From positions 2,057 through 66,056 of the forward strand of contig VBKD01000174.1 in the NCBI GenBank assembly GCA_005888075.1: DNA of 64,000 bases, written 5' to 3'. Below the pieces are notes generated by a model. That model was not told the origin of the DNA. It saw only the letters and a program-made list of their open reading frames with translations, and did no database searches. Shown in pieces: positions 1 through 64,000 of this stretch; within the stretch, counting starts at the first letter, position 1; the number at the start of each line of letters is the position of its first letter. This stretch comes from Chloroflexota bacterium. GTDB taxonomy: Bacteria; Chloroflexota; Dormibacteria; Dormibacterales; Dormibacteraceae. A program made the position numbers and the translations under genes.

Positions 1-921
1 AGCAGCCGCAGGCCGGTGCCCTGCGCGTCGTTGCCTTGCACGACCTGGAGGTAAGGCGTCAGCACGAACATCACGCCGGTCATCGCGAATCCGACCACCA
101 CGAAGGCGACCGTGCCCAGCGAGAAAGACCGGTTCTTGAAAAGGTTGAGGTCGATCAGGGGCGACCTCGTGCGCAGCTGCCGGGCGACAAAGGCGAGGAT
201 GAGTACGAACCCTCCGATGATCGGACCGGCGACCTGGATATCGGTCCATCCGCGGATGGGCTCTTCGATGATGCCGTACACGAGCCCGGTGACACCGGAC
301 ACTTCGAATAGGGCGCCTATCCAGTCGAGGCGCTTCGGATTCGGGTCCTTGCTCTCCGGCACGAAGAACCAGATTCCGATGACGGCGATCACGACCACTG
401 GCGCGTTGATCAGGAAGATGGAGCCCCAGGGGTAGTGCGTGAGAAGCCAGCCGGAGAGGAGAGGGCCGAGGGGCAGGCCGACGAAGGCCCCGGCTCCGCT
501 GATGCCGATCGCGCGCTGGCGCTCGTCCTCCGCGAACATCGACGGCAGAATCGACTGAATCAGCGGCATCACGATGGCGCCGCTGAGGCCCATGACGGCG
601 CGCATGAGGATCAGCCCGCCCGCTGTGGTCATCTGGCTCGCGACCACAGACGAGATGCCAAACGTGGCAAGCCCGATCAGGAGCAGGCGCTTGCGGCCGT
701 AGCGGTCGCCGAGCACGCCGGCCGGCAGCATGAAACCGGCCAGGGAGAGGGTATATGCCGCCGACATCCACTGGAGCTGGTCGGTGGTCGCGTTCAGCTT
801 GGCCGACAGAGTCGGCAGGGCCGTGATCAGGATCGTGATGTCCAGGCCGAGGACGAGGAAGCTCACGGTCATCGCCGCCAATCCGAGCCACCTGCCGGGT
901 TGCCGAGTCTGCGCAGTCATC
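1..921 (-). CDS. MFS transporter, DHA2/EmrB-QacA-like (N-terminal ~307 aa; C-terminus lies beyond the window edge)
   Basis: Own translation of the minus strand from the ATG at 921-919 gives MTAQTRQPGRWLGLAAMTVSFLVLGLDITILITALPTLSAKL...LPAGVLGDRYGRKRLLL...SIFLINAPVV. It shows MFS motif A (GxLxDRxGRK) and TM periodicity. It is absent from the ORF track because the frame is open at the edge. The + strand ORFs 36..947 are shadow frames. Confidence 0.8.
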
Positions 922-999
922 TTCCACCACCTACCTTAAATTTCTAGACTAAGGATAAGTGGAGTCACTCTAATTATCAAGAGGCTAGCGCTAGTTGTC

Positions 1000-1794
1000 G
1001 TGATAGTTCTGCTCGGGGCGGCGTGCACCGGCGCCCCGACCTCGGCCGCGCCGCATCCGCCGCGCAATGTGTTCCTGATCGTGATGGAGAACCACTCGCC
1101 GGACGAGGTGCTGGACAGCCCCTTCACCGCGTCGCTCGCAGCTCGTTACGGCGTTGCAGCGAACTACCACGCGATCACCCATCCCAGCGTCCCGAACTAC
1201 CTCGCGCTCACCTCAGGGCAGACGTGGGGCGTCCGGGATGACGGCTACTACAAGCTTCCGACGACGGACATCGGACACCAGCTGAGCGGCGCCGGGGTCA
1301 GCTGGCGGGCTTACATGGAAGGCTTAGAGCCGGCCGCCTGCCTGGACAGCCCGGCGCCATATGAGGTACGGCACAACCCGTTCGCCTACTACGGCGGCCA
1401 GTGCCCATCGAACGTCGTGCCCCTGACCAACCTGGACTCCGACCTTGCATCGGGAGCATCACGCTTCAGCTGGATCACACCGGACACCTGCCACGACACG
1501 CACGACTGCTCGGTGTCGGCCGGCGACCAGTGGCTCCGACAGGAGGTGGGCGCGATCATGCACTCGAGGGCCTGGAGCTCGAATGGGGTGCTGTTCATCA
1601 CGTGGGACGAAGACGACTACAGCGCCGACGACAATCGGGTGCTGACGCTCGTGATCGCGCCGGGGATGAAGCACAAAGTGAGCCAGCAGTCGTACACGCA
1701 CTACTCGCTGCTGGCGACGATCGAGGACCTCATGGGGGTGAGTCGGTTGGCTCGAGCGGCACAGGCCCAGCCGATGCGTGACCTGCTGCCCTAA
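1000..1794 (+). CDS. Phosphoesterase family protein (phospholipase C / acid phosphatase-like)
   Basis: 264-aa ORF with a GTG start and a signal-like N-terminus. Motifs NVFLIVMENHS, HPSVPNYLALTSGQ and ITPDTCHDTHD are typical of the phosphoesterase (PLC/AcpA) superfamily. Confidence 0.8.
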   Translation: MIVLLGAACTGAPTSAAPHPPRNVFLIVMENHSPDEVLDSPFTASLAARYGVAANYHAITHPSVPNYLALTSGQTWGVRDDGYYKLPTTDIGHQLSGAGVSWRAYMEGLEPAACLDSPAPYEVRHNPFAYYGGQCPSNVVPLTNLDSDLASGASRFSWITPDTCHDTHDCSVSAGDQWLRQEVGAIMHSRAWSSNGVLFITWDEDDYSADDNRVLTLVIAPGMKHKVSQQSYTHYSLLATIEDLMGVSRLARAAQAQPMRDLLP

Positions 1795-1885
1795 TCCCCT
1801 TCAGTGACCCTTAGCTCATTGACTTCGGAACCCAGGCGCGGCTATGGTCGGGCTTGCCGCTTTTGGACCTTGTGGGAGGGTGCTG

Positions 1886-3682
1886 ATGATGCATGCAGCC
1901 CGTAGGCTCGTCCCGGCCATTGCTGCGCTGGCTGTCGCAGGACAGGCATTTGCGTTTGGAGTGGCGCACGCCGCCACCACGGCCTCGTCGCTGCACGCCG
2001 CGTATCACGGCACTTTCGCACCGTCGTCCATATCCGGGACTCCAACCGACGTCCCGACGAGCAGCAACGAGATTCCAGCCCAATCGCCCAACTCGAAAAC
2101 AATTCGGCATACCTACGCGGCCGGCACGCCAACGGTACAGGCGCTCAGCGTCTCGTCCGGGCAAGCCAACGGCTTCGGCGGCTTCCAGGGCATCACACAC
2201 AAGGAGCAGCGTCTCGCCGGCACCGGTGACTACTCCAACACCCAATTCAGCCTGGAGCCGCCCGACCAGGGTCTCTGCGTGGGGAATGGCTTCTTGGTCG
2301 AAACCGTGAACAACGCTGTGCGCGTCTTTGACACTTCGGGCAGCCCGGCCACCGAGCCGATCGCTCTGAGCCAGTTCTTCGGATTCAAGCCGGAGGTCGT
2401 GAGACCAAATGGTCCATTTGGACCGTTCATCAGCGACCCCAAGTGCTACTTCGATGTCGCTACATCGCGTTGGTTTCTGACTGAGCTTGGGATTGGCCAG
2501 GTCCCCGCCACGGGCAATTTCGACGGGACGTCGTTTGAGGCTGTCGCTGTCTCGACCTCCTCTGACCCGTCGGCGGACTGGAACATTTACACCTTTGACA
2601 CCACCGACTCTGCGCACCCAGGTTGCGGCGGAGGATGCTTTGGCGACCAGCCCCTTATCGGCGCCGACGCGTACGGCTTCTACGTTTCGACGAACGAGTA
2701 CTCGATCAAACCGTTCGGCACGTACTACAACGGCGCGCAGGTGTACGCGATGTCGAAGCAGGGCCTCGAAGGCGCCGGCAAGAACGGTGTCAACCTGGTA
2801 CACATCGACTCGGGTCCTTACACCCAGAGCGCGTATGGCGCCCCCTCGTTCAACCTCCAGCCTGCGACGGTGCCAGGCACCACATACGACACCTCCAACG
2901 GTGGCACGCAGTACTTCGTGAGCAGCCTCGACCTCGGCGCCGGCCCGGCGCTGGGCACCCGGGCCACGCACGTCGGGCTGTGGGCGCTGACCAACACTAT
3001 TTCGCTCAACAGCAAGAGCCCCAGCCTGACTCTCTCTTTCACCGCGGTTGCCAGTGAGACCTACACGCAGCCGCCGAACATGACTCAGAAGAAGGGCCCG
3101 CTCTGGCTGGGCGCGCAACTCAACGATCCAGAGTCGCTCGTGGCATCGAATGACGACCGCATGAACCAGGTCGTGTACGCCAACGGTCACCTGTGGTCCG
3201 CCACGAACTCGGCGGTCAAGCAGCAGAACGGGCCGACTACGACTGGCATCGCGTGGTTCGAGATCGCACCGTCGGCGACTCCGAACTCGGTATCCGGGCA
3301 GATGACCAACCAGGGTTACCTTGCCGCCTCCGGTCAAAACACGGCCTTCCCGTCGATCGGAGTGACCGACGCGGGCAGGGCGGTCATGACCTTCGCCCTC
3401 GTGGGGCCAGACTTTTACCCGAGCGCTGCATATGCAACACAGGGAGCCGATGGCAGCTTCAACACGATCTATGTGGCCGGCGCGGGCCGGTTCCCGGAGG
3501 ACGGTTTCACCGGCTACAAGGAGTTTGGTGGGACGGTGGCTCGCTGGGGCGACTACACGGCAGCCGTGGCAGACGGATCCGGGAATGTCTGGATGGCGGC
3601 GGAGTTCATCAATGACCTCTACCCGCCTGCGCGCACCTTCTACGCCAACTGGAGCACCTTCGTCAGCAAGGTCACTCCATAG
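1886..3682 (+). CDS. Secreted protein of unknown function, probable beta-propeller (paralog A)
   Basis: ORF 1844..3682. The preferred start is the ATG at 1886 (MMHAARRLVPAIAALAVAGQAFAFG signal peptide) behind GGGAGG. It has an Asp-box-like SSDPSADW and a C-terminal ARWGDYTAAVADGSGNVWMAAEF. It is a clear paralog of the next gene. Confidence 0.8.
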   Translation: MMHAARRLVPAIAALAVAGQAFAFGVAHAATTASSLHAAYHGTFAPSSISGTPTDVPTSSNEIPAQSPNSKTIRHTYAAGTPTVQALSVSSGQANGFGGFQGITHKEQRLAGTGDYSNTQFSLEPPDQGLCVGNGFLVETVNNAVRVFDTSGSPATEPIALSQFFGFKPEVVRPNGPFGPFISDPKCYFDVATSRWFLTELGIGQVPATGNFDGTSFEAVAVSTSSDPSADWNIYTFDTTDSAHPGCGGGCFGDQPLIGADAYGFYVSTNEYSIKPFGTYYNGAQVYAMSKQGLEGAGKNGVNLVHIDSGPYTQSAYGAPSFNLQPATVPGTTYDTSNGGTQYFVSSLDLGAGPALGTRATHVGLWALTNTISLNSKSPSLTLSFTAVASETYTQPPNMTQKKGPLWLGAQLNDPESLVASNDDRMNQVVYANGHLWSATNSAVKQQNGPTTTGIAWFEIAPSATPNSVSGQMTNQGYLAASGQNTAFPSIGVTDAGRAVMTFALVGPDFYPSAAYATQGADGSFNTIYVAGAGRFPEDGFTGYKEFGGTVARWGDYTAAVADGSGNVWMAAEFINDLYPPARTFYANWSTFVSKVTP

Positions 3683-3692
3683 ATCTATTAAA

Positions 3693-3718
3693 GGGCGGCG
3701 GGCTTGCGCCTGCCGCCC
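3693..3718 (+). terminator. GC-rich hairpin downstream of paralog A (possible intrinsic terminator)
   Basis: GGGCGGCGGGC-TTGC-GCCTGCCGCCC forms an 11-bp stem with one mismatch, 10 nt after the stop codon. There is no clean U-tract. Confidence 0.4.
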
Positions 3719-3831
3719 GCGTTGTGTAGCTGACAAATTCTTATGACTGTTGCGATCGGCGCCAGAGCGCCGTTACGATCGCGGGACACGCTGGGCCGTT
3801 TGTAACAAGGGGGAAACAGAGGGTGGTGGAA

Positions 3832-5673
3832 ATGCGTAAGCGTGTTCTCGCGGCTGCCGCAGCCGCTTCAATAGTCGCCGCGATCGGCACTGCGGTGACC
3901 CTGACCACGGCGGCCGCCAAAACCAGCGGGACCGTGACGTTTTCGTCGCAGCCCGGCACTGCAAAGCTGCTCACGCATTACGTCGTGACCCCGGAAGATC
4001 GCAGCCAGCAGAATTCGGCGTCCGCCAACGCGGCGGCGGCCGCGGGTCGAACATCTCAGGACCCGACAACTGCGACGGCGACCAAGCACGGCTCGAAGAT
4101 CTCGAGATCCGTTTCCTCTGACGCCGGCAATCGCGGCGCTTCCGGTACCGGTGTCGCCGCAGGGACGAGCGGCGCCGGAGCCAGCACGCCGGCACCCAGC
4201 GCCAGCTTCATAGGACAGCAGGCGTCCGCGACGACCTGCTCCTACTTCGGGCAGGGCTGCAACCCGCCCGATATGGCGCTCGGAGCCTCGTCGCAGTTCG
4301 TGCTCCAGGGTGTCAACACGCAATGGCAGATCACGGACACCTCGGGTCACGTCCAGCCAGGATGGCCGGTCGGCGCCCAGGCTTTCTTCGGCGTGCCGAA
4401 CGTGACCAACACCGATGGCAATCCGTGCGATACGGCGCACCTCAGCCAGCCGTTCCTCAGCGACCCAAGGGCTCTCTATGACGCGGGCGACCAGCGGTTC
4501 TGGGCCGCGATGCTGCAGATCGAGAACGGATTTGGAATCGCGCCCGACTGCCCGTTCAAGTCCGTCTACTACGTCGCCGTCAGCCAGACGAGCGACCCCA
4601 CCGGCAACTGGAATGTGTATGAGTTCGAGATGTCTTTGGGCAAGACCTCCGGAGGCCAGCTCGTAGGGGCGGACTACACCCAGCTCGGCTTCGATGGCCA
4701 GGCGGTCTACTTCTCCGCCAACATGTTCACGCAAGACGGCAACTTCTACGCCTGGGCCGAGTTGTTCGAGGCGAACAAGGCGCAGATGGAAAGAGGCAAA
4801 GGTGGTTTCACTGCCGCCGGCTTCTACAACCTGCAGGCAAGCGGTCCGGCCAGCGCCAAGGCGGGGCCCTTCGTCGCCGACACCGTCAACCCGGCGATGA
4901 ACCTGGACGGTAGCGCCAACGGCGCCGAGACGTTTGTCGACACGTTTGACGGACCAGACCCTGTCAATGGCAACCTGTGCGGCCAGACCGGCCGGCACGA
5001 TCCCTGCAGTGGCCTGGCTGTCTGGAGCTTGACCAACCCGACCGGCCACGACAACGGCGGCCCGCTGCCGACCCTCGCGGGCAGCTACGTCGCGACCCAG
5101 CCATACCTGATCAACCCGGCTGCCGATCAGCCGAGCTGCAACCACTGCATCGATGCCAACGACCTGCGCATCCCGGGCACGCCCGTGGTCCGCAATGGGA
5201 ATCTCTATGCGGCATGGGGCACAGCGATCAACAATGGTTCGCAGACGGTCCCAGGAATCGAGTGGGCCCAGATCTCGCTGTCGGGTTCTGGCGTCCAGCA
5301 GGCCTACTACGACCAGTCTGGCGATACAGCGGTTACCTACCCGACACTGCTGCCGGACGATCAGGGGAACGTCTTCATGCTGTTCGAGCGCATGAGCCAC
5401 ACCGTGTTCCCGGAAGCTCGTTATCTCGTCAAGGCAGCCGGCGACGCCAACTTCGGTGGCACGGGAGTGCTGCTCAGGCAAGGCGACTCGTCGTACCGCC
5501 CGCAGCGCTGCGGCATCACCATCCCGGTCTGCCGCTGGGGCGACTATGAGGCCGCTTCTTTCGACGGTCAGGGCCGGATCTGGTTCGCCGGCGAGTATGC
5601 GAATCAGTACGCGGGCCTCGGGCCGCCGGTCTACGGACGAAACTGGGGCACCTGGATCGGAGCGATCGGCTAG
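3832..5673 (+). CDS. Secreted protein of unknown function, probable beta-propeller (paralog B)
   Basis: ORF 3823..5673. The ATG at 3832 gives MRKRVLAAAAAASIVAAIGTAV (signal/anchor), followed by a ~75-aa Ala/Ser/Thr/Gly-rich linker. It has an Asp-box-like TSDPTGNW and CRWGDYEAASFDGQGRIWFAGEY. Confidence 0.8.
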   Translation: MRKRVLAAAAAASIVAAIGTAVTLTTAAAKTSGTVTFSSQPGTAKLLTHYVVTPEDRSQQNSASANAAAAAGRTSQDPTTATATKHGSKISRSVSSDAGNRGASGTGVAAGTSGAGASTPAPSASFIGQQASATTCSYFGQGCNPPDMALGASSQFVLQGVNTQWQITDTSGHVQPGWPVGAQAFFGVPNVTNTDGNPCDTAHLSQPFLSDPRALYDAGDQRFWAAMLQIENGFGIAPDCPFKSVYYVAVSQTSDPTGNWNVYEFEMSLGKTSGGQLVGADYTQLGFDGQAVYFSANMFTQDGNFYAWAELFEANKAQMERGKGGFTAAGFYNLQASGPASAKAGPFVADTVNPAMNLDGSANGAETFVDTFDGPDPVNGNLCGQTGRHDPCSGLAVWSLTNPTGHDNGGPLPTLAGSYVATQPYLINPAADQPSCNHCIDANDLRIPGTPVVRNGNLYAAWGTAINNGSQTVPGIEWAQISLSGSGVQQAYYDQSGDTAVTYPTLLPDDQGNVFMLFERMSHTVFPEARYLVKAAGDANFGGTGVLLRQGDSSYRPQRCGITIPVCRWGDYEAASFDGQGRIWFAGEYANQYAGLGPPVYGRNWGTWIGAIG

Positions 5674-5683
5674 TCCGAACTGA

Positions 5684-6622
5684 ATGGGCAGGGGCGAATT
5701 CCGTCCCTGCCCTACCTTTATCAATGTGCCCGTGATCGTCTGCGACGTCGGACCGCGCGACGGCCTCCAGAACGAGGCGAAGATCCTGGAGCCGGCTGTC
5801 CGCGCCGTGCTGTGCGATGCGCTGGCTGTGGCCGGCGTCAAGCGGGTAGAGGCGGCCAGCTTTGTCAAGCCAACCCTCGTACCGCAGATGGACGGCGCGG
5901 AGGAAGTGATGGCCAGGCTGCACCGGCAGGAGGGCACGGTCTACGCCGGCCTGGTCCTCAACGAGAAGGGTTACGACCGGGCACTCGCGGCAGGCGTGGA
6001 CGAGGTGCATTACGCGTTCGCCGCCACCGACGAGTTCGGCATGCGGAACCAGAATGCGACCATCGAGCAGGGCCTCCAGACCGCCCTCGCCCTCGTGGCG
6101 CGGGCGCGCGCGGATCGGATGCCCATCACCGTGACTCTGAGCGTCGCCTTCGGCTGTCCGTTCGAAGGGCCGGTGCCGCCCAAGCGAGTCCTCGCGATCG
6201 TCGAGGCATTGATGGGTGTGCCGCCCGATGAGATCTGCCTCGCGGACACGATCGGTGTCGGGGTGCCAAGCCAGGTGCACGAGCTCGTCCGAGGTGCGCG
6301 CGCTTCGGGCGCAAGCGTCGGCGCGCATTTTCACAACACACGCAACACGGGCTATGCCAATGCGGTGGCCGCGCTCGAGGAGGGCGTGGTCTCGCTCGAC
6401 GCATCGGTTGGTGGTGCCGGCGGATGTCCGTTCGCGCCGAAGGCGACGGGCAACATCGCGACCGAAGATCTGGTTTACCTGCTGCGGGGTCTAGGGGTCG
6501 ATACGGGCATCAACCTGGACGCCTTGATCGAGACCTCGCGCTGGCTGGGGTCGCAGCTGGGGAAAGAGCTGCCGGGCATGCTGGCCCGAGCAGGCGACTA
6601 CCCGGCCAAGACCGGAAGCTAG
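5684..6622 (+). CDS. Hydroxymethylglutaryl-CoA lyase
   Basis: 312-aa ORF with VIVCDVGPRDGLQNE at the N-terminus, HFHNTRNTGYANAVAALEEG, and GGCPFAPKATGNIATEDLVYLL. This is the classical HMGL-like TIM-barrel signature. The start may be an internal GTG just before PVIVCDV. Confidence 0.9.
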   Translation: MGRGEFRPCPTFINVPVIVCDVGPRDGLQNEAKILEPAVRAVLCDALAVAGVKRVEAASFVKPTLVPQMDGAEEVMARLHRQEGTVYAGLVLNEKGYDRALAAGVDEVHYAFAATDEFGMRNQNATIEQGLQTALALVARARADRMPITVTLSVAFGCPFEGPVPPKRVLAIVEALMGVPPDEICLADTIGVGVPSQVHELVRGARASGASVGAHFHNTRNTGYANAVAALEEGVVSLDASVGGAGGCPFAPKATGNIATEDLVYLLRGLGVDTGINLDALIETSRWLGSQLGKELPGMLARAGDYPAKTGS

Positions 6623-8145
6623 TCTTTTTCCAGGCCGTACAGGGCGCCGAACTTTCGGCGTACATACGCGATCCATGCCGCCGCGGCCAGCGGCTTGCCG
6701 GTGATGCGCTCCATCAGCTCGTTCGGCGTGAACTTGCGCCCGTGCTGGTGCAGGTTCTTGCGCAGCCACGCGAGCAGAGGCGCGAACTCGCCGGCTTCGA
6801 TCTGCGCGTCGAGATCCGGAATGTCGGCGCGAACCTTCTCCATGAGCTGCGCGCCGATCAGGTTGCCCAGGGTATAGCCAGGGAAGATTCCAAAGCTGAC
6901 ACCGGACCAGTGGATGTCCTGCAGGGCGCCATCGCGATCGTTTGGCACGTCGATGCCCAGATACGACTTGAAGCGCGCATTCCACGCCTCCGGAAGGTCC
7001 TTGACCTTGAGCTTGCCTTCGAGCATCTCGTTTTCCAGCTCGAAGCGAAGCAGGATGTGCAGGTTGTAGGTGACCTCATCCGCCTCCACGCGAATAAGTG
7101 AAGGATGCGATTTGTTGACCGCGCGGTAGAAGCCTTCCTCGTCGACGCCGCGGAGCTGGGCGGGAAACGTCGATTGAACGCTCGGAAAGAAGTGCCTCCA
7201 GAAAGGTTGGCTCCGGCCGACCAGGTTTTCCCACAACCTCGATTGGGACTCATGGACGCCAGGTGATGCACCATCCCAAAGCGGCGTGCGATCGATCTCC
7301 TCGCTTATGCCCTGCTGGTACATGGCGTGGCCTGACTCATGGACCAAACCGAAAAAGCACATGTTGAAAAAGCCGGGTGATATGCGCGTGGTAATTCGAG
7401 TGTCGCCGGGACCGAAGGACGTCTCGAAGGGATGGGCGGAGATGTCCTGGCGGCCGCGCTCCAGGTCGTATCCCAGCTGGGTGACCACCTGCATCCCGTA
7501 TTTGACCTGCAGCTCCGGAGCAAAGTCCGCGTGCAGGAAGCGATCGTCGATCGCGTCCGCATGCCGTGCGATATCCGAGACCAGGGGGACGATCGCCGTT
7601 CGGAGCTCGGCAAAGATGGCCTCCAGCTGCCGGGTCGTCAGAGCGGGCTCGTACAGGTCGATGAGCGCGTCGTAAGGGCGCTTTTCGTAGCCGAGTGCGT
7701 CGGCCAGACGGCGATTCAGCTCGACGTTCTTCTCGAGGTAAGGGGCGAACAGGCTGAACTCGTTGTCGGTCCGCGCCTTCTCCCAGAAGGGGCGCGCGGT
7801 CGCTCCCGCCCTTGCAATGTCCTCAACCAGGTCTGTCGGGACCTTGATCTGCTGCTGGTAATCGCGGCGCGTGACCCGCACCAGGCTGGCCTCGTAGGAG
7901 TCGTGCGGCAGGCTGGCGACCTCGCCCTCGAGATCGTCGAGCAGCCGCCCGACCTCGTCCGAGACGAATCGAACGTGCGCCAGCCGGTGGAGCGTCGACT
8001 GCTGCTCGGCGCGTCCCTCCACGCCCCCCGGCGGCATGTATGTCTCCTGGTCCCACTCGAGCACCGCCGCGGCGCGACTCAGATCCGTGACCTCGGCCAG
8101 GATCTCCCTCAGCTTCCGCAGCTTGCCGCTCGTGTTGCCTGCCAC
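6619..8145 (-). CDS. Carboxypeptidase Taq-type metallopeptidase (M32 family)
   Basis: 508-aa ORF with HESGHAMYQQG (HExxH), DIHWSGVSFGIFPGYTLGN and IRVEADEVTYNLHI, all M32 signatures. Confidence 0.9.
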   Translation of the reverse strand: MAGNTSGKLRKLREILAEVTDLSRAAAVLEWDQETYMPPGGVEGRAEQQSTLHRLAHVRFVSDEVGRLLDDLEGEVASLPHDSYEASLVRVTRRDYQQQIKVPTDLVEDIARAGATARPFWEKARTDNEFSLFAPYLEKNVELNRRLADALGYEKRPYDALIDLYEPALTTRQLEAIFAELRTAIVPLVSDIARHADAIDDRFLHADFAPELQVKYGMQVVTQLGYDLERGRQDISAHPFETSFGPGDTRITTRISPGFFNMCFFGLVHESGHAMYQQGISEEIDRTPLWDGASPGVHESQSRLWENLVGRSQPFWRHFFPSVQSTFPAQLRGVDEEGFYRAVNKSHPSLIRVEADEVTYNLHILLRFELENEMLEGKLKVKDLPEAWNARFKSYLGIDVPNDRDGALQDIHWSGVSFGIFPGYTLGNLIGAQLMEKVRADIPDLDAQIEAGEFAPLLAWLRKNLHQHGRKFTPNELMERITGKPLAAAAWIAYVRRKFGALYGLEKD

Positions 8146-8177
8146 CCTCTACGGGTATTCTCCCGAATGGGCGACCC

Positions 8178-8250
8178 GCCCCGCTAGCTCAGTGGATAGA
8201 GCATCTGTCTTCTAAACAGAGGGTCTGAGGTTCGAATCCTCAGCGGGGCA
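8178..8250 (+). tRNA. tRNA-Arg (anticodon TCT)
   Basis: Hand-folded cloverleaf: acceptor GCCCCGC/GCGGGGC, D-arm GCTC-AGTGGATA-GAGC, anticodon arm TCTGT-CTTCTAA-ACAGA, T-arm TGAGG-TTCGAAT-CCTCA, discriminator A. Total 73 nt with no encoded CCA. Confidence 0.9.
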
Positions 8251-9243
8251 CTAGATCCAGCCGCGTCGCCTGAAGAGATAGAGCTGGATCCCGATTGCGA
8301 TCAGCATCGTGACGATGCCGACGGCAAACGTGGCGTAAGGGGCCTCCAGCACCTGCGTCAGGTAGGCGAAGTTCATGCCGTAAAAGCCGGTAAGGAAGCT
8401 CAGCGGCAGGAAAACGCTCGCGATCACGGTCAGCGCCTTGGTGGTCTGGTTCAGCCGGTTGGAAACGGTCGACAGGTAGACGTCCAGCGCGCTCGTCAGG
8501 AGGTCGCGCAGCGAGTCGACAGTCTCGTACTGCCGCACGATGTGGTCGTAGACATCTCGGTAGTACAGGGTCATGTCCTGCTGCTGCAGATGGATGCCGT
8601 GCGTGATGAGGCGCTGGAATACGTCGCGCTGCGCCCCGAGAAACCTACGCAGGTCTGTGACCGTGTGTTTGAGGTGGTAGATGCGTTCCAGCGATTGCTG
8701 CTTGGCGCTCTTGGTGATCTCGTCTTCCAATCCATCCACCTCTTCGTCCAGCTTTTCGAGCACTGGAAATGTGGAGTCGATCAGCGTGTCGATGACGAGG
8801 TATGTGATGAAGGCCGGCTTGGAATGGGTCAGCTCGGGACTCTTCTCGATCCGCTCCTGAAGCTGTTTGAGCTCCGGCGAAGGCTCCTGGTGGACGGTGA
8901 TCAAGTAGTGCGGGCCGACGTAAAGATGGTGCTCGCGCATGCCGATGTCGTCTCCGTCCCAGACCGCCGTGAAGATGACGCTGAAGTTGTAGTCGGGGTA
9001 TTCGTCGATTTTCGGCCGCTGGTTCTGGTGCTGGATGTCCTCGATCGTCAGCGGGTGGAAGTTGAATGTTTGCTCGAGGAGCCTGTAATCGTCCTGGTCG
9101 GGCGCTTCGATGTCCAGCCAGAGACCAGACTTTTCGGCATCGGCAAAGCAGCGCTGGACGTCCTCAGTCTCGGTCGAGGCCGTCTTGCCGGTGATCGTAA
9201 GCAGCGTTCTCAGTGGTTCGAGACTATACGGGGCGCCATTCAA
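8251..9243 (-). CDS. corA: Magnesium/cobalt transporter CorA
   Basis: 330-aa ORF with a C-terminal YGMNF (GMN motif) between two TM helices and a CorA-like cytoplasmic domain. The stop codon directly abuts the 3' end of tRNA-Arg. Confidence 0.9.
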   Translation of the reverse strand: MNGAPYSLEPLRTLLTITGKTASTETEDVQRCFADAEKSGLWLDIEAPDQDDYRLLEQTFNFHPLTIEDIQHQNQRPKIDEYPDYNFSVIFTAVWDGDDIGMREHHLYVGPHYLITVHQEPSPELKQLQERIEKSPELTHSKPAFITYLVIDTLIDSTFPVLEKLDEEVDGLEDEITKSAKQQSLERIYHLKHTVTDLRRFLGAQRDVFQRLITHGIHLQQQDMTLYYRDVYDHIVRQYETVDSLRDLLTSALDVYLSTVSNRLNQTTKALTVIASVFLPLSFLTGFYGMNFAYLTQVLEAPYATFAVGIVTMLIAIGIQLYLFRRRGWI

Positions 9244-9310
9244 CGACCGCCGCAGTCAGACGGCAGATAAGCCGGTCGAGAGTTCCCGGCCGGCCCCCTG
9301 CCTCCCGCTC

Positions 9311-9736
9311 TTAAGCGGCCCGGTGGTCCCCCAGGTAGTGGATGAGACTCTTGTAACTTCTCATCGCCACCCTCAGCCGCTCCGTGTCCTTGTCATCGCC
9401 GGCTTCGCTGTGAATTCGCCGGATCTGTTCGTGCAGCGCGGCCGTCATCTTGTCGACCGCTTCCCCGACCAACGTCTCGGCTTTCTGAACCGCTGCCTTC
9501 GGCTCTTCGATGAAGTCGCCCTGGATGGCATCGAAGCGCTGGATGTAGATCGACATCTCAGGCCAAGGGTCGACGGCACCCATCGACTCGGACGTGCGGG
9601 GGCGTGATTGCTCCATCACCTCCGGGTTCGTGCGAGCCGAGTTGGCGGGCATCGGTTCCGCCGGCCGCATCGTGCGCTGGCTCGTGCGCGCCTCGCCGGC
9701 ATCGTCGCGATCTATGTCAGTCCTGTCTTTCATCAC
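9311..9736 (-). CDS. Hypothetical protein (paralog of the upstream gene)
   Basis: 141-aa ORF. It shares the block FIEEPKAAVQKAETLVGEAV...RVAMRSYKSLIHYL with 9733..10215. The two genes overlap by 4 nt (ATGA). Confidence 0.6.
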   Translation of the reverse strand: MMKDRTDIDRDDAGEARTSQRTMRPAEPMPANSARTNPEVMEQSRPRTSESMGAVDPWPEMSIYIQRFDAIQGDFIEEPKAAVQKAETLVGEAVDKMTAALHEQIRRIHSEAGDDKDTERLRVAMRSYKSLIHYLGDHRAA

Positions 9737-10215
9737 GCAACCTCCCGGCTCGGGCTCTTGTCGGACTCGCGTGCCGACTCTCCGACCGCATCTATGAACA
9801 TTGCCTTGTAGTGGAGCATCGCTTTACGCATCCCCTCGGTTCCTTGTTCGCCTTCCTGTGCGCGGGCTGCCTCGCGCGCGCGCCGCAAGTCATCCGGGAT
9901 GTGGCGGTCGTCATCGAGCTTCGCTCCACGTTCTTGAAGCAACGCAACTGCCGTCTGATCGGCTTCATGAATGGCGTTGCGCGGTTCCTCGATGAATCTC
10001 GCCTCGATCGCGCGCCATGAGCTGGCATACCGCCGTTTCGACTCATCAGGCAGCGGACGCAGCCGCGTGCGCTGCATCTGCCAGATCCCGATTCCCGCCG
10101 CAATCAGGACGATGACGGCCAATATCAACAGAACGAGTAGGGTCGACTGACTCAATGTGGGCACACCTCCTACTGAGGTAACGGGACCCGGCCCGGCCCT
10201 ACTTACGAATTCCAA
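9733..10215 (-). CDS. Hypothetical membrane-anchored protein
   Basis: 160-aa ORF with one TM segment (LLVLLILAVIVLIAAGIGIW), then W..IEARFIEEPRNAIHEADQTAVALL and RKAMLHYKAMFIDAV. This type of protein is widespread in high-GC Gram-positives (from memory). Confidence 0.6.
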   Translation of the reverse strand: MEFVSRAGPGPVTSVGGVPTLSQSTLLVLLILAVIVLIAAGIGIWQMQRTRLRPLPDESKRRYASSWRAIEARFIEEPRNAIHEADQTAVALLQERGAKLDDDRHIPDDLRRAREAARAQEGEQGTEGMRKAMLHYKAMFIDAVGESARESDKSPSREVA

Positions 10216-10406
10216 TCAGGGTAAAGACATGTCGAGCAACAGCCGGCTCGCGAATCCGAGCTAGCGTCGGGTCTTTTTTGGCGGCGCGGGTCTGGCCTTT
10301 GCCTTGGACTTTGGCACGGGCTTCGACCTGGGCGTCGCGGTCTTGCGCTTGCGCGGAGTAGCCGGAGCAACGACTTTGAAACTGCCCATTCGCGCCTTGC
10401 CCAGGT

Positions 10407-10955
10407 TCAGTAGCCGAGCGCCTGACGCAGCACCTTGAATCCCCCGTCGCGCCGGTCGGTTGTAGTGGCGACCGAATACGTGATCCGATCGAGGATGGCC
10501 AGGACAGCGACCGCGTCTTGCGGATTCTTCAAGATGGCGGGCTCGCAAAGGCCCGCGGCCACGGCCCGCTGGACATACGGTCCTTCCTCTGACCACCGCT
10601 TCATCTCGGTGAGAAGCGCCGGCATGTTTTCCCTCCCGACCTGCTGGAGGGCTATCGCGACTCCTTCTCGGACGCGCCACCGTGGGTCGGAGGCCAGCTC
10701 GCGGAGCCAGGTCATCACCGTGTCAGGCTCCATCAGCGCAACCTTGCCGAGGCCGGCCGTGCCGCAAAGGGCAAGGAATTCGTCCGCGGAGGCCGAAAGC
10801 CGCCACAGGCGGTCGGCGTCCGCCTCCTCGGCGACTGCCGCGACGAGCTCGAGGTTGGCTCTTGGTCCGGGAAGGCCGGAGTGCTTCTTGAGGTAAGGCT
10901 CCCAATCTTTCAGGCGGCTGAGCTCTCGGCGGTACAGCTGCATGCGTTCGCCCAT
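10407..10955 (-). CDS. HEAT-repeat protein (DNA alkylation repair AlkD-like fold), possibly truncated by a frameshift
   Basis: 182-aa ORF with repeated helical pairs (DPRWRVREGVAIALQQV, GPYVQRAVAAGLCE). It ends abruptly at ...LRQALGY. A Lys/Arg/Pro-rich 42-codon ORF follows in another frame (10261..10389). Confidence 0.55.
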   Translation of the reverse strand: MGERMQLYRRELSRLKDWEPYLKKHSGLPGPRANLELVAAVAEEADADRLWRLSASADEFLALCGTAGLGKVALMEPDTVMTWLRELASDPRWRVREGVAIALQQVGRENMPALLTEMKRWSEEGPYVQRAVAAGLCEPAILKNPQDAVAVLAILDRITYSVATTTDRRDGGFKVLRQALGY

Positions 10956-11020
10956 CTCTGGTTCGCGATGCTAAGGGGTCCATGCGCTTGGTGGGACTGA
11001 GCTAATGGACAATCCACACG

Positions 11021-11635
11021 ATGGATAGCGCACGGTCGGCCGCGATCACGCAGGGGGTCCGGCTCGAACTCATCACCGTCGGCTGGATGGTCGTCGAGGC
11101 GGTCATCGCCATCGGCGCAGGCGTCGCGGCCAGGAGTGTCCTGCTGACGGCCTTCGGCTTTGACTCGGTGGTCGAGCTCCTGAGCGGAATCGTTCTTTGG
11201 CGGCGGCTCAGCGCCGAGGCGCACAGCGCTGACATCGCCGGTGTCGTGAAGCTGGAGCGGGCGACCACGCGCATCTCGGCGGTGCTGCTGGTCGTGCTGT
11301 GCGCTTACGTTGTTCTGACCTCGATCGCCGGCCTTGTCCTCGGCCTCAAGCCGGATTCCTCGGTGCTTGGTGTCGGCGTGGCCTCAGTTGCTCTGATCGC
11401 CATGCCGCTCCTCGCGAAGGCCAAAAGCGGCGCCAACCAGGTCATCCAGAGCACGTCGCTGCGAGCCGATATCGCCGAGACCATCAGCTGCGCCTACCTG
11501 GCCGCCATCACGCTGTTCGGTCTTGGCTCCAGCATGCTGCTTGGCTGGTGGTGGGTGCAGTACGTCGCGGCCTTCGCATTGCTCATCTGGCTGGTTCCCG
11601 AGACTCGTGAAGCCCTCGAGGCGAACCATGGCTGA
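11021..11635 (+). CDS. Cation-efflux (CDF)-like membrane protein lacking the cytoplasmic C-terminal domain
   Basis: 204-aa ORF with ~5-6 TM segments. The N-terminal block GWMVVEAVIAIGAGVAARSVLLTAFGFDSVVELLSG resembles CDF TM1-TM2. Confidence 0.55.
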   Translation: MDSARSAAITQGVRLELITVGWMVVEAVIAIGAGVAARSVLLTAFGFDSVVELLSGIVLWRRLSAEAHSADIAGVVKLERATTRISAVLLVVLCAYVVLTSIAGLVLGLKPDSSVLGVGVASVALIAMPLLAKAKSGANQVIQSTSLRADIAETISCAYLAAITLFGLGSSMLLGWWWVQYVAAFALLIWLVPETREALEANHG

Positions 11636-11688
11636 CCACCATCGCGCGGGATAATGAGGCCGACCAAGCGGGGCGGAGGCGAAATTCG

Positions 11689-12978
11689 ATGAGCGACAGG
11701 CGGGATGGAAGCGTGGATCACACCGATGAACGGCGCGTCATGCTGACGCAGCTGCTGCGCAGCCCCGTTCTCAACCCCGCGGGAGTCGAGATCGGGCGGG
11801 TCGAAGACGTCATCGTCAAGCTGGCCGAGGGGGTCTATCCGCCGATCACCGGCCTCAAGGTCCGGGTTGGAGCAGAAGACGTCTTCGTCGGCAAGGACCT
11901 GATCGAGCACCTGCAGCCGGGAGCGGTTCGGCTCAACACCCACACGCTCCAAACGCAGGCGTTCCAGCGGCGACCCGGCGAGGTGCTCCTCGCTGCCGAC
12001 GTCCTCGGGCGCCATCTGGTCGACATGGTGCGAGGGCGGATCGTCCAGGCCAATGACTTGGTTCTAGCACCCACCGATGGCGGCTGGTATCTGGCCGGAA
12101 TCGATCGCAGCCCGCAAGCGCTGCTGCGCCGATGGCTCCCTCGTCGAGCCCGGCCAGACCTTCGACGCCACGCGATCCTTGACTGGAAGGACGTCCAGCC
12201 GTTCGTCGGTCACGTGCCAACCGCCAAGCTGCTGATGCCGCTGCAGCGGTTGCGACGGCTGCACCCGGCGCAGATCGCAGACATAGTGGAAGGCGTCTCG
12301 CATGAGGAGGGCGAGGAGATCATTCAAACGGTGCGCAGCGACGCCGAGCTGACGGCCGACGTGTTCGAGGAGCTCGATGACGAACACAGAGTCGAGTTCC
12401 TCAGGTCGCGGCCGAATGAGGAGGTGGCGAAGGTCCTCGACCGCATGGCGCCAGACGATGCCGCGGACATTCTCGGCGAGCTGAGTCAGGAGCGGCGCAA
12501 GCCCATTTTCGACTTGATGTCGCCAAACCAGCAGCACAAGTTGAGCAAGCTTCTGCAGTATCACCCCAGCACGGCCGGAGGGATGATGAGCCCCGACTAC
12601 GTCTGGGTCGTTCGCGGCTCCACAGTGGAGATGGCGCTCGAAGCGGTCCGCACCGACGACAAGTCACCTCGGCCACTGCTCAGCACCGTCTTCATAACTG
12701 AGCAGGAAGGGCGTTATGTCGGCAGCGTCGCGGTGGTTGATCTTCTTCGTGCGGATCGCCACCAAAAGGTCGAAGAGCTCGAGCTGAGCAACATATCGGT
12801 CCAGGGGAACGCGGACTTTTCCGACGTCGCCCTACTCATGGCCGACTACAACCTCACCGCCCTTGCGGCCACCGACGCCGCCGGCAACATGGTGGGTGCG
12901 ATCTCGTCGGACGACGTCATCGAGGCCCTCGTCCCAGAAGACTGGCGAGCCCGGGTCGAAGCGAGCACCGGGGTATAG
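11689..12978 (+). CDS. Soluble PRC-barrel / MgtE N-terminal domain / CBS-pair protein (MgtE cytoplasmic module without a membrane domain)
   Basis: 429-aa ORF. The N-terminal LNPAGVEIGRVEDVIVKL is PRC-barrel-like. HPAQIADIVE...MAPDDAADILGELSQERR is MgtE_N. Two CBS-like repeats follow (GGMMSPDYVWV..., NMVGAISSDDVIEAL). No hydrophobic TM region is present. Confidence 0.8.
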   Translation: MSDRRDGSVDHTDERRVMLTQLLRSPVLNPAGVEIGRVEDVIVKLAEGVYPPITGLKVRVGAEDVFVGKDLIEHLQPGAVRLNTHTLQTQAFQRRPGEVLLAADVLGRHLVDMVRGRIVQANDLVLAPTDGGWYLAGIDRSPQALLRRWLPRRARPDLRRHAILDWKDVQPFVGHVPTAKLLMPLQRLRRLHPAQIADIVEGVSHEEGEEIIQTVRSDAELTADVFEELDDEHRVEFLRSRPNEEVAKVLDRMAPDDAADILGELSQERRKPIFDLMSPNQQHKLSKLLQYHPSTAGGMMSPDYVWVVRGSTVEMALEAVRTDDKSPRPLLSTVFITEQEGRYVGSVAVVDLLRADRHQKVEELELSNISVQGNADFSDVALLMADYNLTALAATDAAGNMVGAISSDDVIEALVPEDWRARVEASTGV

Positions 12979-12984
12979 CCAACC

Positions 12985-14631
12985 ATGGCTGAGCGCGAGC
13001 CGAATCAGAAGGACTCGCGCTTGAGGCCAGGGTCGGCGATCCTGCCGGATGCCCACGGCGAGGAAATCCAGGGCGCCTTCGGGACCATCCGCCTCAGCGA
13101 CGTCACACCTCGCCGATCCTGGCGGCGCAGGCTGCAGACCCTGGCTGCGATCCTCGGACCCGGACTCATCGTCATGGTCGGCGACAACGATGCCGGGGGA
13201 GTGTCGACGTACGCGCAGGCCGGTCAAGACTTTGGGTATTCGCTCCTCTGGACACTGCTCCTGCTGATTCCCGTCCTGATCGTCAACCAGGAGATGGTGG
13301 TGCGATTGGGCGCCGTGACCGGCGTCGGCTACGCGAGACTCATCAGCGAGCGTTTCGGCCGCTCCTGGGGCTGGTTTTCGGTCGCAGGAATTTTTCTGCT
13401 CAACTTCCTGACCATCAGCACTGAGTTCATGGGAATCAGCCTTGCCGCTGAGTATTTTGGTTTCAGCAAGTACGTCGTCGTGCCCCTGGCGATGCTCGTG
13501 CTGATCGGCATCACCATCAGCGGCAACTTCCGTCGATGGGAGCGCGCAATGTTCGCCTTCCTTTTCGCGAGCCTGCTGGTGATCCCGCTGGCGGTGTTGA
13601 GCCACCCCAACCCAGGGGCGGCCATCAGAGGGTTCGTCATGCCGGGCATACAGGGTGGCCTTACGTCGAACTCGGCGCTGTTGATCATCGCGGTCGTCGG
13701 GACCACGGTTGCTCCCTGGCAGCTCTTCTTTCAGCAGTCCAACGTCATCGACAAGCGCATCACGCCCCGATTCCTCGAATACGAGAAGGCGGACACCGTA
13801 ATCGGCGCGTTTGTGGTCGTGGTCGGTGCAGCCGCAATCATGATGGCGACCGGCGCGGCATTCTCGGGCACACCTGCGATGGGCCATTTCGTGGATGCGC
13901 TGCAAGTGGCCCAGGGACTGAAGGCGTATATCTCTCCTGTCGTCGGCGCCATCTTCGCCCTGCTGCTGCTGGATGCGTCGATCGTTGGCGCGTCGGCGGT
14001 GACGCTGGCGACGTCATATGCGTTCGGCGACATCTTCGGCCTGATGCACTCGCTGCATAGAGGCGTGCGCGAAGCGAAGACTTTCTACGCCACATACACC
14101 GCGATGGTCGCGCTGGCCGCCGCGATTGTGCTCATCCCGCACGCTCCGCTCGGTCTGATCACGACAGCGGTTCAGGCGCTCGCGGGCATCATGCTGCCGA
14201 GCGCCACGGTTTTCGCCGTGATGCTCTGCAACGACCGCGCCGTGCTCGGTCCATGGGTCAACAAGCCCTGGCTCAACGCTGTGGCGGGCATCATCGTGAG
14301 CTCATTGATCGCGCTATCGATGATCCTCGTCGTCTCAACTCTGATTCCAACCATCGACGTGACCCGCCTGCTTCTCGTGCTCTCGGCGTTGACGGTCGCG
14401 GTCTGGATCGTGGGCGGAGCAGGTTTGGTGTACGGCAGCCGGCGCGCTGCACCCGAGCCCGCGATGTCGCGACAGGAGCGGGAGAACTGGCGTATGCCCG
14501 CACTCGCACTTCTCGAGCGACCGAAGGGGACGTTGACCCGCCGAATCACGGTATGGGTGCTGAGCGGCTACGTCGTTGTGGGGGTCATCCTTCTGGCGGT
14601 CAAGTCAGTCGAGATCGCGCTTCATCAGTAG
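12985..14631 (+). CDS. Nramp-family transporter with a non-canonical metal site (Nramp-related, possibly Mg2+-type)
   Basis: 548-aa ORF with ~11-12 TM segments. TM1 reads GPGLIVMVGDNDAGGVSTYAQAGQDFGYSLLW (compare E. coli MntH [25 protein letters not shown]). TM6 reads GTTVAPWQLFFQQS (compare GATVMPHVIYLHS). It starts 6 nt after the MgtE_N/CBS gene. Confidence 0.85.
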   Translation: MAEREPNQKDSRLRPGSAILPDAHGEEIQGAFGTIRLSDVTPRRSWRRRLQTLAAILGPGLIVMVGDNDAGGVSTYAQAGQDFGYSLLWTLLLLIPVLIVNQEMVVRLGAVTGVGYARLISERFGRSWGWFSVAGIFLLNFLTISTEFMGISLAAEYFGFSKYVVVPLAMLVLIGITISGNFRRWERAMFAFLFASLLVIPLAVLSHPNPGAAIRGFVMPGIQGGLTSNSALLIIAVVGTTVAPWQLFFQQSNVIDKRITPRFLEYEKADTVIGAFVVVVGAAAIMMATGAAFSGTPAMGHFVDALQVAQGLKAYISPVVGAIFALLLLDASIVGASAVTLATSYAFGDIFGLMHSLHRGVREAKTFYATYTAMVALAAAIVLIPHAPLGLITTAVQALAGIMLPSATVFAVMLCNDRAVLGPWVNKPWLNAVAGIIVSSLIALSMILVVSTLIPTIDVTRLLLVLSALTVAVWIVGGAGLVYGSRRAAPEPAMSRQERENWRMPALALLERPKGTLTRRITVWVLSGYVVVGVILLAVKSVEIALHQ

Positions 14632-14694
14632 TCGTCTCTTTAGGTTCTTTAACACTCCACTTACATTCACATACCCAACCCGGGGCTAGAATGG

Positions 14695-15612
14695 ATGCCC
14701 GTGCCGCTCGGTATCAAACCGGGCCACCGCGCCAGAGCATCCCGCCGGCGCCTGAGCCCATCACGCACCATCCTCCTCGCCGCGCTTGCCATTGTCCTTT
14801 CGTCGGTGGCTGGCGGTCTCGCGTACTTCATCCCAGCCGCGCAGACGGCGATCGCGTCGACCGGGCAGGCCGTGCACGTTCCATCCCCATCCCCGACGTC
14901 CCTGTTCACCGCATCGCCGTCGCCGGCTCCGGTCGCAAACGTCAGCGGAGCGTTCACCGTGCTCCTTCTCGGATCGGACGACGACTCCAAGTTCGGACCC
15001 GATCACGTGCTCACCCAGTCGATGATCCTGGTGAGGGTCGTGCCCTCGACCAAGCAGGTCACCATGCTCTCGATCCCGCGCGACCTGTACGTGCCGATGT
15101 CGGTGGGATGGTCGGGCAAAATCGATGGCGCCTACTCGTATGGAGGTGCCGGCGCGGCCATCGCGACGGTGGAGCAGAACTTCCACGTCCACGTCGACGA
15201 CTACATATGGGTGGGTCTGCTCGGACTGATCAAGTTGATCGACGCCATGGGCGGAGTCGACGTCGTGACCAGCAACCCGGAGTACGTGCGGTCACGCCAT
15301 GGCGACCTGCAAAGCGACCTCGGCCGCTCGCAAAGGCAGCAGCAGGTCCTGATCGCGATCCGTCAGAAAGCCAGGCAAATCGCCCCTGCAGACCTGCCCG
15401 TCATGGCTAGCGCGATAGGCGGTGAGCTGAAAACGAGCATCAGCATCTCCAAGGTGGCCGAGTTGCTGCCGCTGGCCTCGAGCTTCGACAACCCTGACTC
15501 GATCCATCAGATCGTCCTGCTCAATCCGTACACCCATGGCGGGGGCCCCGACGGCAGCATCGTCGGGAACTGGGACCTGATCCTGCCGCTGGTGCACCAG
15601 ACCTTCCCATGA
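14695..15612 (+). CDS. LytR-CpsA-Psr (LCP) family cell-envelope phosphotransferase
   Basis: 305-aa ORF with an N-terminal TM anchor, FTVLLLGSDDD, SMILVRVVPSTKQVTMLSIPRDLYVP, IDAMGGVDV and RSQRQQQVLIAI. The segment between GGVDV and YVRSRHGD looks unusually short. Confidence 0.8.
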   Translation: MPVPLGIKPGHRARASRRRLSPSRTILLAALAIVLSSVAGGLAYFIPAAQTAIASTGQAVHVPSPSPTSLFTASPSPAPVANVSGAFTVLLLGSDDDSKFGPDHVLTQSMILVRVVPSTKQVTMLSIPRDLYVPMSVGWSGKIDGAYSYGGAGAAIATVEQNFHVHVDDYIWVGLLGLIKLIDAMGGVDVVTSNPEYVRSRHGDLQSDLGRSQRQQQVLIAIRQKARQIAPADLPVMASAIGGELKTSISISKVAELLPLASSFDNPDSIHQIVLLNPYTHGGGPDGSIVGNWDLILPLVHQTFP

Positions 15613-16748
15613 CCCCTCGCCTGCTGCCCCAGTTCTTGCTCGCCGTGGGACTTGCCTTGTTGATGGTGGTGACTGGCGCCTTCACATACATCACGATCGG
15701 CAACCACCAGACGAAGGTGGCCCTGAAGGTGCAGAAGCCGACGGAGCCGACGCCGAGCCCGAAGGCATTCGTTCTGCCGGGCACGATTTACGTCGCCCAG
15801 TCAGGCGCGCTCTACAGCCTGAACGCGGGACGCTTCCACCAGCTGACGCCCGAGGCCGGCTGGTCCCAACCCGCCCTTTATCCGGACGGAAGCAACCTGC
15901 TCGCGGTCAAGAACACCGGGTGGTATTCGGACATCTACGTCTTGAACCGCTTTGGGAATGTGATGCGGCAGGTCACCAACAACAGCGGACCCCCAAGGAA
16001 CAACGACACCGGCGCGAAGGACTGGGCCTTCTACCCGCGCCTCAGCCCTGACCAGGGCACGTTGTGGCTGACGTACGACCAGCCCAAGGGCGGATACGAC
16101 ACCGGCTTCTCGATCTGGGCGATGCCATTCAACGGCACGATGCGCCAGGCGCGGCTCTGGACGATTTCCGGCGATCACACCGGCGGCGATGTGCAGTCGA
16201 TTCCGCTTCCGGGCGGCGGGATCATTTACACGAAGTACGACTTTGGACCCGACCAGAAGCTGGTCGGCCGGCTGTGGTTCACCAACCGCGCCTATTCCTA
16301 CGGCAAGCCGCTGACGGACCCGTCCGAGGACTGCCGCCAGCCGTCGCTGTCTCCCGACGGAAGCCAGCTCGCGATGATCTGCACCTACGAGAAGCAGGTC
16401 TCGTATCTCACAATCGCCTCCTGGAGCGGCAACAACCTGGGGCCGCGCAAGAACCTGGTCACCAACCAGATGGCCGCGCAGCCGGCGTGGGCGCCGGACG
16501 GCTCAGGGATCGCATACCTGGCGCCAGGCTCCAAGGCAGGACTCGGGACCTTCCAGCTGTGGTGGCTGGCCAAAGGCGCCTACACGCCGCCGCCGCCGGC
16601 CCCGATACCGACGCCCACCCCCGGAGGACCGCACAACGGTCCGCTGCCCAGCCCCTCGGCGCCACCGCCGCTTCCCGTGGTGAAGCCGTTGGAGATGACC
16701 ACCGGACTCGGCCTCGACGCGACCTCGCCGATCGCCTGGAGCAGCTAG
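15609..16748 (+). CDS. Membrane-anchored PD40/TolB-like beta-propeller protein with a Pro-rich C-terminus
   Basis: 379-aa ORF with an ATGA overlap to the LCP gene. It has a TM anchor, repeated P.LSPDG / PAWAPDGSGIAY (PD40-like) motifs, and a PPPPAPIPTPTPGGP tail. Confidence 0.7.
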   Translation: MTPRLLPQFLLAVGLALLMVVTGAFTYITIGNHQTKVALKVQKPTEPTPSPKAFVLPGTIYVAQSGALYSLNAGRFHQLTPEAGWSQPALYPDGSNLLAVKNTGWYSDIYVLNRFGNVMRQVTNNSGPPRNNDTGAKDWAFYPRLSPDQGTLWLTYDQPKGGYDTGFSIWAMPFNGTMRQARLWTISGDHTGGDVQSIPLPGGGIIYTKYDFGPDQKLVGRLWFTNRAYSYGKPLTDPSEDCRQPSLSPDGSQLAMICTYEKQVSYLTIASWSGNNLGPRKNLVTNQMAAQPAWAPDGSGIAYLAPGSKAGLGTFQLWWLAKGAYTPPPPAPIPTPTPGGPHNGPLPSPSAPPPLPVVKPLEMTTGLGLDATSPIAWSS

Positions 16749-17539
16749 CAGCCGGGCCGGCCGGGCCCTCGAGCCAGAACCGGTTCGGCGTTGGCCGCGG
16801 TCGCTTGGGAAGCGGTGATGTACTTGTCCGCCACCATCGCCGCAAGGACGTCTGATCGCCGAGCGGCCGCTGCGTCCGGATTCACGGTCGGGTCGTAGAT
16901 CGACGGAGCCTGGGTCACCCCCGCGAGCAGCGCGTACTGGCCCAGGGTCAGGTCGCCCAACGGCGCCCGGAAGTAGTCGCAGGCGGCGGCCGTGACTCCA
17001 TACACCCCCAGGCCGGTGGTGATCTCGCTCAGGTAATCGGCCATGATGCGGCGCTTGCTGAGCACTCGCTCGACCTTGAGCGCCAGCGCCAGGTCCTCCA
17101 GCTTGTGATATCCCTGGTCTGAACCGTTGAGGTAGATGTCCTTGACGAGCTGCTCGGTGATCGTGGACCCCCCTTGGCACAGGCAGAAGTTGGCCGCGTC
17201 GTAAAGCAAGGCCCGGGCAACCCCAAGCGAATCGATGCCGTGGTGAGAGTAGAAGCGCTCGTCCTCGATGGCCACCACGGCGTCGGCCAGCAATGGCGGG
17301 ACCTGGTCCTCGCGCAGCAGGACGGCATTCTTGGCCCTGGTGTCAGCGGCCACCCGCTGCTGAATGTCTGTGGCCGGGGGCGTCGAGACCCAGAGGGTCA
17401 GGGCGCTGGGGACGAGCGCCGCAAGGAGCAGAACGAAAGCCACCGCAATGCGCGCGAAAGCAAGCGCAAACCCGCCCACGGTGGTTACGAACGGGCGGTC
17501 GGCATTTCCAGTTACGCCAACCTGGAGCGTCGGAAGCAA
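16745..17539 (-). CDS. Monofunctional peptidoglycan glycosyltransferase (GT51)
   Basis: 264-aa ORF with a TM anchor, AIEDERFYSHHGID, GGSTITEQLVK and RIMADYLSE motifs of GT51. There is no transpeptidase domain. Confidence 0.85.
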   Translation of the reverse strand: MLPTLQVGVTGNADRPFVTTVGGFALAFARIAVAFVLLLAALVPSALTLWVSTPPATDIQQRVAADTRAKNAVLLREDQVPPLLADAVVAIEDERFYSHHGIDSLGVARALLYDAANFCLCQGGSTITEQLVKDIYLNGSDQGYHKLEDLALALKVERVLSKRRIMADYLSEITTGLGVYGVTAAACDYFRAPLGDLTLGQYALLAGVTQAPSIYDPTVNPDAAAARRSDVLAAMVADKYITASQATAANAEPVLARGPGRPGC

Positions 17540-17563
17540 GTTCCATGGGACAATCCCGTTCGC

Positions 17564-18244
17564 GTGTCCATCAGGTGGAAAGTCGCCCTGGTGGAGGACG
17601 ACCGGCGCCTGGCGCGGGCCGTCTCAGCAGGGTTAGGAGAGGAAGGTTTCACAGTCCGGGCGGTAGACACGGCCCGCCGCGGACTTGATTTGGTGCGCCA
17701 ATGGAATCCCGACGTCGTGCTGGTCGACCTGATGCTGCCCGACAACGACGGGCCCGAGATCTTCGAAACGCTCAGGGGTGAGACCGACGCCGCCATCGTT
17801 GGGATCAGCGCCAGGGCGTCAGTGAGCGACCGGATCGCGGGTTTGAAGGCGGGCGCGGACGACTACCTCGCCAAGCCCTTCGCGCTCGATGAGCTCGTGG
17901 CCCGGGTCGAAGCGGTCATCCGCCGCCATCGCGGCAAAGGCGGTTCGCGGCTCGAGGCTGGCGATGTGGTCGTGGACTTGAGCGAGGGCCTGGCGGCGCG
18001 GGGCGGTGTGCAGCTTGGCTTGACCGGGATCGAGTTCCGCATCCTCGCCGGGCTCATGAGGAACCGTGGTCAGCTCGTGACCTATGCGCAGCTCGCTGAG
18101 GCGGTGTGGGCGGTGACCACGGGGCCAGAGTCCAATTCGCTCGAGGTCCACATCTCCCGCATTCGTCAGAAGCTCGAAGCGGGCGGGAGGTCGAGATTGA
18201 TCCAGACTGTCCGCGGGCTCGGTTACAAGTTCAAGCTGGAGTAG
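17564..18244 (+). CDS. OmpR/PhoB-family response regulator
   Basis: This is the 3' part of ORF 17174..18244. Receiver domain: KVALVEDD...VLVDLMLPDNDG...DDYLAKPF. Winged-helix domain: LTGIEFRILAGLM...LEVHISRIRQKL...VRGLGYKF. The GTG at 17564 is my start guess. Confidence 0.8.
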   Translation: MSIRWKVALVEDDRRLARAVSAGLGEEGFTVRAVDTARRGLDLVRQWNPDVVLVDLMLPDNDGPEIFETLRGETDAAIVGISARASVSDRIAGLKAGADDYLAKPFALDELVARVEAVIRRHRGKGGSRLEAGDVVVDLSEGLAARGGVQLGLTGIEFRILAGLMRNRGQLVTYAQLAEAVWAVTTGPESNSLEVHISRIRQKLEAGGRSRLIQTVRGLGYKFKLE

Positions 18245-18245
18245 C

Positions 18246-19601
18246 TTGGACCAGCGGGTCTCGAGAGTGAGCCGGCCGCTGCGAGCGCTCATCGTCGCCG
18301 TCCCCGCCACGGGCGTGATCCTCACCGCCGCTGCTGCCGCGGCAGGAGGCTTTACCCCGGTGCAGCCGTGGCGTTGGCTGCTCATCCCGGTCTGTTTGGG
18401 CGGGGTTTTGATCGCGGAGAAGTTTCCGGTCAAGATAGGACTCGAGCAGGAGGTGACTCTCGGCGCGCTCCCATGCCTGGTGGCGGTCCTGCTGCTCCCG
18501 GCCGGCGTCGGCCCGGCCACGGCGGGGTTGAGCGTGCTGGCCGGCGGCTGGCTGATGCGCCGGCCGTGGCGCGATGCTGTTTACAACGCCGGCAATATGC
18601 TCGTGTCGTCGGCGCCCGTGGCGCTCATCGGGCCGGTCCCCCCAGACCCGGAGGCCGAGCTGGACTTCATGGCCACGGTACAGGGGGCCCTGTTCATCCT
18701 GCTGAACCTCGGCGTTGGCGTCGTGCCCGTGGCTCTGCGCACCGGTCGTTCGTACTGGTCGGTGCTGAAGCAGACAGCCGGGATGATCTGGCCGGCCTCT
18801 GTCGCGCTGGGTGCCTGTGCCGTGAGCATGGCCATGCTGGCGGTTGATTCTCCGGCCGCCGCGCCGCTGCCGCTCATCGTCCTGCCGCTGATCTATCGGA
18901 TGAACCTCGCGATCGAGGCCCACGCCAAGTCCAACGAGCAGCTAGCCGGTGTGCTCGCAGCGCAGCGCCGCTTCCTGACCGATGTCTCGCACCAGGTGGC
19001 GACACCGCTCGCGACGATCATGACCAACCTGACCATGCTCAGCCGCGCGACGCGTGGAGAGTCGGCGCAGGAGGCTGTGGCGGACAGCGTGGCCGAGGCC
19101 GAGCGCATGAAGCGGATGCTTGGCAGGCTTCGGGCGCTCGCCCACTCGGATGAGGACGTGCCGTTGCGTCGCGAGCTCGTCGATCTGGCCGAGCTCACCG
19201 CCGACGTCGTGCGCGCCTATGCGGCGCAGGCCGGCACGTCAGGCGTGGCTTTGGTCACCGAGGTCAACGCTCACCCCCGGATAAGAGCCGACAAAGACCT
19301 CCTGCGCGAGGCGGTCGCCAACCTGGTCGACAACGCCCTCCGCCACAGCCCGCGAGGGGGGCGCGTGAGGTTGCGGGTCGATCGCGGTTCGTCCGGACCG
19401 ACGATCACGGTCACCGACAGCGGACCGGGGATCGATGAGGACCGCCTGTCGCACCTTTTCGAGCGATTTCAGCGAAGTGAGTCGGGCAGTGGCCTGGGCC
19501 TGGCCATAGTGCGCCGCGTCGTAGAGCGTCACGGCGGCACCATCCAAGTGCAGAGTCAGCGCGGCGAGGGCAGCGCGTTCACCATCGAGCTGCCGGGCTG
19601 A
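18246..19601 (+). CDS. Sensor histidine kinase with a polytopic membrane sensor domain
   Basis: 451-aa ORF starting at a TTG 2 nt after the RR stop. It has ~6 TM segments, then the H-box FLTDVSHQVATPLATI, N-box NLVDNALRHS and G-boxes DSGPGI / GSGLGLAIV. Confidence 0.85.
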   Translation: MDQRVSRVSRPLRALIVAVPATGVILTAAAAAAGGFTPVQPWRWLLIPVCLGGVLIAEKFPVKIGLEQEVTLGALPCLVAVLLLPAGVGPATAGLSVLAGGWLMRRPWRDAVYNAGNMLVSSAPVALIGPVPPDPEAELDFMATVQGALFILLNLGVGVVPVALRTGRSYWSVLKQTAGMIWPASVALGACAVSMAMLAVDSPAAAPLPLIVLPLIYRMNLAIEAHAKSNEQLAGVLAAQRRFLTDVSHQVATPLATIMTNLTMLSRATRGESAQEAVADSVAEAERMKRMLGRLRALAHSDEDVPLRRELVDLAELTADVVRAYAAQAGTSGVALVTEVNAHPRIRADKDLLREAVANLVDNALRHSPRGGRVRLRVDRGSSGPTITVTDSGPGIDEDRLSHLFERFQRSESGSGLGLAIVRRVVERHGGTIQVQSQRGEGSAFTIELPG

Positions 19602-19780
19602 CCCTCAGGGTCCTAGCGGACGAGTCCTCCGTCATACGGCTGCCCGGCCACCGCGTTCAGGCCGCAGACCCACTTGAACACCTGCTGTCCGTTGCCACCA
19701 CCGAGCACCGTCATTGAGCTTACTTTTCGCTTCGCAATGGCCTAGGAAACCCTTGCGCTCAGTTGATCTAACTTACGTCC

Positions 19781-21382
19781 GTGGCCATGATCGTTTGCCC
19801 TCAGCCGCAAGCCGCCGAGATTGCTCTTGACGTCATGCGCCGAGGTGGCAATGCGGTCGACGCGGCGATCACATGTGCATTCGTGCAGGGCGTGATCGAT
19901 CCGCAGATGTGTGGCATCGGCGGATGCGGAGTAATGCTCGTTCACAGCCCGACCAATGGCGACGCGCTGGTCGAGTTCTACTCCACCGCGGGCTCGCGGG
20001 CACGAGAGAATCAGTGGGAGCGGGTGTTCATCCGCGAAGCGGCGGATCGCTATGGCTATGTGCTCGAAGGCTGGGTCAACGACGTTGGCTATCAGTCCAT
20101 CGGCGTTCCGGGCACCGTTGCTGGACTCTATGAGGCGCTGACCAGGTTCGGCACCATTTCATGGGACCAGGCGATCGCGCCCGCGATCCCGCTCGCGCGG
20201 GACGGGTTTCCGGTCAGCGGCTACATGCACGGCTACTGGACCGCCGACTACGGGCCCGATGTCGTGCCCAACAGCCGGCGCATCCAGGCAACTCCTGAGG
20301 CGAAAGCGATCTACACGCACGATGGCAGGCTCTATGCAATCGGCGAGCTCATGGTCCAGGCGGACTACGCCCGCACGCTCGAGAGGCTGGCCGCGGAGGG
20401 GCCTGATGTCTTTTACAAAGGCGAGATCGCCGACACCATGGCGGCCGACTTCGAGGCCAATGGCGGATACGTGACCAAGGACGATCTGGAGGGCTACCGG
20501 GTCAATGTGACCGAGCCACTGCGCGGTTCCTATCGGAACTTGCAGATCGCCTCGGCGGGCCCGCCCGCCGGCGGCGTGACCCTGTTGCAGATGTTGAATT
20601 TCCTCGAGGGCTACGACCTGGGGACTCAGGGCTGGCCGAGCACGGAGGCGGCCCGGCTGCGGGTGGAGGCGATGGCGTGGGCCGTCGCCGATCGTGAGCT
20701 GCACATCGCCGATCCGCGGTTCGTCGAGATCCCCACAGGCGCGCTTGCCGACAAGCAGTACGCGGCAAAAGCCAGACAGATTGTCTCCACGGCGGCTGGT
20801 CGCGGACTTGCTCACGACAGGCCTGAAACATCGCAGGTATGCGTTGTCGATGATGTGGGCAACGCGGTGTCATTGACGCACACGCTTGGTTCGGCCAGCG
20901 GTGTGGTGACGCCTGGCCTTGGCTTTGGCTACAACGACTACATGAACTGCTTTGACCCCCGGCCCGGACGGCCCAACTCCGTCCAGCCCGGCAAGACACG
21001 CGTCACGATGATGACTCCGACGATGGTGTTCGATCGCGGCAGGCTGCACATTTGCGTGGGGGCGCCCGGCGGGACGAAAATCGTCACCGGAATTCTCCAG
21101 ACCCTGGTGAACGTCATCGATCACGATATGTCGCCGGTCGAGGCGGTCAGCGCGCCGCGCATCGACTTCCAGGGTGCGACGGTGCAGGCGGAGGGCCGGA
21201 TACCGCGCTCTGTCTGCGAAGGCTTGGAGAGGCTGGGTTACGAGGTCAACCGCCGGACCCTTAACTACGATTCATACTTCGCACGTCCGCAGCTCATCGT
21301 GCGGGACCGCGACGGCCACCTGCGTGGGGCGTCGGATCCTCGAAAGGACGGGGGCGTGGCTTTGGACACTGAGAGAGCTTGA
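19781..21382 (+). CDS. ggt: Gamma-glutamyltranspeptidase
   Basis: 533-aa ORF with DAAITCAFVQGVIDPQMCGIGG, the nucleophile region ETSQVCVVDDVGNAVSLTHTLG, and GAPGGTKIVT. Confidence 0.9.
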   Translation: MAMIVCPQPQAAEIALDVMRRGGNAVDAAITCAFVQGVIDPQMCGIGGCGVMLVHSPTNGDALVEFYSTAGSRARENQWERVFIREAADRYGYVLEGWVNDVGYQSIGVPGTVAGLYEALTRFGTISWDQAIAPAIPLARDGFPVSGYMHGYWTADYGPDVVPNSRRIQATPEAKAIYTHDGRLYAIGELMVQADYARTLERLAAEGPDVFYKGEIADTMAADFEANGGYVTKDDLEGYRVNVTEPLRGSYRNLQIASAGPPAGGVTLLQMLNFLEGYDLGTQGWPSTEAARLRVEAMAWAVADRELHIADPRFVEIPTGALADKQYAAKARQIVSTAAGRGLAHDRPETSQVCVVDDVGNAVSLTHTLGSASGVVTPGLGFGYNDYMNCFDPRPGRPNSVQPGKTRVTMMTPTMVFDRGRLHICVGAPGGTKIVTGILQTLVNVIDHDMSPVEAVSAPRIDFQGATVQAEGRIPRSVCEGLERLGYEVNRRTLNYDSYFARPQLIVRDRDGHLRGASDPRKDGGVALDTERA

Positions 21383-22116
21383 GTTTCAAGAACAAGGTCG
21401 CCCTGATCACCGGTGGCGGTCGCGGCATAGGAGCAGCGACAGCTCAGCTGTTTGCCGCCCAGGGAGCCAGGGTTGCCGTGTCGGATATGGACATCGCGCC
21501 GGCCGAAGAGGTGGCCGGGCCAATCAAGGGCTTGGCCGTCGCGTGTGATGTCACGAACCGCGAGCAGGTCGAGGGCTTGGTGGCGCGCACCGTGAGCGAG
21601 CTTGGGCGGCTGGACGTGCTGGTGTGCTGTGCCGGCATCACGCGAGACAACCTTCTCTTCAAGATGACCGACGAAGACTGGGACTCCGTGATCGACACAC
21701 ACCTCAAGGGCACGTTCCTGTGCGCACGTGCGGCACAAAAGCCGATGGTCGAGCAGAAATACGGAAAGATGGTGTTTCTCTCGTCGACGTCAGCCCTGGG
21801 CAATCGCGGACAGACGAACTACTCAGCCGCGAAAGCAGGGCTTCAGGCCATGGCACGCACGCTGGCCATCGAGCTCGGACCCTTCAACGTCAATGTCAAC
21901 GCGGTCGCGCCCGGCTTCATCGAGACTCGCATGACGCGGGCGACCGCCGAACGCCTAGGCGTGGATTTCGAGGCCTTCAAGGTGGGCGCCGCGTCACAGA
22001 TTCCGCTGCGGCGCGTCGGACAGCCGGAGGACGTGGCGAACGTGATCGGTTTTCTGTGCTCCGACGAGGCGGGATTCGTCTCGGGACAGACCCTTTACGT
22101 GCGAGGGGGGCCGTAG
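21379..22116 (+). CDS. fabG: 3-oxoacyl-ACP reductase-like short-chain dehydrogenase
   Basis: 245-aa ORF with a TTGA overlap to ggt. Motifs TGGGRGIG, NAG-like CCAGI and YSAAK (catalytic YxxxK). It closely matches the FabG pattern throughout. Confidence 0.85.
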   Translation: MSFKNKVALITGGGRGIGAATAQLFAAQGARVAVSDMDIAPAEEVAGPIKGLAVACDVTNREQVEGLVARTVSELGRLDVLVCCAGITRDNLLFKMTDEDWDSVIDTHLKGTFLCARAAQKPMVEQKYGKMVFLSSTSALGNRGQTNYSAAKAGLQAMARTLAIELGPFNVNVNAVAPGFIETRMTRATAERLGVDFEAFKVGAASQIPLRRVGQPEDVANVIGFLCSDEAGFVSGQTLYVRGGP

Positions 22117-22390
22117 CTCTCTCTCCCTGACTGCGGGACCGGCCGGATGGGCACCGCCTCGCGCGCGTCTCTTATCTATGCGGCCCGGCGGAGGCGCAGC
22201 AAGGAGGGGGGTCGCCCAGCGTTGAACAGCTTTATGAATCGGCTACTGGGCCAAGTCAGGCGACGGTTGAGCAGGCGAACTGCTGTTCGCCGGATCACCC
22301 TTCGGCGCTCGGATCCTCGAGTTCAGATCGAGTTCGGGCGATGGGCTGGTCCCCTGCCTGTCCCGGCCCGGGTGGGAACCCCCAGGGTTG

Positions 22391-22528
22391 ACTCGCCCGC
22401 ACAGCGTCTGTTAGGGTGACCCGGTTCTCTGGGGGATCCGGCCACCGCGGGGCGGATTCACGAACTTTTAGGGGTAGGCATTGCGAATTAATCGTTACCT
22501 GACCCATGCCGTCGTGCTCGGAATAGCG
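22391..22528 (+). promoter_or_regulatory. Candidate cyclic-di-AMP (ydaO/kimA-type) riboswitch in the 5' leader of the LysM-CHAP gene
   Basis: Four blocks occur in the same order as the B. subtilis ydaO element recalled from memory. ACAG-CGU-CUGU hairpin + UAGGGUGACCC matches UCUGA-AA-UCAGA + GCGGGGGACCCA. GGGGCGGAUUCAC matches GGGGUGAAUCC. UUUUAGGGGUAGGCA matches UUUUUAGGUAGGGCGA. UUACCUGACCC..GCCGUC matches UUACCCGAACCCGUC. The downstream gene class (cell-wall hydrolase) is the classical actinobacterial target. I could not close P1 by hand. Confidence 0.45.
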
Positions 22529-23437
22529 GTCGCAATGTCTAGTTATGCATCGGTTGACCGCCAATTTCCGACCTATTTGACGGCAAGGCTTGGAGCAGTC
22601 AACGCGGAAGCCGTCGTCGCCTCGGGTGGCGGCACGTTCGGCGACATCTCGCTTGGCCGCTACAGCACGATCATCAAGCCCCTGTCGATCCCGACCTCCG
22701 CGCCGGTCAACCACAAGCCGTTCAGCTACACGGTCGCGGCGGGTGAGAACCTCGGCGCCATCGCATCCAAGTTCCACGTGAGCGTCGCCGAGATCCGGTG
22801 GTCGAACACCAACCTCATCTCTAGCGACTCTGTCGCGACCGGCGACCAGATCACCATTCCGCCTGTGCACGGCATCGTCGTCACCGCCAAGGCGAGTGAC
22901 ACGGTTGAGGGCCTGGGCGGCAAGTACCAGGTCGATCCGCAGGTCATCATCGACTTCAACCGCCTGCGAAGCTCGCAGGTTCCGGCGGGAACCGTTCTCG
23001 TCATTCCTGGCGGAGTCGGCGGCGCGTTTCCTCCGCCTCCCGCGCTTTACCAGCTGCTTGGGCGCACAGGCACCTCGGTCGCCTACTCGGTCCGGGTGGT
23101 CGGATGCTGCCTCGGTCCGTACGTCAACAACAAGTTCCCGGCCGGCTGGTGCACCTACTACGTCGCGACCAAGCGCAACGTGACGTGGAACGGCGACGCC
23201 GGTTACTGGTACGCCAACGCGTCAGCGCAGGGCTACCCGGTGGGCCCCACCCCGAAGGTCGGCTCGATCATGGTGACCTGGGAGAGCTGGGCGGGCCACG
23301 TGGCGTACGTCGAGGCGGTCAATCCGGATGGGTCGTGGACCGTCTCCGAGATGAACTGGGTCGCGTTCAACGTCATCGACGAGCGCACCATCAAACCGGG
23401 CCAGCTTGGTCAGAAGCTGGTGGGGTTCATCTACTAG
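22481..23437 (+). CDS. Secreted peptidoglycan hydrolase with two LysM domains and a C-terminal CHAP amidase/peptidase domain
   Basis: 318-aa ORF. LysM: YTVAAGENLGAIASKFHVSVAEIRWSN and VVTAKASDTVEGLGGKYQVDPQVIIDFN. CHAP: GWCTYYVATKR...GSIMVTWESWAGHVAYVEAV. The TTG start at 22481 gives a signal-like N-terminus. The alternative ATG at 22535 would apply if the riboswitch call is right. Confidence 0.85.
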   Translation: MRINRYLTHAVVLGIAVAMSSYASVDRQFPTYLTARLGAVNAEAVVASGGGTFGDISLGRYSTIIKPLSIPTSAPVNHKPFSYTVAAGENLGAIASKFHVSVAEIRWSNTNLISSDSVATGDQITIPPVHGIVVTAKASDTVEGLGGKYQVDPQVIIDFNRLRSSQVPAGTVLVIPGGVGGAFPPPPALYQLLGRTGTSVAYSVRVVGCCLGPYVNNKFPAGWCTYYVATKRNVTWNGDAGYWYANASAQGYPVGPTPKVGSIMVTWESWAGHVAYVEAVNPDGSWTVSEMNWVAFNVIDERTIKPGQLGQKLVGFIY

Positions 23438-24744
23438 GCAGGAACCGGCTCGGGCTCCCGCGCCGCCCACTCGTCTTCCATCGCCTGCACGTCACGCTTG
23501 ACCGTTCGCAACCCGGTCGCCGCGACCACGGCCGCCAGGATGAGAAGCGTGGGCGAGGTGATCAAGAGCGCGGCCTGAAGGTTGTGGCCGAGGCGGTCCG
23601 ATAGGAAGCCCACGTCGAAGGTCGAGTGCGAGTCCCCGAACACGTGGGACACGAACAGCAGCATCGTGACCGCGCTCGCCCGCAGCGCGGGCGAGACGAC
23701 GTTCTGTGAGACAGCGGTGAACGGACCTGAGTAGAGGTACAGGCAGACCACCGTCACAAGAAAGACAGGGATGAAGACGGGGATCGGGCCGACGTTCAGC
23801 GGCGCGAGAAGGGCGATCGTGATGAGAATCGCGCCCAGCAGAAAGCCGGCGATGCCGACCTCGAGGTGTGCAGCCGAGGACGTGCGTGCACGCCGATCGG
23901 CGAGCCAACCGCCGGCGAGGGTGCCGATGAGGCCGCCCACAACGATCACAACGCCCGCCACCAGCCCGGCTTCCTTGACCGACATGTTGAATCTGCGGTT
24001 CAGCACGAACGGCAGCCAAAAGGCATTCGACGCGAGGACGAAGTAGAGGAGCGTCTGGGAGATGATCGTCGCCCGCAGTGTTGGAATGCGCATCAGGTCG
24101 AGGAACTTCCGAAAGCTTGCCTCCGCGGTTTTAGCCAGCGCCGGGCCTCGCCTCTCGGCGCTGCCGCGCAGCGGCTCGCGCAGCCCGAACGCCAGGAGGG
24201 CAAAGAGCAGGCCCGGAATCGCGGCGAAGTAGAAGGCCGCTCGCCAGCCGAAGGCGTCGGCGATGAAGCCGCCGCCGGCGAAACCGATCGCGATGCCTAA
24301 CGTGCTGCCCGCCCCCCAGACAGACATGGCCCGCGCGCGCTGCTCCTTGGGGAAGTAGTCCGACAGCAAGGACGTCCCGGCGGGGTAGTAGCTGGCCTCG
24401 CCTATGCCGACCGCCGCCCTGCCGAGGAAGAGCTGAAGGAAATTGCGGGCGAAGCCGCTGAATAGGGTGGCGATGCTCCAGATCGCCACGCCTACGCCGA
24501 TCACGACGCGCCTGGCTCCACGGTCGCCCCAATAGCCGAACGGGAGCGCGGCGATGGCGTAGACGAGGAGGAACGCCGTCCCCAAAAGGCCGAACTGGGC
24601 GTCGTTGATGTTGAGGTCGCGCTGGATGAGGGGGCCGGCCGACGAAGCGACCCAACGATCCATGTAGTTCAGGAGGTTGATGCCAACCATCACGGCGAGC
24701 ACGTAACGTGAGTAGCGTCGTGCCAACTGAGGAATTATGCGCAT
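23434..24744 (-). CDS. MFS transporter (Spinster-like subgroup)
   Basis: ORF 23434..24756. The ATG at 24744 gives MRIIPQLARRYSRYVLAVMVGINLLNYMDR. It has 12 TM segments and GYWGDRGARRVVIG (motif A). Confidence 0.85.
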   Translation of the reverse strand: MRIIPQLARRYSRYVLAVMVGINLLNYMDRWVASSAGPLIQRDLNINDAQFGLLGTAFLLVYAIAALPFGYWGDRGARRVVIGVGVAIWSIATLFSGFARNFLQLFLGRAAVGIGEASYYPAGTSLLSDYFPKEQRARAMSVWGAGSTLGIAIGFAGGGFIADAFGWRAAFYFAAIPGLLFALLAFGLREPLRGSAERRGPALAKTAEASFRKFLDLMRIPTLRATIISQTLLYFVLASNAFWLPFVLNRRFNMSVKEAGLVAGVVIVVGGLIGTLAGGWLADRRARTSSAAHLEVGIAGFLLGAILITIALLAPLNVGPIPVFIPVFLVTVVCLYLYSGPFTAVSQNVVSPALRASAVTMLLFVSHVFGDSHSTFDVGFLSDRLGHNLQAALLITSPTLLILAAVVAATGLRTVKRDVQAMEDEWAAREPEPVPA

Positions 24745-24796
24745 CGGGCCGGGCAAGGCCCAGGGCCGGATTGCGTACGATTACGTCTCGCCAAGT

Positions 24797-24879
24797 GGGT
24801 CGGCTGGGCATTGGCGAGCTCAAGTGGCTGTAAACCACCCGCGAAAGCTGTGGGGGTTCAAATCCCTCCCGGCCCACCA
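24797..24879 (+). tRNA. tRNA-Tyr (anticodon GTA), CCA encoded
   Basis: Hand fold: acceptor GGGTCGG/CCGGCCC (one U-G pair), D-arm GGGC-ATTGGCGA-GCTC, anticodon arm AGTGG-CTGTAAA-CCACC, 12-nt variable region CGCGAAAGCTGT, T-arm GGGGG-TTCAAAT-CCCTC, discriminator A + CCA. Position 8 reads C rather than the usual U. Confidence 0.8.
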
Positions 24880-25001
24880 CCCCGATCGCCAATCTGCAAA
24901 GACCTGGGGCAATTTGCGCTCATGCATGAGGACGAGCGACCCGGCGCTCAGCTAGGCGGTTGTGATCCGGGCCAGGTGGGCACGGATTAGACGCACGCGG
25001 G

Positions 25002-26615
25002 ATGGGCGAGAGCGCGAACGCCGTCTCCACCTGGACCCCACTGCGGATCGGCGTGTTCCGCACCATGTGGATCGCCGTGCTGGTCAGCAATATCGGGACC
25101 TGGATGCAGACGGTCGGCGCGCAGTGGCTCGTCGTGCACCTGCCCCACGCCGCGATCCTGGTCGCCCTGGTCCAGGCGGCGGACTACCTGCCCGATTCGC
25201 TTTTCGCCCTCGTCGGCGGCGCGCTCGCCGACGTATTCGACCGCCGGCGGCTGCTCATCGTCGTGCAGCTGTGCCTCACTGTCGTCGGCCTGGCGCTGAC
25301 CGTGCTGACATTCGTCGGGCTCATGCCGCCTCCTGTGCTGATCGTGTTCACCTTCGTCTTGGGCTTCTCGTCGGTGTTCTCGAATCCCGCTTATCAGTCG
25401 CTCGTGCCTGAGCTGGTGCCACGGAAGCAGCTGCGGGCCGCGTCCGCTCTCGGATCGATCAACATCAACCTGGCCCGCCTGATCGGTCCGGCGCTGGCCG
25501 GTGTCCTGATCGCGACGATTGGCGTGCCCGCAGTGTTCGCGCTGAACGCGCTGAGCTACCTGTTCTATGGCATCGTGGTCGCGGCGTGGCGACCGCCGCC
25601 GGGCGGCGCGAGAGAGCTTCCGGAGCCTTTTCTGTCCGCCATGGCCGCGGGCGGACGCTACATCCTCAACGCTCCTGTGGTGAAGCGGGTGCTGTTGCGC
25701 TCGACCCTCTTCCTGGTGCCGGCCAGCGTCCTGTGGACGCTGCTACCGCTGATCGCAACTCAACGGCTGCGACTTGGCGCTGACGGCTACGGGCTCCTGC
25801 TCGGCGCACTGGGCGCCGGTGCGGTCGCGGGCGCGCTTTTGCTGCCGCGGCTCAGGGAGCGTGTCTCGGCCAACGTCCTGATGCTTGCGGCGAGCGTGGC
25901 CTATGCGATCGTGCTGGTGCTCATCGTCTCAGTGTCGAACGCGCTCCTTGCCGTCATCGTGCTGCTGCCGGCGGGTGCGGCATGGATCGCGGTGCTGTCA
26001 GACGTCAACGCTGAGCTCCAGCTATTTCTGCCTGCGTGGGTCCGCGCCCGTGGCCTTTCGGTCTATCAGATGGTTCTGTTCACCGCCCAGGCCGTTGGCG
26101 CGCTGGTCTGGGGGGCGATCGCCGAGCCGTTGGGTGTGGCCCCTGCCTTCCTGATCGCCGCCGCCGCCATGGTCGCCGGCGTGGCGACCTTGGGCTTGTG
26201 GCCATTCATCGAAACATCCGGAATGAACCGGCGCACCATGGCGTACTGGCCCGAGCCACACCTGGTCTTCGAGCCAAAGTCGGACAGCAGGCCGGTCGTC
26301 GTCAAGATCGTGTACACGATCGCCCCTGAGAAGGAACATGCATTTTTGGAGGCGATGGCTCGCGTCCGCCTCTCGCGGCTGCGTACCGGAGCGACCCTGT
26401 GGGATCTCTACCGAGATGGTGAGGTGGCGCACAGCTTCGTGGAGATTTACACCATGCCCAACTGGGACGAGCATATGCGCCAGCACCGCCACCGGATGAC
26501 CGGCACCGATCGCGAATTCGAGGAACAGGCGAATGCGCTTTCCGACCCGCCACCGGATGTCTCGCACCTGATCTCGGTGGGCCACCTACCAGGGTCAGGA
26601 GTCTCGACGCCTTGA
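25002..26615 (+). CDS. MFS transporter (EntS / 'transmembrane secretion effector'-like) with a ~120-aa soluble C-terminal extension
   Basis: 537-aa ORF. N-terminal FRTMWIAVLVSNIGTWMQTVGAQWLV and 12 TM segments. The C-terminal VVKIVYTIAPEKEHAFLEAMARVR...FVEIYTMPNWDEHMRQH looks like a ferredoxin-like (ABM/Dabb-type) fold. Confidence 0.8.
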   Translation: MGESANAVSTWTPLRIGVFRTMWIAVLVSNIGTWMQTVGAQWLVVHLPHAAILVALVQAADYLPDSLFALVGGALADVFDRRRLLIVVQLCLTVVGLALTVLTFVGLMPPPVLIVFTFVLGFSSVFSNPAYQSLVPELVPRKQLRAASALGSININLARLIGPALAGVLIATIGVPAVFALNALSYLFYGIVVAAWRPPPGGARELPEPFLSAMAAGGRYILNAPVVKRVLLRSTLFLVPASVLWTLLPLIATQRLRLGADGYGLLLGALGAGAVAGALLLPRLRERVSANVLMLAASVAYAIVLVLIVSVSNALLAVIVLLPAGAAWIAVLSDVNAELQLFLPAWVRARGLSVYQMVLFTAQAVGALVWGAIAEPLGVAPAFLIAAAAMVAGVATLGLWPFIETSGMNRRTMAYWPEPHLVFEPKSDSRPVVVKIVYTIAPEKEHAFLEAMARVRLSRLRTGATLWDLYRDGEVAHSFVEIYTMPNWDEHMRQHRHRMTGTDREFEEQANALSDPPPDVSHLISVGHLPGSGVSTP

Positions 26616-26649
26616 GAGCGGACGCGCTCGTTATTGGCGGCCTGCAGAT

Positions 26650-27495
26650 TTATCCCTTCAATCCGCCGGCGGCGAGGCCGGACACGATCCGCCGCTGGGC
26701 GATGAGCACAAGGATCACGATCGGGAGCGTCGTCGCCACGACCCCAGCGTCGATGATGTTGTAGAAGACCTGGTACTTGCTCTGGCCCAGGTTCACGATC
26801 GCGAGCGGAGCGGTGTACCGGTTCGGATCGGACATGAACGACAGAGCGAAGACGAAGTCGTTCCAGCAAAGAATGAAGGAGATGATGGCGGCGGTGAAGA
26901 CACCTGGAAGCGCCAGGGGCAGCACGATCCTGCGCAGAACCTGCAATGGTGTGGCCCCGTCAACCGTGGCCGCCTCTTCGATCTCCTTGGGGATCTCGTC
27001 GAAGATGCTGACCAGGATCCATAGTCCGATCGGGATGGCGTAGATGAGATAGGTGATGATGAGGCTGAGGTAGCTGTTGAGAAAGTTGATGTTCCGATAC
27101 ACGAAGAACAGCGGGCCCACCATGGCGATCACCGGAAAAAAGCCGATAGCCAGGACGAACCCGAGCACGGCGGCGCGAGCGTTCTGAGCGAGGCGCACCA
27201 GGGCGTAGGCGGTCAGGATGCCCGTCACGAGGGCGATCGCGGTCGCTCCGGCCGCGACAAGCACGCTGTTGGCAAGCGGAAGGAGGAAGTTTCCAGCCAC
27301 GAACAGCTGGTTGTAGCTGTTCAGGGAGGCATGGTCCGGCCAGAGCCCATGCACCGCCTGTGTCAGCTCGGTATTGGACTTCAGAGAAGTGATCAAGACC
27401 CAGTAGAACGGGAACAGCGAGAAGAGCAGGATCACCAATATCACGAGGTAAAAGCCGGCGCTGCCGGCCCAACTCCGCGCGCGGATCGCCGTCAT
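26650..27495 (-). CDS. Carbohydrate ABC transporter permease (CUT1, MalG-like)
   Basis: This is the 3' part of ORF 26650..28035. The ATG at 27495 (MTAIRARSWAGSAGFYLVILVILLFSLFPFYWVL) overlaps the upstream stop (ATGA). The EAA-loop reads EEAATVDGATPLQVLRRIVLP. Confidence 0.85.
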   Translation of the reverse strand: MTAIRARSWAGSAGFYLVILVILLFSLFPFYWVLITSLKSNTELTQAVHGLWPDHASLNSYNQLFVAGNFLLPLANSVLVAAGATAIALVTGILTAYALVRLAQNARAAVLGFVLAIGFFPVIAMVGPLFFVYRNINFLNSYLSLIITYLIYAIPIGLWILVSIFDEIPKEIEEAATVDGATPLQVLRRIVLPLALPGVFTAAIISFILCWNDFVFALSFMSDPNRYTAPLAIVNLGQSKYQVFYNIIDAGVVATTLPIVILVLIAQRRIVSGLAAGGLKG

Positions 27496-28427
27496 GTCGA
27501 CGGCCTCAAGATGCGCAAGTACGCGACGGCGATCAGCAGTGCGCTGATCGTCAGAACCACTGAAACCGCTCCGCCGTAACCGAAATCCGTATCCACCAAA
27601 AACGCGCGCCAATTGATGAACGCAACTGTGTTGGTGGCATTGCCGGGGCCTCCGCCGGTGATCGCGTAGATCACATCGAACACGAGGAAGGCCGATAGCG
27701 TTCGAAAGATCAGCGCGACCTGGATCGAAGGCTTGAGGAGCGGCAACGTGACATACCAAAAGCGTCTGAGTATGCCTGCGCCGTCGATCTGCGCCTGCTC
27801 GTACAGATCGTCCGGAATCACCTGGAGGCCCGACAGCAAGATCAGGGCGAGAAACGGAGTGTTCTTCCAGGCATCGGCCACGAGGATCACGGTCCATGAG
27901 GTCCAGACGCCATTGAGCCAGGTGGTGTTCGCGCCGGGGAGGTGGGCGACTCCGAGCAGGTAGTTGACGAAGCCTATGCGGGGGTCGAAGTTCGTCTTCC
28001 ACAACAGCGCGGAGACGACCGTGGGCACGGCCCATGGCACGAGAACCGCCGCCCGAACGACCCCTCGCCCGCGGTAATTCTGGTGCATTGCAAGCGCGAA
28101 GACCAGCCCGATCACGAACTGAATCGCTACCGAGATGACCGTGTACAGGATCGTTCGTCCCCAGGCCGACAGCGAGTCAACGCCGGAAAAGACCCTCGTG
28201 TAGTTCTGCAGGCCGATGAAGTGCTCGGTGCCCGGATCGGTGAGGACGAAGTACTGGAAGGAGGCGTAGATGTTGTAGAAGGCCGGATAACCGACGATCA
28301 GAACCAGCAGGATCACCGTCGGCGCGATCAGCAGGGCCCCCAGTCGTTCGGCCGAGGCCTCCGGTCCGCTCAGGCGCTCCCTTAGATGGAGCCCCCGCTC
28401 GACTGCCTTGCCTCTAACCTCCGCCAC
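27492..28427 (-). CDS. Carbohydrate ABC transporter permease (CUT1, MalF-like)
   Basis: 311-aa ORF with 6 TM segments and the EAA-loop YEQAQIDGAGILRRFWYVTLPLL. Confidence 0.85.
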   Translation of the reverse strand: MAEVRGKAVERGLHLRERLSGPEASAERLGALLIAPTVILLVLIVGYPAFYNIYASFQYFVLTDPGTEHFIGLQNYTRVFSGVDSLSAWGRTILYTVISVAIQFVIGLVFALAMHQNYRGRGVVRAAVLVPWAVPTVVSALLWKTNFDPRIGFVNYLLGVAHLPGANTTWLNGVWTSWTVILVADAWKNTPFLALILLSGLQVIPDDLYEQAQIDGAGILRRFWYVTLPLLKPSIQVALIFRTLSAFLVFDVIYAITGGGPGNATNTVAFINWRAFLVDTDFGYGGAVSVVLTISALLIAVAYLRILRPST

Positions 28428-29712
28428 TGAGGATCGATTTGATCTGCGTTTGGGCCGACGACAAGGCAGATGAGGGGCTCACCTGATTGCTCAGGGCGGC
28501 GTTGAGTTGGGTCTGCAAGACATCCGAAACGCGAGGGTAGAGCGGGGTCACGGGGCGCGGGGTGGCAACGTCGAAGACCGCCTTCTGCTGCTGGTAGTAA
28601 GGCGCCTGAGCGAAGAGCGCCGAGTTGTAGGCCGATTTGACCGCGGGCGGGTCTCCCGCCGACACCGCGCGATCGATCTGGATCGAATCGGTGCTCAGGA
28701 ACTGGACGAACCTCCACGCGGCGCTGGCCTGCGTCGTCTTTGAGTTGATGACCAGGGAGTCGCCACCGAGGGCGGCTTTTGGCGTGTTCGATCCAGCCGG
28801 GAACGGGATCCAGCCAACCTTGCCTTTGAGTGGTGAGCCCGCCGCCTCGCCCAGCGAGTATATGTATGGCCAGTTCATGGCAAATGCGGCCTGTCCGCCG
28901 AGGTATGCCTGCTGCACATCGGACTCCTGCCAGCTCGTGACCGACTGAGGCGAGATGCTGTTTGAGTAGATGGCGTCCCTCATATAGGTGAGGGCCTGGA
29001 CGTTTTGGGCGGAGTTGATGTGGTTCAGGTCGAGCCCGCCCCCGAATCCGCCCGAGAAGCTTAGGAACGAGGTCACGACCCCTTCATACTTCGCGCCCTC
29101 ATAGGCCAAGCCGATCTTGATCGCGGGATTCTGGCCAGGCGCGGCTTTGGCCATGGAGGTGAGCTCCTCCGGCGTCTTCGGCGCCGTGGGCGTGAGGTCG
29201 GTGCGGTAGTAGATGCCCTCCGCATTTATGAACCATGGAAGGCCGTACAGCTTGTTGTTGTACGTGCCGGCCTGGATCTGGCCGGGAAAGAAATTCGAGA
29301 TGTTCGGGTTGAAGCGGTTGAGCGGCTGGATCCAGCCCGACTTCGCGAAGGTGGCGGGCCAGATGACGTCCGCGGTCGCCACATCAGGCGTCGAAGAACC
29401 GGAGATGAAACGCTGCGTGAGCTGCTGGTAGGCGGTGTTCGATGTTGGCGAGAGATTGAGGATGTTGACCTTCACATCGGGGTTGGCCTTTTCAAACGCG
29501 GCGACCGCCTTGTTGGTGGCATCGCCTTCACTTCCCAACCCCTGCGTCGCAAACACAATTGAGGTGGCTCGTGCCCCGCTGACACTTCCGGTACCACCAG
29601 TGCTGGTCCCGCTACAGGCCGCTACAGCGAGCAAAGCAACGAAAAGAAGCGCTGCGTTTCGCGGCTTGAGCACCTTGTCATCACCGTACAGAGGGCTTTC
29701 GACAGGCAGCAA
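28414..29712 (-). CDS. Carbohydrate ABC transporter substrate-binding lipoprotein
   Basis: 432-aa ORF with the lipobox LLAVAACSG and typical family-1 SBP blocks (PDVATADVIWPATFAKSGWIQPL, YNNKLYGLPWFINAEGIYYR). The start could be the GTG at 29673. Confidence 0.85.
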   Translation of the reverse strand: MLPVESPLYGDDKVLKPRNAALLFVALLAVAACSGTSTGGTGSVSGARATSIVFATQGLGSEGDATNKAVAAFEKANPDVKVNILNLSPTSNTAYQQLTQRFISGSSTPDVATADVIWPATFAKSGWIQPLNRFNPNISNFFPGQIQAGTYNNKLYGLPWFINAEGIYYRTDLTPTAPKTPEELTSMAKAAPGQNPAIKIGLAYEGAKYEGVVTSFLSFSGGFGGGLDLNHINSAQNVQALTYMRDAIYSNSISPQSVTSWQESDVQQAYLGGQAAFAMNWPYIYSLGEAAGSPLKGKVGWIPFPAGSNTPKAALGGDSLVINSKTTQASAAWRFVQFLSTDSIQIDRAVSAGDPPAVKSAYNSALFAQAPYYQQQKAVFDVATPRPVTPLYPRVSDVLQTQLNAALSNQVSPSSALSSAQTQIKSILSGGG

Positions 29713-29789
29713 TTGGTGAACTTGCCAGCAACGAACCGGTCATCCGACAGATGCACTGTTTCGCGCTTTGGCGGATCCTGAGATATGAG

Positions 29790-30941
29790 ATGAACGAAAA
29801 CTTGAGCCTTGGGCGTATCGGCGGCATCCATGTGGGGCTGAACTGGAGTCTTCTGGTCATTGCCGCCCTGATCGCGTGGAGCCTTGCAACCGGCATCCTT
29901 CCGCTGTCCGCGCCCGGCCAGCCGTCGAGCGCTTACTGGGTCGCGGGCGTGGTGGCGGCCGTCGTCTACCTCGCGTCGCTGCTTGCCCACGAGCTGGCTC
30001 ACTCCATGGTTGCGATGCGACGGGGCGTTCGAGTTGAAGGGATCACACTTTGGCTGTTTGGCGGCGTTTCGCGTTTCGCCAGCGAAACCTCGTCGCCTGG
30101 TTCCCAAGCCCTGATCATCTTCGTGGGCCCCCTCACAAGCCTCGTGCTGGGTGCGGTGTTCTACCTCCTTTCAATCGCGGTCGGTGGCGGCGCGCAATCG
30201 GGCCTCTTGCCTGTCACCCTTGCCTGGCTGGGTTACCTGAACTTAGTGCTCGGGGTGTTCAACCTGGTGCCCGCCTTCCCGCTGGATGGAGGCCGCCTCC
30301 TCCAATCCCTGATCTGGCTGCGAACCGGTGATCGGGTGCGAGCCACCAGCGTTGCCGCCCGCGTCGGGATGGTCTTTGCCTACCTGCTGATCGCCTACGG
30401 CCTTGCCACCTTCATATTTGCAGGCAATCTGATCGGTGGAGTCTGGGCAGTTTTCCTGGGCTGGTTCCTCCTCAGCGCAGCACGTTCTGAGGAAGCGGCC
30501 GGCCTCCTCCGGCAGGCGCTCTCCGGGACGACCGTCGCCGACGTGATGACTCCAAATCCTGTCCAGGCACCCGACGACACCACTGTCGAGAATGCGCTGC
30601 ACGGTTACGTTCTAGCGTCTCGGCATTCCACATTTCCAACCCATGACGCCGGCGGCCGGCTGAGCGGCCTCTTGACGATGGCAGCTCTGAAGAACGTCGC
30701 GCCGGACGCTCGTGAGACGACCCTCATCAAGCAGATCATCTGTCCGCTCGACAGCGTATCCACGGCCCGCCCGGCTGACCCGATCACCAACCTGCTCGGT
30801 ATCTCGGAGGGCTGCAGCGAAGGTCGCACCCTGGTCGTCGAAGACGGCCGGCTCGTGGGAATCATCTCTCCCAGCGATATCAGCCGGCTCGTGCAGCGCT
30901 CCCTGGCGGGTCGCTCGCGAGCGCCGGTTCCCAGCGCCTAA
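29790..30941 (+). CDS. Site-2 protease family (M50) metalloprotease with a C-terminal CBS pair
   Basis: ORF 29751..30941. The ATG at 29790 gives MNENLSLGRIGGIHVGLNWSL. Motifs HELAHSMVA (HExxH) and NLVPAFPLDGGR, then two CBS-like repeats (VADVMTPNPV..., GRLVGIISPSDISRL). Confidence 0.85.
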   Translation: MNENLSLGRIGGIHVGLNWSLLVIAALIAWSLATGILPLSAPGQPSSAYWVAGVVAAVVYLASLLAHELAHSMVAMRRGVRVEGITLWLFGGVSRFASETSSPGSQALIIFVGPLTSLVLGAVFYLLSIAVGGGAQSGLLPVTLAWLGYLNLVLGVFNLVPAFPLDGGRLLQSLIWLRTGDRVRATSVAARVGMVFAYLLIAYGLATFIFAGNLIGGVWAVFLGWFLLSAARSEEAAGLLRQALSGTTVADVMTPNPVQAPDDTTVENALHGYVLASRHSTFPTHDAGGRLSGLLTMAALKNVAPDARETTLIKQIICPLDSVSTARPADPITNLLGISEGCSEGRTLVVEDGRLVGIISPSDISRLVQRSLAGRSRAPVPSA

Positions 30942-30950
30942 CCGTCGTTG

Positions 30951-31514
30951 TTATTGGCCCGCCGCGGTCAATCCGAAATCTTCCAGGATCCTTTCCGCGA
31001 TGAGAGCCGGTGGTGGGCCGATGTCCACCCGGATTACCTGCTCATCGGACGCGGGTTCCTCGAGGTCGGCGAGCTGGCTGTCAAGCAGGCCTGATGGCAT
31101 GAAGTGATCGAGTCGCGAGGCCATTCGCGCGGCGATCGTTTCCCTGGAGCCGGCCAGATACACGAACACGACGCCCGAACCTCTTCGATTGATGAGATCT
31201 CGATACGAGCGCTTGAGAGCCGAGCACGTGATGAGGCCGTTCTCTCCGGCGTCGAGGCGCGCCTCAACCCATTGGGCGACCTTCTCCAGCCAGGGCCACC
31301 GATCGGCGTCCGTCAGTGGATGTCCGGTCGCCATCTTCTCGATGTTCGACTGGGGGTGGAGGGCATCGCCCTCCTCGAAAAGCCAACCCAGTCGGCCGGC
31401 AAGAATCGCTGCCACGGTGGTCTTGCCGGTGCCGGACACCCCCATGAAGACCAAAACGACGGGTTTCGCCAATGCTGCTGAGGACCCGTGGTCGAGCGGA
31501 GTGTTGGACGTCAC
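30951..31514 (-). CDS. gntK: Gluconokinase-like small P-loop kinase
   Basis: This is the 3' part of ORF 30951..31907. The GTG at 31514 overlaps the upstream stop (GTGA). Motifs FMGVSGTGKTTVA, GDALHPQSNIEKMATGHPLTDADRWPWL and CSALKRSYRD match gluconate kinase. Confidence 0.75.
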   Translation of the reverse strand: MTSNTPLDHGSSAALAKPVVLVFMGVSGTGKTTVAAILAGRLGWLFEEGDALHPQSNIEKMATGHPLTDADRWPWLEKVAQWVEARLDAGENGLITCSALKRSYRDLINRRGSGVVFVYLAGSRETIAARMASRLDHFMPSGLLDSQLADLEEPASDEQVIRVDIGPPPALIAERILEDFGLTAAGQ

Positions 31515-32209
31515 CTGGAGTCGGTTCTGAGCACACCGTCGGATATCCACCTCACCGACATCACGAGGGCAATCCACGCGATCGTGATCAGCACGGCGGC
31601 AAGGACGTCGGTCGGCCAGTGCGCTCCCGTCTCCATCCTGCTGATCGCACAGGCGACGACCGTCATCGCGACCAGCACCCAGCCGGCGGGGCGCGCCCAG
31701 CCTGGAAGAAATCGATAGCCAAAGCACAGCATCACCACTGTCATCAACGTGGCGACGAAGATCGTATGGCCGCTCGGGAAGCTCGAGGCGCCCGGATGCT
31801 CCGTGACCTGCAGGACCTGGGCCGTCGTCGGACGCGGGCGAAGGATGAGATGGCTCAGGACCTGGTACCAGACACCCGTCACGGCCGCCGCGATCGGCAC
31901 GCGCCATGCGCGCCGGTTGAAGACGAGCACGCCGGCGAAGACGATGGCCTCGGCCACGGCACCTTTGGCGTCACCGATCCAGGTGAACACGGGGAAGGTC
32001 AGCGCTAGGGGACCCCAGTTCGTCGACTGCACATCGCGTTCGATCAGCGCGTCCTCGGGGAGGTAAGGATGCATGACCACGATCGCCGTGACGATCGCGA
32101 CCCCCAGCGCGGCCAGGACAGCCACCATCAGCAGCGGACGATTCAGCCCATCGTTGGGCGTCTCTCCAATTCGCTTGCGAGCCCTGGACGGTGCCTCGTC
32201 GGCGATCAA
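31511..32209 (-). CDS. PAP2-family lipid phosphate phosphatase (paralog 2)
   Basis: This is the 3' part of ORF 31511..32860. The TTG at 32209 overlaps the upstream stop (TTGA). Motifs ILRPRP, PSGHT and SRMETGAHWPTDV are PAP2 motifs C1-C3. The start is uncertain (an alternative ATG gives MVAVLAAL). Confidence 0.7.
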   Translation of the reverse strand: MIADEAPSRARKRIGETPNDGLNRPLLMVAVLAALGVAIVTAIVVMHPYLPEDALIERDVQSTNWGPLALTFPVFTWIGDAKGAVAEAIVFAGVLVFNRRAWRVPIAAAVTGVWYQVLSHLILRPRPTTAQVLQVTEHPGASSFPSGHTIFVATLMTVVMLCFGYRFLPGWARPAGWVLVAMTVVACAISRMETGAHWPTDVLAAVLITIAWIALVMSVRWISDGVLRTDSR

Positions 32210-32928
32210 TTGCTCGCCGACCGCTTTCGGAATCGACCGCTGAACCAGCGAAAGGTCGGCGACGGCAGCCAACGTTCGGGCAGCCACAGCACGAAGGCGG
32301 ACCAGCCGGCGCCGAGGAGCACACCGCCAACCACGTCGCTCGGCCAGTGGTCTCCCGCCCAAACCCTTGCTATGCAGGTGAGCACGATCACGATGACCGC
32401 CCCCACCCAGAGCGCGGGTCGGTAGATGGGTTTGATCCGCGGCGCCAGGGACACGGCCAGCATGAAGCTCAACCAGGTGAAGAAGACGGCATGACCGCTC
32501 GGGTAGCTGAACCCGCTCGCCGGCGTGAGTATGTGGACCACATCGACTGTGGGTCGAGGCCGCTCGACCACCAGCTTGATGATGTTGTCGAGAAGGCTCG
32601 AGATGCTGCCGATCAGCATCAGCCATCCGGCCCGCCGCTCGACGATGAACATCGCGACGATGGCAGTGGCGCCGGCCAGAATCTGCCAGTAACCGGCGGT
32701 GATGTTGATGATCTGCATGGGGTACACCAGGGGACCCCAGTTGAGGCTTTGGACGAACGCGGTGATGCGGATGTCGAGCGGCAGCCAGAAGCCGTTGAGC
32801 ACGAGGACGGTGTCGATGGCGAACAGGGCGAACATGACCAAGGCGGTGGGGCCCAACCATCTTCTTGCCGCGGCCTCTGGCTCGCCGGCAAGAATTTCCT
32901 TCGCGACCTCGTTGGGCTGTGCGCTCAT
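32206..32928 (-). CDS. PAP2-family lipid phosphate phosphatase (paralog 1)
   Basis: 240-aa ORF with KLVVERPRP, PSGHA and ARVWAGDHWPSDV. It has an ATGA overlap with the lipid kinase stop. Confidence 0.8.
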   Translation of the reverse strand: MSAQPNEVAKEILAGEPEAAARRWLGPTALVMFALFAIDTVLVLNGFWLPLDIRITAFVQSLNWGPLVYPMQIINITAGYWQILAGATAIVAMFIVERRAGWLMLIGSISSLLDNIIKLVVERPRPTVDVVHILTPASGFSYPSGHAVFFTWLSFMLAVSLAPRIKPIYRPALWVGAVIVIVLTCIARVWAGDHWPSDVVGGVLLGAGWSAFVLWLPERWLPSPTFRWFSGRFRKRSASN

Positions 32929-33788
32929 CGGGGCAGGATGACCTTCAACGCGCTCAGCTCGGCGCTGATCGACGCCGGCGTGAGGCCCACGCGGACATTG
33001 TCCGCATAGATTCGGCCTCGCGGTTTGGTCGTGACGTGCAGTTTGCGAAACCTGAACATCTGGCCGGCGCTGTCTTCACCTTCCTTGGAAAGGACGGCGC
33101 GGGCGAGCACGCGCATGACGATGTCGGTGCGGGTTGCACCGGCGTGAATCGACAGCTCCAGGAATGGATCCTCCGGCGTCTTGTCACTTACCGCCATCTG
33201 TGAGCCGATCGATTTGGTGTTCGTGAAGACAAGCGACATGGCGCTTCCGTCTCCGGTGAGGTCGCCGGTCAGCTCGTACTTGAATCGTTTGGCGGTGAGC
33301 ACGTTCATCGCGGCTTCGGCAAAAGCGCCGAAGGCCAAATCCTTCGCGGCATCACCTGCCGCGATGGTCTCCCCGAACAGTCCAATCGCGGCAGCCTCGA
33401 GGAAAATCGTGCCGTTGACGCGACCGAGTGTGATGGGATGAGGTGTGCCCTCCTTGACCACCCGAATGGCTGCGTCGATCGTCGTCGGCAGGTGAAGCGA
33501 CCTCGCGAAGTTGTTGAAGGTTCCCATCGAGATGATGCCCAGAGGGTGCCTGGTCTCGACCAGCCTGCGAACCACCCATCCAATCGTTCCGTCGCCGCCG
33601 GCGACCACGACCTTGGCGGTCGGGGTCAGGAGCTTCTCGAGGTCCATCTTGGGGTCGAACTCGACGATCAAGCTGTCCTCGAACGCCTTGCGAATCTTGG
33701 CCTCGCCCTCCGGCGTGACCGAGCCGGCCCTGGAGCTCAATATCACCACGTTCGTCGCGCGGGAGGCCTGCGCCTTGGCGGGGGTCAC
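32925..33788 (-). CDS. Diacylglycerol kinase catalytic-domain lipid kinase (YegS/DagK-like)
   Basis: 287-aa ORF with VVVAGGDGTIGWVV, IISMGTFNNFARSL and the beta-sandwich C-terminal part typical of DAGK_cat lipid kinases. Confidence 0.85.
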   Translation of the reverse strand: MTPAKAQASRATNVVILSSRAGSVTPEGEAKIRKAFEDSLIVEFDPKMDLEKLLTPTAKVVVAGGDGTIGWVVRRLVETRHPLGIISMGTFNNFARSLHLPTTIDAAIRVVKEGTPHPITLGRVNGTIFLEAAAIGLFGETIAAGDAAKDLAFGAFAEAAMNVLTAKRFKYELTGDLTGDGSAMSLVFTNTKSIGSQMAVSDKTPEDPFLELSIHAGATRTDIVMRVLARAVLSKEGEDSAGQMFRFRKLHVTTKPRGRIYADNVRVGLTPASISAELSALKVILPR

Positions 33789-33813
33789 CCGAGCCTCACG
33801 GAGTTGACGCCGG

Positions 33814-34674
33814 TCAGGCCGAGCCCGGACTGCCCATCAGCCGGACCCAGCGTGCGCATGCCAGGGAGTGGAGACCCAGCGCCACGATCCCCAGCGCCAC
33901 GACGCCCAGCACAAGGTGTCCAAATGGTTGGGTGAGCAGGAACAGGAATGCGCCGTCGAAACCCTGGACCTTGCCCGGGTCGTGGTGGAGGCCCGCCTGC
34001 ACGATGAACCAACCGACGATCACAAAGATGACCCCACGCGCGAACATCCCGAAACGCCCCAGCCCGGTGACGATTCTTCGCGTCATGTCGCTTATCTCGG
34101 CGCCCTTGAGGTCTCTCATGAAGACAGCTCGGTAGGCCTCGACGAACTGTCCCAAGCCGACGCCCAACGCAATCAGGCCGATGAGCACCGTCAGCGAGCC
34201 ACCCGCCGGGTGTTCGAGGATCGACGAGATCGCCTTTCGAGTGGAGTCGGTCGAACCGCCGCCCGAGCCGGCGAGGATCTTGAACCCGAAGACGACTATC
34301 AGGGCATACGAAATCGCACTCGAAACGAATCCAAGCCTCTCGATATATCCGGATGGGTCGCTGCCTCGGTGCAGCGGATCGAAGAAAGCCCTGATGAGCC
34401 CCCAGACCGAATAAGCCGCGAGGCCGACGATGATCATCAGCAGGAGGAGCTTGCCGAACTGGTTGCTGATGAGCACCACCACGCTTCCGGTCAGATCGAC
34501 TGCCCGGCCGTCCGGTTTTGACAGGGCTATGCGAAGGGCAAGGATGCCCATGGCGATGTACAGCGCTCCACGGACGATGTAGCCCAGCCGCTCCAGCAGC
34601 TCGAGCCCGGGATTCGCGGCCGCCCGCTTCGCCTCGTGCTTGACCGAATTTGCGTTCGCCTGAACAGTGGCCAT
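33814..34674 (-). CDS. Polytopic membrane protein with internal repeats (DUF1206-like, from memory)
   Basis: 286-aa ORF. TM hairpin units are repeated three times (LGYIVRGALYIAMGILAL..., LGFVSSAISYALIVVFGF..., LGRFGMFARGVIFVIVGW...). Confidence 0.65.
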   Translation of the reverse strand: MATVQANANSVKHEAKRAAANPGLELLERLGYIVRGALYIAMGILALRIALSKPDGRAVDLTGSVVVLISNQFGKLLLLMIIVGLAAYSVWGLIRAFFDPLHRGSDPSGYIERLGFVSSAISYALIVVFGFKILAGSGGGSTDSTRKAISSILEHPAGGSLTVLIGLIALGVGLGQFVEAYRAVFMRDLKGAEISDMTRRIVTGLGRFGMFARGVIFVIVGWFIVQAGLHHDPGKVQGFDGAFLFLLTQPFGHLVLGVVALGIVALGLHSLACARWVRLMGSPGSA

Positions 34675-34749
34675 GTATCCGTTGGGAGAACGGCTGACGA
34701 TGACAAGTCAGCTAACTTCTGTGGAGGTCGATTGCCCTAGGGTGATCCT

Positions 34750-35292
34750 GTGGCCAGGGTCGAGCGCTACGGCCCAGGCGAAGCAGCGGCTCATTTCACG
34801 CCCGGCGACTTCATCCTCACCCATCGGCATACTCCCATCGCGCAGCTGATCAGCATCGGCGAGAAGCGGCGCTTTCGAGGCGCCGACGCCGTATACGCAC
34901 ACTGGAGCCACTGCGCCCTCGTCGTCGGTGATGATGGCGCGGTGGTGGAAGCCGAGAGCACGGGCGTGCGGCGCAGCCCGATCGCGAGGTACAAGGCCGA
35001 CGAGTATCACCTGGTGCGGCTCGGTCCTGAGTTCGCGACCGAGCGGCGGCGGCGCGCCGTCAAGTATGCCGACGCACAGGTTGGAAAAGCCTTCGGCTAC
35101 TTCGCGCTGGTCGGCGCGGCTCTCTTCCTTGTAACCGGTTTGCCGTTCCGGCTGATGCGTCGCGACCATCAGATCTGTTCTGGGCTTGTGGTCCGCGCCT
35201 TGCAAGAAGCGGACATGCTGCCGGGTCTTGATCCCGCTCTGACGTTGCCTGCCGACCTGGCCAAGACTTTCAACGTGAGCGCGGTCGTATGA
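34750..35292 (+). CDS. Hypothetical protein, possibly a permuted papain-like (YiiX/C92-type) hydrolase
   Basis: 180-aa ORF. The order AHWSHCALVV ... HQICSGLVVRAL (His before Cys) suggests a permuted NlpC/P60-like fold. This is a weak motif-level call. Confidence 0.45.
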   Translation: MARVERYGPGEAAAHFTPGDFILTHRHTPIAQLISIGEKRRFRGADAVYAHWSHCALVVGDDGAVVEAESTGVRRSPIARYKADEYHLVRLGPEFATERRRRAVKYADAQVGKAFGYFALVGAALFLVTGLPFRLMRRDHQICSGLVVRALQEADMLPGLDPALTLPADLAKTFNVSAVV

Positions 35293-36101
35293 CCGGCGTC
35301 CACTGCTTCATCTGCGTCACGTGCGGCGTCCAGTTCGCGCCCACCACAGCTCCGCCGGAGCACTGCCCGATCTGCGAGGACGAGCGGCAATACGTCGGTT
35401 GGTCCGGTCAGCAATGGACGACTCTTGATGCTCTACGCGAGGAACATCGCAACGAGGTGCGGGATGATCTCGGGCTGGTCGGTATGGCGACCAAACCTTC
35501 ATTTGCGATCGGCCAGCGTGCCCTGCTCGTTCGCGCTCCGCATGGCAATGTGCTCTGGGATTGCATCACGTTGATCGATGACGCGACCGTCAAGGAGGTC
35601 CGCAACCTAGGCGGCATACGGGCGATCGCGATCTCACATCCTCACTACTACTCATCGGTGGTCGAGTGGAGCCGAGCGTTTGATGCACCCGTCCTTCTCC
35701 ATGCGGCCGACCGGCGCTGGGTGATGCGGAGCGATCCGTCCATCGAATTCTGGAGCGGGGCCACGAAGGCTTTGTGGGATGGGATGACTCTCATTCGCGC
35801 CGGCGGTCACTTCGAGGGAGGAACTGTCATGCACTGGCCTGGGGGAGCAGACGGTCGCGGCGCTCTGCTGACGGGCGACATTCTTCAGGTCGCGCAAGAT
35901 CGCCGGTGGGTCAGTTTCATGTACAGCTATCCCAACTACATCCCACTGCCGCGAGCGGAGATCGACCGTATCGCTGCCGCCGTCGAGCCCTTCGAGTTTG
36001 ATCGCATCTACGGCGCCTGGTGGGATCGCAACGTGATCTCAGACGCGAAGAACGCCGTGCGCCAGTCGGCCGAGCGGTACAAGCGGGCGCTAGGTCACTG
36101 A
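35289..36101 (+). CDS. MBL-fold metallo-hydrolase with an N-terminal CxxC...CxxC zinc ribbon
   Basis: 270-aa ORF with an ATGA overlap. Motifs CFICVTCGVQF...HCPICEDER and AIAISHPHYYSS (HxHxDH-like). Confidence 0.75.
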   Translation: MTGVHCFICVTCGVQFAPTTAPPEHCPICEDERQYVGWSGQQWTTLDALREEHRNEVRDDLGLVGMATKPSFAIGQRALLVRAPHGNVLWDCITLIDDATVKEVRNLGGIRAIAISHPHYYSSVVEWSRAFDAPVLLHAADRRWVMRSDPSIEFWSGATKALWDGMTLIRAGGHFEGGTVMHWPGGADGRGALLTGDILQVAQDRRWVSFMYSYPNYIPLPRAEIDRIAAAVEPFEFDRIYGAWWDRNVISDAKNAVRQSAERYKRALGH

Positions 36102-36201
36102 GCGGCAGCCGGCGGGGCGTCTTTGGTGCGGTGCGACTTTATGCGCGTTCCTTACGGTTTACTGGAAGGCGCTGCTGTCGTTGCAGAACACCTGAGGAGG
36201 C

Positions 36202-36525
36202 GTGACTGTGGAGATCTATCGCGCGACGTCCGACACGATCGTATGCACGCTGTCCACAGAGGAGCTGCGCGACACGGGCTCGGCGTGGGCAAAGCTGTTC
36301 AGGACCGCGCTCCTGGTGCAAGAGGAGATTCCCGGAGGGCTCCGCCTCGTGGTCAACGATGGCAGCGCCGAGGCGTTGAGGCAGCTCATCGAGATCGAGC
36401 GTGACTGCTGCCGCTGGATTACGTTCGAGTTGGACGGTCCGGCGGTTTCCATGACGGCCGACGGAGCCGGCGCCGCGACCATCCGTGCGATGTGGGCGAT
36501 CGACCCATCCTTGAACGGAGAATAG
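36202..36525 (+). CDS. Hypothetical protein
   Basis: 107-aa ORF with a GTG start 6 nt after GAGGAGG. It contains an ERDCCRW motif. No family was recognised. Confidence 0.5.
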   Translation: MTVEIYRATSDTIVCTLSTEELRDTGSAWAKLFRTALLVQEEIPGGLRLVVNDGSAEALRQLIEIERDCCRWITFELDGPAVSMTADGAGAATIRAMWAIDPSLNGE

Positions 36526-36638
36526 GCCCGCCGTCTACGGCCTCGCTTCGGCTCACCTCACCGATGAGTTTTGGGTGGAATGGCTGTCTGAAGAGAGGAA
36601 GCAAGACGGACGCCATGGCACGCATGAGGAGGCAGCCA

Positions 36639-36842
36639 TGAGGTTGGTCGCAACGGAGTACATCTCTCTCGACGGAGTCTTTGAAGAGCCGGGCCGCTGC
36701 CGGCCCGTTCTTCCCCGTCGTGCTCGGGAAGGGCAAGCGGCTCTTCGAGGAGGGCGACGCCAGGAGTGCGCTCCAGCTGGCCGAGACCAAGAGGTTCGCC
36801 GCAGGCATCGTCATTCTCGAGTACACGCCGCCCAAGGCGTAG
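36639..36842 (+). pseudogene. Remnant of a RibD_C / dihydrofolate-reductase-like family gene (internal deletion plus frameshift)
   Basis: The ATG at 36639 encodes MRLVATEYISLDGVFEEPG (a typical N-terminus of this ~190-aa family). After ~20 codons the family C-terminus ...PVVLGKGKRLFEEGDARSALQLAETKRFAAGIVILEYTPPKA* appears in another frame. About 130 codons are missing. Confidence 0.6.
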
Positions 36843-36854
36843 ACGTCGACAACA

Positions 36855-37793
36855 TCAGTCCGTCTCCCAAGACGCCCGAGCGAGGTCCATCTCGGCTCGG
36901 GTCGGTGGTTCCGCGCCGGCCTTTGCGCACGTCAGGGACGCGGCCAGGCAGGCAAACTCGAGCGCTGCCCGAAGCTCATCCTTTTCGAGGCGCAGGTTCG
37001 CGTCGATCCGATCGTGATCGTTCAGCCAGGCCAGGAACCCGGCGCTGAACGCGTCGCCCGCGCCGATCGTGTCGACCACTTCCACCGGCGGCGCTTCAAC
37101 GCTGACACGCACGTCATCGGTGATCGCAAATGCACCGCGGGGTCCGAGCGTGACTATGACGAGACGGGGGCCGGCCTCGAGCGTCTGCTCGGCGGCCGTC
37201 TCATATCCAACCCCCGGAATGAGCCACTGCAAATCGCTTTCGCTCGCCTTGACGATCGTCGCCTCTCCGATGAGTCGGTCGAGGCGATCTCGATATTCCT
37301 GCTCATCACTCAGCAAGCCAGGCCGGATGTTCGGATCCAGCATGACCAGGTGCCCGGAGCCTTCACTCCGGATGAGCTCCGCCAGCGTGGACGCCATTGG
37401 CTCGAGCACCAGCCCGAGCGTTCCGACATGAATGGCATTGATGTCGGGCGACAGGTGGTCCGGGATCATGGCCGGCGTGAGGTTTGGCGCTGAAGTGTCC
37501 TTCACGAAGAACTCATACTCCGCAAGACCGGCTCCATCGACATCGGCCACGGCCAACGTCGTCGGCTCGGGGCCATAGCTGGCCAGAGCAAGGCTTGCTC
37601 CATCCGCCGCCAGAAGCTCGGCTAGACGGCGGCCCAAGGCGTCGTTCGAGAGATGGCCGAGGAAGGCTGTCGGCACCTCAAGTCGCGCCAGCGCGCGAGC
37701 GGTGTTGAAAGGGCCGCCACCCGGCATCAGCTGCTGGGTCCCATCCGAGTTATTCAGTGCATCGACCAGCGCCTCTCCGCAAACAAGGATCAA
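36855..37793 (-). CDS. PfkB-family carbohydrate kinase (fructokinase-like)
   Basis: 312-aa ORF with GEALVD...GGGPFNTARALARLG-like N-terminal motifs and the C-terminal DTIGAGDAFSAGFL signature. Confidence 0.85.
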   Translation of the reverse strand: MILVCGEALVDALNNSDGTQQLMPGGGPFNTARALARLEVPTAFLGHLSNDALGRRLAELLAADGASLALASYGPEPTTLAVADVDGAGLAEYEFFVKDTSAPNLTPAMIPDHLSPDINAIHVGTLGLVLEPMASTLAELIRSEGSGHLVMLDPNIRPGLLSDEQEYRDRLDRLIGEATIVKASESDLQWLIPGVGYETAAEQTLEAGPRLVIVTLGPRGAFAITDDVRVSVEAPPVEVVDTIGAGDAFSAGFLAWLNDHDRIDANLRLEKDELRAALEFACLAASLTCAKAGAEPPTRAEMDLARASWETD

Positions 37794-38836
37794 GGCCTGA
37801 TCTCGCCGGACCCTCGCGCGATCAGGCGCGAAGGCACGATGTGGTGCGCCGACGGTGCGTGGTCGCCGTCGAGACGCCGGAAAAGCACCTCGGCCGCGGC
37901 GCGGCCGATTGCCGCTGGGTCCTGAGCGATGACCGTGATGGCCGGCTCGAGCAAGTCCGCCAGCAGGAAGTCGTCGAATCCGATCAGCGCCACCCGATTG
38001 TGCAGTCCCAATTTTCGAAGGGCGCGGAAGCCGCCGATCGTGATGAGGTTCTGGCCTGTGAACAGCGCGGTCGGTGGGCGCTTGCTTGAAAGCAGCTCGG
38101 TGGCGGCGGTCTCTGCGCTGGCGATGCCTCGGCAGTCAAGCCGAACGATGCTCTCGTCGACGGCGATTCCTGCGGCAGCGAGCTCGTCGAGGTAGCCCTG
38201 ATACCGCATCACCGCCGTGGAGATCGACAGCAGGTCGCCGATGTACCCGATTCGTCTGTGCCCGTGGCCTATCAGGTGGCGAATTCCGCGCCGCACACCG
38301 AGGTCGTTATCGGTCAGCACGGTGTCCGCGTCCAGAAAGGCGGGCGGCCGGTCGACGAAAACGATCGCGGTCCCAGCCTGACGCTCGCTCAGCAAATAAC
38401 TGTGGTCATGGCTCGCCGGAATGATGATCAGCCCGTCGACGCGCCGCGACGTAAAGGCCGACACGATCTCGCGCTCACGAGAGGCATCCTCGTCGGAGCT
38501 GGCGGCGAGCACGAGCACTCCTCTCTCACCGGCGACATCCTCGATGGAGCGGTGCAGAGTCGAGGAGAACGGGTTGCCGACGTCCTCCAGCACGACGCCG
38601 ATGGTTGCGCTCTTGCCGTCGGCGCGGCGCAGGCTGCTGGCGGTCAGGTTGGGCCGGTAACCGAGGCGATCGACCGCGGCCAGGACTCGACTGCGGACCT
38701 TGGCCGACACGGCCGGCTCCCCGTTGACCACCCGAGAAACGGTCTTGAGGCTGACGCCGGCCAGGGCGGCAACCTCGCGGATGGTCGGTCGCCGCCGATT
38801 CTGAGCGCTGGGATTTGGCCTGTCCAACGTTGACAT
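37790..38836 (-). CDS. LacI-family transcriptional repressor
   Basis: This is the 3' part of ORF 37790..39556. The ATG at 38836 gives MSTLDRPNPSAQNRRRPTIREVAALAGVSLKTVSRVVNGEP...YRPN (HTH_LacI), followed by a periplasmic-binding-protein-like sugar-sensing domain. Confidence 0.9.
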   Translation of the reverse strand: MSTLDRPNPSAQNRRRPTIREVAALAGVSLKTVSRVVNGEPAVSAKVRSRVLAAVDRLGYRPNLTASSLRRADGKSATIGVVLEDVGNPFSSTLHRSIEDVAGERGVLVLAASSDEDASREREIVSAFTSRRVDGLIIIPASHDHSYLLSERQAGTAIVFVDRPPAFLDADTVLTDNDLGVRRGIRHLIGHGHRRIGYIGDLLSISTAVMRYQGYLDELAAAGIAVDESIVRLDCRGIASAETAATELLSSKRPPTALFTGQNLITIGGFRALRKLGLHNRVALIGFDDFLLADLLEPAITVIAQDPAAIGRAAAEVLFRRLDGDHAPSAHHIVPSRLIARGSGEIRP

Positions 38837-38908
38837 ATCTTTCCAGATCCATTCCCGGAGCGGGGGGTTTTGAACGGGGCTTGCGCGTTGTCCAAGGATA
38901 TGCTTAGA

Positions 38909-38938
38909 TTGACAACGTTGTAAGTTGACAACGTTGTC
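38909..38938. promoter_or_regulatory. Tandem LacI-type operator palindromes in the lacI / ABC-operon divergent region
   Basis: TTGACAACGTTGTAAG (38909-38924) is immediately repeated as TTGACAACGTTGTCTG (38925-38940). The core GACAACGTTGTC is a perfect 12-bp palindrome with a central CG, as is typical for LacI/GalR operators. Confidence 0.6.
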
Positions 38939-39001
38939 TGTTTGGCGATCGAGCTGGCGGCGAGGTTGTCGAATCCTGAACTGAACCAAGAGGTGACTCG
39001 C

Positions 39002-40372
39002 ATGAAGGTGCACAAACTTCGGCGTTCGCTCAGCGGTATCAAAGTCGCCATATCCGGCGGCCGCATGGCCGTGATCGTGGTCTTGTTGATCGCGGTCGGG
39101 GCGTGCAGCGGCGGAGCCGGCGGCGGCGGGGGCGGCGCGGGTACCACGACCCTGACGATCGCGTCGGTCCAGAACGATGCGATGACGGATCTGAAGGGGC
39201 TCGTTCCCGACTTCCAAAAGGCTCACCCGAATATCAAGGTCAACATCGTGACCCTGCCCGAGGACCAGGTCAGGCAACAGGTGACCCAGGACGTTGCGAC
39301 CAAGAGCGGGAAGTACGACCTGTTCACGATTGGCACTTACGAGGTGCCGCTGTGGGCGAAGAAGACCTGGCTCGAAGATCTGGCGCCTTACATCGCAAAG
39401 GATTCGTCTTATGACGCCAATGACCTCATCCCCGGAGTCAAGTCGGCCCTCAGCTACAAGAACGATCTCTACGCGGTACCTTTCTATGGCGAGTCCTCGA
39501 TGCTCATGTATCGCAAGGACATGCTGGCGGCCAAGGGCGTGACGATGCCGGATCACCCGACCTGGGACCAGGTGGCGGCGGCCGCCCGGGCGGTCAACGG
39601 CAACGGCGTGAACGGCATCTGCCTGAGGGGACTCCCTGGTTGGGGCGAGCAGCTCGCTCCACTCGACACCGTGGTGAACACATTCGGCGGTCGGTGGTTT
39701 GACCAGAGCTGGAACGCGCAGTTGAACACGCAGCAGTGGAAGGACGCCGTTACCTTTTATGTAAATCTGCTCAAGACGGCAGGCGAGCCTGGCGCCGGCA
39801 ACGCGGGATTCACCGAGTGCCTGAACGCGTACAACAGCGGCAAGGTCGCGATGTGGTACGACGCCACCGTGGCCGCCAGCTTCTTCACCGGGGACGCCGC
39901 GACGAACTCGGGCTATGCCTACGCGCCCACCAAGGTCAAGGATTGGTCGGGTTGGCTGTGGGCGTGGTCGCTCGGGATGCCTTCCACCAGCACCAAGAAG
40001 GATGCGGCCTGGACCTTTATGAGCTGGGCCACGAACAAGGACTATGCGAAGTTGGTCGGAAGCAAATTGGGGTGGAAGCGGGTGGCGCCGGGAACTCGCA
40101 CCTCGACATATGCGCTCCCGGAGTACAAAGCTGCCTCGGCCGGTTTCGCGCAGGTCACACTCGACTCAATCGCCCACGCCGACATCACACACCCCACGGT
40201 CGATCCGGTTCCGTACATCGGAATCCAGTACGTCGACATTGACGAATTCCAGCAACTCGGCGACCAGGTCTCCCAGGAGTTCGCCAAGGTGATTGCAGGC
40301 ACTCAAACAATCGACCAGGCACTGCAAAAAGCCCAAGCTTTGGCAGCAGCGGTCGGCAAAGCTCACCAGTAA
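39002..40372 (+). CDS. Carbohydrate/polyol ABC transporter substrate-binding lipoprotein
   Basis: ORF 38942..40372. The ATG at 39002 gives MKVHKLRR...VVLLIAVGACSGG (lipobox). Family-1 SBP blocks include YDLFTIGTYEVPLWAKKTWLEDL and NDLYAVPFYGESSMLMYRKD. Confidence 0.85.
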   Translation: MKVHKLRRSLSGIKVAISGGRMAVIVVLLIAVGACSGGAGGGGGGAGTTTLTIASVQNDAMTDLKGLVPDFQKAHPNIKVNIVTLPEDQVRQQVTQDVATKSGKYDLFTIGTYEVPLWAKKTWLEDLAPYIAKDSSYDANDLIPGVKSALSYKNDLYAVPFYGESSMLMYRKDMLAAKGVTMPDHPTWDQVAAAARAVNGNGVNGICLRGLPGWGEQLAPLDTVVNTFGGRWFDQSWNAQLNTQQWKDAVTFYVNLLKTAGEPGAGNAGFTECLNAYNSGKVAMWYDATVAASFFTGDAATNSGYAYAPTKVKDWSGWLWAWSLGMPSTSTKKDAAWTFMSWATNKDYAKLVGSKLGWKRVAPGTRTSTYALPEYKAASAGFAQVTLDSIAHADITHPTVDPVPYIGIQYVDIDEFQQLGDQVSQEFAKVIAGTQTIDQALQKAQALAAAVGKAHQ

Positions 40373-41353
40373 TTGAAAAGTGATCTCGAAAAGAGATCGC
40401 CCCAAGTGAAAAGCGTCAGTAGCGTCCTCCTCCGTTCGGCCGCCGGGAGCGGAGGCGTTCAAACCGCCTCCGTTTCCCGCCGGGAGTCCTGGCTGCGGCG
40501 CGTGCCCCTGCTCCCGGCTTTCATCTTCGTCTTGCTCCTGACGCAGATCCCGTTTGTGCTGACGATCTATTACAGCTTTTTCTCGTGGAACCTTCTCAAC
40601 GAGGGCAGCTTCCGTTTCGCAGGGCTCGAGAACTACGCGAGGCTCTTGACCGACGAACGCCTCCGGACTGCTGTCCTGAACACCGTGGTCTTGACTGTTG
40701 CCGTGATCGCCATTTCGGTCATCCTCGGCCTGGCGGTGGCTTCGCTGCTGAACTCGGAGGTTTTCGGCAAGGGTCTGATGCGCACGCTCATGATCGCGCC
40801 ATTCCTCATCATGCCCACCGCTGGTGCTCTGGTCTGGAAGGACACGCTTCTCAACCCGCTGTTCGGCCTGCTTCCTTATTTGCTGACCCCATTCGGCCTT
40901 GGCCGCGTGGACTTGGTCAACCAGTTTCCGATGGCGACAGTCGTGACCGTGGAGGTCTGGCGCTGGACGCCGTTCATGATGCTCATCATCCTCGCCGGCC
41001 TCCAATCACAGAACCCTGAGATCCTGGAGGCGGCGCGCGTCGACGGGGCGAACGCCTTCCAGTCTTTTCGCCGGATCACCCTGCCTCTGGTGCGGCCCTT
41101 CATCGAGCTCGGTGCATTGCTGGGATCACTTTTCGTGGTCCAGACCTACGACTCCATCTACATGCTGACCTATGGCGGTCCGGGCCAGGACACCACCAAC
41201 ATCCCGTTCCTGCTCTACGAAGTTGCCTTTCAGGGCTACAACATCGGCCAGGCCTCCGCGATCGGGGTGGTCGCCGTGATCATGACCATCATCGTCGCCA
41301 CTTTTGCGCTGCGCACGCTGTTCTCGATCTTTCAGGTGGAGGCCAGGCGATGA
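40373..41353 (+). CDS. Carbohydrate ABC transporter permease
   Basis: 326-aa ORF with 6 TM segments and the EAA-loop LEAARVDGANAFQSFRRITLPLV. The start is uncertain (TTG at 40373 or GTG at 40406). Confidence 0.8.
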   Translation: MKSDLEKRSPQVKSVSSVLLRSAAGSGGVQTASVSRRESWLRRVPLLPAFIFVLLLTQIPFVLTIYYSFFSWNLLNEGSFRFAGLENYARLLTDERLRTAVLNTVVLTVAVIAISVILGLAVASLLNSEVFGKGLMRTLMIAPFLIMPTAGALVWKDTLLNPLFGLLPYLLTPFGLGRVDLVNQFPMATVVTVEVWRWTPFMMLIILAGLQSQNPEILEAARVDGANAFQSFRRITLPLVRPFIELGALLGSLFVVQTYDSIYMLTYGGPGQDTTNIPFLLYEVAFQGYNIGQASAIGVVAVIMTIIVATFALRTLFSIFQVEARR

Positions 41354-42177
41354 GCACTGCCAGGACGGGACTCCGCTCGAGATTGTTGTGGTCGGTGGTC
41401 GGCTGGCTTGTCGTGTTCGTCTTCTTCTTCCCAGTCCTTTGGATGTGGTTGGAAAGTCTCAAGACGGAGCCGCAAGCCGCCAGCTCGCCGCCCACGATCC
41501 TGTTCGCGCCGACACTGATGGAGTTCCAGGACGTGCTCTCCGGCGACTTCCCACCCTTCTTCATCAACTCGGCGATCGCAAGCCTGGTTTCGACTTTTCT
41601 GGTCCTCGTGCTCGGATTGCCCGCCGCGTACGCCCTTGCCATCAGGCCGGTGAAGAAGACTCAAGACGTGCTCTTCTTCTTCATCTCGACCCGCTTCCTG
41701 CCGTTTGCCGCCAGCCTCGTGCCGCTGTACCTGCTGGCCCGGGACCTGCACCTGCTCGACAACATCCTGGCGCTGATCCTCATCTACACCACGATCAACC
41801 TCCCGCTCGGGGTGTGGCTGCTGCGCTCGTTTCTCCTCGAGATTCCTCCCGATCTCTTTGAGGCGGCGCGCGTCGACGGCGCCCAGTTTCGGCACGAGAT
41901 ACTTCGAATCGTGGTGCCCCTGATCGCGCCCGGGATTGCGGCCACCTCCTTGATCTGCCTCATCTTCAGCTGGAACGAGTTCTTCTACGCGGTCAACTTC
42001 ACTTCCTCCGTCGCGGCCACCGCGCCGATCTTCCTGGTCGGCTTCATCAGCGGCCGCGGCCTGTTCTACGCGAAGCTGGCGGCAGCCGCCACGCTGGCCA
42101 GCCTGCCGGTCTTGCTGGCAGGGTGGATCGCGCAGAAACAGCTCATCCGCGGACTAACCATGGGGGCGGTCAAATGA
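41350..42177 (+). CDS. Carbohydrate ABC transporter permease
   Basis: 275-aa ORF with an ATGA overlap and the EAA-loop FEAARVDGAQFRHEILRIVVPLI. Confidence 0.85.
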   Translation: MSTARTGLRSRLLWSVVGWLVVFVFFFPVLWMWLESLKTEPQAASSPPTILFAPTLMEFQDVLSGDFPPFFINSAIASLVSTFLVLVLGLPAAYALAIRPVKKTQDVLFFFISTRFLPFAASLVPLYLLARDLHLLDNILALILIYTTINLPLGVWLLRSFLLEIPPDLFEAARVDGAQFRHEILRIVVPLIAPGIAATSLICLIFSWNEFFYAVNFTSSVAATAPIFLVGFISGRGLFYAKLAAAATLASLPVLLAGWIAQKQLIRGLTMGAVK

Positions 42178-43172
42178 AGGCAGTGGTGATCGAGGAGCCG
42201 GGCAAGGTTGCCGTGCGGTCGATTGACGACCCCACGCCCGGTGAGATGGACGCGATCGTCAAGGTGGAAGCCTGCGGGATCTGCGGCACGGACATCCATG
42301 TCCTGCAAGGTGAGTTCGCTCCGACCCGCTACCCGATCGTTCCCGGCCACGAGTTCTGCGGCGAGGTGGTGGCCGTGGGCTCTGGCGTGAGCAACGTTTC
42401 GATCGGAGATTTCGTAGCCGTGGATCCTTCGCTCTATTGCGGGCATTGCAAGATGTGCCGCCTCGGCCGCTTCAATCTCTGCGAGAACTGGAACGCGGTC
42501 GGCGTCGGGAGCGTCAACGGCGCCTGCGCCGAGCTCGTCAGGGTCCCGTCCGCGAGCGCGTTCCAGGTGGAGGCCGACTTTCCCCGCCACTGGGCCACAC
42601 TCGTCGAGCCGCTGTCCTGCGTCGTGCATGGCCTTGACCAGTTCGGTCCCAAGCCCGCCGACGATTACCTCATCTATGGCGCCGGGACGATGGGCCTTCT
42701 GCTCGCGCAGCTGGTGAAGCACAACGGTGCGGGCGGCCTGGACATGGTCGAGACCAACCCGGCGCGTCACCAGCTGGCTAAGCGATTGGCCGCCGATCGG
42801 GTCGTGGCATCGGCGGACGAGCTCGACCGGCCGCAGGGCTGGGACGTTGTGATCGATGCGACGGGCGTCGTCCCCGCCATCGAGGATGGAATTCGACGAG
42901 TCGCTCGTGGCGGCACTTTTTTGATGTTCGGCGTTGCTCGCTCGGATGCGAGTGCCAAGATCTCACCCTTTCGCGTCTACAACGACGAGATCCGGATCAT
43001 CGGCTCGATGGCGGTTCTCCATAGCTTCGAGCGCGCGCTTGCGCTGTTCGAGAAGGGCGTCATCGACAGCGACGCCATGATCACCAACCGTTTCGGTCTG
43101 GACGACTACATGAACGCGATCGACGCGTTCCGGTCTGGCGGCGGGCTCAAGGTCCAGGTGCGGCCAAACTGA
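42174..43172 (+). CDS. Zinc-dependent medium-chain dehydrogenase (sorbitol/threonine dehydrogenase-like)
   Basis: This is the 3' part of ORF 42123..43172. The ATG at 42174 (MKAVVIEEPGKV) overlaps the permease stop. Motifs CGICGTDIHV, GHEFCGEVV, the structural Zn cluster CGHCKMCRLGRFNLC, and GAGTMG. Confidence 0.85.
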   Translation: MKAVVIEEPGKVAVRSIDDPTPGEMDAIVKVEACGICGTDIHVLQGEFAPTRYPIVPGHEFCGEVVAVGSGVSNVSIGDFVAVDPSLYCGHCKMCRLGRFNLCENWNAVGVGSVNGACAELVRVPSASAFQVEADFPRHWATLVEPLSCVVHGLDQFGPKPADDYLIYGAGTMGLLLAQLVKHNGAGGLDMVETNPARHQLAKRLAADRVVASADELDRPQGWDVVIDATGVVPAIEDGIRRVARGGTFLMFGVARSDASAKISPFRVYNDEIRIIGSMAVLHSFERALALFEKGVIDSDAMITNRFGLDDYMNAIDAFRSGGGLKVQVRPN

Positions 43173-43320
43173 CCGGTCTCCCGCGCGCGTCTATATCTAA
43201 TGTGGCGCGACGGAGTCGATTGGGCTCGGCTATCTGAATCTCGAATGGGCCGCGCCCGCGGTCTCGGGCGTAAGCCGAGTTTCGTGCCGCACCGGTGACG
43301 CGCGGTCGTAGATTGCTTTT

Positions 43321-43527
43321 ATGAGCGACGTGATTCCCCCGGAAGGGGCGACCGACGAGCAGGTGGACGCCTTCATCGCGAGCCTGCGCGCGGAGGCGCG
43401 CGCAAGGGTGCGCGAGATGATGGCCGCCGGGGCTTCCGAGGACGAGATCACCGAGTACATCGAAAGCTTGGAATCGGCTGGGAGCGACGCCGCCGAAGGT
43501 ACGTCATCCTCCGCCGGCGGAGCGTGA
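43321..43527 (+). CDS. Hypothetical small acidic protein
   Basis: 68-aa ORF (MSDVIPPEGATDEQVDAFIASLRAEARARVREMM...). No obvious SD and no family recognised. It may not be expressed. Confidence 0.3.
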   Translation: MSDVIPPEGATDEQVDAFIASLRAEARARVREMMAAGASEDEITEYIESLESAGSDAAEGTSSSAGGA

Positions 43528-43693
43528 GGGACATTGGTGAAGCTTCGGATGCCGCTATTTTCGTTTGCCCTGCAAACTATGGATTAGGATTGAATCAAAG
43601 GCGAAACTTGGCTTTTAGGGGCGCCAGGTTTACCAAAACATCAGCCGGCGACGGCCGCGATCGCCAACCAATTAACAAGGGAGGCGGCCGCCC

Positions 43694-44740
43694 ATGGAAG
43701 CCCATGACAGCGCCAACGTCGGCCCGGTCCCACTGACCGGGGACGGTAAGGAAACCTCGGACCGACCAGAACCAGGCGATCTGACAGCCCACCCGGCGGG
43801 GCACTCCGCTGCCGCTCTGGATGTGTGGCAGCTCCGCTACTTCGTTGCGGTCGCTGAGGCCTTGCATTTCGGTCGGGCGGCGGAGCGCCTACACGTTTCC
43901 CAACCGTCGTTGAGCCGCCAGATCCAGCATCTCGAGCGTCAGTTGGGGGTGCTGCTGCTGAATCGAGACAAGCACACGGTCATCCTGACGGCGGCCGGTT
44001 GGGCGCTGCTCCACGAAGCCCGTCAGATCGTCGGGATGACCCAGCGCGCCGAGCGAATCGTTCGGAGCGTCGGCAACAAGCCGGCGGGGGCGCTCCGCAT
44101 CGGGGTGAGCGAGCCGTTGAGCTGGATAGTCAACAGCCCGGTCCTACGGCGTATGGCGGAAATGTATCCAGCCGTCCATCCATCGCTCGAGGACATGTCC
44201 GCCGCCGACCAGATCAGCGCGTTGCGATACCGGCAGCTCGACATCGCGATGGTCTGGGAGCCGGCGAACGCGAATGAGTCGAGTGGGGAGTTCGAACGCC
44301 TGGAGCTGTGGGAAGACGATCCTTGGCTCGTCATGGCGCCGACCCACGAACTGGCAAGAAAGAGCGTTATCGGGCGCGAGGACCTCACCAGCCAAAAAAT
44401 CCTGCTGTGGCGCCGGCAAGAGAACCCAGCTCTTTTTGACGAGGTCCTTCATGCCCTCAGATCCTGGGGCATCCACCAGCAACCCATCGTTGGCGACGGT
44501 TCGGGTCTCTTGAGCTTGATAAGGGCCGGACTTGGTGTAGCTCTTGCGCCCAACCACGCGGCCCAGTTGCTGGGAGGTTTGGTCGCTAGGCCCCTGGCTG
44601 AAGCAATCCTGAAATACCGAGCGGTTTTGGTGTGGCGCCGCGCGGAGAAGACACCTGCGCTGCGCGGCTACGTGGAAATTGCAAAAGCGCTACGAGACAG
44701 CAGCTACTGGTCCGATCCCGTCCTTCCCCAGGCTATTTAA
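43694..44740 (+). CDS. LysR-family transcriptional regulator
   Basis: 348-aa ORF with an ATG behind AAGGGAGG. HTH: LRYFVAVAEALHFGRAAERLHVSQPSLSRQIQHLE, followed by a LysR substrate-binding domain. The ~43-aa N-terminal extension is atypical. Confidence 0.85.
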   Translation: MEAHDSANVGPVPLTGDGKETSDRPEPGDLTAHPAGHSAAALDVWQLRYFVAVAEALHFGRAAERLHVSQPSLSRQIQHLERQLGVLLLNRDKHTVILTAAGWALLHEARQIVGMTQRAERIVRSVGNKPAGALRIGVSEPLSWIVNSPVLRRMAEMYPAVHPSLEDMSAADQISALRYRQLDIAMVWEPANANESSGEFERLELWEDDPWLVMAPTHELARKSVIGREDLTSQKILLWRRQENPALFDEVLHALRSWGIHQQPIVGDGSGLLSLIRAGLGVALAPNHAAQLLGGLVARPLAEAILKYRAVLVWRRAEKTPALRGYVEIAKALRDSSYWSDPVLPQAI

Positions 44741-45294
44741 GCCGGAATTCCGCGAGAGCCATCGTGCGGCTGCCGGACCAGCACCGCAGCCTGGGTTCGG
44801 TTGCGGACGCCCAGCTTGAGGAAGATGTGCTCGACGTGCCGATTCACCGTCGAAATCGAGATCGCGAGACCGTGAGAGATGTCCCGGTTGGTCAGACCCG
44901 CTCGGATCATCCTCAATATCTGGCGCTCCCTCACCGTTAGCGTCTCCAACGAAGCCGGAGCACTGCCTGGAGTTCCTGTCGTGCGGCCTACGACCGATAC
45001 GACGTTCGCCAGCAGGACCACCTCTCCATAAGAGAGCGCCAGCCAGACGGGCGTATCCGAGTGAGCGGCTCTTACGCGCTGGACGGCGGACATCGCCGCG
45101 TCGGCATCGTCGAAGTGGCAGTGAAGGATCACCCTGTCTACGGCCCGGCCCCGAATCGCGCTCTGGATCTCGTCCGGCGCGACCTGCCACCGCACGACGA
45201 AGCCCAGATCTTCAGCGGGAAAATCATCCGGGCTGTGTGAGGCGTATTCGACCAGCCCAATGGGCACAGGCCTTGCCGGTTCTCTCAGTTCCAT
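44737..45294 (-). CDS. LuxR/FixJ-type HTH transcriptional regulator with an unrecognised N-terminal domain
   Basis: ORF 44737..45348. The ATG at 45294 gives MELREPARPV. The C-terminal LTVRERQILRMIRAGLTNRDISHGLAISISTVNRHVEHIFLKLGV is a GerE/LuxR HTH. No receiver domain is present. Confidence 0.75.
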   Translation of the reverse strand: MELREPARPVPIGLVEYASHSPDDFPAEDLGFVVRWQVAPDEIQSAIRGRAVDRVILHCHFDDADAAMSAVQRVRAAHSDTPVWLALSYGEVVLLANVVSVVGRTTGTPGSAPASLETLTVRERQILRMIRAGLTNRDISHGLAISISTVNRHVEHIFLKLGVRNRTQAAVLVRQPHDGSRGIPA

Positions 45295-45615
45295 CGTTCC
45301 CCCCAACCCTTGCAAGGTCCACGCCCTGTTGATTCGGGCCGCCACCATCCGCCGATTGCTGCACTGCTAATCAGATTTAATGACTCGCTTATCGTTACGC
45401 GATTAGCATCCGGCAAACGGATAGCACTTGTCCAATGCCGGTTCCGTATCGACACCATCACGTGTCGTATCACCGTGGCGGTTCGGCGTCTGTGTCGTCC
45501 GTAATTGAGTGTTGTCCGCGGCGCCCGCCGGCGTCCCCGCATCCTCGGTAATCCGCACTGTCAGGGTCACCAATTGTCGTCTCTGAATTCCTCATCCATA
45601 TTTGATGGCGCGCAG

Positions 45616-46020
45616 ATGGGCAACTGTTTTTCCGAGACCCGCCAGAGGGTTCTGCTCGTTGAAGACGACATTGCGACCGCCGACATGTATCGGCTTGGGC
45701 TCGAGATGTCGGGCTACGTTGTGGACGTGGCCGGGGACGGGGTTTCCGCCCTGCGAGTCGTGATTGAGGAGCACAAGACCGACGTCGTGGTGTTGGACTT
45801 GGGGCTTCCGCGGATGGGCGGCATCAGAGTCCTTGCGGCGCTTCAGGAGACGGGCTTCACGGCGGACATCCCCGTGATCGTCCTGTCCAACGACACGGAG
45901 GACTTTCCGGCGGCGCTTGGAGCCGGCGCGATCCAATGCCTGACGAAGTCAAGGACGACTCCGACCGAGCTGATCACCCGGATCCGAGGGGTCGCGGCCG
46001 AATATTTGCGGGGCGCGTGA
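45616..46020 (+). CDS. Single-domain response regulator (receiver only), paralog 1
   Basis: This is the 3' part of ORF 45505..46020, starting at the ATG at 45616. Motifs RVLLVEDD, VVVLDLGLPRMGG, VIVLSND and CLTKS carry all the canonical receiver residues. There is no output domain. Confidence 0.8.
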   Translation: MGNCFSETRQRVLLVEDDIATADMYRLGLEMSGYVVDVAGDGVSALRVVIEEHKTDVVVLDLGLPRMGGIRVLAALQETGFTADIPVIVLSNDTEDFPAALGAGAIQCLTKSRTTPTELITRIRGVAAEYLRGA

Positions 46021-46035
46021 CACCGAGCCCGAGCC

Positions 46036-46626
46036 ATGGGGACCGATCGGTTGCTCAGGCGGGTGATCCTAGCCGGACTGATCGTGTTGGCCGCGGGTGT
46101 GTTCAACCGATACGCGCTGGTATCCGGCGACAACGCAATCCGCCTCCCGTCCGAGGGTCAGCCCTTTTCGGCTTCTGAGGCGAATTGGAGCCGACGCTGG
46201 GCTGAGGCTGGCGGGGGCACCGGCGAATGCCGGCGGATCGAAATCGACCTGACCAGACAGGAGCTTGTCGCCTGGAGCTGTGGTCGCGTGTTCGTGTCGA
46301 CGCCGATCACGTCCGGCATGCCTGGATTGCGGACGCCTACCGGCACCTTCGCAATCATCTGGAAGCAACGTGATGTCTACTTCCAGAGTCCGTGGCCACC
46401 AGACAGCCCTTACTACTACCCGCCGATGTTCGTCGCGTACGCGCTGGAGTTCCTGGACGGCGGGTACTTCATTCACACGGATCCCGAGGAGCCGGCAAGC
46501 GCGTACGGCGGAGGTTCAGAGAATGGTTCATACGCCAGCCACGGCTGCGTGCACGTGCCGGATGGGGCCATGTCAGGCCTCTTCAGCTGGGCGGCCACCG
46601 GAACGACGGTGCAAATCCACTACTGA
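46036..46626 (+). CDS. L,D-transpeptidase (YkuD domain)
   Basis: 196-aa ORF with a TM/signal anchor, IEIDLTRQELVAW, TPTGTFAI, and the catalytic HTDP...SHGCVHVP motif. Confidence 0.85.
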   Translation: MGTDRLLRRVILAGLIVLAAGVFNRYALVSGDNAIRLPSEGQPFSASEANWSRRWAEAGGGTGECRRIEIDLTRQELVAWSCGRVFVSTPITSGMPGLRTPTGTFAIIWKQRDVYFQSPWPPDSPYYYPPMFVAYALEFLDGGYFIHTDPEEPASAYGGGSENGSYASHGCVHVPDGAMSGLFSWAATGTTVQIHY

Positions 46627-46646
46627 CCGGCGCCTGGAGCGTGGCG

Positions 46647-47616
46647 TCAGGCGACGAGGTGCTCCCAGCCTGCGACCCGACGGACCACCTTTTCGTAGTC
46701 GCCGACCATCCGCTCGGTTGAGAAGCGCTCGCTCGCCCACTGCCGGCAGGCCAGAGGGCGCATCTCACCGAGGCGGTGGCACGCTTCGACCAGGTCGTCC
46801 TCATCGTCCGAGAGGAATCCATGGGTGCCGCTGACCATCAGCTCGGGAAGGGAGCCTCGGGGTCTCGAGATGACTGGTGTCCCGCAAGCGAGGGACTCGA
46901 TGAAGGTCAGGCCGAACGGCTCGTCCCACGCGACCGGCAGCAGAAGCGCCAACGCATCTCCGGCGGATTGCGATCTTGATCGCGGCGACCGGGTCTTTGT
47001 CTGGAGAGATCCGGCCGAGGAAAACCAGGTATCCACCCTTGCCCTGACCCAGCTGATAGGACTCGGAGAGGTCAAGGCCGTGATAAACCGTGCCGACCCA
47101 GGTGAGCGGCAAGCTGGACACCGGATTGCGCTGGGCATCGCTGATCGACACCAGGGCTCGATCCGGATAGTGGCCAAGCAGACGGCGCCACTCCGGTAGG
47201 TCGAGCCTGCCGTGCAGCGTCGTGATGACAGGCGCCTGCAGACGGCCGCCGGCAAGCCACGGCAGGGAGTCCACGTGCGAATGAATGACATGGAAGTCAC
47301 CGGACTCGCGCACGACCTCCTCAACCTGAAGGGCGCGGTACGCCAGCGGATCGGTCAGGTCCATCTCCCAAAGTGGAGCGGGGCTCACAGCCCGAAACTG
47401 GGCCGAGGTTTCCGATCCGCCGGGCCCGAAGAGCGTCACCTGATGGCCGCGCTTCACCAGGCCCTCGGTCAGCGCATGGACGACGCGCTCGGTGCCGCCG
47501 TAATTCTCGGGTGGGATCCGCACGAACAGTGGAGCCACCTCAGCGATTCGGAGCCGAAGACCGCTCGCGGATCGGCGCCCGCGTGGGCGACCGGTGTGGG
47601 GGACATTCGCAGCCAT
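46647..47616 (-). pseudogene. GT4-family glycosyltransferase disrupted by an internal out-of-frame deletion
   Basis: The N-terminal part is in ORF 46801..47661 (IAEVAPLFVRIPPENYGGTERVVHALTEGLVKRGHQV...YLVFLGRISPDKDPVAAIKIAIRR). The C-terminal part is in the other frame, ORF 46647..47324 (GDALALLLPVAWDEPFGLTFIESLACGTPVIS...). About 50 residues that normally separate these blocks are absent at ~46970. Confidence 0.7.
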
Positions 47617-47783
47617 GGAGCTACCCGCGAAATGTGATTGACCATACCTCCCATCTCGCACTCGCCGTAACTGGTGATTTCGTGTCGCGAAGCTTTATCG
47701 CAATTTCACCAATTGCTGGCTCTCTAGAGGCGCGGTTATGGTCGAGACAAGTCGGCATCGGGCTATTTGGGGGAAATCTGGCA

Positions 47784-48233
47784 ATGGCTTTTGCGAGGCC
47801 GTCGACGTTGAAGTTCCGGATCATCAGTCGCCGAGATTCACGTGTCCTCTTGGTCGAGCGCGATCACGCGACGGCAGAGATGTACAAGCTGGGTCTGCTT
47901 TTGCAGGGTTTCTCGGTGGATGTGGCTGCCGACGGCGAAGAGGGTATTCAGAGAGTCCTCGGCGGAGAGCTGCCTGATGTCATCGTCCTGGACCTGGGCT
48001 TGCCGAGGATCGATCAATGGACGCCCCGGAAGGATGAGCTCGAAATGCTCGCCACGCTCCGGTCCCTTCGACTGACCCAATCGATTCCGGTCGTGGCCTT
48101 GTCGAATAACCCTGAGGGCTTTGACGACGCCCTGCAGCATGGCGCCACCGAATGCATCGCGAAGTGGCGGATCACGCCGAGGGACCTGGCCACTGAGGTT
48201 CACAGCCTGGTGCGCCGGTCCGATGAGTTTTGA
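47784..48233 (+). CDS. Single-domain response regulator (receiver only), paralog 2
   Basis: This is the 3' part of ORF 47373..48233, starting at the ATG at 47784. Motifs RVLLVERD, VIVLDLGLPRIDQ..., VVALSNN and IAKW. It is a clear paralog of 45616..46020, with a ~12-aa insertion after the phospho-acceptor Asp. Confidence 0.8.
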   Translation: MAFARPSTLKFRIISRRDSRVLLVERDHATAEMYKLGLLLQGFSVDVAADGEEGIQRVLGGELPDVIVLDLGLPRIDQWTPRKDELEMLATLRSLRLTQSIPVVALSNNPEGFDDALQHGATECIAKWRITPRDLATEVHSLVRRSDEF

Positions 48234-48876
48234 CGTTGAGATTGCCGGGGGGTTAGCGAGAGGGAGAGAGGGTCGGCCTCCGGTTACAGCCTGGCGGACG
48301 CAGTCGATCGCCACGGAGGTCGTCGGCAACTGGTGGGCGCTGGCCACGCGCGGCGTGGTCAGCGTCGCCTTCGGAGTCGCGGCGCTCGCCTGGACCGGGA
48401 TCACAGTGGTCGGCCTGGCGGGACTCGTCTCAATTTATCTTCTGACAAGCGGCGCCTTTGCGCTGATAGGCGGCTCGGATGGGCACTCCTGGCCGATGAT
48501 GCTCGAAGGCGCCGTCGACATCTTTGCGGGGATCGTCCTGCTGGGCTGGACGGGCATCAGCTCCCTCACGCCGATGCTCTTTGTGGCCGGCTGGGCGGTG
48601 ACGGTGGGTGCGGTCCAGATTTGGGGCGCTTTCCTCATGAGTGAGCCGGTCGCGCGCGGGTGGCCGCTCATGCTGACCGGAATCGCGTCGATGGTCTTCG
48701 CGATCGTGATCGTCGCGTATAAGTGGGTGGAGCTGCCGGCCAGGTTCGCCGTCATGGGCGAATACGCGGTGTTCTCGGGTGTGCTCGCGCTGGTGATGGC
48801 CGCGGGGATGATTGCCCGGACGTTCGCGAGTTGGCGAGAGGCGCGCATGACAACGACCCACCGGTTGGAGCCGTGA
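48223..48876 (+). CDS. HdeD/DUF308-type membrane protein
   Basis: This is the 3' part of ORF 48121..48876. The ATG at 48223 overlaps the RR 3' end by 11 nt. Repeated TM hairpins: WWALATRGVVSVAFGVAALAW, VDIFAGIVLLGW, LTGIASMVFAIVIV. Confidence 0.7.
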   Translation: MSFDVEIAGGLARGREGRPPVTAWRTQSIATEVVGNWWALATRGVVSVAFGVAALAWTGITVVGLAGLVSIYLLTSGAFALIGGSDGHSWPMMLEGAVDIFAGIVLLGWTGISSLTPMLFVAGWAVTVGAVQIWGAFLMSEPVARGWPLMLTGIASMVFAIVIVAYKWVELPARFAVMGEYAVFSGVLALVMAAGMIARTFASWREARMTTTHRLEP

Positions 48877-49973
48877 CGACTGCCCTGGCGGTCGCTGAAA
48901 GCGTTATCGGCAGTCCGGCAATTCTGCTCGTAGCGATCCTCATCGCCCTGGCCATCGTCGAGATCTTCTTTCACTTCCTCAGGCGCGTTGGGCGTCGGTG
49001 GTCCGACCGCAGCGTCGCCATCGCGATCAGCCGTCGAGGTTGGTGGCCCGGGCGTGTTCTGCTGCCGTCCGCTGCGTGCGAGCTGGTCCTTCCCATCTCG
49101 AACATTCCTCCACCGATGTACGGCATCGTGCAGCACGTAATCACCCTGGTGATTATCGGAGCCACGGCATGGGCGATCGTCGCCCTTTCCTTCGCTCTTG
49201 AAGATGTAGCCGTAGCGCGGTTTCGAATCGACGTCCAGGACAACTTCAGGGCGCGACGCGTGCGTACCCGCGTCAACGTGTCGCGCCGCATAACTGTTGT
49301 CGTCGCCAGCGTGCTGGCGCTCGCTGCCAGTCTGACAACCTTCGACAGCGTGCGGTCGCTTGGGGCCAGCCTGCTCGCCTCGGCAGGAATTGCCGCTGTG
49401 ATCATCGGGATCGCCGCCCGGCCGACCCTGTCCAATCTGATCGCGGGACTGCAGATCTCTTTTGCCGAACCAGTGCGAATCGACGACGTGGTTGTGGTCG
49501 AAGGCGAGTGGGGACGGGTGGACGAGATAACGCTGAACTACATCGTGGTGCACACGTGGGATGAACGATCCTTGGTGCTTCCAGTCACGTACTTTCTCGA
49601 CCGTCCATTCCAGAACTGGACACGGCACTCGGCTCACTTGGTGGCGGCGGTCAATGTAGCTGTCGACTTCACCATTCCGGTTGAGACGGTCCGCGACCAA
49701 CTTCGGATGATCCTGGAACGGTCTCAGCTGTGGGATCGACGAAGTTGGAACCTGCAGGTCACGGACATCGGCAAAGACGCGGTCGAGCTTCGCGCTCTTA
49801 TGACGGCGCGGGACGCGGGAACGGCGTGGGACTTGCGCTGCGAGGTGCGCGAGGAACTGCTCAAGTTTCTACAACAAAGGCTCCAAAGCGGATTGCCAAG
49901 GCGGCGGATCGACGTCATGGAAAACCGAATCGAGGCCTACGCCGAGCAATTGGCACACGGAAACCATCGATGA
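48873..49973 (+). CDS. Small-conductance mechanosensitive channel (MscS family)
   Basis: This is the 3' part of ORF 48723..49973. The GTG at 48873 overlaps the upstream stop (GTGA). The pore helix and beta domain read LLASAGIAAVIIGIAARPTLSNLIAGLQISFAEPVRIDDVVVVEGEWGRVDEITLNYIVV. Confidence 0.85.
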   Translation: MTTALAVAESVIGSPAILLVAILIALAIVEIFFHFLRRVGRRWSDRSVAIAISRRGWWPGRVLLPSAACELVLPISNIPPPMYGIVQHVITLVIIGATAWAIVALSFALEDVAVARFRIDVQDNFRARRVRTRVNVSRRITVVVASVLALAASLTTFDSVRSLGASLLASAGIAAVIIGIAARPTLSNLIAGLQISFAEPVRIDDVVVVEGEWGRVDEITLNYIVVHTWDERSLVLPVTYFLDRPFQNWTRHSAHLVAAVNVAVDFTIPVETVRDQLRMILERSQLWDRRSWNLQVTDIGKDAVELRALMTARDAGTAWDLRCEVREELLKFLQQRLQSGLPRRRIDVMENRIEAYAEQLAHGNHR

Positions 49974-50004
49974 ATGCTTCGGTAACGGGTCGGATGGTTC
50001 CGAC

Positions 50005-51486
50005 GTGATGGAGCCTCGCGGGCTGCCTTTCAGCGAAGGCTGGCCGGTCGGTGTCGCCGTCTATCACCCGCATCTGGTTGAGGTGCCGGTCACGGCCGTC
50101 TCGCCCGGCCTGTTCAAACAAGTCTTGAGTCCATCCGCGTTTCGGGATCTGGTCGCGGCCCTCGTGGGAGCGAGGTCGAGACTTGGGCAGAGGGTGGTCT
50201 GGAACGTGAACTCGACCTCACGAGGCGGGGGCGTCGCCGAGATGCTCCAGTCCCTGATCGCGTACGCGCGTGGCGCAGGCATCGACATCCGCTGGTTGGT
50301 GATCCAGGGGAACCCTGAATTCTTCAGAGTCACCAAGCGGATCCACAACCAGATCCAGGGCTTCCCGGGGGACGGGGGAGAGCTGGGCGATAGGGAACAC
50401 GACGCTTACGAGCAGTCACTGCTGGACTCTGGCCGTGAGCTCAAAGGCATGGTTCGCCCGGGCGACATCGTCCTGCTGCACGATCCTCAGACCGCCGGCC
50501 TCGCACCAGAGCTGAAGGAGGCCGGAGCCAGAGTGGTCTGGCGATGCCATGTAGGCATTGATTCGCCAAACGAGTGGGCGCTCAAGGCCTGGGAATTCCT
50601 GGGCCCCTACCTTCAGGACGCGGACGTGTATGTGTTCTCCCGCTCCACCTTTGCATGGAAGGCTCTCGATCCGGCGAAGATCGCGATCATTCCGCCGTCA
50701 ATCGACCCGTTCACGCCCAAGAACAACGTGCTCACTCAAGCCAGGATTGCGGCCATTCTGATCCAGGCGGGTCTGCTGAACGGGTATGCGGCCGCAACGC
50801 CTTACTACGTTCGCCCCACCGGCACCATCGGGCTGGTGGAACGGCGTGCCGAGATCCTCGAGGTAGCGACGCCGCGCCCATACGAGCGACTGGTGGTGCA
50901 GGTCTCGCGGTGGGACCGGCTGAAGGATCCACTCGGCGTTCTGAACGGATTCGTCAACCACGTGGCGCGTGAACACGGAGCTCACCTGGTGCTCGCCGGG
51001 CCCGAGGTCGGGGCGGTCGCGGATGATCCCGAAGGCGCTGTGGTGCTCGATGAGGTAACGCAGGCCTGGAGAGCGCTGCCTGAATCGGAACGCGAGCGGG
51101 TGCACCTCGTGTGTCTGCCAATGCAGGATGCCGAAGAAAACGCGGTGATCGTCAACGCACTCCAGAGGCGCGCTGAGGTCGTGGTCCAGAAGAGCCTCGC
51201 CGAAGGGTTCGGGCTGACCGTCTCGGAGGCCATGTGGAAAGGGCGCCCTGTGGTCGCCAGCAGGATCGGAGGGATCCAGGACCAGGTCGAGCAAGACAAG
51301 ACCGGCCTGCTGCTCAACGATCCGACCGACCTTCAAGAGTTTGGTGCGGCGGTCTCACATCTCCTGATTGACGCGGACCGCGCCAATCAGATGGGGGCGG
51401 CCGCCGAGGAACATGTGCGAGAGAACTTTCTCAACGACCGCCACCTCAAGCAATACGCGGACCTGCTCGGGCGCCTGGATCGATGA
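50005..51486 (+). CDS. GT4-type glycosyltransferase, trehalose synthase (TreT)-like
   Basis: 493-aa ORF. N-terminal WNVNSTSRGGGVAEMLQSLIAYARGAGIDIRWLVI and C-terminal VVQKSLAEGFGLTVSEAMWKGRPVVASRIGGIQDQV resemble the TreT-like subgroup (from memory). Confidence 0.75.
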   Translation: MMEPRGLPFSEGWPVGVAVYHPHLVEVPVTAVSPGLFKQVLSPSAFRDLVAALVGARSRLGQRVVWNVNSTSRGGGVAEMLQSLIAYARGAGIDIRWLVIQGNPEFFRVTKRIHNQIQGFPGDGGELGDREHDAYEQSLLDSGRELKGMVRPGDIVLLHDPQTAGLAPELKEAGARVVWRCHVGIDSPNEWALKAWEFLGPYLQDADVYVFSRSTFAWKALDPAKIAIIPPSIDPFTPKNNVLTQARIAAILIQAGLLNGYAAATPYYVRPTGTIGLVERRAEILEVATPRPYERLVVQVSRWDRLKDPLGVLNGFVNHVAREHGAHLVLAGPEVGAVADDPEGAVVLDEVTQAWRALPESERERVHLVCLPMQDAEENAVIVNALQRRAEVVVQKSLAEGFGLTVSEAMWKGRPVVASRIGGIQDQVEQDKTGLLLNDPTDLQEFGAAVSHLLIDADRANQMGAAAEEHVRENFLNDRHLKQYADLLGRLDR

Positions 51487-51530
51487 ACCGAGCGTTGCCG
51501 GCGGCCATTTGAACAGCTAGGAGGCATGGT

Positions 51531-51995
51531 ATGGCGATCGATCGTTGGAGTCCGTTTGGTGAGCTGACCAGTCTGCAGGCCAGGATGGATCGGCTGTTCG
51601 ATGAGCTGTCGGATACAGGTTCAGCCGGCCTGATGCCGACGTTTCGCCTTCCGATCGACGTGGCGGAAACGGACAACAGCTACCTCATCAAGGCACCTGT
51701 TCCTGGGTTCAAGCCGGAAGACGTGGAGGTAACCGTCACCGGCAACACGCTCTCGATCAATACGAAACACTCCGAGGAGAAGACGGAGCAGGAAGACAAC
51801 TACCTCAGGCGTGAGATGGCGTATGGAAACTTCCAGCGCCAGATCATGCTCCCCCAGGATGCGCGGGCGGAGAACATCAAAGCCACATTCGACAAGGGGG
51901 TGCTGACGGTTGAGGTGCCGCGCACTCCAAAACCGAGGCCGCAGCGAATCGAGGTGCGCGCCGAGGGGCAGAAGCAGGAGAAATCAGTGGCCTGA
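51531..51995 (+). CDS. Small heat-shock protein (Hsp20/alpha-crystallin)
   Basis: 154-aa ORF behind TAGGAGG. Motifs PIDVAETDNSYLIKAPVPGFKPEDVEVTV and GVLTVEVPR. Confidence 0.9.
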   Translation: MAIDRWSPFGELTSLQARMDRLFDELSDTGSAGLMPTFRLPIDVAETDNSYLIKAPVPGFKPEDVEVTVTGNTLSINTKHSEEKTEQEDNYLRREMAYGNFQRQIMLPQDARAENIKATFDKGVLTVEVPRTPKPRPQRIEVRAEGQKQEKSVA

Positions 51996-52010
51996 CGGCC
52001 AGCGGTTAAT

Positions 52011-52039
52011 GGGCCGCCGCCGAACACCCGCGGCGGCCC
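52011..52039 (+). terminator. GC-rich hairpin downstream of hsp20
   Basis: GGGCCGCCGC-(9 nt)-GCGGCGGCCC is a perfect 10-bp stem, 16 nt after the hsp20 stop. Confidence 0.55.
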
Positions 52040-52077
52040 GCATCCAACCACGTAACCAACCTTGGTACTCCCGGGAG

Positions 52078-52104
52078 CCGGCCGCCGCGCCAAGCGGCGG
52101 CCGG
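52078..52104 (-). terminator. GC-rich hairpin downstream of the beta-propeller gene
   Basis: CCGGCCGCCGC-GCCAA-GCGGCGGCCGG is a perfect 11-bp stem, 10 nt beyond the stop of 52114..53247. Confidence 0.55.
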
Positions 52105-52113
52105 TCGATCAGA

Positions 52114-53247
52114 TCAATCCTCGCGTGACAGACGCAAGACCATTCCGTTCGCGGTTGTGGAGAAGGCGCCGTTCACCGTCACGTAGATGGCTCCGTCGCG
52201 ACCCTGTGCGATTCCGGCGGGAAATGGAATCTGTCCTCCGCCGATGTGCTGTGGGTGCTTCGGATCGTTGTGACGAATGCGCACGACATCGCCGGGAGGC
52301 CCTGCCGCGTTGGAATTGAACATCTCGGTCGCCCAGAAGTTGCCGGAGCGATCGAACGCGCATGAGGTGATGGTCGTCAAACCGGTGGACCAAACCTTGG
52401 CCGCTTCGAAGACTCCTGCGTTGCCATCGAGACTGATGCGGTACACCTTGGACCAACCCTGGTTGGGATCGGTGAAGTTGCGCAGCAAGTCCAGTGTTCC
52501 GACATACAGGGCTCCGTCTGGACCCTGCGCGGCGCACGTTGGCGTGGCGTCGGCGCTCGGCAAGCCGGCGACCGGCGTCGGGTTCGGAATGTACGCGATC
52601 AGATGGTTCGTCCCATCCGCCCCGACCCAGCTCACGGTGTTGGCGCCGGCGTCGACGACGATGACGACGCTCGAGTTCTTGTCACCCCGCGCCACCAGCA
52701 CGCCGTAAGGGTTCGAGTCCGGGAAATCGTTCGGGGCGAGGTTCTTGTGTGCATTGGTCCACTCCCATTGCTGGTCCCCGACATCGCTGCGATCAGTCGC
52801 GGCGCCGTTGGCCGGGTTCAGCTGGTAGAGGTGTCCGATCTGCGGCGCCGGGACCTCGTGGTGGTTGAGGCCCATGATCATCAAGACCTGGCTGCCTCGT
52901 GCGCTCATGCCCGAGGGACCGATCGTTTCGGGCGCGCCGTGCGCGTGCGTGTAGGCGGAGTTGAAGCCCTTGGACCAAGATCTGGACCAGGTGTCCTCCG
53001 CAAGCTTGTACTTGTCAACCGCTCCGGTGGTCGTCAGCCCTGCGAAATCGGCGCCAGGCAAGCCGGCTTCCGCCACGTACATCGCTCCGCTTCCGTCGAA
53101 CGTTATCCCTCGCGGATTCTTCAAGTTCCATATAACCGGACTGACTTCCCATGACGGGCCTGCCGCGAAGGCGCTTCCAGTGGCCAGGAACAGCGAGCCT
53201 GCCAGCGCCAGAGCGCCTGCGATGAGCACATGTTTGGATCGATGCAT
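52114..53247 (-). CDS. Secreted beta-propeller protein (ScyD/ScyE-like, from memory)
   Basis: 377-aa ORF with the signal peptide MHRSKHVLIAGALALAGSLFLATGSAFA. Repeated blades include NPRGITFDGSGAMYVAE, DGALYVGT and GRDGAIYVTV. Confidence 0.65.
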   Translation of the reverse strand: MHRSKHVLIAGALALAGSLFLATGSAFAAGPSWEVSPVIWNLKNPRGITFDGSGAMYVAEAGLPGADFAGLTTTGAVDKYKLAEDTWSRSWSKGFNSAYTHAHGAPETIGPSGMSARGSQVLMIMGLNHHEVPAPQIGHLYQLNPANGAATDRSDVGDQQWEWTNAHKNLAPNDFPDSNPYGVLVARGDKNSSVVIVVDAGANTVSWVGADGTNHLIAYIPNPTPVAGLPSADATPTCAAQGPDGALYVGTLDLLRNFTDPNQGWSKVYRISLDGNAGVFEAAKVWSTGLTTITSCAFDRSGNFWATEMFNSNAAGPPGDVVRIRHNDPKHPQHIGGGQIPFPAGIAQGRDGAIYVTVNGAFSTTANGMVLRLSRED

Positions 53248-53409
53248 ACGAGTTCCTCTCCTAGCAAAAGGTCACGAACCCATCGGCGCGGCGCGCCAGA
53301 CGCCACCTCTCTCTGGCACGCTCCGTGTCCCGGCGGTCGGGGCAAGCCTAACTCCCGCCGGACGGAAATGAACTAGGACAAGACTCCCACTCCCTCTGAG
53401 CGGGTTGGA

Positions 53410-54441
53410 TCAGGCTTTCAGGTAGGCATCCAGCAGTGAATTGAGGTCCGGGCGGTCGTTCAAGACGTAGCCTTTGGCGCCGGCCCCCACGACCGAGCGT
53501 GTCAGGCCGGCCTGGCGGAGGACGACCATGTGCTGGTGAATTGTCGATTTGGCAAGGCTTAGCTGTTCCGCGATATCGCTGAGGCTCGACTCGCCGTTCG
53601 ACAGCTGTCGCAGGATGCGCAGCCTGGTCTCATCGCCGAGCGCCTTGTAAACCTGTACGAGCTCGGCGTCGGGGGCGACCTCGGCGCTGGCGGGGAAGAA
53701 GAAGTACTTCGAACCCTCGTGTTCCGAGATGTCAACCCAGGGCCGGTTGAGGACAGTGGGGATCAAGAGAATGGACTTGATCCAGGGTTCTGGCCGGTAC
53801 TCCACCCCTCGGGTCACACGCACGATCAAGCGGTCGGCCGGCATCTGTTTCGACAGTCGGGCAGCGGCCTGCGCCGAGGCCTTTAGCTCCGCTTCGAGCG
53901 GCGGCCCGACCTCGCTGAAGATCTCACGGTCGAAGCGCTCGATGACATTCGCCACGTCGTCGGCCAGAGCTTGCGGATCGGCGTCGAGCGCTCTCTCGGC
54001 TGCCTCGCGCGAGCCTTTATGCACCTGCTTTAGAAACTCACGCCTCGCGCCGGCGTCACCTCGAAGGAGCGCTTCGCTCACCTGAGGTTCGGCGTGGAGA
54101 ACTGATCGCTTCGCTTCTCCCTTGGTGTCGCGGCGGAGCCGCGCCACCAGCGAGGCGACGCTCTTGCCGCCGGACTCCCGCGCGAGGCCGGCCAGCCCTA
54201 CGAAGGCATAACCCTCCCTGCCGACGAGCCATCGCGCCTTGTCGCGCAGCTCAGGGGAGGCCTTGCGCCGCATCGACTTGATCCACTCCTCGCCCACTTC
54301 GTAGCTGCCCGGGGCCTCGTCTCCGAGGAAAAGCCCAAGGGCGATCAGGACCTCGTACGCGAGACCCCAATCGGCCTCGACTGGCAGCTGCCTTGCAACG
54401 GGGACCCCCCTGACTCGCTGGGGGCTTGACGGAATAGGCAT
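53410..54441 (-). CDS. ArsR-family HTH regulator with a large N-terminal helical domain (DUF5937-like, from memory)
   Basis: 343-aa ORF. The C-terminal VYKALGDETRLRILRQLSNGESSLSDIAEQLSLAKSTIHQHMVVLRQAGL is an ArsR/SmtB wHTH. Confidence 0.8.
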   Translation of the reverse strand: MPIPSSPQRVRGVPVARQLPVEADWGLAYEVLIALGLFLGDEAPGSYEVGEEWIKSMRRKASPELRDKARWLVGREGYAFVGLAGLARESGGKSVASLVARLRRDTKGEAKRSVLHAEPQVSEALLRGDAGARREFLKQVHKGSREAAERALDADPQALADDVANVIERFDREIFSEVGPPLEAELKASAQAAARLSKQMPADRLIVRVTRGVEYRPEPWIKSILLIPTVLNRPWVDISEHEGSKYFFFPASAEVAPDAELVQVYKALGDETRLRILRQLSNGESSLSDIAEQLSLAKSTIHQHMVVLRQAGLTRSVVGAGAKGYVLNDRPDLNSLLDAYLKA

Positions 54442-54484
54442 TCGGTATCTACAGTATAAATCGTTCGGTACTTACCGAACGATT
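54441..54484. promoter_or_regulatory. Candidate operator: 12-2-12 perfect inverted repeat plus an extra half-site
   Basis: AATCGTTCGGTA-CT-TACCGAACGATT lies at 54459-54484. A third TTCGGTA copy at 54441-54447 overlaps the arsR-like start codon. The element sits between divergent genes. Confidence 0.55.
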
Positions 54485-54496
54485 CAGGAGGCACAG

Positions 54497-54661
54497 ATGA
54501 GCTGGTACGAGCGAGAGCTGATGGCCAAGTCGCGACAGCAGGAGCTGGAAAGAGAAGTCGATTACCGGCGCCGTACGAGCGAGACACATCGTTCGCGGCG
54601 GCCGCTTCACTACTGGCTGCTCGTCGCGTTGCGAAGCTGGATCATCGGGATCGCCCGCTAG
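54497..54661 (+). CDS. Small tail-anchored membrane protein (54 aa)
   Basis: It is not in the ORF track because it is shorter than 60 aa. The ATG lies 7 nt after AGGAGG: MSWYERELMAKSRQQELEREVDYRRRTSETHRSRRPLHYWLLVALRSWIIGIAR*. It has a charged helix followed by one C-terminal TM segment. Confidence 0.5.
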   Translation: MSWYERELMAKSRQQELEREVDYRRRTSETHRSRRPLHYWLLVALRSWIIGIAR

Positions 54662-54712
54662 ACGGCATAGGGCAATCGTAAGGTCACCGCGCCTATCGTC
54701 CTCCGGCCAGGA

Positions 54713-55585
54713 TCAGGCGGTGGCGAGTTCTCGGCCAGGTCGCAGAACCTGCAGCAATGAGTGAACGGCCACGTGGGGGCTGGTGCTGTTCCGCTCGAGC
54801 CAGTGCTGTGTCACGGCGAGGTACGCGTCGACCCGGGTCGATTTCCGGCGCATCCGCTCGATCAGGCCGTGGCGGCTGACGAGGTGCTCCACCGGGGTGA
54901 ATACGTTGTCGTACCAGCTTGCCGCCGCCGCGTCGAGACTGACATCACGATGCTGTTCGAGGCTCAGAAAGTATTTGTGGCCCACGATGTGGGAATAGAG
55001 CTCGTCGTAGCGGCCGAGACCGGCCATCGCCTTCCTGGACTCCGGCCGGACACTGTCGAGGCCGCTGCGCTCGAGGAACAGGGCGTACTCCGCCGTCCTG
55101 GCGAGGGCCGAGCGGCTGAGGTCACGCCCGAGAGGCGCCCGCGTCCTGACCTCGATCACCCTGGCTTCGATCCGGTCCCTGTCGAGCGCGCGTGCGATCG
55201 ACACGCGGTGGTGGCCGTCGCTCACGAAGTAACGGTCCTCGAGCTGGTACACCTCGATCGGAGGCACGTCGCCGGCGCCCGTGGCCATGAAGGCGAAAAG
55301 CCGCGACCAGCGCTCGCGCTGGCGCCGGTGCAGGGGCAGAAACGCCGAGTCGAAGTCGCCGCGCTTGGCGGGCGACGCGGTGCCGACGATCTTGTCGAGC
55401 AGGATCTCCTGCACGCCGCGCGACGCCTTGGCTTGGAACCGCGCCGCCCGCATAACCCGGTCGACGGACGGCAGGCGCAGCGAGCGATAGCGGCCGGGGA
55501 CCCGGAAGACCATGCGCCAGAACGCACGCCGCCGCGCGGCGTCGAACTCCTCGCGAGCTTCTAGATGGTCCAGGCCGGAAAGCAC
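54713..55585 (-). CDS. ParB/sulfiredoxin-like N-terminal domain protein with a helical C-terminal domain (DUF4032-like, from memory)
   Basis: 290-aa ORF. VPPIEVYQLEDRYFVSDGHHRVSIARAL is the ParB/Srx DGHHR core. Confidence 0.65.
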   Translation of the reverse strand: MLSGLDHLEAREEFDAARRRAFWRMVFRVPGRYRSLRLPSVDRVMRAARFQAKASRGVQEILLDKIVGTASPAKRGDFDSAFLPLHRRQRERWSRLFAFMATGAGDVPPIEVYQLEDRYFVSDGHHRVSIARALDRDRIEARVIEVRTRAPLGRDLSRSALARTAEYALFLERSGLDSVRPESRKAMAGLGRYDELYSHIVGHKYFLSLEQHRDVSLDAAAASWYDNVFTPVEHLVSRHGLIERMRRKSTRVDAYLAVTQHWLERNSTSPHVAVHSLLQVLRPGRELATA

Positions 55586-55718
55586 CCATGAAGCCTACCC
55601 ATCCTCCCGCAAAAAGCATCGTTCGATTTGCACGGTACCGTCCGTACGGGAGGCGTTCTCGTTCAAGTGCCTTGATTGCGCCTACGATGGCCTTGAACAA
55701 AAACCTCTAGGAGTTGCC

Positions 55719-56045
55719 ATGCAAGAACGAGGAACATCGACGGGTTTCCTTCGGCGCCTCCGGGATCCGGGCTACCGGCTAAATGGGGAGAACCCAGCCA
55801 CCACGAGCCTCGAGCATGCCCGGCGCTGGGCGACCAACTACGACAAGCTCCTGGAATTCAAACGCGAGCTGATGACGCTGATCAGGCGTCGGGCCGAGGC
55901 CTCTGACCCCGACGTGGCTCGCGCGATCATGGACACCGACATCCTGCTGCTCGAGACGCAGATCTCGCGCTTCCAGCAGAGAAGGGATTACTGGCACATT
56001 CGTTCGGCCGAGCTTGCGGGCGGGCGAGGTGGCGGCGCCAACTGA
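55719..56045 (+). CDS. Hypothetical helical protein (copy P1 of the local ~60-aa domain)
   Basis: The ATG at 55719 lies behind TAGGAG, giving 108 aa. GENPATTSLEHARRWATNYDKLLEFKREL...RRDYWHIRSAELAGG aligns without gaps to the N-terminus of 58936..59469. It overlaps the cheB start. Confidence 0.55.
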   Translation: MQERGTSTGFLRRLRDPGYRLNGENPATTSLEHARRWATNYDKLLEFKRELMTLIRRRAEASDPDVARAIMDTDILLLETQISRFQQRRDYWHIRSAELAGGRGGGAN

Positions 56046-56652
56046 CCACTTATCCCAGCGGTTTCGTCGCCATCCGCCCTTTGAGATAGTGGCGATCGCC
56101 GCGTCGGCGGGCGGCGTCGTGGCTTTGACCAACGTCCTCGGCCACCTGCCGGCTACGTTCGGCGCGATCATGGTGGTCGTGCAGCACCTCGACCCTCGAC
56201 ACCGCAGCCTCATGCCGCAGGTAATCGGCAGGCACTCCAAGCTGCCGGTGGTCCTGGCCATGGATGGCATGGAGCTGGAGCGCGGCCACGTTTATCTCGC
56301 GCCGCCTGACCGCCATCTCCTGGTCAACCGCGACGGTACCGCGAGTCTGACCCAGACTGAGCTCGTGAACTTCGTCAGGCCGTCGGCGGACCTACTCTTC
56401 GAGTCGGTGGCGGCCGCCTACGGCGAGCGCGCGATCGCCGTGGTTCTGACAGGGGCCGGCAAGGACGGCTCGATGGGGGTGACCGCGATCAAAGAGCGGT
56501 CTGGCACGGTGATCGCGCAGGACGAGTCGAGCTCCGAGTTTTTCTCCATGCCCTCGGCCGCGATCAAAAGCGGTGCGGTTGACTTCGTGCTTTCGCTCGA
56601 TGAGATACCAGCCGCGCTGCAGATGCTCCTGGCCGGCGAGGTCCCTGATTGA
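56014..56652 (+). CDS. cheB: CheB-type protein-glutamate methylesterase catalytic domain (no receiver domain)
   Basis: 212-aa ORF with IVAIAASAGGVVAL, VVVQHLDPRHRS and FVRPSADLLFESVA..VVLTGAGKDG. The start is uncertain (TTG at 56014 or GTG at 56029). Confidence 0.8.
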   Translation: MRAGEVAAPTDHLSQRFRRHPPFEIVAIAASAGGVVALTNVLGHLPATFGAIMVVVQHLDPRHRSLMPQVIGRHSKLPVVLAMDGMELERGHVYLAPPDRHLLVNRDGTASLTQTELVNFVRPSADLLFESVAAAYGERAIAVVLTGAGKDGSMGVTAIKERSGTVIAQDESSSEFFSMPSAAIKSGAVDFVLSLDEIPAALQMLLAGEVPD

Positions 56653-58505
56653 TCGCGGCCGACGACAAAGAGTTCGAAACGCTCCTCGAATACCTTCGAG
56701 ATACGCGCGGATTTGACTTCACCGGATACAAGCGGAACAGCCTGGCGAGGCGCGTCAGCCGGCGCTCCGGCGAGCTCGGGCTGGAGAATTTCACCTCCTA
56801 CCTCGACTATCTTCAGGTGCACCCCGAAGAGTTCGGAATCCTGTTCGACAAGATCCTGATCAACGTCACCGACTTTTTCCGGGACAGGCCGGCCTGGGAC
56901 TACGTCGCCGCCAATGTGGTTCCGAAGCTCCTCGCTGGGAAGGGCGACATCAGGATCTGGAGCACCGGGACCGCATCGGGTGAGGAGGCTTACTCGGCGG
57001 CCATCCTTCTCTGTCAGGCGCTGGGCCCCGAGAGTTTCCTCCGGCGAGTCAAGATCTACGCGACCGATATCGACGAAGCGGCTTTGAACAAAGCCCGTGC
57101 CGGCTATTCAGCCAAAGAGCTCAAGTCGCTCGACGATGAGACGCGGGCGCGATATTTCGAGCCGCAGGGCGGGCGATTCGCTTTTCGCGCGGCGCTGAGG
57201 CGGGCCGTGATCTTCGGCAAGCATGACCTGATGCAGGACGCGCCGATCTCACGTCTCGATCTCCTGATCTGTCGCAACACGCTCATGTACTTCACGGCTG
57301 AGGCGCAGGGACGAATCCTCGCCAGGTTCCACTATGCGTTGAACGACGAAGGCTATCTGTTCCTCGGACGCGCCGAGATGCTGCTGACGCACACCTCGGT
57401 GTTCGTACCTGTTGACGTCAAACAGCGCATTTTCCACAAGGTGCCGAGGCCGCCGATCCGCGAACGGAGGCTTCTGCTGAATCAGTCAGGCAAAAAGGAA
57501 GCAGCGGCCCCTGTCGCGCGCGAGGCGCGCCTTGACGATATGGCCGCGGAGCTGGCGCCATACGCCCAGATCGTCGTCGACTCGGCGGGCCGCCTGGTGT
57601 TGGCAAATCAGCAGGCCCGTCGCGCCCTCGGCATCGACGCCAAGGCCGTCGGCCGGCTTCTCAAGGACCTCGAGATGTCGTACAAGCCAGTCGACCTTCG
57701 ATCCCCGTTGGACAAGGTCTACCGCGACCGCAGCACGGTCACCCTGCAGGGTGTGCCCCACCAAGCGGAGGATGAGAGCGTCCAGTACCTCGATGTCGCT
57801 TTTGTCCCGCTCCTCGACGCCGATGGGGTGGTAGCCGGTGTCGGCGTCAGCTTCGTCGATGTGACCCAGGTCATGCAGCTGCGCACTGAGCTGGATAGAT
57901 CGAGGCAGGAGCTGGACACGGCCTACGAAGAGCTGCAGTCGAGCAATGAAGAGTTGGAGACCACCAACGAGGAGCTGCAGTCCACGGTCGAAGAGCTCGA
58001 GACGACCAACGAGGAGCTGCAGTCGAGCAACGAGGAGCTCGAAACAATGAATGAGGAGCTCGAATCCACCAACGTGGAGCTGCAAAGCATCAACCTCGAC
58101 CTGCAGCAGCGAACTGACGAGGTGGATCGGCTGAACACATTCCTACTGGCCATCACGGGCAATATGCCCCTCGGCGCGGTTGTCCTCGATCCCGAGCTGA
58201 ACGTGCGGGTCTGGAATGAAAAGGCCGCGGACTTGTGGGGACTGCGCTCGGATGAGGTCGTCGGCCGATCCTTCCTCGATCTCGGCATCGGACTGCCCGC
58301 CAAAGAAGTCGGGGGCATGATCCGGGGCGTTCTGCTGGCGAAGCAAGGACAGGATGAATCGGTTGTCGAGGCGGTCACGAGACGCGGAACGCCGATTCGC
58401 TGCCGGGTCGCCGCCTACGCCATTTCGGACGGAAGCGGACCCGGCGGCGTCGTCCTTGTGATGGAAGAGCTGGCCGCCGAACCCGAGAGCGCCACGACCT
58501 CTTAG
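56649..58505 (+). CDS. cheR: CheR-type methyltransferase fused to PAS - heptad coiled coil - PAS (no kinase domain)
   Basis: 618-aa ORF with a TTGA overlap to cheB. Motifs FDFTGYKRNSLARRV, IRIWSTGTASGEEAYS and LLICRNTLMYF are CheR. Two PAS-like segments flank nine EEL[QE][ST][ST]N heptads. Confidence 0.85.
   Translation: MIAADDKEFETLLEYLRDTRGFDFTGYKRNSLARRVSRRSGELGLENFTSYLDYLQVHPEEFGILFDKILINVTDFFRDRPAWDYVAANVVPKLLAGKGDIRIWSTGTASGEEAYSAAILLCQALGPESFLRRVKIYATDIDEAALNKARAGYSAKELKSLDDETRARYFEPQGGRFAFRAALRRAVIFGKHDLMQDAPISRLDLLICRNTLMYFTAEAQGRILARFHYALNDEGYLFLGRAEMLLTHTSVFVPVDVKQRIFHKVPRPPIRERRLLLNQSGKKEAAAPVAREARLDDMAAELAPYAQIVVDSAGRLVLANQQARRALGIDAKAVGRLLKDLEMSYKPVDLRSPLDKVYRDRSTVTLQGVPHQAEDESVQYLDVAFVPLLDADGVVAGVGVSFVDVTQVMQLRTELDRSRQELDTAYEELQSSNEELETTNEELQSTVEELETTNEELQSSNEELETMNEELESTNVELQSINLDLQQRTDEVDRLNTFLLAITGNMPLGAVVLDPELNVRVWNEKAADLWGLRSDEVVGRSFLDLGIGLPAKEVGGMIRGVLLAKQGQDESVVEAVTRRGTPIRCRVAAYAISDGSGPGGVVLVMEELAAEPESATTS
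57927..58115 (+). repeat. Nine tandem 21-nt (heptad) coding repeats within cheR-PAS
   Basis: EELQSSN EELETTN EELQSTV EELETTN EELQSSN EELETMN EELESTN VELQSIN LDLQQRT. The repeats are in-frame and coding, not a CRISPR or intergenic array. Confidence 0.85.
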
Positions 58506-58939
58506 GCGCTCGCGCCGGCCATCGACGCGCGCACCTGGTTGCGCCAGCGCTGAATGGCATCCTCAAGAGCCTCCACGTCGGTGGCCACCTCGAGGCGTTC
58601 CGTCGGCGGCAGCTCGGGCGAGGCAGCTCGAAGCTTTGCCACCAGGGCAGTGCCCATCTCGATCAGCCTCGTGTAGGTGATCACCCAGAAGTCGGGCGCC
58701 TCGGGCGAGCCAAACTTGAGCAGCGCGCCGCGATACGCGGCCTGGGCGGTCTCCGTTTGAGCGCGAAACCGCTCCGCCTGTTCCCGCAGGCGCTCGTCGT
58801 GAGCCTGCGGCCGCAGAGGCCCACCGTCAAGGAGGCGGCGCTCCGTGGATGCCAGAAGCAGGCGCTTCGACTGCAGCACCAGGAGTCGCGAAGTAACGAT
58901 CGCCTCCGAGACCGACTCCATCAGTGCCATGGCCATCAT
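58502..58939 (-). CDS. Hypothetical helical protein (C-terminal half is copy P4 of the local domain)
   Basis: This is the 3' part of ORF 58502..59281. The ATG at 58939 overlaps the upstream stop (ATGA), giving 145 aa. GSPEAPDFWVITYTRLIEMG...LEDAIQRWRNQVRASMAG. Confidence 0.5.
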   Translation of the reverse strand: MMAMALMESVSEAIVTSRLLVLQSKRLLLASTERRLLDGGPLRPQAHDERLREQAERFRAQTETAQAAYRGALLKFGSPEAPDFWVITYTRLIEMGTALVAKLRAASPELPPTERLEVATDVEALEDAIQRWRNQVRASMAGASA

Positions 58940-59469
58940 CCTTTCACCGTCGCCGGCAGGCTTGCCGCGTAACCCCGATTCCTCACCACAACGAGCATGA
59001 CCTCGAGTCCGAGTTCGCCCAACCGCCTTCTCAGCCGCATCACGTACGTCCGGACCTGAGCGTCCGACAGCCGTGAGTTCTGCCAGGCGAGCGTGGCCAG
59101 CTGTTTGGTCGTAAAGGGACGCTTTGGGTGCCGGAGCATGAAGTCGAGCAGGTCCGCTTCGCGACGTGTGAGCCGGATCGAATGGCCGGCAAAGCTCAGC
59201 GTGTGATCGTTCCGGTCGAGGACGACGCCCGCGAGCTCGGTATGACGGTCGCGCCAGGTGTCCAGCCGATCCTCGACCCACGCCAGATTCTGGCGAAGCT
59301 CTTCGACTGGGTGCCCGTTGGCTCGAGCCAGCACGGCACGCAGCACCGCCGCGAGCTCCTCGTAGATCGAGATCCAGCTCGCGACCTCGGCGAGCTCTGG
59401 CGTTCCCAGATCCTCGCCGGGCAATTCAACGAATTGGCGGCGAATTGCTGCCATCGCCCTTTTCCCCAC
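58936..59469 (-). CDS. Winged-helix (OmpR/PhoB Trans_reg_C-type) DNA-binding protein with an N-terminal copy (P2) of the local helical domain instead of a receiver
   Basis: 177-aa ORF. N-terminal GEDLGTPELAEVASWISIYEELAAVLRAV...RLDTWRDRHTELAG. C-terminal IRLTRREADLLDFMLRHPKRPFTTKQL...VRTYVMRLRRRLGE...VRNRGY. Confidence 0.7.
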   Translation of the reverse strand: MGKRAMAAIRRQFVELPGEDLGTPELAEVASWISIYEELAAVLRAVLARANGHPVEELRQNLAWVEDRLDTWRDRHTELAGVVLDRNDHTLSFAGHSIRLTRREADLLDFMLRHPKRPFTTKQLATLAWQNSRLSDAQVRTYVMRLRRRLGELGLEVMLVVVRNRGYAASLPATVKG

Positions 59470-59508
59470 CGCTGACTCTACAACGCGGTTTATGGGGATA
59501 TGGGCCCG

Positions 59509-59537
59509 ATTTTGACGATGGCGAGCAAATTTTTGAC
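59509..59537. promoter_or_regulatory. Direct repeats ATTTTGAC / ATTTTTGAC spaced ~20 bp apart in the divergent region
   Basis: ATTTTGAC lies at 59509-59516 and ATTTTTGAC at 59529-59537. Two-helical-turn spacing is typical of OmpR-type wHTH sites. They could also be -35-like TTGAC elements. Confidence 0.35.
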
Positions 59538-59542
59538 CGGGA

Positions 59543-59833
59543 ATGTTACGCAGCGCGGGCTATACCAGTGACGAATTGACTGCGCCAGGAAGGATGCGGG
59601 CGGACCGGGGGCCGGCCACGCGAGGGGCCAAACCGCCAAGGGAGCGGTTGGCCCCTCTGCCCGGGGTCGAGGTTTACGTGCCTCACATCGACTCCCTGGA
59701 CGAGATCTGTGGCTGGCTTGGCACCTTCAGGGAGCGGCTTCATCGAGCCCGCGATGAGGAGCGTCCGCAGGTGGCGGCGGTCATTCAACAGCTGGAGACG
59801 CGCTACCAAAACAGGCGCGCCGAGTTGTCCTGA
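59543..59833 (+). CDS. Hypothetical protein (degenerate copy P3 of the local domain)
   Basis: 96-aa ORF. The conserved part is IDSLDEICGWLGTFRERLHRARDE...LETRYQNRRAELS. The true start may be the GTG near 59679. Confidence 0.4.
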   Translation: MLRSAGYTSDELTAPGRMRADRGPATRGAKPPRERLAPLPGVEVYVPHIDSLDEICGWLGTFRERLHRARDEERPQVAAVIQQLETRYQNRRAELS

Positions 59834-59874
59834 AGGTTCGCCCCCGACTCGGCGCGACGAATGGCAACGCCCGC

Positions 59875-60513
59875 GTGGCCGGCACGCCCGTGCGTGTGTT
59901 GATCGTGGAGAACCATCAGCTTGTCTCCGAGAGTCTCGGCATGTTGCTCGACGCACAGCCCGACCTACATGTCGTCGGCTACGCGGCGTCTGTCAGGGAG
60001 GCGGCCACGCTGCCGCCGGGTGTTTCGCCGGACGTGGTGATCGTCGATTTCCACCTGGACGACGGCTTTGGAGACGAGGCGGCCGCGGCGATCAAGAAAG
60101 TCCATCCTCGCGCCCGCTTCATATTTCTCACCCGCGATGACGGCGACGGGGCGCTGCTCGCCGCTGTGGAGTCCGGTGCAAGCGCCTTCGTCCACAAGTC
60201 CAGGGCCGCTTCGGAGCTGATCGCAACCGTCTACAAGGTTGCCCAGGGGGGCTCATTCATCACACCGCAAGCGATCTCCGGAGTGCTGCGCCGGACGCGC
60301 GACCGTGAAGTCAAGCGCGACAAGCTGTCCCCGCGAGAGCTAGAGGTGCTTCAGCTCATGTCTGAAGGCATGGCCAGCCGCCAGATCGCCAAGCAGCTCG
60401 GCATCAGCTATACGACGGTTCGCACCCACATTCGCTCGATCGATTCCAAGCTTGGCGCACACTCCAAGATCGAATCGGTCGCCACGGCGCACGAATTGGA
60501 GCTCGTGAACTAG
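59875..60513 (+). CDS. NarL/FixJ-family response regulator
   Basis: 212-aa ORF. Receiver: VLIVENH...VVIVDFHLDDGFG...FIFLTRD...FVHKS. LuxR HTH: LSPRELEVLQLMSEGMASRQIAKQLGISYTTVRTHIRSIDSKLG. No adjacent kinase. Confidence 0.85.
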   Translation: MAGTPVRVLIVENHQLVSESLGMLLDAQPDLHVVGYAASVREAATLPPGVSPDVVIVDFHLDDGFGDEAAAAIKKVHPRARFIFLTRDDGDGALLAAVESGASAFVHKSRAASELIATVYKVAQGGSFITPQAISGVLRRTRDREVKRDKLSPRELEVLQLMSEGMASRQIAKQLGISYTTVRTHIRSIDSKLGAHSKIESVATAHELELVN

Positions 60514-60524
60514 AGGCGCGGCAC

Positions 60525-61247
60525 CTAGAGCCCCAGGTAGGCTTTCCTGATCCCCGGGTCGTCTTTCAGGTCGGCCGCCTTGCCGGTCATCGCAATCCGT
60601 CCGGCCTCGAGCACGTATGCCCGCTCCGCCACGTCGAGCGCGACGAGGACGTCCTGCTCGACCAGCATCAGCGCCGTCCCTGCCGTGTTGATCTCCTTCA
60701 TGACGTCGATCAGGCGGTCGACCACCTTCGGCGCGAGGCCCAACGACAGCTCGTCGACCATGAGCAGCTTCGGCCGGGCCATCAACCCGCGACCGATCGC
60801 GACCATCTGCTGCTCTCCGCCCGAGAGCGTTCCCGCCTCGCGTGCGAGCTTGTCCTTGAGCTCGGGGAAGAGATCGAGCATGCGCACCAGGTCCGCTTCG
60901 ACGTCCTGGTCGCGACGGAGGTAGGCGCCGAGCCGCAGATTCTTCGCGACGGAAATCGTCGCGAACAGGCGCCGGCCTTGCGGCACGTGTGCGATGCCCG
61001 CCTGAACGATGGCCTCCGGTCGTGCATTCGTCATGTCGCGGCCGGAGATGGCGACGGCGCCCGAGGTGGCCCTGACCAGACCGCTCAAGGTGCCGAGAAC
61101 CGTTGACTTACCGGCTCCATTGGCACCGACCAGGGCGACCAGCTCGCCCTGGCCGACGTCAATATCGATGCCGAAGAGGACAGGGCCGGCGGCGAACCCG
61201 GCGGTGAGGCCCGTGACCCGAAGCAGCGGCTCGGTCTTGGCGATCAG
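60525..61247 (-). CDS. livF: Branched-chain amino acid ABC transporter ATP-binding protein LivF (no canonical start codon)
   Basis: ORF-track ORF 60525..61088 starts after the Walker A motif. My own translation upstream gives LIAKTEPLLRVTGLTAGFAAGPVLFGIDIDVGQGELVALVGANGAGKSTVLGTLSGL, in frame immediately after the livG TAG. Signature LSGGEQQM and Walker B LLMVDE are present. Confidence 0.7.
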   Translation of the reverse strand: MIAKTEPLLRVTGLTAGFAAGPVLFGIDIDVGQGELVALVGANGAGKSTVLGTLSGLVRATSGAVAISGRDMTNARPEAIVQAGIAHVPQGRRLFATISVAKNLRLGAYLRRDQDVEADLVRMLDLFPELKDKLAREAGTLSGGEQQMVAIGRGLMARPKLLMVDELSLGLAPKVVDRLIDVMKEINTAGTALMLVEQDVLVALDVAERAYVLEAGRIAMTGKAADLKDDPGIRKAYLGL

Positions 61248-62021
61248 CTACTCACCATCCGGCCCGCGGTCCGCGTTCAGCCGTTTCGCATACCGCTCGC
61301 CGAGGTAGGCCTGGATCACGCGCTCGTCACGCAAAACCACACGCGGCTCTCCCTCCGCCAGCACATGCCCGAAGTCCAGGACCACTGCGCGAGTGCAGAC
61401 GCCGACGATCACCCGCATGACGTGCTCGATCAGTACGACGGTCACTCCGGTCGCATGCACCGCGCGAACCATCTCCAGTGCCTCGTCGACCTCGACCGAG
61501 TTCAGTCCCGCCATGACCTCGTCCAGGAGCAAGAGCTTGGGTTGGGTCGCGACCGCCCGGGCAACCTCCAAACGCTTACGGTCGGGGATCGTGAGAGCCG
61601 TCACCAGGCTGCCGGCTTTGGACCGTAGGCCGACGAGGTCGAGCACTCTGTCCGCTTGCTCGAAGCTCTGCTTGACCGACAGGCTCGTCTCAGCGCTCCC
61701 GAAAAGAGCGCCGACCGCGGCGTTCTCGCGCACGGTCATCGACCCGAAGGGCTTGACGATCTGAAACGTGCGGCCGATGCCCAGCTTTGCCACCCGGTGC
61801 GGCCGCATCCCCTGGATTGGCATCCCCTGCCAGCGGATCTCGCCTGCGTCCGGCTTGTAGACGCCGCTGATGCAGTTGAGGAGCGTGGTCTTGCCGGCTC
61901 CGTTGGGACCGATCATGCCGAGGATCTCGCCCCTGGTCACAGAGATGTCGACGCCATTGAGCGCCGCCACGCCGCCGAAGCGTTTGGTCACGCCCTTCAG
62001 CTCGAGAAGTGCCGCCTCCAC
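61248..62021 (-). CDS. livG: Branched-chain amino acid ABC transporter ATP-binding protein LivG
   Basis: 257-aa ORF with GPNGAGKTT, the LivG-type insert, LLLDEVMAGL and VIQAYLGE near the C-terminus. Confidence 0.85.
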   Translation of the reverse strand: MEAALLELKGVTKRFGGVAALNGVDISVTRGEILGMIGPNGAGKTTLLNCISGVYKPDAGEIRWQGMPIQGMRPHRVAKLGIGRTFQIVKPFGSMTVRENAAVGALFGSAETSLSVKQSFEQADRVLDLVGLRSKAGSLVTALTIPDRKRLEVARAVATQPKLLLLDEVMAGLNSVEVDEALEMVRAVHATGVTVVLIEHVMRVIVGVCTRAVVLDFGHVLAEGEPRVVLRDERVIQAYLGERYAKRLNADRGPDGE

Positions 62022-62026
62022 CGAGG

Positions 62027-63109
62027 TCAGATCGACGTCTCACGAAGTGAGCGTCGAAGATACGCGAGGCTCAGGCGGCTGCGTCCGCCGAAGAAGTCGA
62101 TGATGCCTCGCGGAGCGAAGATCACGACCAGCATCAACAGCAGGCCGAGGACGATCTGTGCGAACACCGCCCGCGCGTCGGATGGCAAGAACGGCAGATC
62201 AAGCGTGATCGGCAAGCTGCCGGCCAGGAACTGGATGAGAAGCTGCAGCAGGACGGCGCCCGCCGCCGGGCCGAAGACCGTGCCGGTGCCGCCGACCAGC
62301 GCCATCAGGATCATCTGGACGTTGTATTCGATCGGAAACGAGTTCTCCTGGTTGATGAAGACGTTCCACTGCGAGAAGATGCCGCCCGCGAGCCCGGTCA
62401 GAGCGGCCGCAAGCGCGTATGCCGCCACCTTGTACGCGGTGGTGTTCACCCCAATCACCTCGGCCGCATCCTCGTTCTCTCGAATCGCGATGAGGCCGTA
62501 ACCGAACCGGGAGCGCATCACCCACCAGGTAACCGCGATGGACGCAGCGGCCGCGCCCAACATCAGATAGAAGAAGAAGAGGCCGCGGTTCGGCACCGAG
62601 AAGATCGGCAGGAAAAGCCCCGTGGCTCCGCCGAACACAGGCTGGCCGTGGTAATCGATGTTCTGTACGAGCTCGCCGACCGCGACGCCGACTCCGAGGC
62701 TTGCGACGGCGAAATAGTGGCCGCGCAGGCGAAGCAGGGGCAGCCCGACCAGCGCCGCGAAGACGGCGGCGGCCACCGGCGCGAGGGGCAGCGCCACCAG
62801 GAAAGGCCACCTGGCCTTGGCGATCAGCATTCCCGTCGTGTAGGCGCCGATGCCGAAAAACGCCACGTTCCCAAATGCGGCGTAACCGGTGAGCCCGCCG
62901 ATGATGTTCCAAGCCGTCGCCATGACGATGAACATCGCCGTGATCGTTGCGATGCGGAACCATAGGCGATCGGTGAGCAGCGGGATGTTGAGAGCTTGCG
63001 CGGCGTCCAGCGAGGTGAGCGGCGCGACCACCGCGTACGCGGCAACCGCCAGGGCCACCCCAAAGAAGATGCGCCGCCAGCGCCGATCGGGGTTGGCGTC
63101 CCGAATCAT
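62027..63109 (-). CDS. livM: Branched-chain amino acid ABC transporter permease LivM
   Basis: This is the 3' part of ORF 62027..63382. The ATG at 63109 (MIRDANPDRRW) overlaps the livH stop (ATGA). It has ~9-10 TM segments and typical LivM blocks (GYAAFGNVAFFGIGAY, GHYFAVASLG). Confidence 0.85.
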   Translation of the reverse strand: MIRDANPDRRWRRIFFGVALAVAAYAVVAPLTSLDAAQALNIPLLTDRLWFRIATITAMFIVMATAWNIIGGLTGYAAFGNVAFFGIGAYTTGMLIAKARWPFLVALPLAPVAAAVFAALVGLPLLRLRGHYFAVASLGVGVAVGELVQNIDYHGQPVFGGATGLFLPIFSVPNRGLFFFYLMLGAAAASIAVTWWVMRSRFGYGLIAIRENEDAAEVIGVNTTAYKVAAYALAAALTGLAGGIFSQWNVFINQENSFPIEYNVQMILMALVGGTGTVFGPAAGAVLLQLLIQFLAGSLPITLDLPFLPSDARAVFAQIVLGLLLMLVVIFAPRGIIDFFGGRSRLSLAYLRRSLRETSI

Positions 63110-63975
63110 CGGAGCCGGCCCAGCAGGCCTTGAGGCCTTGTGACCAGCACCAGCACCAGCACGCCAAATGCGATCGCGTTGGCAAAGACGGAGCCCGAGC
63201 CTGGGATCGACTGGGCGAAGGCCTCGATCAGGCCGAACGCCAGGCCACCGACCACGGTGGCGCTGACCCGTCCCAGCCCGCCGAGGATCACGACCACGAA
63301 CGCCTGCAACGTGTACGGCTCGCCGGCCGTCGGCGTGATCGCCTGGATCATGCCGATGAGCCCACCCGCGACGCCCGCGCACACCGCGCCGAGGCCGAAC
63401 GTGACTGCGTAGATGTGGCGCAGGTCAATGCCAACGAGCTGCGCCGCCTCGCGATCGGCGGCCACCGCCTGGATGGCAAGCCCGGTTCGCAGGCGGTTCA
63501 GCACGAAGGCCAACCCGCCCGCCAACAGCATGGCTATGCCAAGCGATGCGAGGCGGATGTAAGGAATGACGATGGTGCCGAGCTCCAACCCTTGCCCGGA
63601 ATAGGAGGGCGTGACCGAACGAAAGTCTGACTTGAAGATGAGCAGAAGCACGTTGACCGCGATCAGATTGATGCCGAACGTGAGCAGGAACGTGAACAGG
63701 AGAGGCGCTCTGATGATGCGGTTGATCACGCCTCGCTGGAGCGCATAGCCGAACACAAAAAGGGCCACCGCGTTGATGGGCAAAGTCAGAAAGGGATCGA
63801 GGCCGAACGCGGTGAACAGCTGCCACGTGACGTAGGCGCCGATGATCACAAGCGCGCCGTGAGCGAGGTTGACGATGTTGAGGACGCCCCACACGAGCCC
63901 GAACCCCACACCGACCGCGACGTATACCCCTCCGGCCAGCAGGCCGATGATCACTAGCTGGACGAACTCCGCCAA
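63106..63975 (-). CDS. livH: Branched-chain amino acid ABC transporter permease LivH
   Basis: 289-aa ORF. MAEFVQLVIIGLLAGGVYVAVGVGFGLVWGVLNIVNLAHGA is the canonical LivH N-terminus. Confidence 0.85.
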   Translation of the reverse strand: MAEFVQLVIIGLLAGGVYVAVGVGFGLVWGVLNIVNLAHGALVIIGAYVTWQLFTAFGLDPFLTLPINAVALFVFGYALQRGVINRIIRAPLLFTFLLTFGINLIAVNVLLLIFKSDFRSVTPSYSGQGLELGTIVIPYIRLASLGIAMLLAGGLAFVLNRLRTGLAIQAVAADREAAQLVGIDLRHIYAVTFGLGAVCAGVAGGLIGMIQAITPTAGEPYTLQAFVVVILGGLGRVSATVVGGLAFGLIEAFAQSIPGSGSVFANAIAFGVLVLVLVTRPQGLLGRLR

Positions 63976-64000
63976 CGCTTTAAGGGGTGAGCAGTTTCAG

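Follow-up and report, generated by a model that had tools for sequence, protein, structure and literature searches.

We find that the gene at 11689-12978 of the 64,000-nucleotide stretch of DNA analysed here (the window) encodes a stand-alone, soluble form of the MgtE cytoplasmic module. It is almost certainly a conserved accessory gene of an operon for a Nramp-related Mg2+ transporter (NRMT), with a cytosolic product. The open reading frame corresponds to what Shin et al. 2014 termed an 'MgtE-like fragment' associated with NRMT, and the pair spanning 11689-14631 is a further example of a gene pair known since then. The correct annotation here is an NRMT operon with an accessory sensor, rather than a 'magnesium transporter MgtE' next to an 'MntH'. 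As to its role, we put the chances as evenly balanced that the accessory protein is a Mg2+-dependent inhibitor acting on NRMT in trans, a reading for which we infer contact, Mg2+ binding and direction alike. The features of the locus are the following.

11021 to 11635, forward strand: CDF (Cation_efflux) membrane domain, 204 aa (Pfam 2.4e-6, profile positions 10-186 of 198).
11675 to 11679, forward strand: Shine-Dalgarno-like motif GGAGG, 9 nt 5' of the ATG at 11689.
11689 to 12978, forward strand: soluble-protein gene, 429 aa, with two PRC-like repeats, MgtE_N and a CBS pair.
11737 to 12204, forward strand: tandem PRC-barrel-like beta modules, aa 17-172 (family-level Pfam, hhalign and AF2).
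12259 to 12567, forward strand: MgtE_N helical domain, aa 191-293 (Pfam E=5e-22).
12586 to 12933, forward strand: CBS pair, aa 300-415 (two Pfam CBS stretches up to aa 415).
12934 to 12975, forward strand: C-terminal tail PEDWRARVEASTGV, aa 416-429, basic, occupying the place of the MgtE acidic plug helix.
12976 to 12984, forward strand: TAG stop (12976-12978) and 6-nt spacer CCAACC, followed by an ATG at 12985.
12985 to 14631, forward strand: NRMT gene, 548 aa (Pfam Nramp E=5e-75).
13180 to 13200, forward strand: TM1 motif GDNDAGG, aligning with EleNRMT GNDAGG.
13699 to 13719, forward strand: TM6 motif GTTVAPW, aligning with EleNRMT GTTIAPW.

The upstream GGAGG supports the ATG at 11689 as the start codon, and part of the homologues begin at the equivalent of Met18 in their alignment. 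No 19-residue window of the soluble protein exceeds a Kyte-Doolittle mean of 1.6 (maximum 1.09), whereas windows above that value are numerous in the adjacent Nramp protein. Moreover, 120 homologues with 75-100% identity share the length and C-terminus of the 429-aa protein, and the end of the reading frame is therefore not a sequencing error. The earlier note had read the protein as a soluble MgtE cytoplasmic module standing on its own, with a PRC-barrel region at its N-terminus and no continuation into transmembrane (TM) helices, a reading that is supported. Pfam, TIGR00400 and hydropathy agree on the soluble MgtE module, and the lack of a hydrophobic window and the end common to the 120 homologues bear out that it does not run on into TM helices. 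The 6 nt that it placed between the soluble-protein stop and the Nramp-family start at 12985 are seen in the sequence. The two genes share one reading frame, and a 'GTA TAG N6 ATG/GTG' junction is kept in all five Dormibacterota loci compared.

The match to MgtE stops short of the pore. TIGR00400 (mgtE) aligns over profile positions 27-252 of 450 only, corresponding to the soluble half, and at 112.6 bits stays below the cut-off of 232.75; Pfam finds no match in the 429-aa protein to the 5-TM pore domain PF01769, which bears the selectivity Asp, and a PDB sequence search pairs the protein with the cytosolic domain of Thermus thermophilus MgtE (TtMgtE; 2yvy) at 6e-26. The Pfam PRC match (PF05239) is weak in this protein itself (aa 20-49, E=0.017), scoring 15.6 bits where the cut-off is 21.2. 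Among 50 diverse full-length relatives, however, 31 match PRC at E<=0.01 (best E=4e-12), and several are well over the cut-off, including the Eggerthella lenta partner (42.8 bits, 5e-11). Residues 17-95 align with residues 96-172 in hhalign (83% probability, E=9e-6), which indicates two PRC-like repeats, and the first 170 residues rank among the best-conserved regions of the soluble protein in the homologue alignment.

An AF2 monomer model built on the alignment of the 50 diverse relatives (A2) reached a pLDDT of 91.8 and a pTM of 0.85, with beta strands predicted over aa 17-172 at pLDDT >90. It supersedes a model from 29 close homologues (A1), in which aa 1-185 had a pLDDT <50. The best Foldseek matches to the model are MgtE cytosolic domains, with an rmsd of 2.3-4.8 A over the top 10 and a target TM-score of 0.75-0.85 for isolated MgtE cytosolic-domain entries; the listing is dominated by matches to the MgtE and CBS parts, not to the PRC part.

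The downstream product is assigned, from its motifs and closest relatives, to the NRMT clade of the SLC11/Nramp family, and Mg2+ transport is predicted for it. In a PDB search EleNRMT (7qia) is the best match, at 1e-57, with MntH structures at 1e-13 or weaker, and NCBIfam MntH scores 97.6 bits, below its cut-off of 430. In TM1 the Asp of the classical Nramp D-P-G-N motif is kept and Gly replaces the Asn, whereas in TM6 Thr replaces the Ala and Ala the Met of classical Nramps; these are the NRMT signatures D..G and T..A. Relative to EleNRMT, the protein has about 100-110 extra C-terminal residues with extra hydrophobic segments. In EleNRMT, the metal site includes Asp55 and Gly58, Mg2+ transport requires Thr224, and both Mg2+ and Mn2+ are taken up without proton coupling (PMC8806188). 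The transporter had been called unrelated in the earlier note. Functionally it is not, because it falls within a clade that carries Mg2+ (PMC8806188), and a Mg2+ sensor beside a Mg2+ transporter thus makes sense.

The pairing itself, of which the earlier note knew no experimental description, was reported in 2014 together with the feedback idea, and one pair was tested by co-expression (PMC4072509). Shin, Wakeman, Goodson, Rodionov, Freedman, Senger and Winkler (PLoS Genet 10:e1004429, PMC4072509) noted that most NrmT genes adjoin a stand-alone gene for the MgtE cytoplasmic domain, as in the example of Acidobacterium capsulatum Acp2976 with Acp2977. When the A. capsulatum pair was co-expressed in Bacillus subtilis, rescue was unchanged by the partner, and the transporter acted as a Mn2+ importer; a role in feedback regulation or as a chaperone was proposed for the MgtE-like fragment, and an M-box riboswitch was found upstream in a subset of the pairs only (PMC4072509). 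We found no later work on the partner's function in the literature after 2014, and no paper that combines 'PRC-barrel' with 'MgtE'. What we add is that the tandem PRC module also occurs on some full-length MgtE proteins, that the ATP contacts are lost, and that the basic tail is conserved.

Linkage of the two genes is conserved well beyond this lineage. We sampled 80 genome loci, one per species, from Dormibacterota, Solirubrobacterales, Acidimicrobiales, Streptosporangiaceae, Mycobacterium and Streptomyces, using search patterns from a separate alignment (A3), as A2 was too diverse for patterns. A Nramp-related gene adjoins the relative of the soluble protein in 77 of the 80, lying downstream on the same strand in 71, upstream on the same strand in 4 and on the opposite strand in 2. 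Two of the three exceptions are contig ends; a locus from Trebonia (L074) carries the soluble gene, and the ~4 kb flanking it on either side contain no Nramp gene. At many of the loci the two genes overlap by 4 nt at start and stop. Counted in reverse, the transporter gene is directly preceded by one for a full-length relative of the soluble protein in 77 of 80 EleNRMT-type loci from gut metagenomes, and in the remaining three <250 nt of upstream sequence is present. The adjacency noted earlier thus holds when counted both ways and across phyla, which favours a two-polypeptide functional unit. Furthermore, the soluble proteins cluster by the class of their partner transporter, with nearest-neighbour agreement of 57/57 and 14/14. 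A mirror-tree analysis of the two proteins gave r=0.42 overall and 0.65 within class 1; shared ancestry confounds these correlations, which we do not count as evidence of contact.

No third conserved neighbour emerged from all-against-all clustering of open reading frames, in which the largest cluster covered at most 15 of the 80 loci, apart from two artefactual groups: a giant cluster merging the pair with spurious frames, and a 46-locus set of alternative-frame reading frames inside the MgtE-like gene. This clustering is blurred by spurious overlapping reading frames in GC-rich DNA. The CDF-like gene lies directly upstream of the pair in four loci (L001-L003 and L006) and is absent from the Actinomycetota and Eggerthellaceae loci; it may be the first gene of the operon, in the Dormibacterota lineage only. 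Its 204-aa product lacks a cytoplasmic C-terminal domain. We found no M-box (RF00380) in the window at the gathering score, nor at E<=1 within 10200-12200, and no other riboswitch in the window. Likewise, scans of 26 related loci showed no M-box or other riboswitch ahead of the pair. The sole M-box that turned up is in another locus (L052), where it follows the NRMT gene.

Which ligand the module might sense can be approached from its residues. In the alignment with 2yvy, D224, D256 and D260 of MgtE_N correspond to TtMgtE E59, D91 and D95, and D409 of the CBS pair corresponds to D247; these four positions are acidic in 47-50 of 50 relatives. The alignment thus indicates that acidic residues at the interface between the N domain and the CBS pair are retained in the soluble protein. 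The four positions probably belong to the MgtE sites Mg4 and Mg5 (Hattori et al. 2007, 2009). At the position of TtMgtE D226, 45 of 50 relatives have Asn, and the position of E216 is unconserved, so that part of the MgtE set of Mg2+ sites is missing.

The case for nucleotide sensing, also raised in the earlier note, is doubtful. ATP is contacted in TtMgtE by Y170, R187, D188, N203 and F227, and changing F227 to Ala abolishes ATP binding (PMC5529423). The aligned residues in the soluble protein are T333, V350, D351, L366 and L389, so only D188 is kept and four of the five contacts are changed; position 389, equivalent to F227, is Leu in 46 of 50 relatives. ATP sensing of the TtMgtE type is therefore unlikely for this protein. 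The C-terminal tail is a family feature: its basic motif P-x-x-W-R/K-R/K-R (here P-x-x-W-R-R-R) is common to both partner-transporter classes, with P416 conserved in 46, R/K420 in 40 and W419 in 37 of 50 relatives.

The explanation that we prefer is that the accessory protein would sit at the cytoplasmic face of NRMT and, in the manner of MgtE, bind Mg2+ through acidic sites where its N and CBS domains meet, and that the compact Mg2+-bound state would then inhibit NRMT. Negative feedback, which is built into MgtE and CorA and absent from the uncoupled NRMT, would thereby be supplied in trans. More specifically, and with confidence falling just short of even, we suggest that the soluble protein is a detachable gating subunit that closes the uncoupled LeuT-fold NRMT as cytosolic Mg2+ rises, docking perhaps via its basic W-R-R-R tail or its PRC repeats. 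With no pore of its own, it could only work in trans, on some other protein. The existence of forms fused to the MgtE pore (P0258, P0266 and P0268) and of TM-anchored forms in Eggerthellaceae would count toward action at the membrane. EleNRMT transport is not coupled to H+ (PMC8806188), which counts toward the need for a brake; the lack of an M-box before the pair and the like proposal of Shin et al. 2014 (PMC4072509) may be set beside it. The partner is not required for transport, since NRMTs function by themselves: in its absence CA_c0685 and CA_c3329 complement a mutant in Mg2+ transport (PMC4072509), and purified EleNRMT transports in liposomes (PMC8806188). The B. subtilis co-expression assay sought improved uptake, and inhibition is not readily revealed by such a design. 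Given that the A. capsulatum transporter behaved as a Mn2+ importer, some pairs may sense a ligand other than Mg2+.

A positive regulator, or an assembly or stability factor, that binds NRMT and activates or stabilises it at low Mg2+ would also be consistent with the conserved adjacency and the membrane-proximal variants. The direction of regulation is not readable from sequence, and some NRMT homologues may need a partner for stability. We nevertheless consider this unlikely, as NRMTs complement and transport without the partner (PMC4072509, PMC8806188), co-expression gave no better rescue (PMC4072509), and the homologous module, when Mg2+-bound, closes the MgtE channel (PMC5529423, PMC11309985). 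Improbable, too, is a metal chaperone or buffer that picks up Mg2+ or Mn2+ in NRMT's inner vestibule and hands it on or buffers it, with no gating. Free cytosolic Mg2+ is millimolar, and a chaperone is unnecessary at such concentrations. The conserved acidic residues could act as binding sites, but they align with low-affinity regulatory sites of MgtE, and in the pore-fused relatives the module is the gate. This alternative was put forward by Shin et al. 2014 (PMC4072509). We give similarly little weight to an independent Mg2+-responsive cytosolic protein that is co-transcribed with NRMT only because both serve Mg2+ homeostasis, makes no direct contact with NRMT and has another target, such as the CDF-like protein or another process. 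The Dormibacterota CDF membrane domain, which has no cytoplasmic domain of its own, does lie directly upstream, L074 has the soluble gene without a Nramp gene, and PRC barrels are general protein-interaction modules. However, the CDF-like gene is missing in the Actinomycetota and Eggerthellaceae loci while NRMT is nearly always there, the overlapping start and stop codons point to co-expression in stoichiometric amounts, diversification of the soluble proteins goes along with that of their partner class, and the Eggerthellaceae form is anchored in the membrane.

Two further explanations concern the junction. The in-frame TAG and 6-nt spacer kept in five of five Dormibacterota loci would allow occasional read-through into a single sensor-transporter chain, as in MgtE. 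This is very improbable: those five loci are closely related and count as a single evolutionary observation, the spacer is followed at once by a conserved start codon (ATG or GTG), and no signal for read-through is known at the TAG junction. In other lineages, moreover, the genes overlap by 4 nt in a different frame, lie 40-440 nt apart or are on opposite strands. The slightest of chances attaches to a broken mgtE whose pore was lost from frame by a frameshift or assembly error, for which only the resemblance to the N-terminal half of MgtE speaks. We reject this artefact or sequencing error because no MgtE pore-like sequence follows downstream in any frame, the ends are uniform, with thousands of homologues ending at the same place, and the tail is a conserved motif.

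NRMTs are a fourth class of bacterial Mg2+ importers, and the best-studied of them is not proton-coupled, so that a brake is needed on an uptake powered by the membrane potential. Such a brake is built into MgtE and CorA but not into NRMTs; the near-universal partner gene is an obvious candidate that has been overlooked since 2014, the structural work on EleNRMT included. If inhibition in trans is correct, a channel-derived sensor would act on an unrelated transporter fold, giving a clean case of a regulatory module moving between such folds. Three evolutionary states of the sensor would then be recognizable: a fusion with the MgtE pore, a form held to the membrane by one TM helix (Eggerthella) and a wholly soluble protein (here). 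EleNRMT and its partner would also make a tractable Mg2+-sensing system.

Among the closest known systems, the fragment of Shin et al. 2014 is, like the present protein, a stand-alone MgtE cytoplasmic-domain homologue whose gene directly precedes that of a Nramp-related transporter. The present pair comes from another phylum, most likely Candidatus Dormibacterota to judge by how its nearest relatives are named, and has no M-box riboswitch, and the PRC-barrel repeats, the basic tail and the loss of ATP contacts are unmentioned in that paper (PMC4072509). EleNRMT of Eggerthella lenta (7qia; Ramanadane et al. 2022) also has a gene for a PRC, MgtE_N and CBS protein upstream, which stops 4 nt before the EleNRMT start (L084). 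The Eggerthella partner carries one C-terminal TM helix in place of the soluble protein's basic tail, as do 53 of 54 Eggerthellaceae partner reading frames.

The N + CBS fold is the same in TtMgtE (2yvx/2zy9; 2yvy; ATP complex 5x9g), with Foldseek giving E of about 1e-18 and an rmsd of 2.3-2.5 A against its N domain and CBS pair. In contrast to TtMgtE, the soluble protein has neither the 5-TM pore nor the acidic plug helix, has ~170 extra N-terminal residues in its PRC-like repeats, and replaces D226 with Asn, F227 with Leu, R187 with Val and N203 with Leu. Its closest kin, as the alignments indicate, are MgtE channels with an N-terminal PRC barrel: the full-length proteins P0258, P0266 and P0268 (~600 aa) have the same PRC, MgtE_N, CBS order and are ~30% identical to it over aa 17-417, but they retain the PF01769 pore, whereas the soluble protein ends after the CBS pair. 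CBS pairs of the CorC/CNNM, ClC and OpuA/OpuC type are weaker Foldseek matches. In those systems, a membrane transporter is controlled by a cytosolic CBS pair that responds to an intracellular ligand and forms part of the transporter chain or of its ATPase subunit. The CBS pair described here belongs to a polypeptide of its own, next to a carrier of the LeuT fold.

The elements of the gene pair in the window are as follows:

11689-12978, + strand: gene for the 429-aa soluble MgtE-like protein
9 nt 5′ of ATG 11689, + strand: GGAGG motif, seen in the sequence
aa 191-293 of the soluble protein: MgtE_N (Pfam, E = 5e-22)
two stretches, the last ending at aa 415 of the soluble protein: CBS (Pfam)
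12976-12978: TAG stop of the soluble gene, followed by CCAACC
ATG 12985 to 14631: gene for the 548-aa Nramp-related Mg2+ transporter (NRMT), an Nramp-family protein (Pfam, 5e-75)
14335-14631: C-terminal extension of the NRMT, ~100 aa (aa 451-548)

The earlier note had read the first gene as an MgtE cytoplasmic module encoded without a hydrophobic region, ending 6 nt before an Nramp-family gene, and both observations hold. The protein matches only positions 27-252 of 450 in the NCBIfam mgtE model, with a score far under the cut-off, and in sequence its closest solved structures are cytosolic domains of MgtE (2yvy, 6e-26, query aa 188-417). No hydrophobic segment was found in it (maximum 19-residue Kyte-Doolittle mean of 1.09), whereas the adjoining transporter has many such windows above 1.6. 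Nor does it continue into transmembrane (TM) helices. Its best 120 database relatives (75-100% identity, mostly 412-448 aa, from sources named Candidatus Dormibacterota or 'Chloroflexi' soil MAGs) nearly all end in an EASTGV-type tail. Because length and tail are shared, a sequencing error behind the missing pore is ruled out. Judging by the source names of these relatives, the window probably stems from a similar Dormibacterota or 'Chloroflexi' organism.

The nearest solved structure to the downstream protein is the Eggerthella lenta NRMT, EleNRMT (PDB 7qia, E = 1e-57), with classical MntH and DMT structures at 1e-13 or weaker. TM1 reads GDNDAGG, with the Asp retained and Asn replaced by Gly, and TM6 reads GTTVAPW, with Ala replaced by Thr and Met by Ala; the metal-site signature is of the NRMT type. 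The equivalent EleNRMT residues are Asp55, Gly58, and Thr224; T224A abolishes Mg2+ transport, and EleNRMT transports Mg2+ and Mn2+, not Ca2+, without proton coupling (PMC8806188). Unlike EleNRMT, the window NRMT and its class 1 relatives (partner transporters with the NRMT signature) carry the C-terminal extension. In the window it includes extra hydrophobic segments as well as, around aa 485-518, a stretch of hydrophilic sequence; we speculate that this stretch, cytoplasmic if the usual Nramp topology applies, is a potential docking site.

The pairing is conserved in both directions. A scan with the soluble protein, using one genome per species, returned at least 583 relatives, of which the best 80 loci were examined. 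These cover Dormibacterota, Solirubrobacterales, Acidimicrobiales, Gaiellaceae, Streptosporangiaceae, Mycobacterium, Streptomyces, and other taxa. In 77 of these 80, the soluble gene has an Nramp-related neighbor, which shares its strand in 75 (71 downstream, 4 upstream) and lies on the opposite strand in 2. In many of the mycobacterial and related loci, start and stop overlap by 4 nt. Two of the other three are contig ends. The third, in a Trebonia sp. MAG (L074, 3751-5070), appears to be a real exception, with no Nramp gene within ~4 kb on either side, and is the sole adequately flanked locus of this kind among the best 80; its neighbors encode a DUF211 protein, a GTPase of the dynamin family, a fragment of an MFS protein, and a protein of 186 aa that matches nothing in Pfam. 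In the reverse search, EleNRMT was used as a query against metagenomes. A full-length soluble-family member lies just upstream of the transporter in 77 of 80 loci, and the remaining three have <250 nt of upstream sequence.

The partner transporters fall into two classes. The NRMT signature (D..G / T..A) occurs in 65 of the best 80 loci, and GNDAGG / GTTITP[YFW] in 15:

second partner class: L016, L020-L022, L025-L027, L032, L034, L036, L044, L050, L051, L056, L070

Second-class transporters are ~440 aa long with ~32% identity to the window NRMT; GNDAGG lies on TM1, and in TM6 a Thr occupies the position of the NRMT Ala and the classical Nramp Met. Their soluble partners form a group of their own, and the nearest neighbor of a soluble protein belongs to the same class in 57/57 and 14/14 cases. 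Since this holds despite both classes occurring within Solirubrobacteraceae, the two genes move together as a module.

The soluble protein also carries an N-terminal extension. By itself, its PRC-barrel match is sub-threshold (E = 0.017). However, residues 18-190 are among the best-conserved stretches of the family, Pfam PRC is matched by 31 of 50 diverse full-length relatives (best 4e-12), and profile-profile comparison aligns aa 17-95 to aa 96-172 (83% probability, E = 9e-6). Together these point to an extension built of two PRC-like beta modules. Modeled by AF2 from a diverse alignment, the protein is predicted with confidence along its whole length (pLDDT 91.8, pTM 0.85). Over its last 240 residues the model superposes on the cytosolic domains of MgtE, with target TM-scores of 0.75-0.85 against isolated-domain entries and rmsd of 2.3-2.5 Å against Thermus thermophilus MgtE (TtMgtE) structures.

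Residues D224, D256, D260, and D409 align with TtMgtE E59, D91, D95, and D247, which reportedly form the Mg2+ sites that clamp the N domain against the CBS domain when the channel is closed (Hattori et al. 2007, 2009). These positions are acidic in 47-50 of the 50 diverse relatives. MgtE sites Mg4-7 are lost without the N domain (2023 paper). Other ligands differ from TtMgtE: among the same 50, D226 is Asn in 45, and conservation is lacking at E216. In the window protein, T, V, L, and L replace the ATP contacts Y170, R187, N203, and F227, respectively; F227A abolishes ATP binding in TtMgtE (PMC5529423). With these contacts lost, MgtE-type ATP sensing is unlikely. The nucleotide half of the proposed Mg2+/nucleotide sensor is thus doubtful. 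Neither the window nor any of the 26 related loci scanned has an M-box upstream of the pair, so Mg2+ control here would not come from an M-box riboswitch. One Streptosporangiaceae MAG (L052, 7300-7517, + strand) has a strong M-box (129.5 bits) immediately after its NRMT gene; no same-strand ORF of ≥100 aa follows it within the stretch examined.

Neighboring features, and the junction within the pair, are as follows:

8178-8250, + strand: tRNA gene, its end coinciding exactly with the CorA gene end
8251-9243, − strand: CorA Mg2+/Co2+ channel gene (TIGR00383, 241 bits)
9311-9736 and 9733-10215, − strand: tandem pair of small ORFs (141 aa and 160 aa) with a 4-nt overlap
11021-11635, + strand: 204-aa CDF membrane-domain protein (Cation_efflux, profile 10-186 of 198)
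12976-12987: in-frame junction of the pair (related Dormibacterota loci: L001 7306-7317, L004 3570-3581, L005 1745-1756, L006 5288-5299)

CorA lies 2.4 kb from the NRMT pair, so the region has two Mg2+ uptake systems; the syntenic locus L001 lacks CorA. The tandem ORFs have no Pfam match and are conserved in L001 (146 and 141 aa).

The soluble protein is almost certainly an NRMT-associated MgtE-like protein. For its action, our preferred reading, held at about even odds, is a Mg2+-sensing accessory subunit that would inhibit the uncoupled NRMT once cytosolic Mg2+ is high. This pairing was described by Shin et al. (2014), who placed a stand-alone MgtE cytoplasmic-domain gene beside most NrmT genes and proposed feedback regulation, which makes the earlier note's idea a rediscovery. 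In C. acetobutylicum the MgtE-like partner gene is split in two; it was dispensable for complementation by CA_c0685 or CA_c3329, and rescue was no better when the A. capsulatum pair was co-expressed (PMC4072509). That negative result is compatible with inhibition, because the assay scored improved growth at low Mg2+. An activator or stabilizer is rather unlikely, and a chaperone or buffer less likely still.

An independent sensor with another target is as improbable as the chaperone. A candidate target is the CDF-like protein, a membrane domain without the usual cytoplasmic C-terminal domain. Its gene ends 53 nt before the MgtE-like gene starts; Dormibacterota relatives keep it upstream of the pair (in L001 with a 7-nt gap), whereas Actinomycetota loci lack it. 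The CDF-like protein may belong to the operon as its third member, or may even be a further client of the sensor. Read-through fusion is very improbable. The two genes share one reading frame, separated by TAG and two codons, and the junction GTA TAG N6 ATG/GTG is kept in 5/5 Dormibacterota loci, which probably reflects tight translational coupling. One gut-metagenome contig, among loci L084-L163, has partner and NRMT in a single ORF; since out-of-frame sequence replaces the TM tail, it is most likely a frameshift error, not a natural fusion. An artefact has a negligible chance.

The earlier note's two-polypeptide reading is reasonable, although not new. The window adds one more member to an already described gene pair, in an additional phylum. 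We found no work after 2014 on the MgtE-like partner, which goes undiscussed in papers on Slc11 evolution, in the structural study of EleNRMT, and in recent reviews of Mg2+ transporters, and our literature search found neither papers naming PRC-barrel together with MgtE nor any on PRC-barrel-bearing full-length MgtE. Our analysis adds the tandem PRC repeats, three C-terminal states, the ligand residues kept and lost, two-way co-occurrence numbers, and the partner of EleNRMT itself:

L084 (Eggerthella lenta, human gut metagenome), 2524-3918: EleNRMT partner gene, stop 4 nt before the EleNRMT start; PRC (5e-11), MgtE_N, CBS pair

The EleNRMT structure paper does not mention this gene (PMC8806188). 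How NRMTs are regulated is a real, testable question, and the Eggerthella pair is best suited to it.

In MgtE, an acidic plug helix joins sensor to pore, whereas the soluble family has a conserved P-x-x-W-R/K-R/K-R tail there. The EleNRMT partner ends in one predicted TM helix, as do 53 of 54 Eggerthellaceae partner ORFs, and the window protein does not. In the ~600-aa full-length MgtE channels P0258, P0266, and P0268, which carry an N-terminal PRC barrel, the PRC, MgtE_N, and CBS module is fused to an MgtE pore. All three C-terminal states (fused pore, single anchor, free tail) fit action at the inner membrane face.

Follow-up and report, generated by a model that had tools for sequence, protein, structure and literature searches.

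At least three, perhaps four, putative helical-hairpin domains around a kinase-less CheB/CheR-PAS sensor suggest a coupling module between methylation and transcription

Introduction

What do several small, unclassified proteins do beside split cheB and cheR genes, one of them being fused to a DNA-binding domain? The question is raised by a locus of a soil bacterium of the Dormibacterota, which we analyzed within a window of 64,000 nucleotides (the whole stretch of DNA studied). An earlier sequence-only reading had described four copies of an unrecognized hairpin domain around cheB and cheR. Re-reading of the window's open reading frames (ORFs) confirmed its genes and coordinates, and the features are as follows.

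55719 to 56045, + strand: P1, 108 aa, stand-alone hairpin copy, first gene of the P1-cheB-cheR operon
56014 to 56652, + strand: cheB, Pfam CheB_methylest only (2.7e-62, residues 26 to 202)
56649 to 58505, + strand: cheR-PAS-coiled coil-PAS (CheR-PAS), 618 aa, Pfam CheR_N (2.5e-16) and CheR (3.7e-47)
57918 to 58070, + strand: heptad-repeat coiled coil of CheR-PAS, residues 424 to 474
58502 to 58939, − strand: P4, 145 aa, four-helix protein
58505 to 58711, − strand: divergent hairpin copy in the C-terminal half of P4, by profile-profile comparison
58936 to 59469, − strand: P2, 177 aa, N-terminal hairpin and C-terminal OmpR/PhoB-type winged helix-turn-helix (wHTH)
about 58966 to 59187, − strand: P2 wHTH, Pfam Trans_reg_C (5.5e-14, residues 95 to 168)
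about 59221 to 59430, − strand: P2 hairpin domain, by AlphaFold2 (AF2) model and family profile
59470 to 59593, no strand: divergent P2/P3 control region, by alignment of 33 loci
59543 to 59833, + strand: P3, small conserved ORF that precedes the NarL-type regulator gene
59875 to 60513, + strand: NarL/LuxR-type response regulator, Pfam REC and GerE, downstream of P3

The proposed division into three transcription units, each opening with a copy-bearing gene (P1, P2, or P3), was upheld. The P2 stop and the P4 start share an ATGA, there is a 4-nt overlap between cheB and cheR, and P1 extends into the cheB ORF; a Shine-Dalgarno sequence, GGAG, lies 6 nt 5' of the P1 start. The likely start of P3, judged by homology, is the ATG at 59594.

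Results

Evidence for a shared hairpin domain

Pfam returned no match for P1, the N-terminal part of P2 (P2-N), P3, or P4, and the domain proved as unrecognized as originally described, without a match in Pfam-A 2025, NCBIfam 20, or PDB sequences. Homologues numbered 33 for P1, 563 for P2, and 34 for P3. Pairwise BLASTP similarities were weak (P1/P2, E = 0.001; P2-N/P4, E = 0.009; P3/P2-N, E = 0.01), and P1 and P4 did not match each other. Profile-profile comparisons, however, placed P1, P2, and P4 together with E-values of 1e-12 to 4e-6 and a consistent register. hhalign of the P1 family against the P2-N family (87%, E = 3.7e-6) reproduced the register in which these two proteins had previously been aligned; in the joint alignment E24, W37, Y41, and W92 are invariant, and L21, G23, T28, R95, E98, L99, and G101 are nearly so. 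Moreover, a wider-family profile built from 100 sequences matched the P2 family (97.8%, E = 1.1e-12), the P4 family (89.5%, E = 2e-6), and the C-terminal half of P4 alone (94.6%, E = 6.5e-8). The P4 profile scored 41.7 against a maximum of 22.2 among 100 column shuffles, and shuffled and reversed controls together stayed at or below 22 versus 42. P3 scored 22.0 against the wider family (shuffle maximum, 22.1) and 17.8 against P2-N (shuffle 95th percentile, 16.4). The four-copy claim therefore stands for P1, the P2 N terminus, and the P4 C-terminal half, whereas the stretch at about 59687 to 59830 of P3 (SLDEICGWLGTFRERL…LETRYQNRRAELS) is a possible, statistically marginal short copy.

The four-way similarity might instead be an artifact of chance or composition among Arg/Glu/Leu-rich helices in a high-GC genome. 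The BLASTP values and the borderline score of P3 relative to the shuffles are what such an artifact would leave; the profile-profile E-values in a single register, the shuffled and reversed controls, and the family itself, which comprises 636 clusters at 50% identity drawn from 1.84 billion representatives and sharing one motif throughout, speak against it. For P1, P2, and P4 the E-values and shuffle controls refute an artifact, and as an account of all four proteins it is hardly credible.

The repeated element is thus a genuine, hitherto undescribed domain family of roughly 70 to 90 residues, and the assignment of P1, P2-N, and the P4 C-terminal half to one helical-hairpin family largely holds on these alignments. 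The family motif is LxGE(D/N)PxT…W…Y..L…W..R..EL: a short N-terminal LxGE(D/N)PxT segment precedes two antiparallel helices that carry the conserved Trp, Tyr, and Trp and several Arg. Across the family, one E and two W are invariant and G, Y, and R almost so; there is no conserved Asp or His fit for phosphotransfer. At least 10 further clusters share the domain-wHTH architecture (P0224, P0229, P0240, P0276, P0286, P0293, P0302, P0312, P0318, and P0322), one carries a REC-domain fusion (P0213), and two contain tandem domains (P0184 and P0185). A tblastn search with P1 gave matches in 62 of 80 wider-family loci at 34 to 40% identity.

P2, P4, and the P2/P3 control region

The AF2 model of the P2 monomer (pLDDT 84) shows a predicted helical hairpin (H26-49/H56-80) ahead of the wHTH, and Foldseek with P2 retrieved only the DNA-binding domains of PhoB, GlnR, and ArlR, with TM scores of about 0.8 on the target. 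These models agree with the earlier suggestion that the hairpin occupies the receiver position, directly N-terminal to the wHTH β-sheet. For the P4 monomer AF2 predicted four helices, the last two of which (H82-109 and H112-144) correspond to the hairpin copy; one of five models was confident (pLDDT 91, versus 64 to 71 for the others). The N-terminal half of P4, with an invariant SRLLVLQSKRL, contains no detectable hairpin copy, and Foldseek of P4 against the PDB found no specific neighbor (best E = 0.097).

The control region between P2 and P3 contains a conserved TTTTGAC(C) element and, upstream of P2, a conserved −10-like box, TGTAGAGTCA. The repeats at 59509 to 59537 had been put forward as an operator; this did not hold up, as the duplication of the element (59511 to 59517 and 59532 to 59538) is private to this genome and the other loci have a single TTTTGAC.

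CheB and the heptad coil of CheR-PAS

CheB has no receiver, and its translation contains the Ser/His/Asp motifs (ASAGG, VQH, and GAGKDG). CheR-PAS carries PAS_4/PAS matches at residues 306 to 408 and 502 to 606 and no kinase domain. Its coil reads TAYEELQSS NEELETT NEELQST VEELETT NEELQSS NEELETM NEELEST, in which a regular-expression scan found six methyl-accepting chemotaxis protein (MCP)-like methylation motifs at 7-residue spacing, versus 0.2 expected from 1,000 shuffles. The same scan found none, strict or relaxed, in P1 to P4 and none in CheB or the NarL-type regulator. The mapped methylation sites of FrzCD, E168, E175, and E182, have the same 7-residue spacing (PMC2535941). Judged by its sequence, the coil is likely the methyl-accepting substrate.

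Linkage of the hairpin genes to cheB and cheR

P2, P4, cheB, and cheR-PAS occur together in 29 of 31 species-level Dormibacterota loci. The two exceptions (L018 and L045) have lost cheB/cheR and P4 and kept P2; the same holds for L004, which is not among the 31, and all that L029 keeps is a remnant of P4. The P2-P4 ATGA overlap is retained across loci at 36 to 48% P4 identity. No intact P1 remains in 17 of the 29 cheB-bearing loci, where the gene is absent or decayed; P3 and the NarL-type regulator are both present in 24 of 37 loci, and many species can dispense with P1 and P3. Another lineage (L149) shows a second order, domain-wHTH, cheB, cheB, cheR-PAS, P4-like, and its P4-like protein bridges the two groups, matching both the family HMM (2.5e-12) and the P4 HMM (1.7e-7).

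The co-occurrence with cheB/cheR does not extend to the wider family: none of 80 metagenome loci (478 kb) has cheB/cheR next to the domain gene. There, 64 of 65 called genes are singletons in their own locus, so pairing of paralogues is not the general mode, and homodimerization or another partner is needed. Multi-copy neighborhoods are this cluster and L149, with its domain-wHTH and P4-like proteins; in addition, L150 has a stand-alone copy directly 5' of a domain-wHTH gene, and two copies adjoin in L133. All linked loci belong to one phylum, Dormibacterota, and shared descent may thus account for some of the synteny; the rearranged order in L149 and the losses of P4 together with cheB/cheR speak against inertia alone.

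Discussion

At least three hairpin copies, perhaps four, thus appear by sequence comparison to surround a CheB/CheR-PAS sensor that has no kinase, and the fusion of one copy to a DNA-binding domain at the receiver position suggests a module coupling a methylation sensor to transcription. Our preferred reading, held tentatively and at somewhat short of even chances, is that the hairpin is a protein-protein coupling or dimerization module that replaces the receiver, with P4 linking P2 to a self-methylating CheR-PAS. Two hairpins from separate polypeptides, or a hairpin and some other helical partner, would assemble into a four-helix bundle, and the P2 hairpin, in place of an OmpR/PhoB-type receiver, would decide the pairing of two wHTH domains on DNA. 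P4, translationally coupled to P2 and inherited or lost jointly with cheB/cheR-PAS, would be the partner joining P2 to CheR-PAS. The latter would act as a kinase-less cytoplasmic sensor with methyl-accepting sites in its own EEL(Q/E)(S/T)(S/T)N heptad coil, to which its CheR domain would add methyl groups and from which the receiver-less CheB would remove them. P1 and perhaps P3 may serve as accessory copies of the single domain, competing for the hairpin interface or modulating it. The comparisons above show homology, domain architecture, and gene linkage; that hairpins bind one another, that the coil is self-methylated, and which way the signal runs are inferred.

The sequence-only reading had suggested that the adjacent enzymes possibly read or modify the hairpins; these would then be methyl-accepting substrates, CheR methylating and CheB demethylating Glu/Gln residues of P1, P2, and P4, and P2 would be controlled by the resulting state. 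CheR substrates in MCPs are indeed antiparallel helical hairpins, P1 is cotranscribed with cheB and overlaps it, P2 and P4 are tightly linked to cheB/cheR in two gene orders, and there are invariant E/Q positions in P1 and P4 and an invariant EE pair (E37 and E38) in P2. This suggestion was not supported: P2 outlasts the loss of cheB/cheR, P1 is often absent or decayed beside cheB, the methylation motifs lie in the CheR-PAS coil and never in P1 to P4, and outside the clusters there is no cheB/cheR linkage (0/80 loci). Because of these last two points we read the hairpin as a coupling or dimerization module, and a substrate role appears quite improbable. Alternatively, the hairpin might be only a constitutive dimerization or stability element of P2, with unrelated small proteins and a gene order kept by phylogenetic inertia. 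Helical hairpins are generic, as the best Foldseek hit of P4 illustrates, and the single phylum and the dispensability of P1 and P3 would fit. Yet P4 and cheB/cheR are lost jointly while P2 is retained, the same three partners recur in the rearranged L149 cluster, P2/P4 translational coupling persists despite P4 divergence, and the invariant, nonhelical LxGE(D/N)PxT segment with its Trp/Tyr/Trp exceeds the needs of a plain coiled coil; we regard this explanation as rather improbable.

The hairpin could also bind histidine kinases, as a receiver stand-in or a mimic of the DHp bundle, so that P2 and the small copies would be controlled through direct sensor-kinase binding without phosphorylation, cheB/cheR-PAS being a lineage-specific add-on. 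Outside the cheB/cheR clusters, histidine kinases are commoner neighbors of the domain than cheB/cheR: 89 immediate neighbors include 14 HATPase_c, 11 HisKA, and 7 Response_reg matches, and in 12 loci the domain gene lies directly 3' of a REC-HisKA-HATPase gene. Of 25 related loci with enough flank, 16 also have a PAS-HisKA-HATPase gene on the far side of P1/cheB, L004 has P2 beside a GAF-HisKA-HATPase-REC gene, L148 sits amid NarL-type two-component genes, L150 lies upstream of kdpABD, and the REC fusion P0213 fits as well. However, the 12 kinase-linked loci are near-identical orthologues and so represent few independent events, most family members have unrelated neighbors, the conserved phosphotransfer residues are lacking, and no histidine kinase is encoded within 35 kb of the cluster in the window. 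Kinase binding is an explanation that we consider unlikely, although, given the kinase genes of the related loci, a kinase input may still exist; we retain the coupling module as the preferred reading.

The effector-associated domains (EADs) are homotypic coupling adaptors of bacterial conflict systems, their coupling having been proposed from multi-copy small domains on adjacent gene products (Kaur, Burroughs, Iyer, and Aravind 2020, PMC7159879). Like EADs, members of the hairpin family are small and nonenzymatic, stand alone or are fused, and occur in several copies on the proteins of neighboring genes, and by analogy the recurring neighborhoods with paired copies match the published signature (PMC7159879). 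The contexts differ, being signal transduction (wHTH, REC, kinases, and CheB/CheR) for the hairpin family and NTPase/vWA conflict systems for EADs. EAD5 gave matches below the Pfam cutoff for 5 of 100 wider-family members (best E = 5.7e-5); with so small a share, and with EAD5 described as α+β, unlike the helical hairpin, we do not count the family as a member.

P2 resembles OmpR/PhoB-family response regulators, in which dimerization of the N-terminal module controls DNA binding, in having a full Trans_reg_C wHTH with a regulatory module N-terminal to it; unlike them, it has no receiver or phospho-acceptor Asp, and its N-terminal module is instead a two-helix hairpin of 84 residues that belongs to an undescribed family. 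The DHp domain of histidine kinases, Spo0B, and the antikinase Sda are two-antiparallel-helix modules of two-component signaling that pair into four-helix bundles. The hairpin family is comparable in its two antiparallel helices of similar length and in the kinases and receivers nearby; it differs from DHp in its conserved LxGE(D/N)PxT lead-in and Trp/Tyr/Trp core and has no H-box or conserved His and no Pfam HisKA match. MCPsignal hairpins, like the domain studied here, are antiparallel helical hairpins encoded beside CheR/CheB, but P1 to P4 have no MCPsignal match and no methylation consensus, the consensus-like heptads being in CheR-PAS. Finally, CheB/CheR fusion proteins with PAS and histidine kinase domains are known (KEGG [quoted passage not shown]). 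They share with this cluster CheB_methylest, CheR_N/CheR, PAS-coiled coil-PAS, and the NEEL heptad coil. Here, by contrast, cheB and cheR are separate overlapping genes without a kinase or receiver output, and cheB/cheR-PAS are never without a domain-wHTH gene and a P4-like gene beside them.

Organization of the cheB/cheR cluster

The split cheB/cheR genes are surrounded by the four proposed copies of the hairpin domain, P1 to P4, one of which (P2) is joined to a winged helix-turn-helix (wHTH) domain.

Genes of the window cluster (window position, strand, product)
55719-56045, +, P1, 108 aa, without family match (Pfam, NCBIfam)
56014-56652, +, cheB, CheB_methylest alone (2.7e-62), without receiver (Pfam)
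56649-58505, +, cheR-PAS-coil-PAS, CheR_N (2.5e-16), CheR (3.7e-47), and two PAS domains, without kinase (Pfam)
58502-58939, -, P4, 145 aa, without family match (Pfam, NCBIfam)
58936-59469, -, P2, 177 aa, Trans_reg_C (PF00486) at residues 95-168 (5.5e-14; Pfam)
59543-59833, +, P3, without family match (Pfam, NCBIfam)
59875-60513, +, REC and GerE regulator, NarL-type (Pfam)

In the ORF listing, P2 ends and P4 begins within the same ATGA; a 4-nt overlap joins cheB to cheR, and P1 also runs into the cheB ORF. Thus, the sequence-only reading was correct in its division of the cluster into three transcription units with a copy-bearing gene at the head of each. The translated CheB has intact catalytic motifs. 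Upstream of P1 (53410-55585, minus strand), genes for two proteins hold the place of the PAS kinase found in many relatives: one is of 290 aa and matches DUF4032 (1.8e-5) at its C terminus, and the other is of 343 aa and ends in an ArsR-type HTH.

Homology of the copies

Homologue searches returned 563 relatives for P2, 33 for P1, 20 for P4, and 34 for P3. Those of P1, P2, and P4 were nearly all nameless metagenome proteins, the few named ones coming from Dormibacteraeota or "Chloroflexi" metagenome-assembled genomes (MAGs). Pairwise BLASTP among the four copies was too weak for any decision. At the profile level, the P1 family matched that of P2-N, the hairpin part of P2 (87%, E 3.7e-6, 68 columns), and the comparison recovered the P1/P2 register initially proposed. 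In the joint alignment, E24, W37, Y41, and W92 are invariant, and L21, G23, T28, R95, E98, L99, and G101 are near-invariant. We then searched the joint profile against 1.84 billion representatives, which yielded 636 clusters at E ≤ 1e-3, of which 85 also passed E ≤ 1e-10. Members of this wider family, few of them named (Dormibacteria among these), are mostly stand-alone proteins of 90 to 130 aa with the pattern DPxRLLPGEDPxT..DAxHW..VY.EL…TD…LE…R…RL.FW..R..EL.

An alignment of 100 wider-family sequences was compared with each copy. Against the P2 family it reached 97.8% (E 1.1e-12) and against that of P4 89.5% (E 2e-6), rising to 94.6% (E 6.5e-8) with the C-terminal half of P4 alone; the observed P4 score was 41.7, versus at most 22.2 in all column-shuffled and reversed P4 controls. 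Moreover, the P4-like protein of L149, a locus from a separate Dormibacteria MAG, matches the family HMM (2.5e-12) as well as the P4 HMM (1.7e-7) and thus bridges the two families. The N-terminal half of P4, considered as a second domain copy, was rejected as undetectable (E 0.03). P3, a genuine conserved ORF judging by its 34 homologues, scored 22.0 against the wider family, where shuffles reached up to 22.1; against P2-N its score was 17.8, with a shuffle 95th percentile of 16.4. Its register is correct, with Trp over Trp and RRAELS over RHAELAG.

The family features are an LxGE(D/N)PxT lead-in, a helix-1 Trp and Tyr, and a Trp..Arg..EL closing helix 2. All are present in P1 and P2, P4 keeps the helix-1 Trp/Tyr and the helix-2 Trp and has GSPE where others have GEDP, and P3 retains of the motif only the helix-1 Trp and the RRAEL ending. 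Taken together, the profile comparisons confirm the claim of four related copies for P1, P2, and P4 (E 1.1e-12 to 3.7e-6), while P3 is marginal, at the edge of its shuffles, and its membership is not established by the scores. A fifth paralogue family, P5 (about 100 to 128 aa, MASRKEEAAGAAWEGADLERPIxGENPxSxSLEDARxW…), is absent from the window; in 11 of 25 Dormibacterota loci it adjoins a gene for a DinB/IMS-type polymerase, with examples including the following.

Examples of P5 genes (locus, position)
L007, 5891-6280, - strand
L034, about 15570-15878
L010, 13261-13662

Family assignment and predicted structure

On first reading, the hairpin could not be placed in any familiar family, and library searches gave no evidence of a known one. 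Neither Pfam-A (2025), searched with P1 to P4 and 100 wider-family members, nor NCBIfam, searched with the same 100 members, gave a recurrent family, and NCBIfam had nothing for P1, P3, P4, or the P2 N terminus. Two family profiles found no match among PDB sequences, a tblastn of one wider-family member against plasmids was likewise empty, and Foldseek returned no specific hit for P4 and none beyond the wHTH for P2. MCPsignal (PF00015) was found neither in P1 to P4 nor in the 100 members. Membership in EAD5 (PF19957) was rejected: 5 of the 100 members match, with a best E of 5.7e-5 and all below the 27-bit cut-off, and none of P1 to P4 hits EAD5. In the literature on Dormibacterota signalling and on CheB-CheR-PAS proteins, we found nothing specific.

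The AlphaFold2 model of P2 (pLDDT 84) places a predicted hairpin, H26-49/H56-80, before the wHTH. With this model, Foldseek matched the wHTH alone, the best hits being the DNA-binding domains of ArlR, PhoB, and GlnR (about E 1e-5). Pfam detected no Response_reg in P2 at E ≤ 1, and the model has two helices in this region, not an alpha/beta receiver. This architecture, with the hairpin where a receiver would sit, supports the earlier view of an alternative input module in P2. P4 was predicted to have four helices, the last two being the domain copy (one of the five models is confident); Foldseek with P4 returned generic helical proteins alone (E about 0.1 or above).

Linkage in Dormibacterota relatives

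To survey relatives, we scanned one genome per species for P2 orthologues. These were present in 40 loci (56 to 73% identity), all in Dormibacterota-type MAGs. Of the loci, 31 extended 4 kb or more on the P4 side; 29 of these carried cheR, cheB, and P4 together, and 2 lacked all three yet kept P2. A separate look-up showed that L004 kept P2, which there adjoins a GAF kinase, without cheB, cheR, and P4; L029 has a P4 remnant only. On the P3 side, 37 loci extended 2.5 kb or more, and 28 of these had P3 and 27 the NarL-type regulator. Where 7 kb or more of downstream sequence was present (25 loci), a PAS-HisKA-HATPase gene lies beyond P1/cheB in 16; it is absent from the window. Full-length P1 was found in 12 of the 29 cheB-bearing loci; in two more species only a remnant of its C terminus survives upstream of cheB (L012, 11368-11724; L032, 11339-11725), and in 15 further cheB-bearing loci it is undetectable. 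Thus, the cheB/cheR unit can do without P1. Six syntenic loci whose P2 is 63 to 69% identical (L022, L024, L026, L027, L038, and L047) are labelled Verrucomicrobiia, Actinomycetes, Acidoferrum, Eisenbacteria, or Nitrosopolaris; they are probably mis-binned or mislabelled Dormibacterota contigs.

L149 (6001-10532) shows another gene order: domain-wHTH, cheB, cheB, cheR-PAS, and a convergent P4-like gene. Its first CheB (336 aa) has a Cys-rich C-terminal extension (CPDCSG…CRIGH), and its second is 192 aa. Given this rearrangement and the joint losses, the linkage of domain-wHTH, P4-like protein, and CheB/CheR-PAS exceeds inherited gene order: the trio is kept through rearrangement and lost as a unit.

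Neighbourhoods of the wider family

Using a degenerate DNA pattern, we fetched 80 metagenome loci of the wider family (478 kb), none of which contained a CheB/CheR gene. The proposed co-occurrence of the domain with cheB/cheR therefore holds in Dormibacterota (29 of 31 loci, and L149) and does not extend to these loci (0 of 80). The Pfam domains seen most often in the 89 immediate neighbours were HATPase_c (14), HisKA (11), and Response_reg (7). In 12 loci of one soil lineage, close orthologues of one another (L060, L061, L069, L070, L076, L077, L082, L095, L098, L114, L118, and L126), a stand-alone domain gene lies just 3' of a REC-HisKA-HATPase gene in the same orientation, 60 to 120 nt away. 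This is the usual position of a response-regulator gene. In L148, a domain-wHTH gene lies amid NarL-type two-component genes. In L150 (5572-7887), a 98-aa stand-alone copy and then a domain-wHTH gene lie directly upstream of kdpA/kdpB/kdpD, a position usually held by KdpE, and the region also holds an 87-aa wHTH fragment. Fusions include a REC-domain protein (cluster P0213) and tandem-domain proteins. Given the kinase and REC neighbours, the NarL-type and kdp contexts, and the REC fusion, this is a general signal-transduction domain, not one bound to CheB/CheR.

Control regions and a possible RNA element in P3

A search for a shared operator found none. The repeat at 59509-59537 had been put forward for tests of P2 binding, but its TTTTGAC pair (59509-59538) stems from an approximately 22-bp insertion/duplication peculiar to the window genome, the element being single in the 32 other aligned loci. 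No motif is common to the regions upstream of P1. At the nucleotide level, a hairpin, GCGAGGGGCCAAACCGCC-AAGGGAG-CGGTTGGCCCCTCTGCC, is conserved near the 5' end of the P3 ORF (59620-59661, plus strand) and is found at the same place in L007 to L041. RNAalifold on 24 loci predicted an 18-bp stem with double changes in 7 of 23 predicted pairs and an invariant GGAGGGA loop; its many G-U pairs form solely on the P3 sense strand. In most other loci, a GCUGC-N5-GCAGC hairpin directly follows the ATG in the P3 region. Rfam has no family for the hairpin inside P3. It is possible that this hairpin regulates the P3-narL mRNA as an RNA element, which might also account for some of the "protein" conservation at the P3 N terminus.

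Methylation motifs and the proposed mechanism

The chemoreceptor methylation consensus reportedly described by Alexander and Zhulin in 2007 is [ASTG][ASTG]xx[EQ][EQ]xx[ASTG][ASTG]. From this consensus, we scanned a relaxed motif, [ASTG]xx[EQ][EQ]xx[ASTG][ASTG]. It matched six times within residues 424 to 474 of CheR-PAS (0.2 expected), in the heptad coiled coil between the two PAS domains, with the matches spaced by multiples of seven residues. Heptad spacing is documented for the mapped methylation sites of FrzCD (PMC2535941). CheB and the NarL regulator had no relaxed match, and P1 to P4 had no strict or relaxed match. The simplest reading of these motifs is that CheR-PAS carries its own putative methyl-accepting coil.

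The hairpin is an undescribed domain family, and the window cluster is a distinctive, receiver-less and kinase-less arrangement whose mechanism we infer. In the best-supported model, the hairpin would act as a coupling and dimerisation module; in P2 it would replace the receiver and govern wHTH pairing; P4, co-translated with P2 and co-inherited with cheB/cheR, would link P2 to the methylation- and PAS-controlled coil of CheR-PAS; and P1, perhaps also P3, would be accessory copies. Alternatively, the hairpins themselves may be the CheR substrate, as was first proposed; their gene linkage to cheB/cheR in Dormibacterota can be set beside this, and the motif counts (none in P1 to P4 versus six in the coil) do not support it. 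The domain may instead be a kinase-binding module, a role to be weighed with the 12 kinase-linked loci and with the kinase-less window cluster, or it may be a passive dimeriser placed before the wHTH of P2.

A further-reaching reading for Dormibacterota would have a kinase-less CheB/CheR-PAS with built-in methyl-accepting heptads pass the methylation and PAS state of its coil through a dedicated set of hairpin coupling domains (P4 and P1) to the receiver-less OmpR-type P2, controlling transcription without phosphotransfer. We regard this full chain as unlikely; if true, signals would reach gene expression by way of methylation, using a domain family described by no library. CheB/CheR-PAS proteins are widespread outside chemotaxis, and we know of no substrates or outputs for them there. 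The cluster offers a compact testable case: its own coil is a candidate substrate, P4 and P1 are candidate adaptors, and P2 provides a DNA-binding output. For Dormibacterota, a soil phylum that is abundant and uncultured, regulatory biology is, to our knowledge, essentially unknown. The family is sizeable as well, with at least 636 clusters at 50% identity missed by current libraries.

Comparison with known systems

HisKA and Hpt phosphotransfer hairpins differ from the hairpin domain in their conserved phosphorylatable His (H-box), which has no counterpart in it; many wider-family members have a His before the invariant Trp, P1 and P2 do not, and Pfam found neither HisKA nor Hpt in P1 to P4 or in the 100 wider-family members. 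For EAD adaptors, several copies on adjacent gene products have a published precedent (PMC7159879). The window cluster, L149, L150, and L133 resemble these adaptors, having at least two copies on adjacent gene products, one of them fused; however, this pattern fails for most wider-family members, which are singletons. Like OmpR/PhoB regulators, P2 carries the C-terminal winged-helix Trans_reg_C effector (PF00486, 5.5e-14), whereas their receiver (PF00072), with its phospho-acceptor Asp, was not found in P2. Such receiver replacement in OmpR-type regulators would add a new input/dimerisation module to bacterial one- and two-component signalling.
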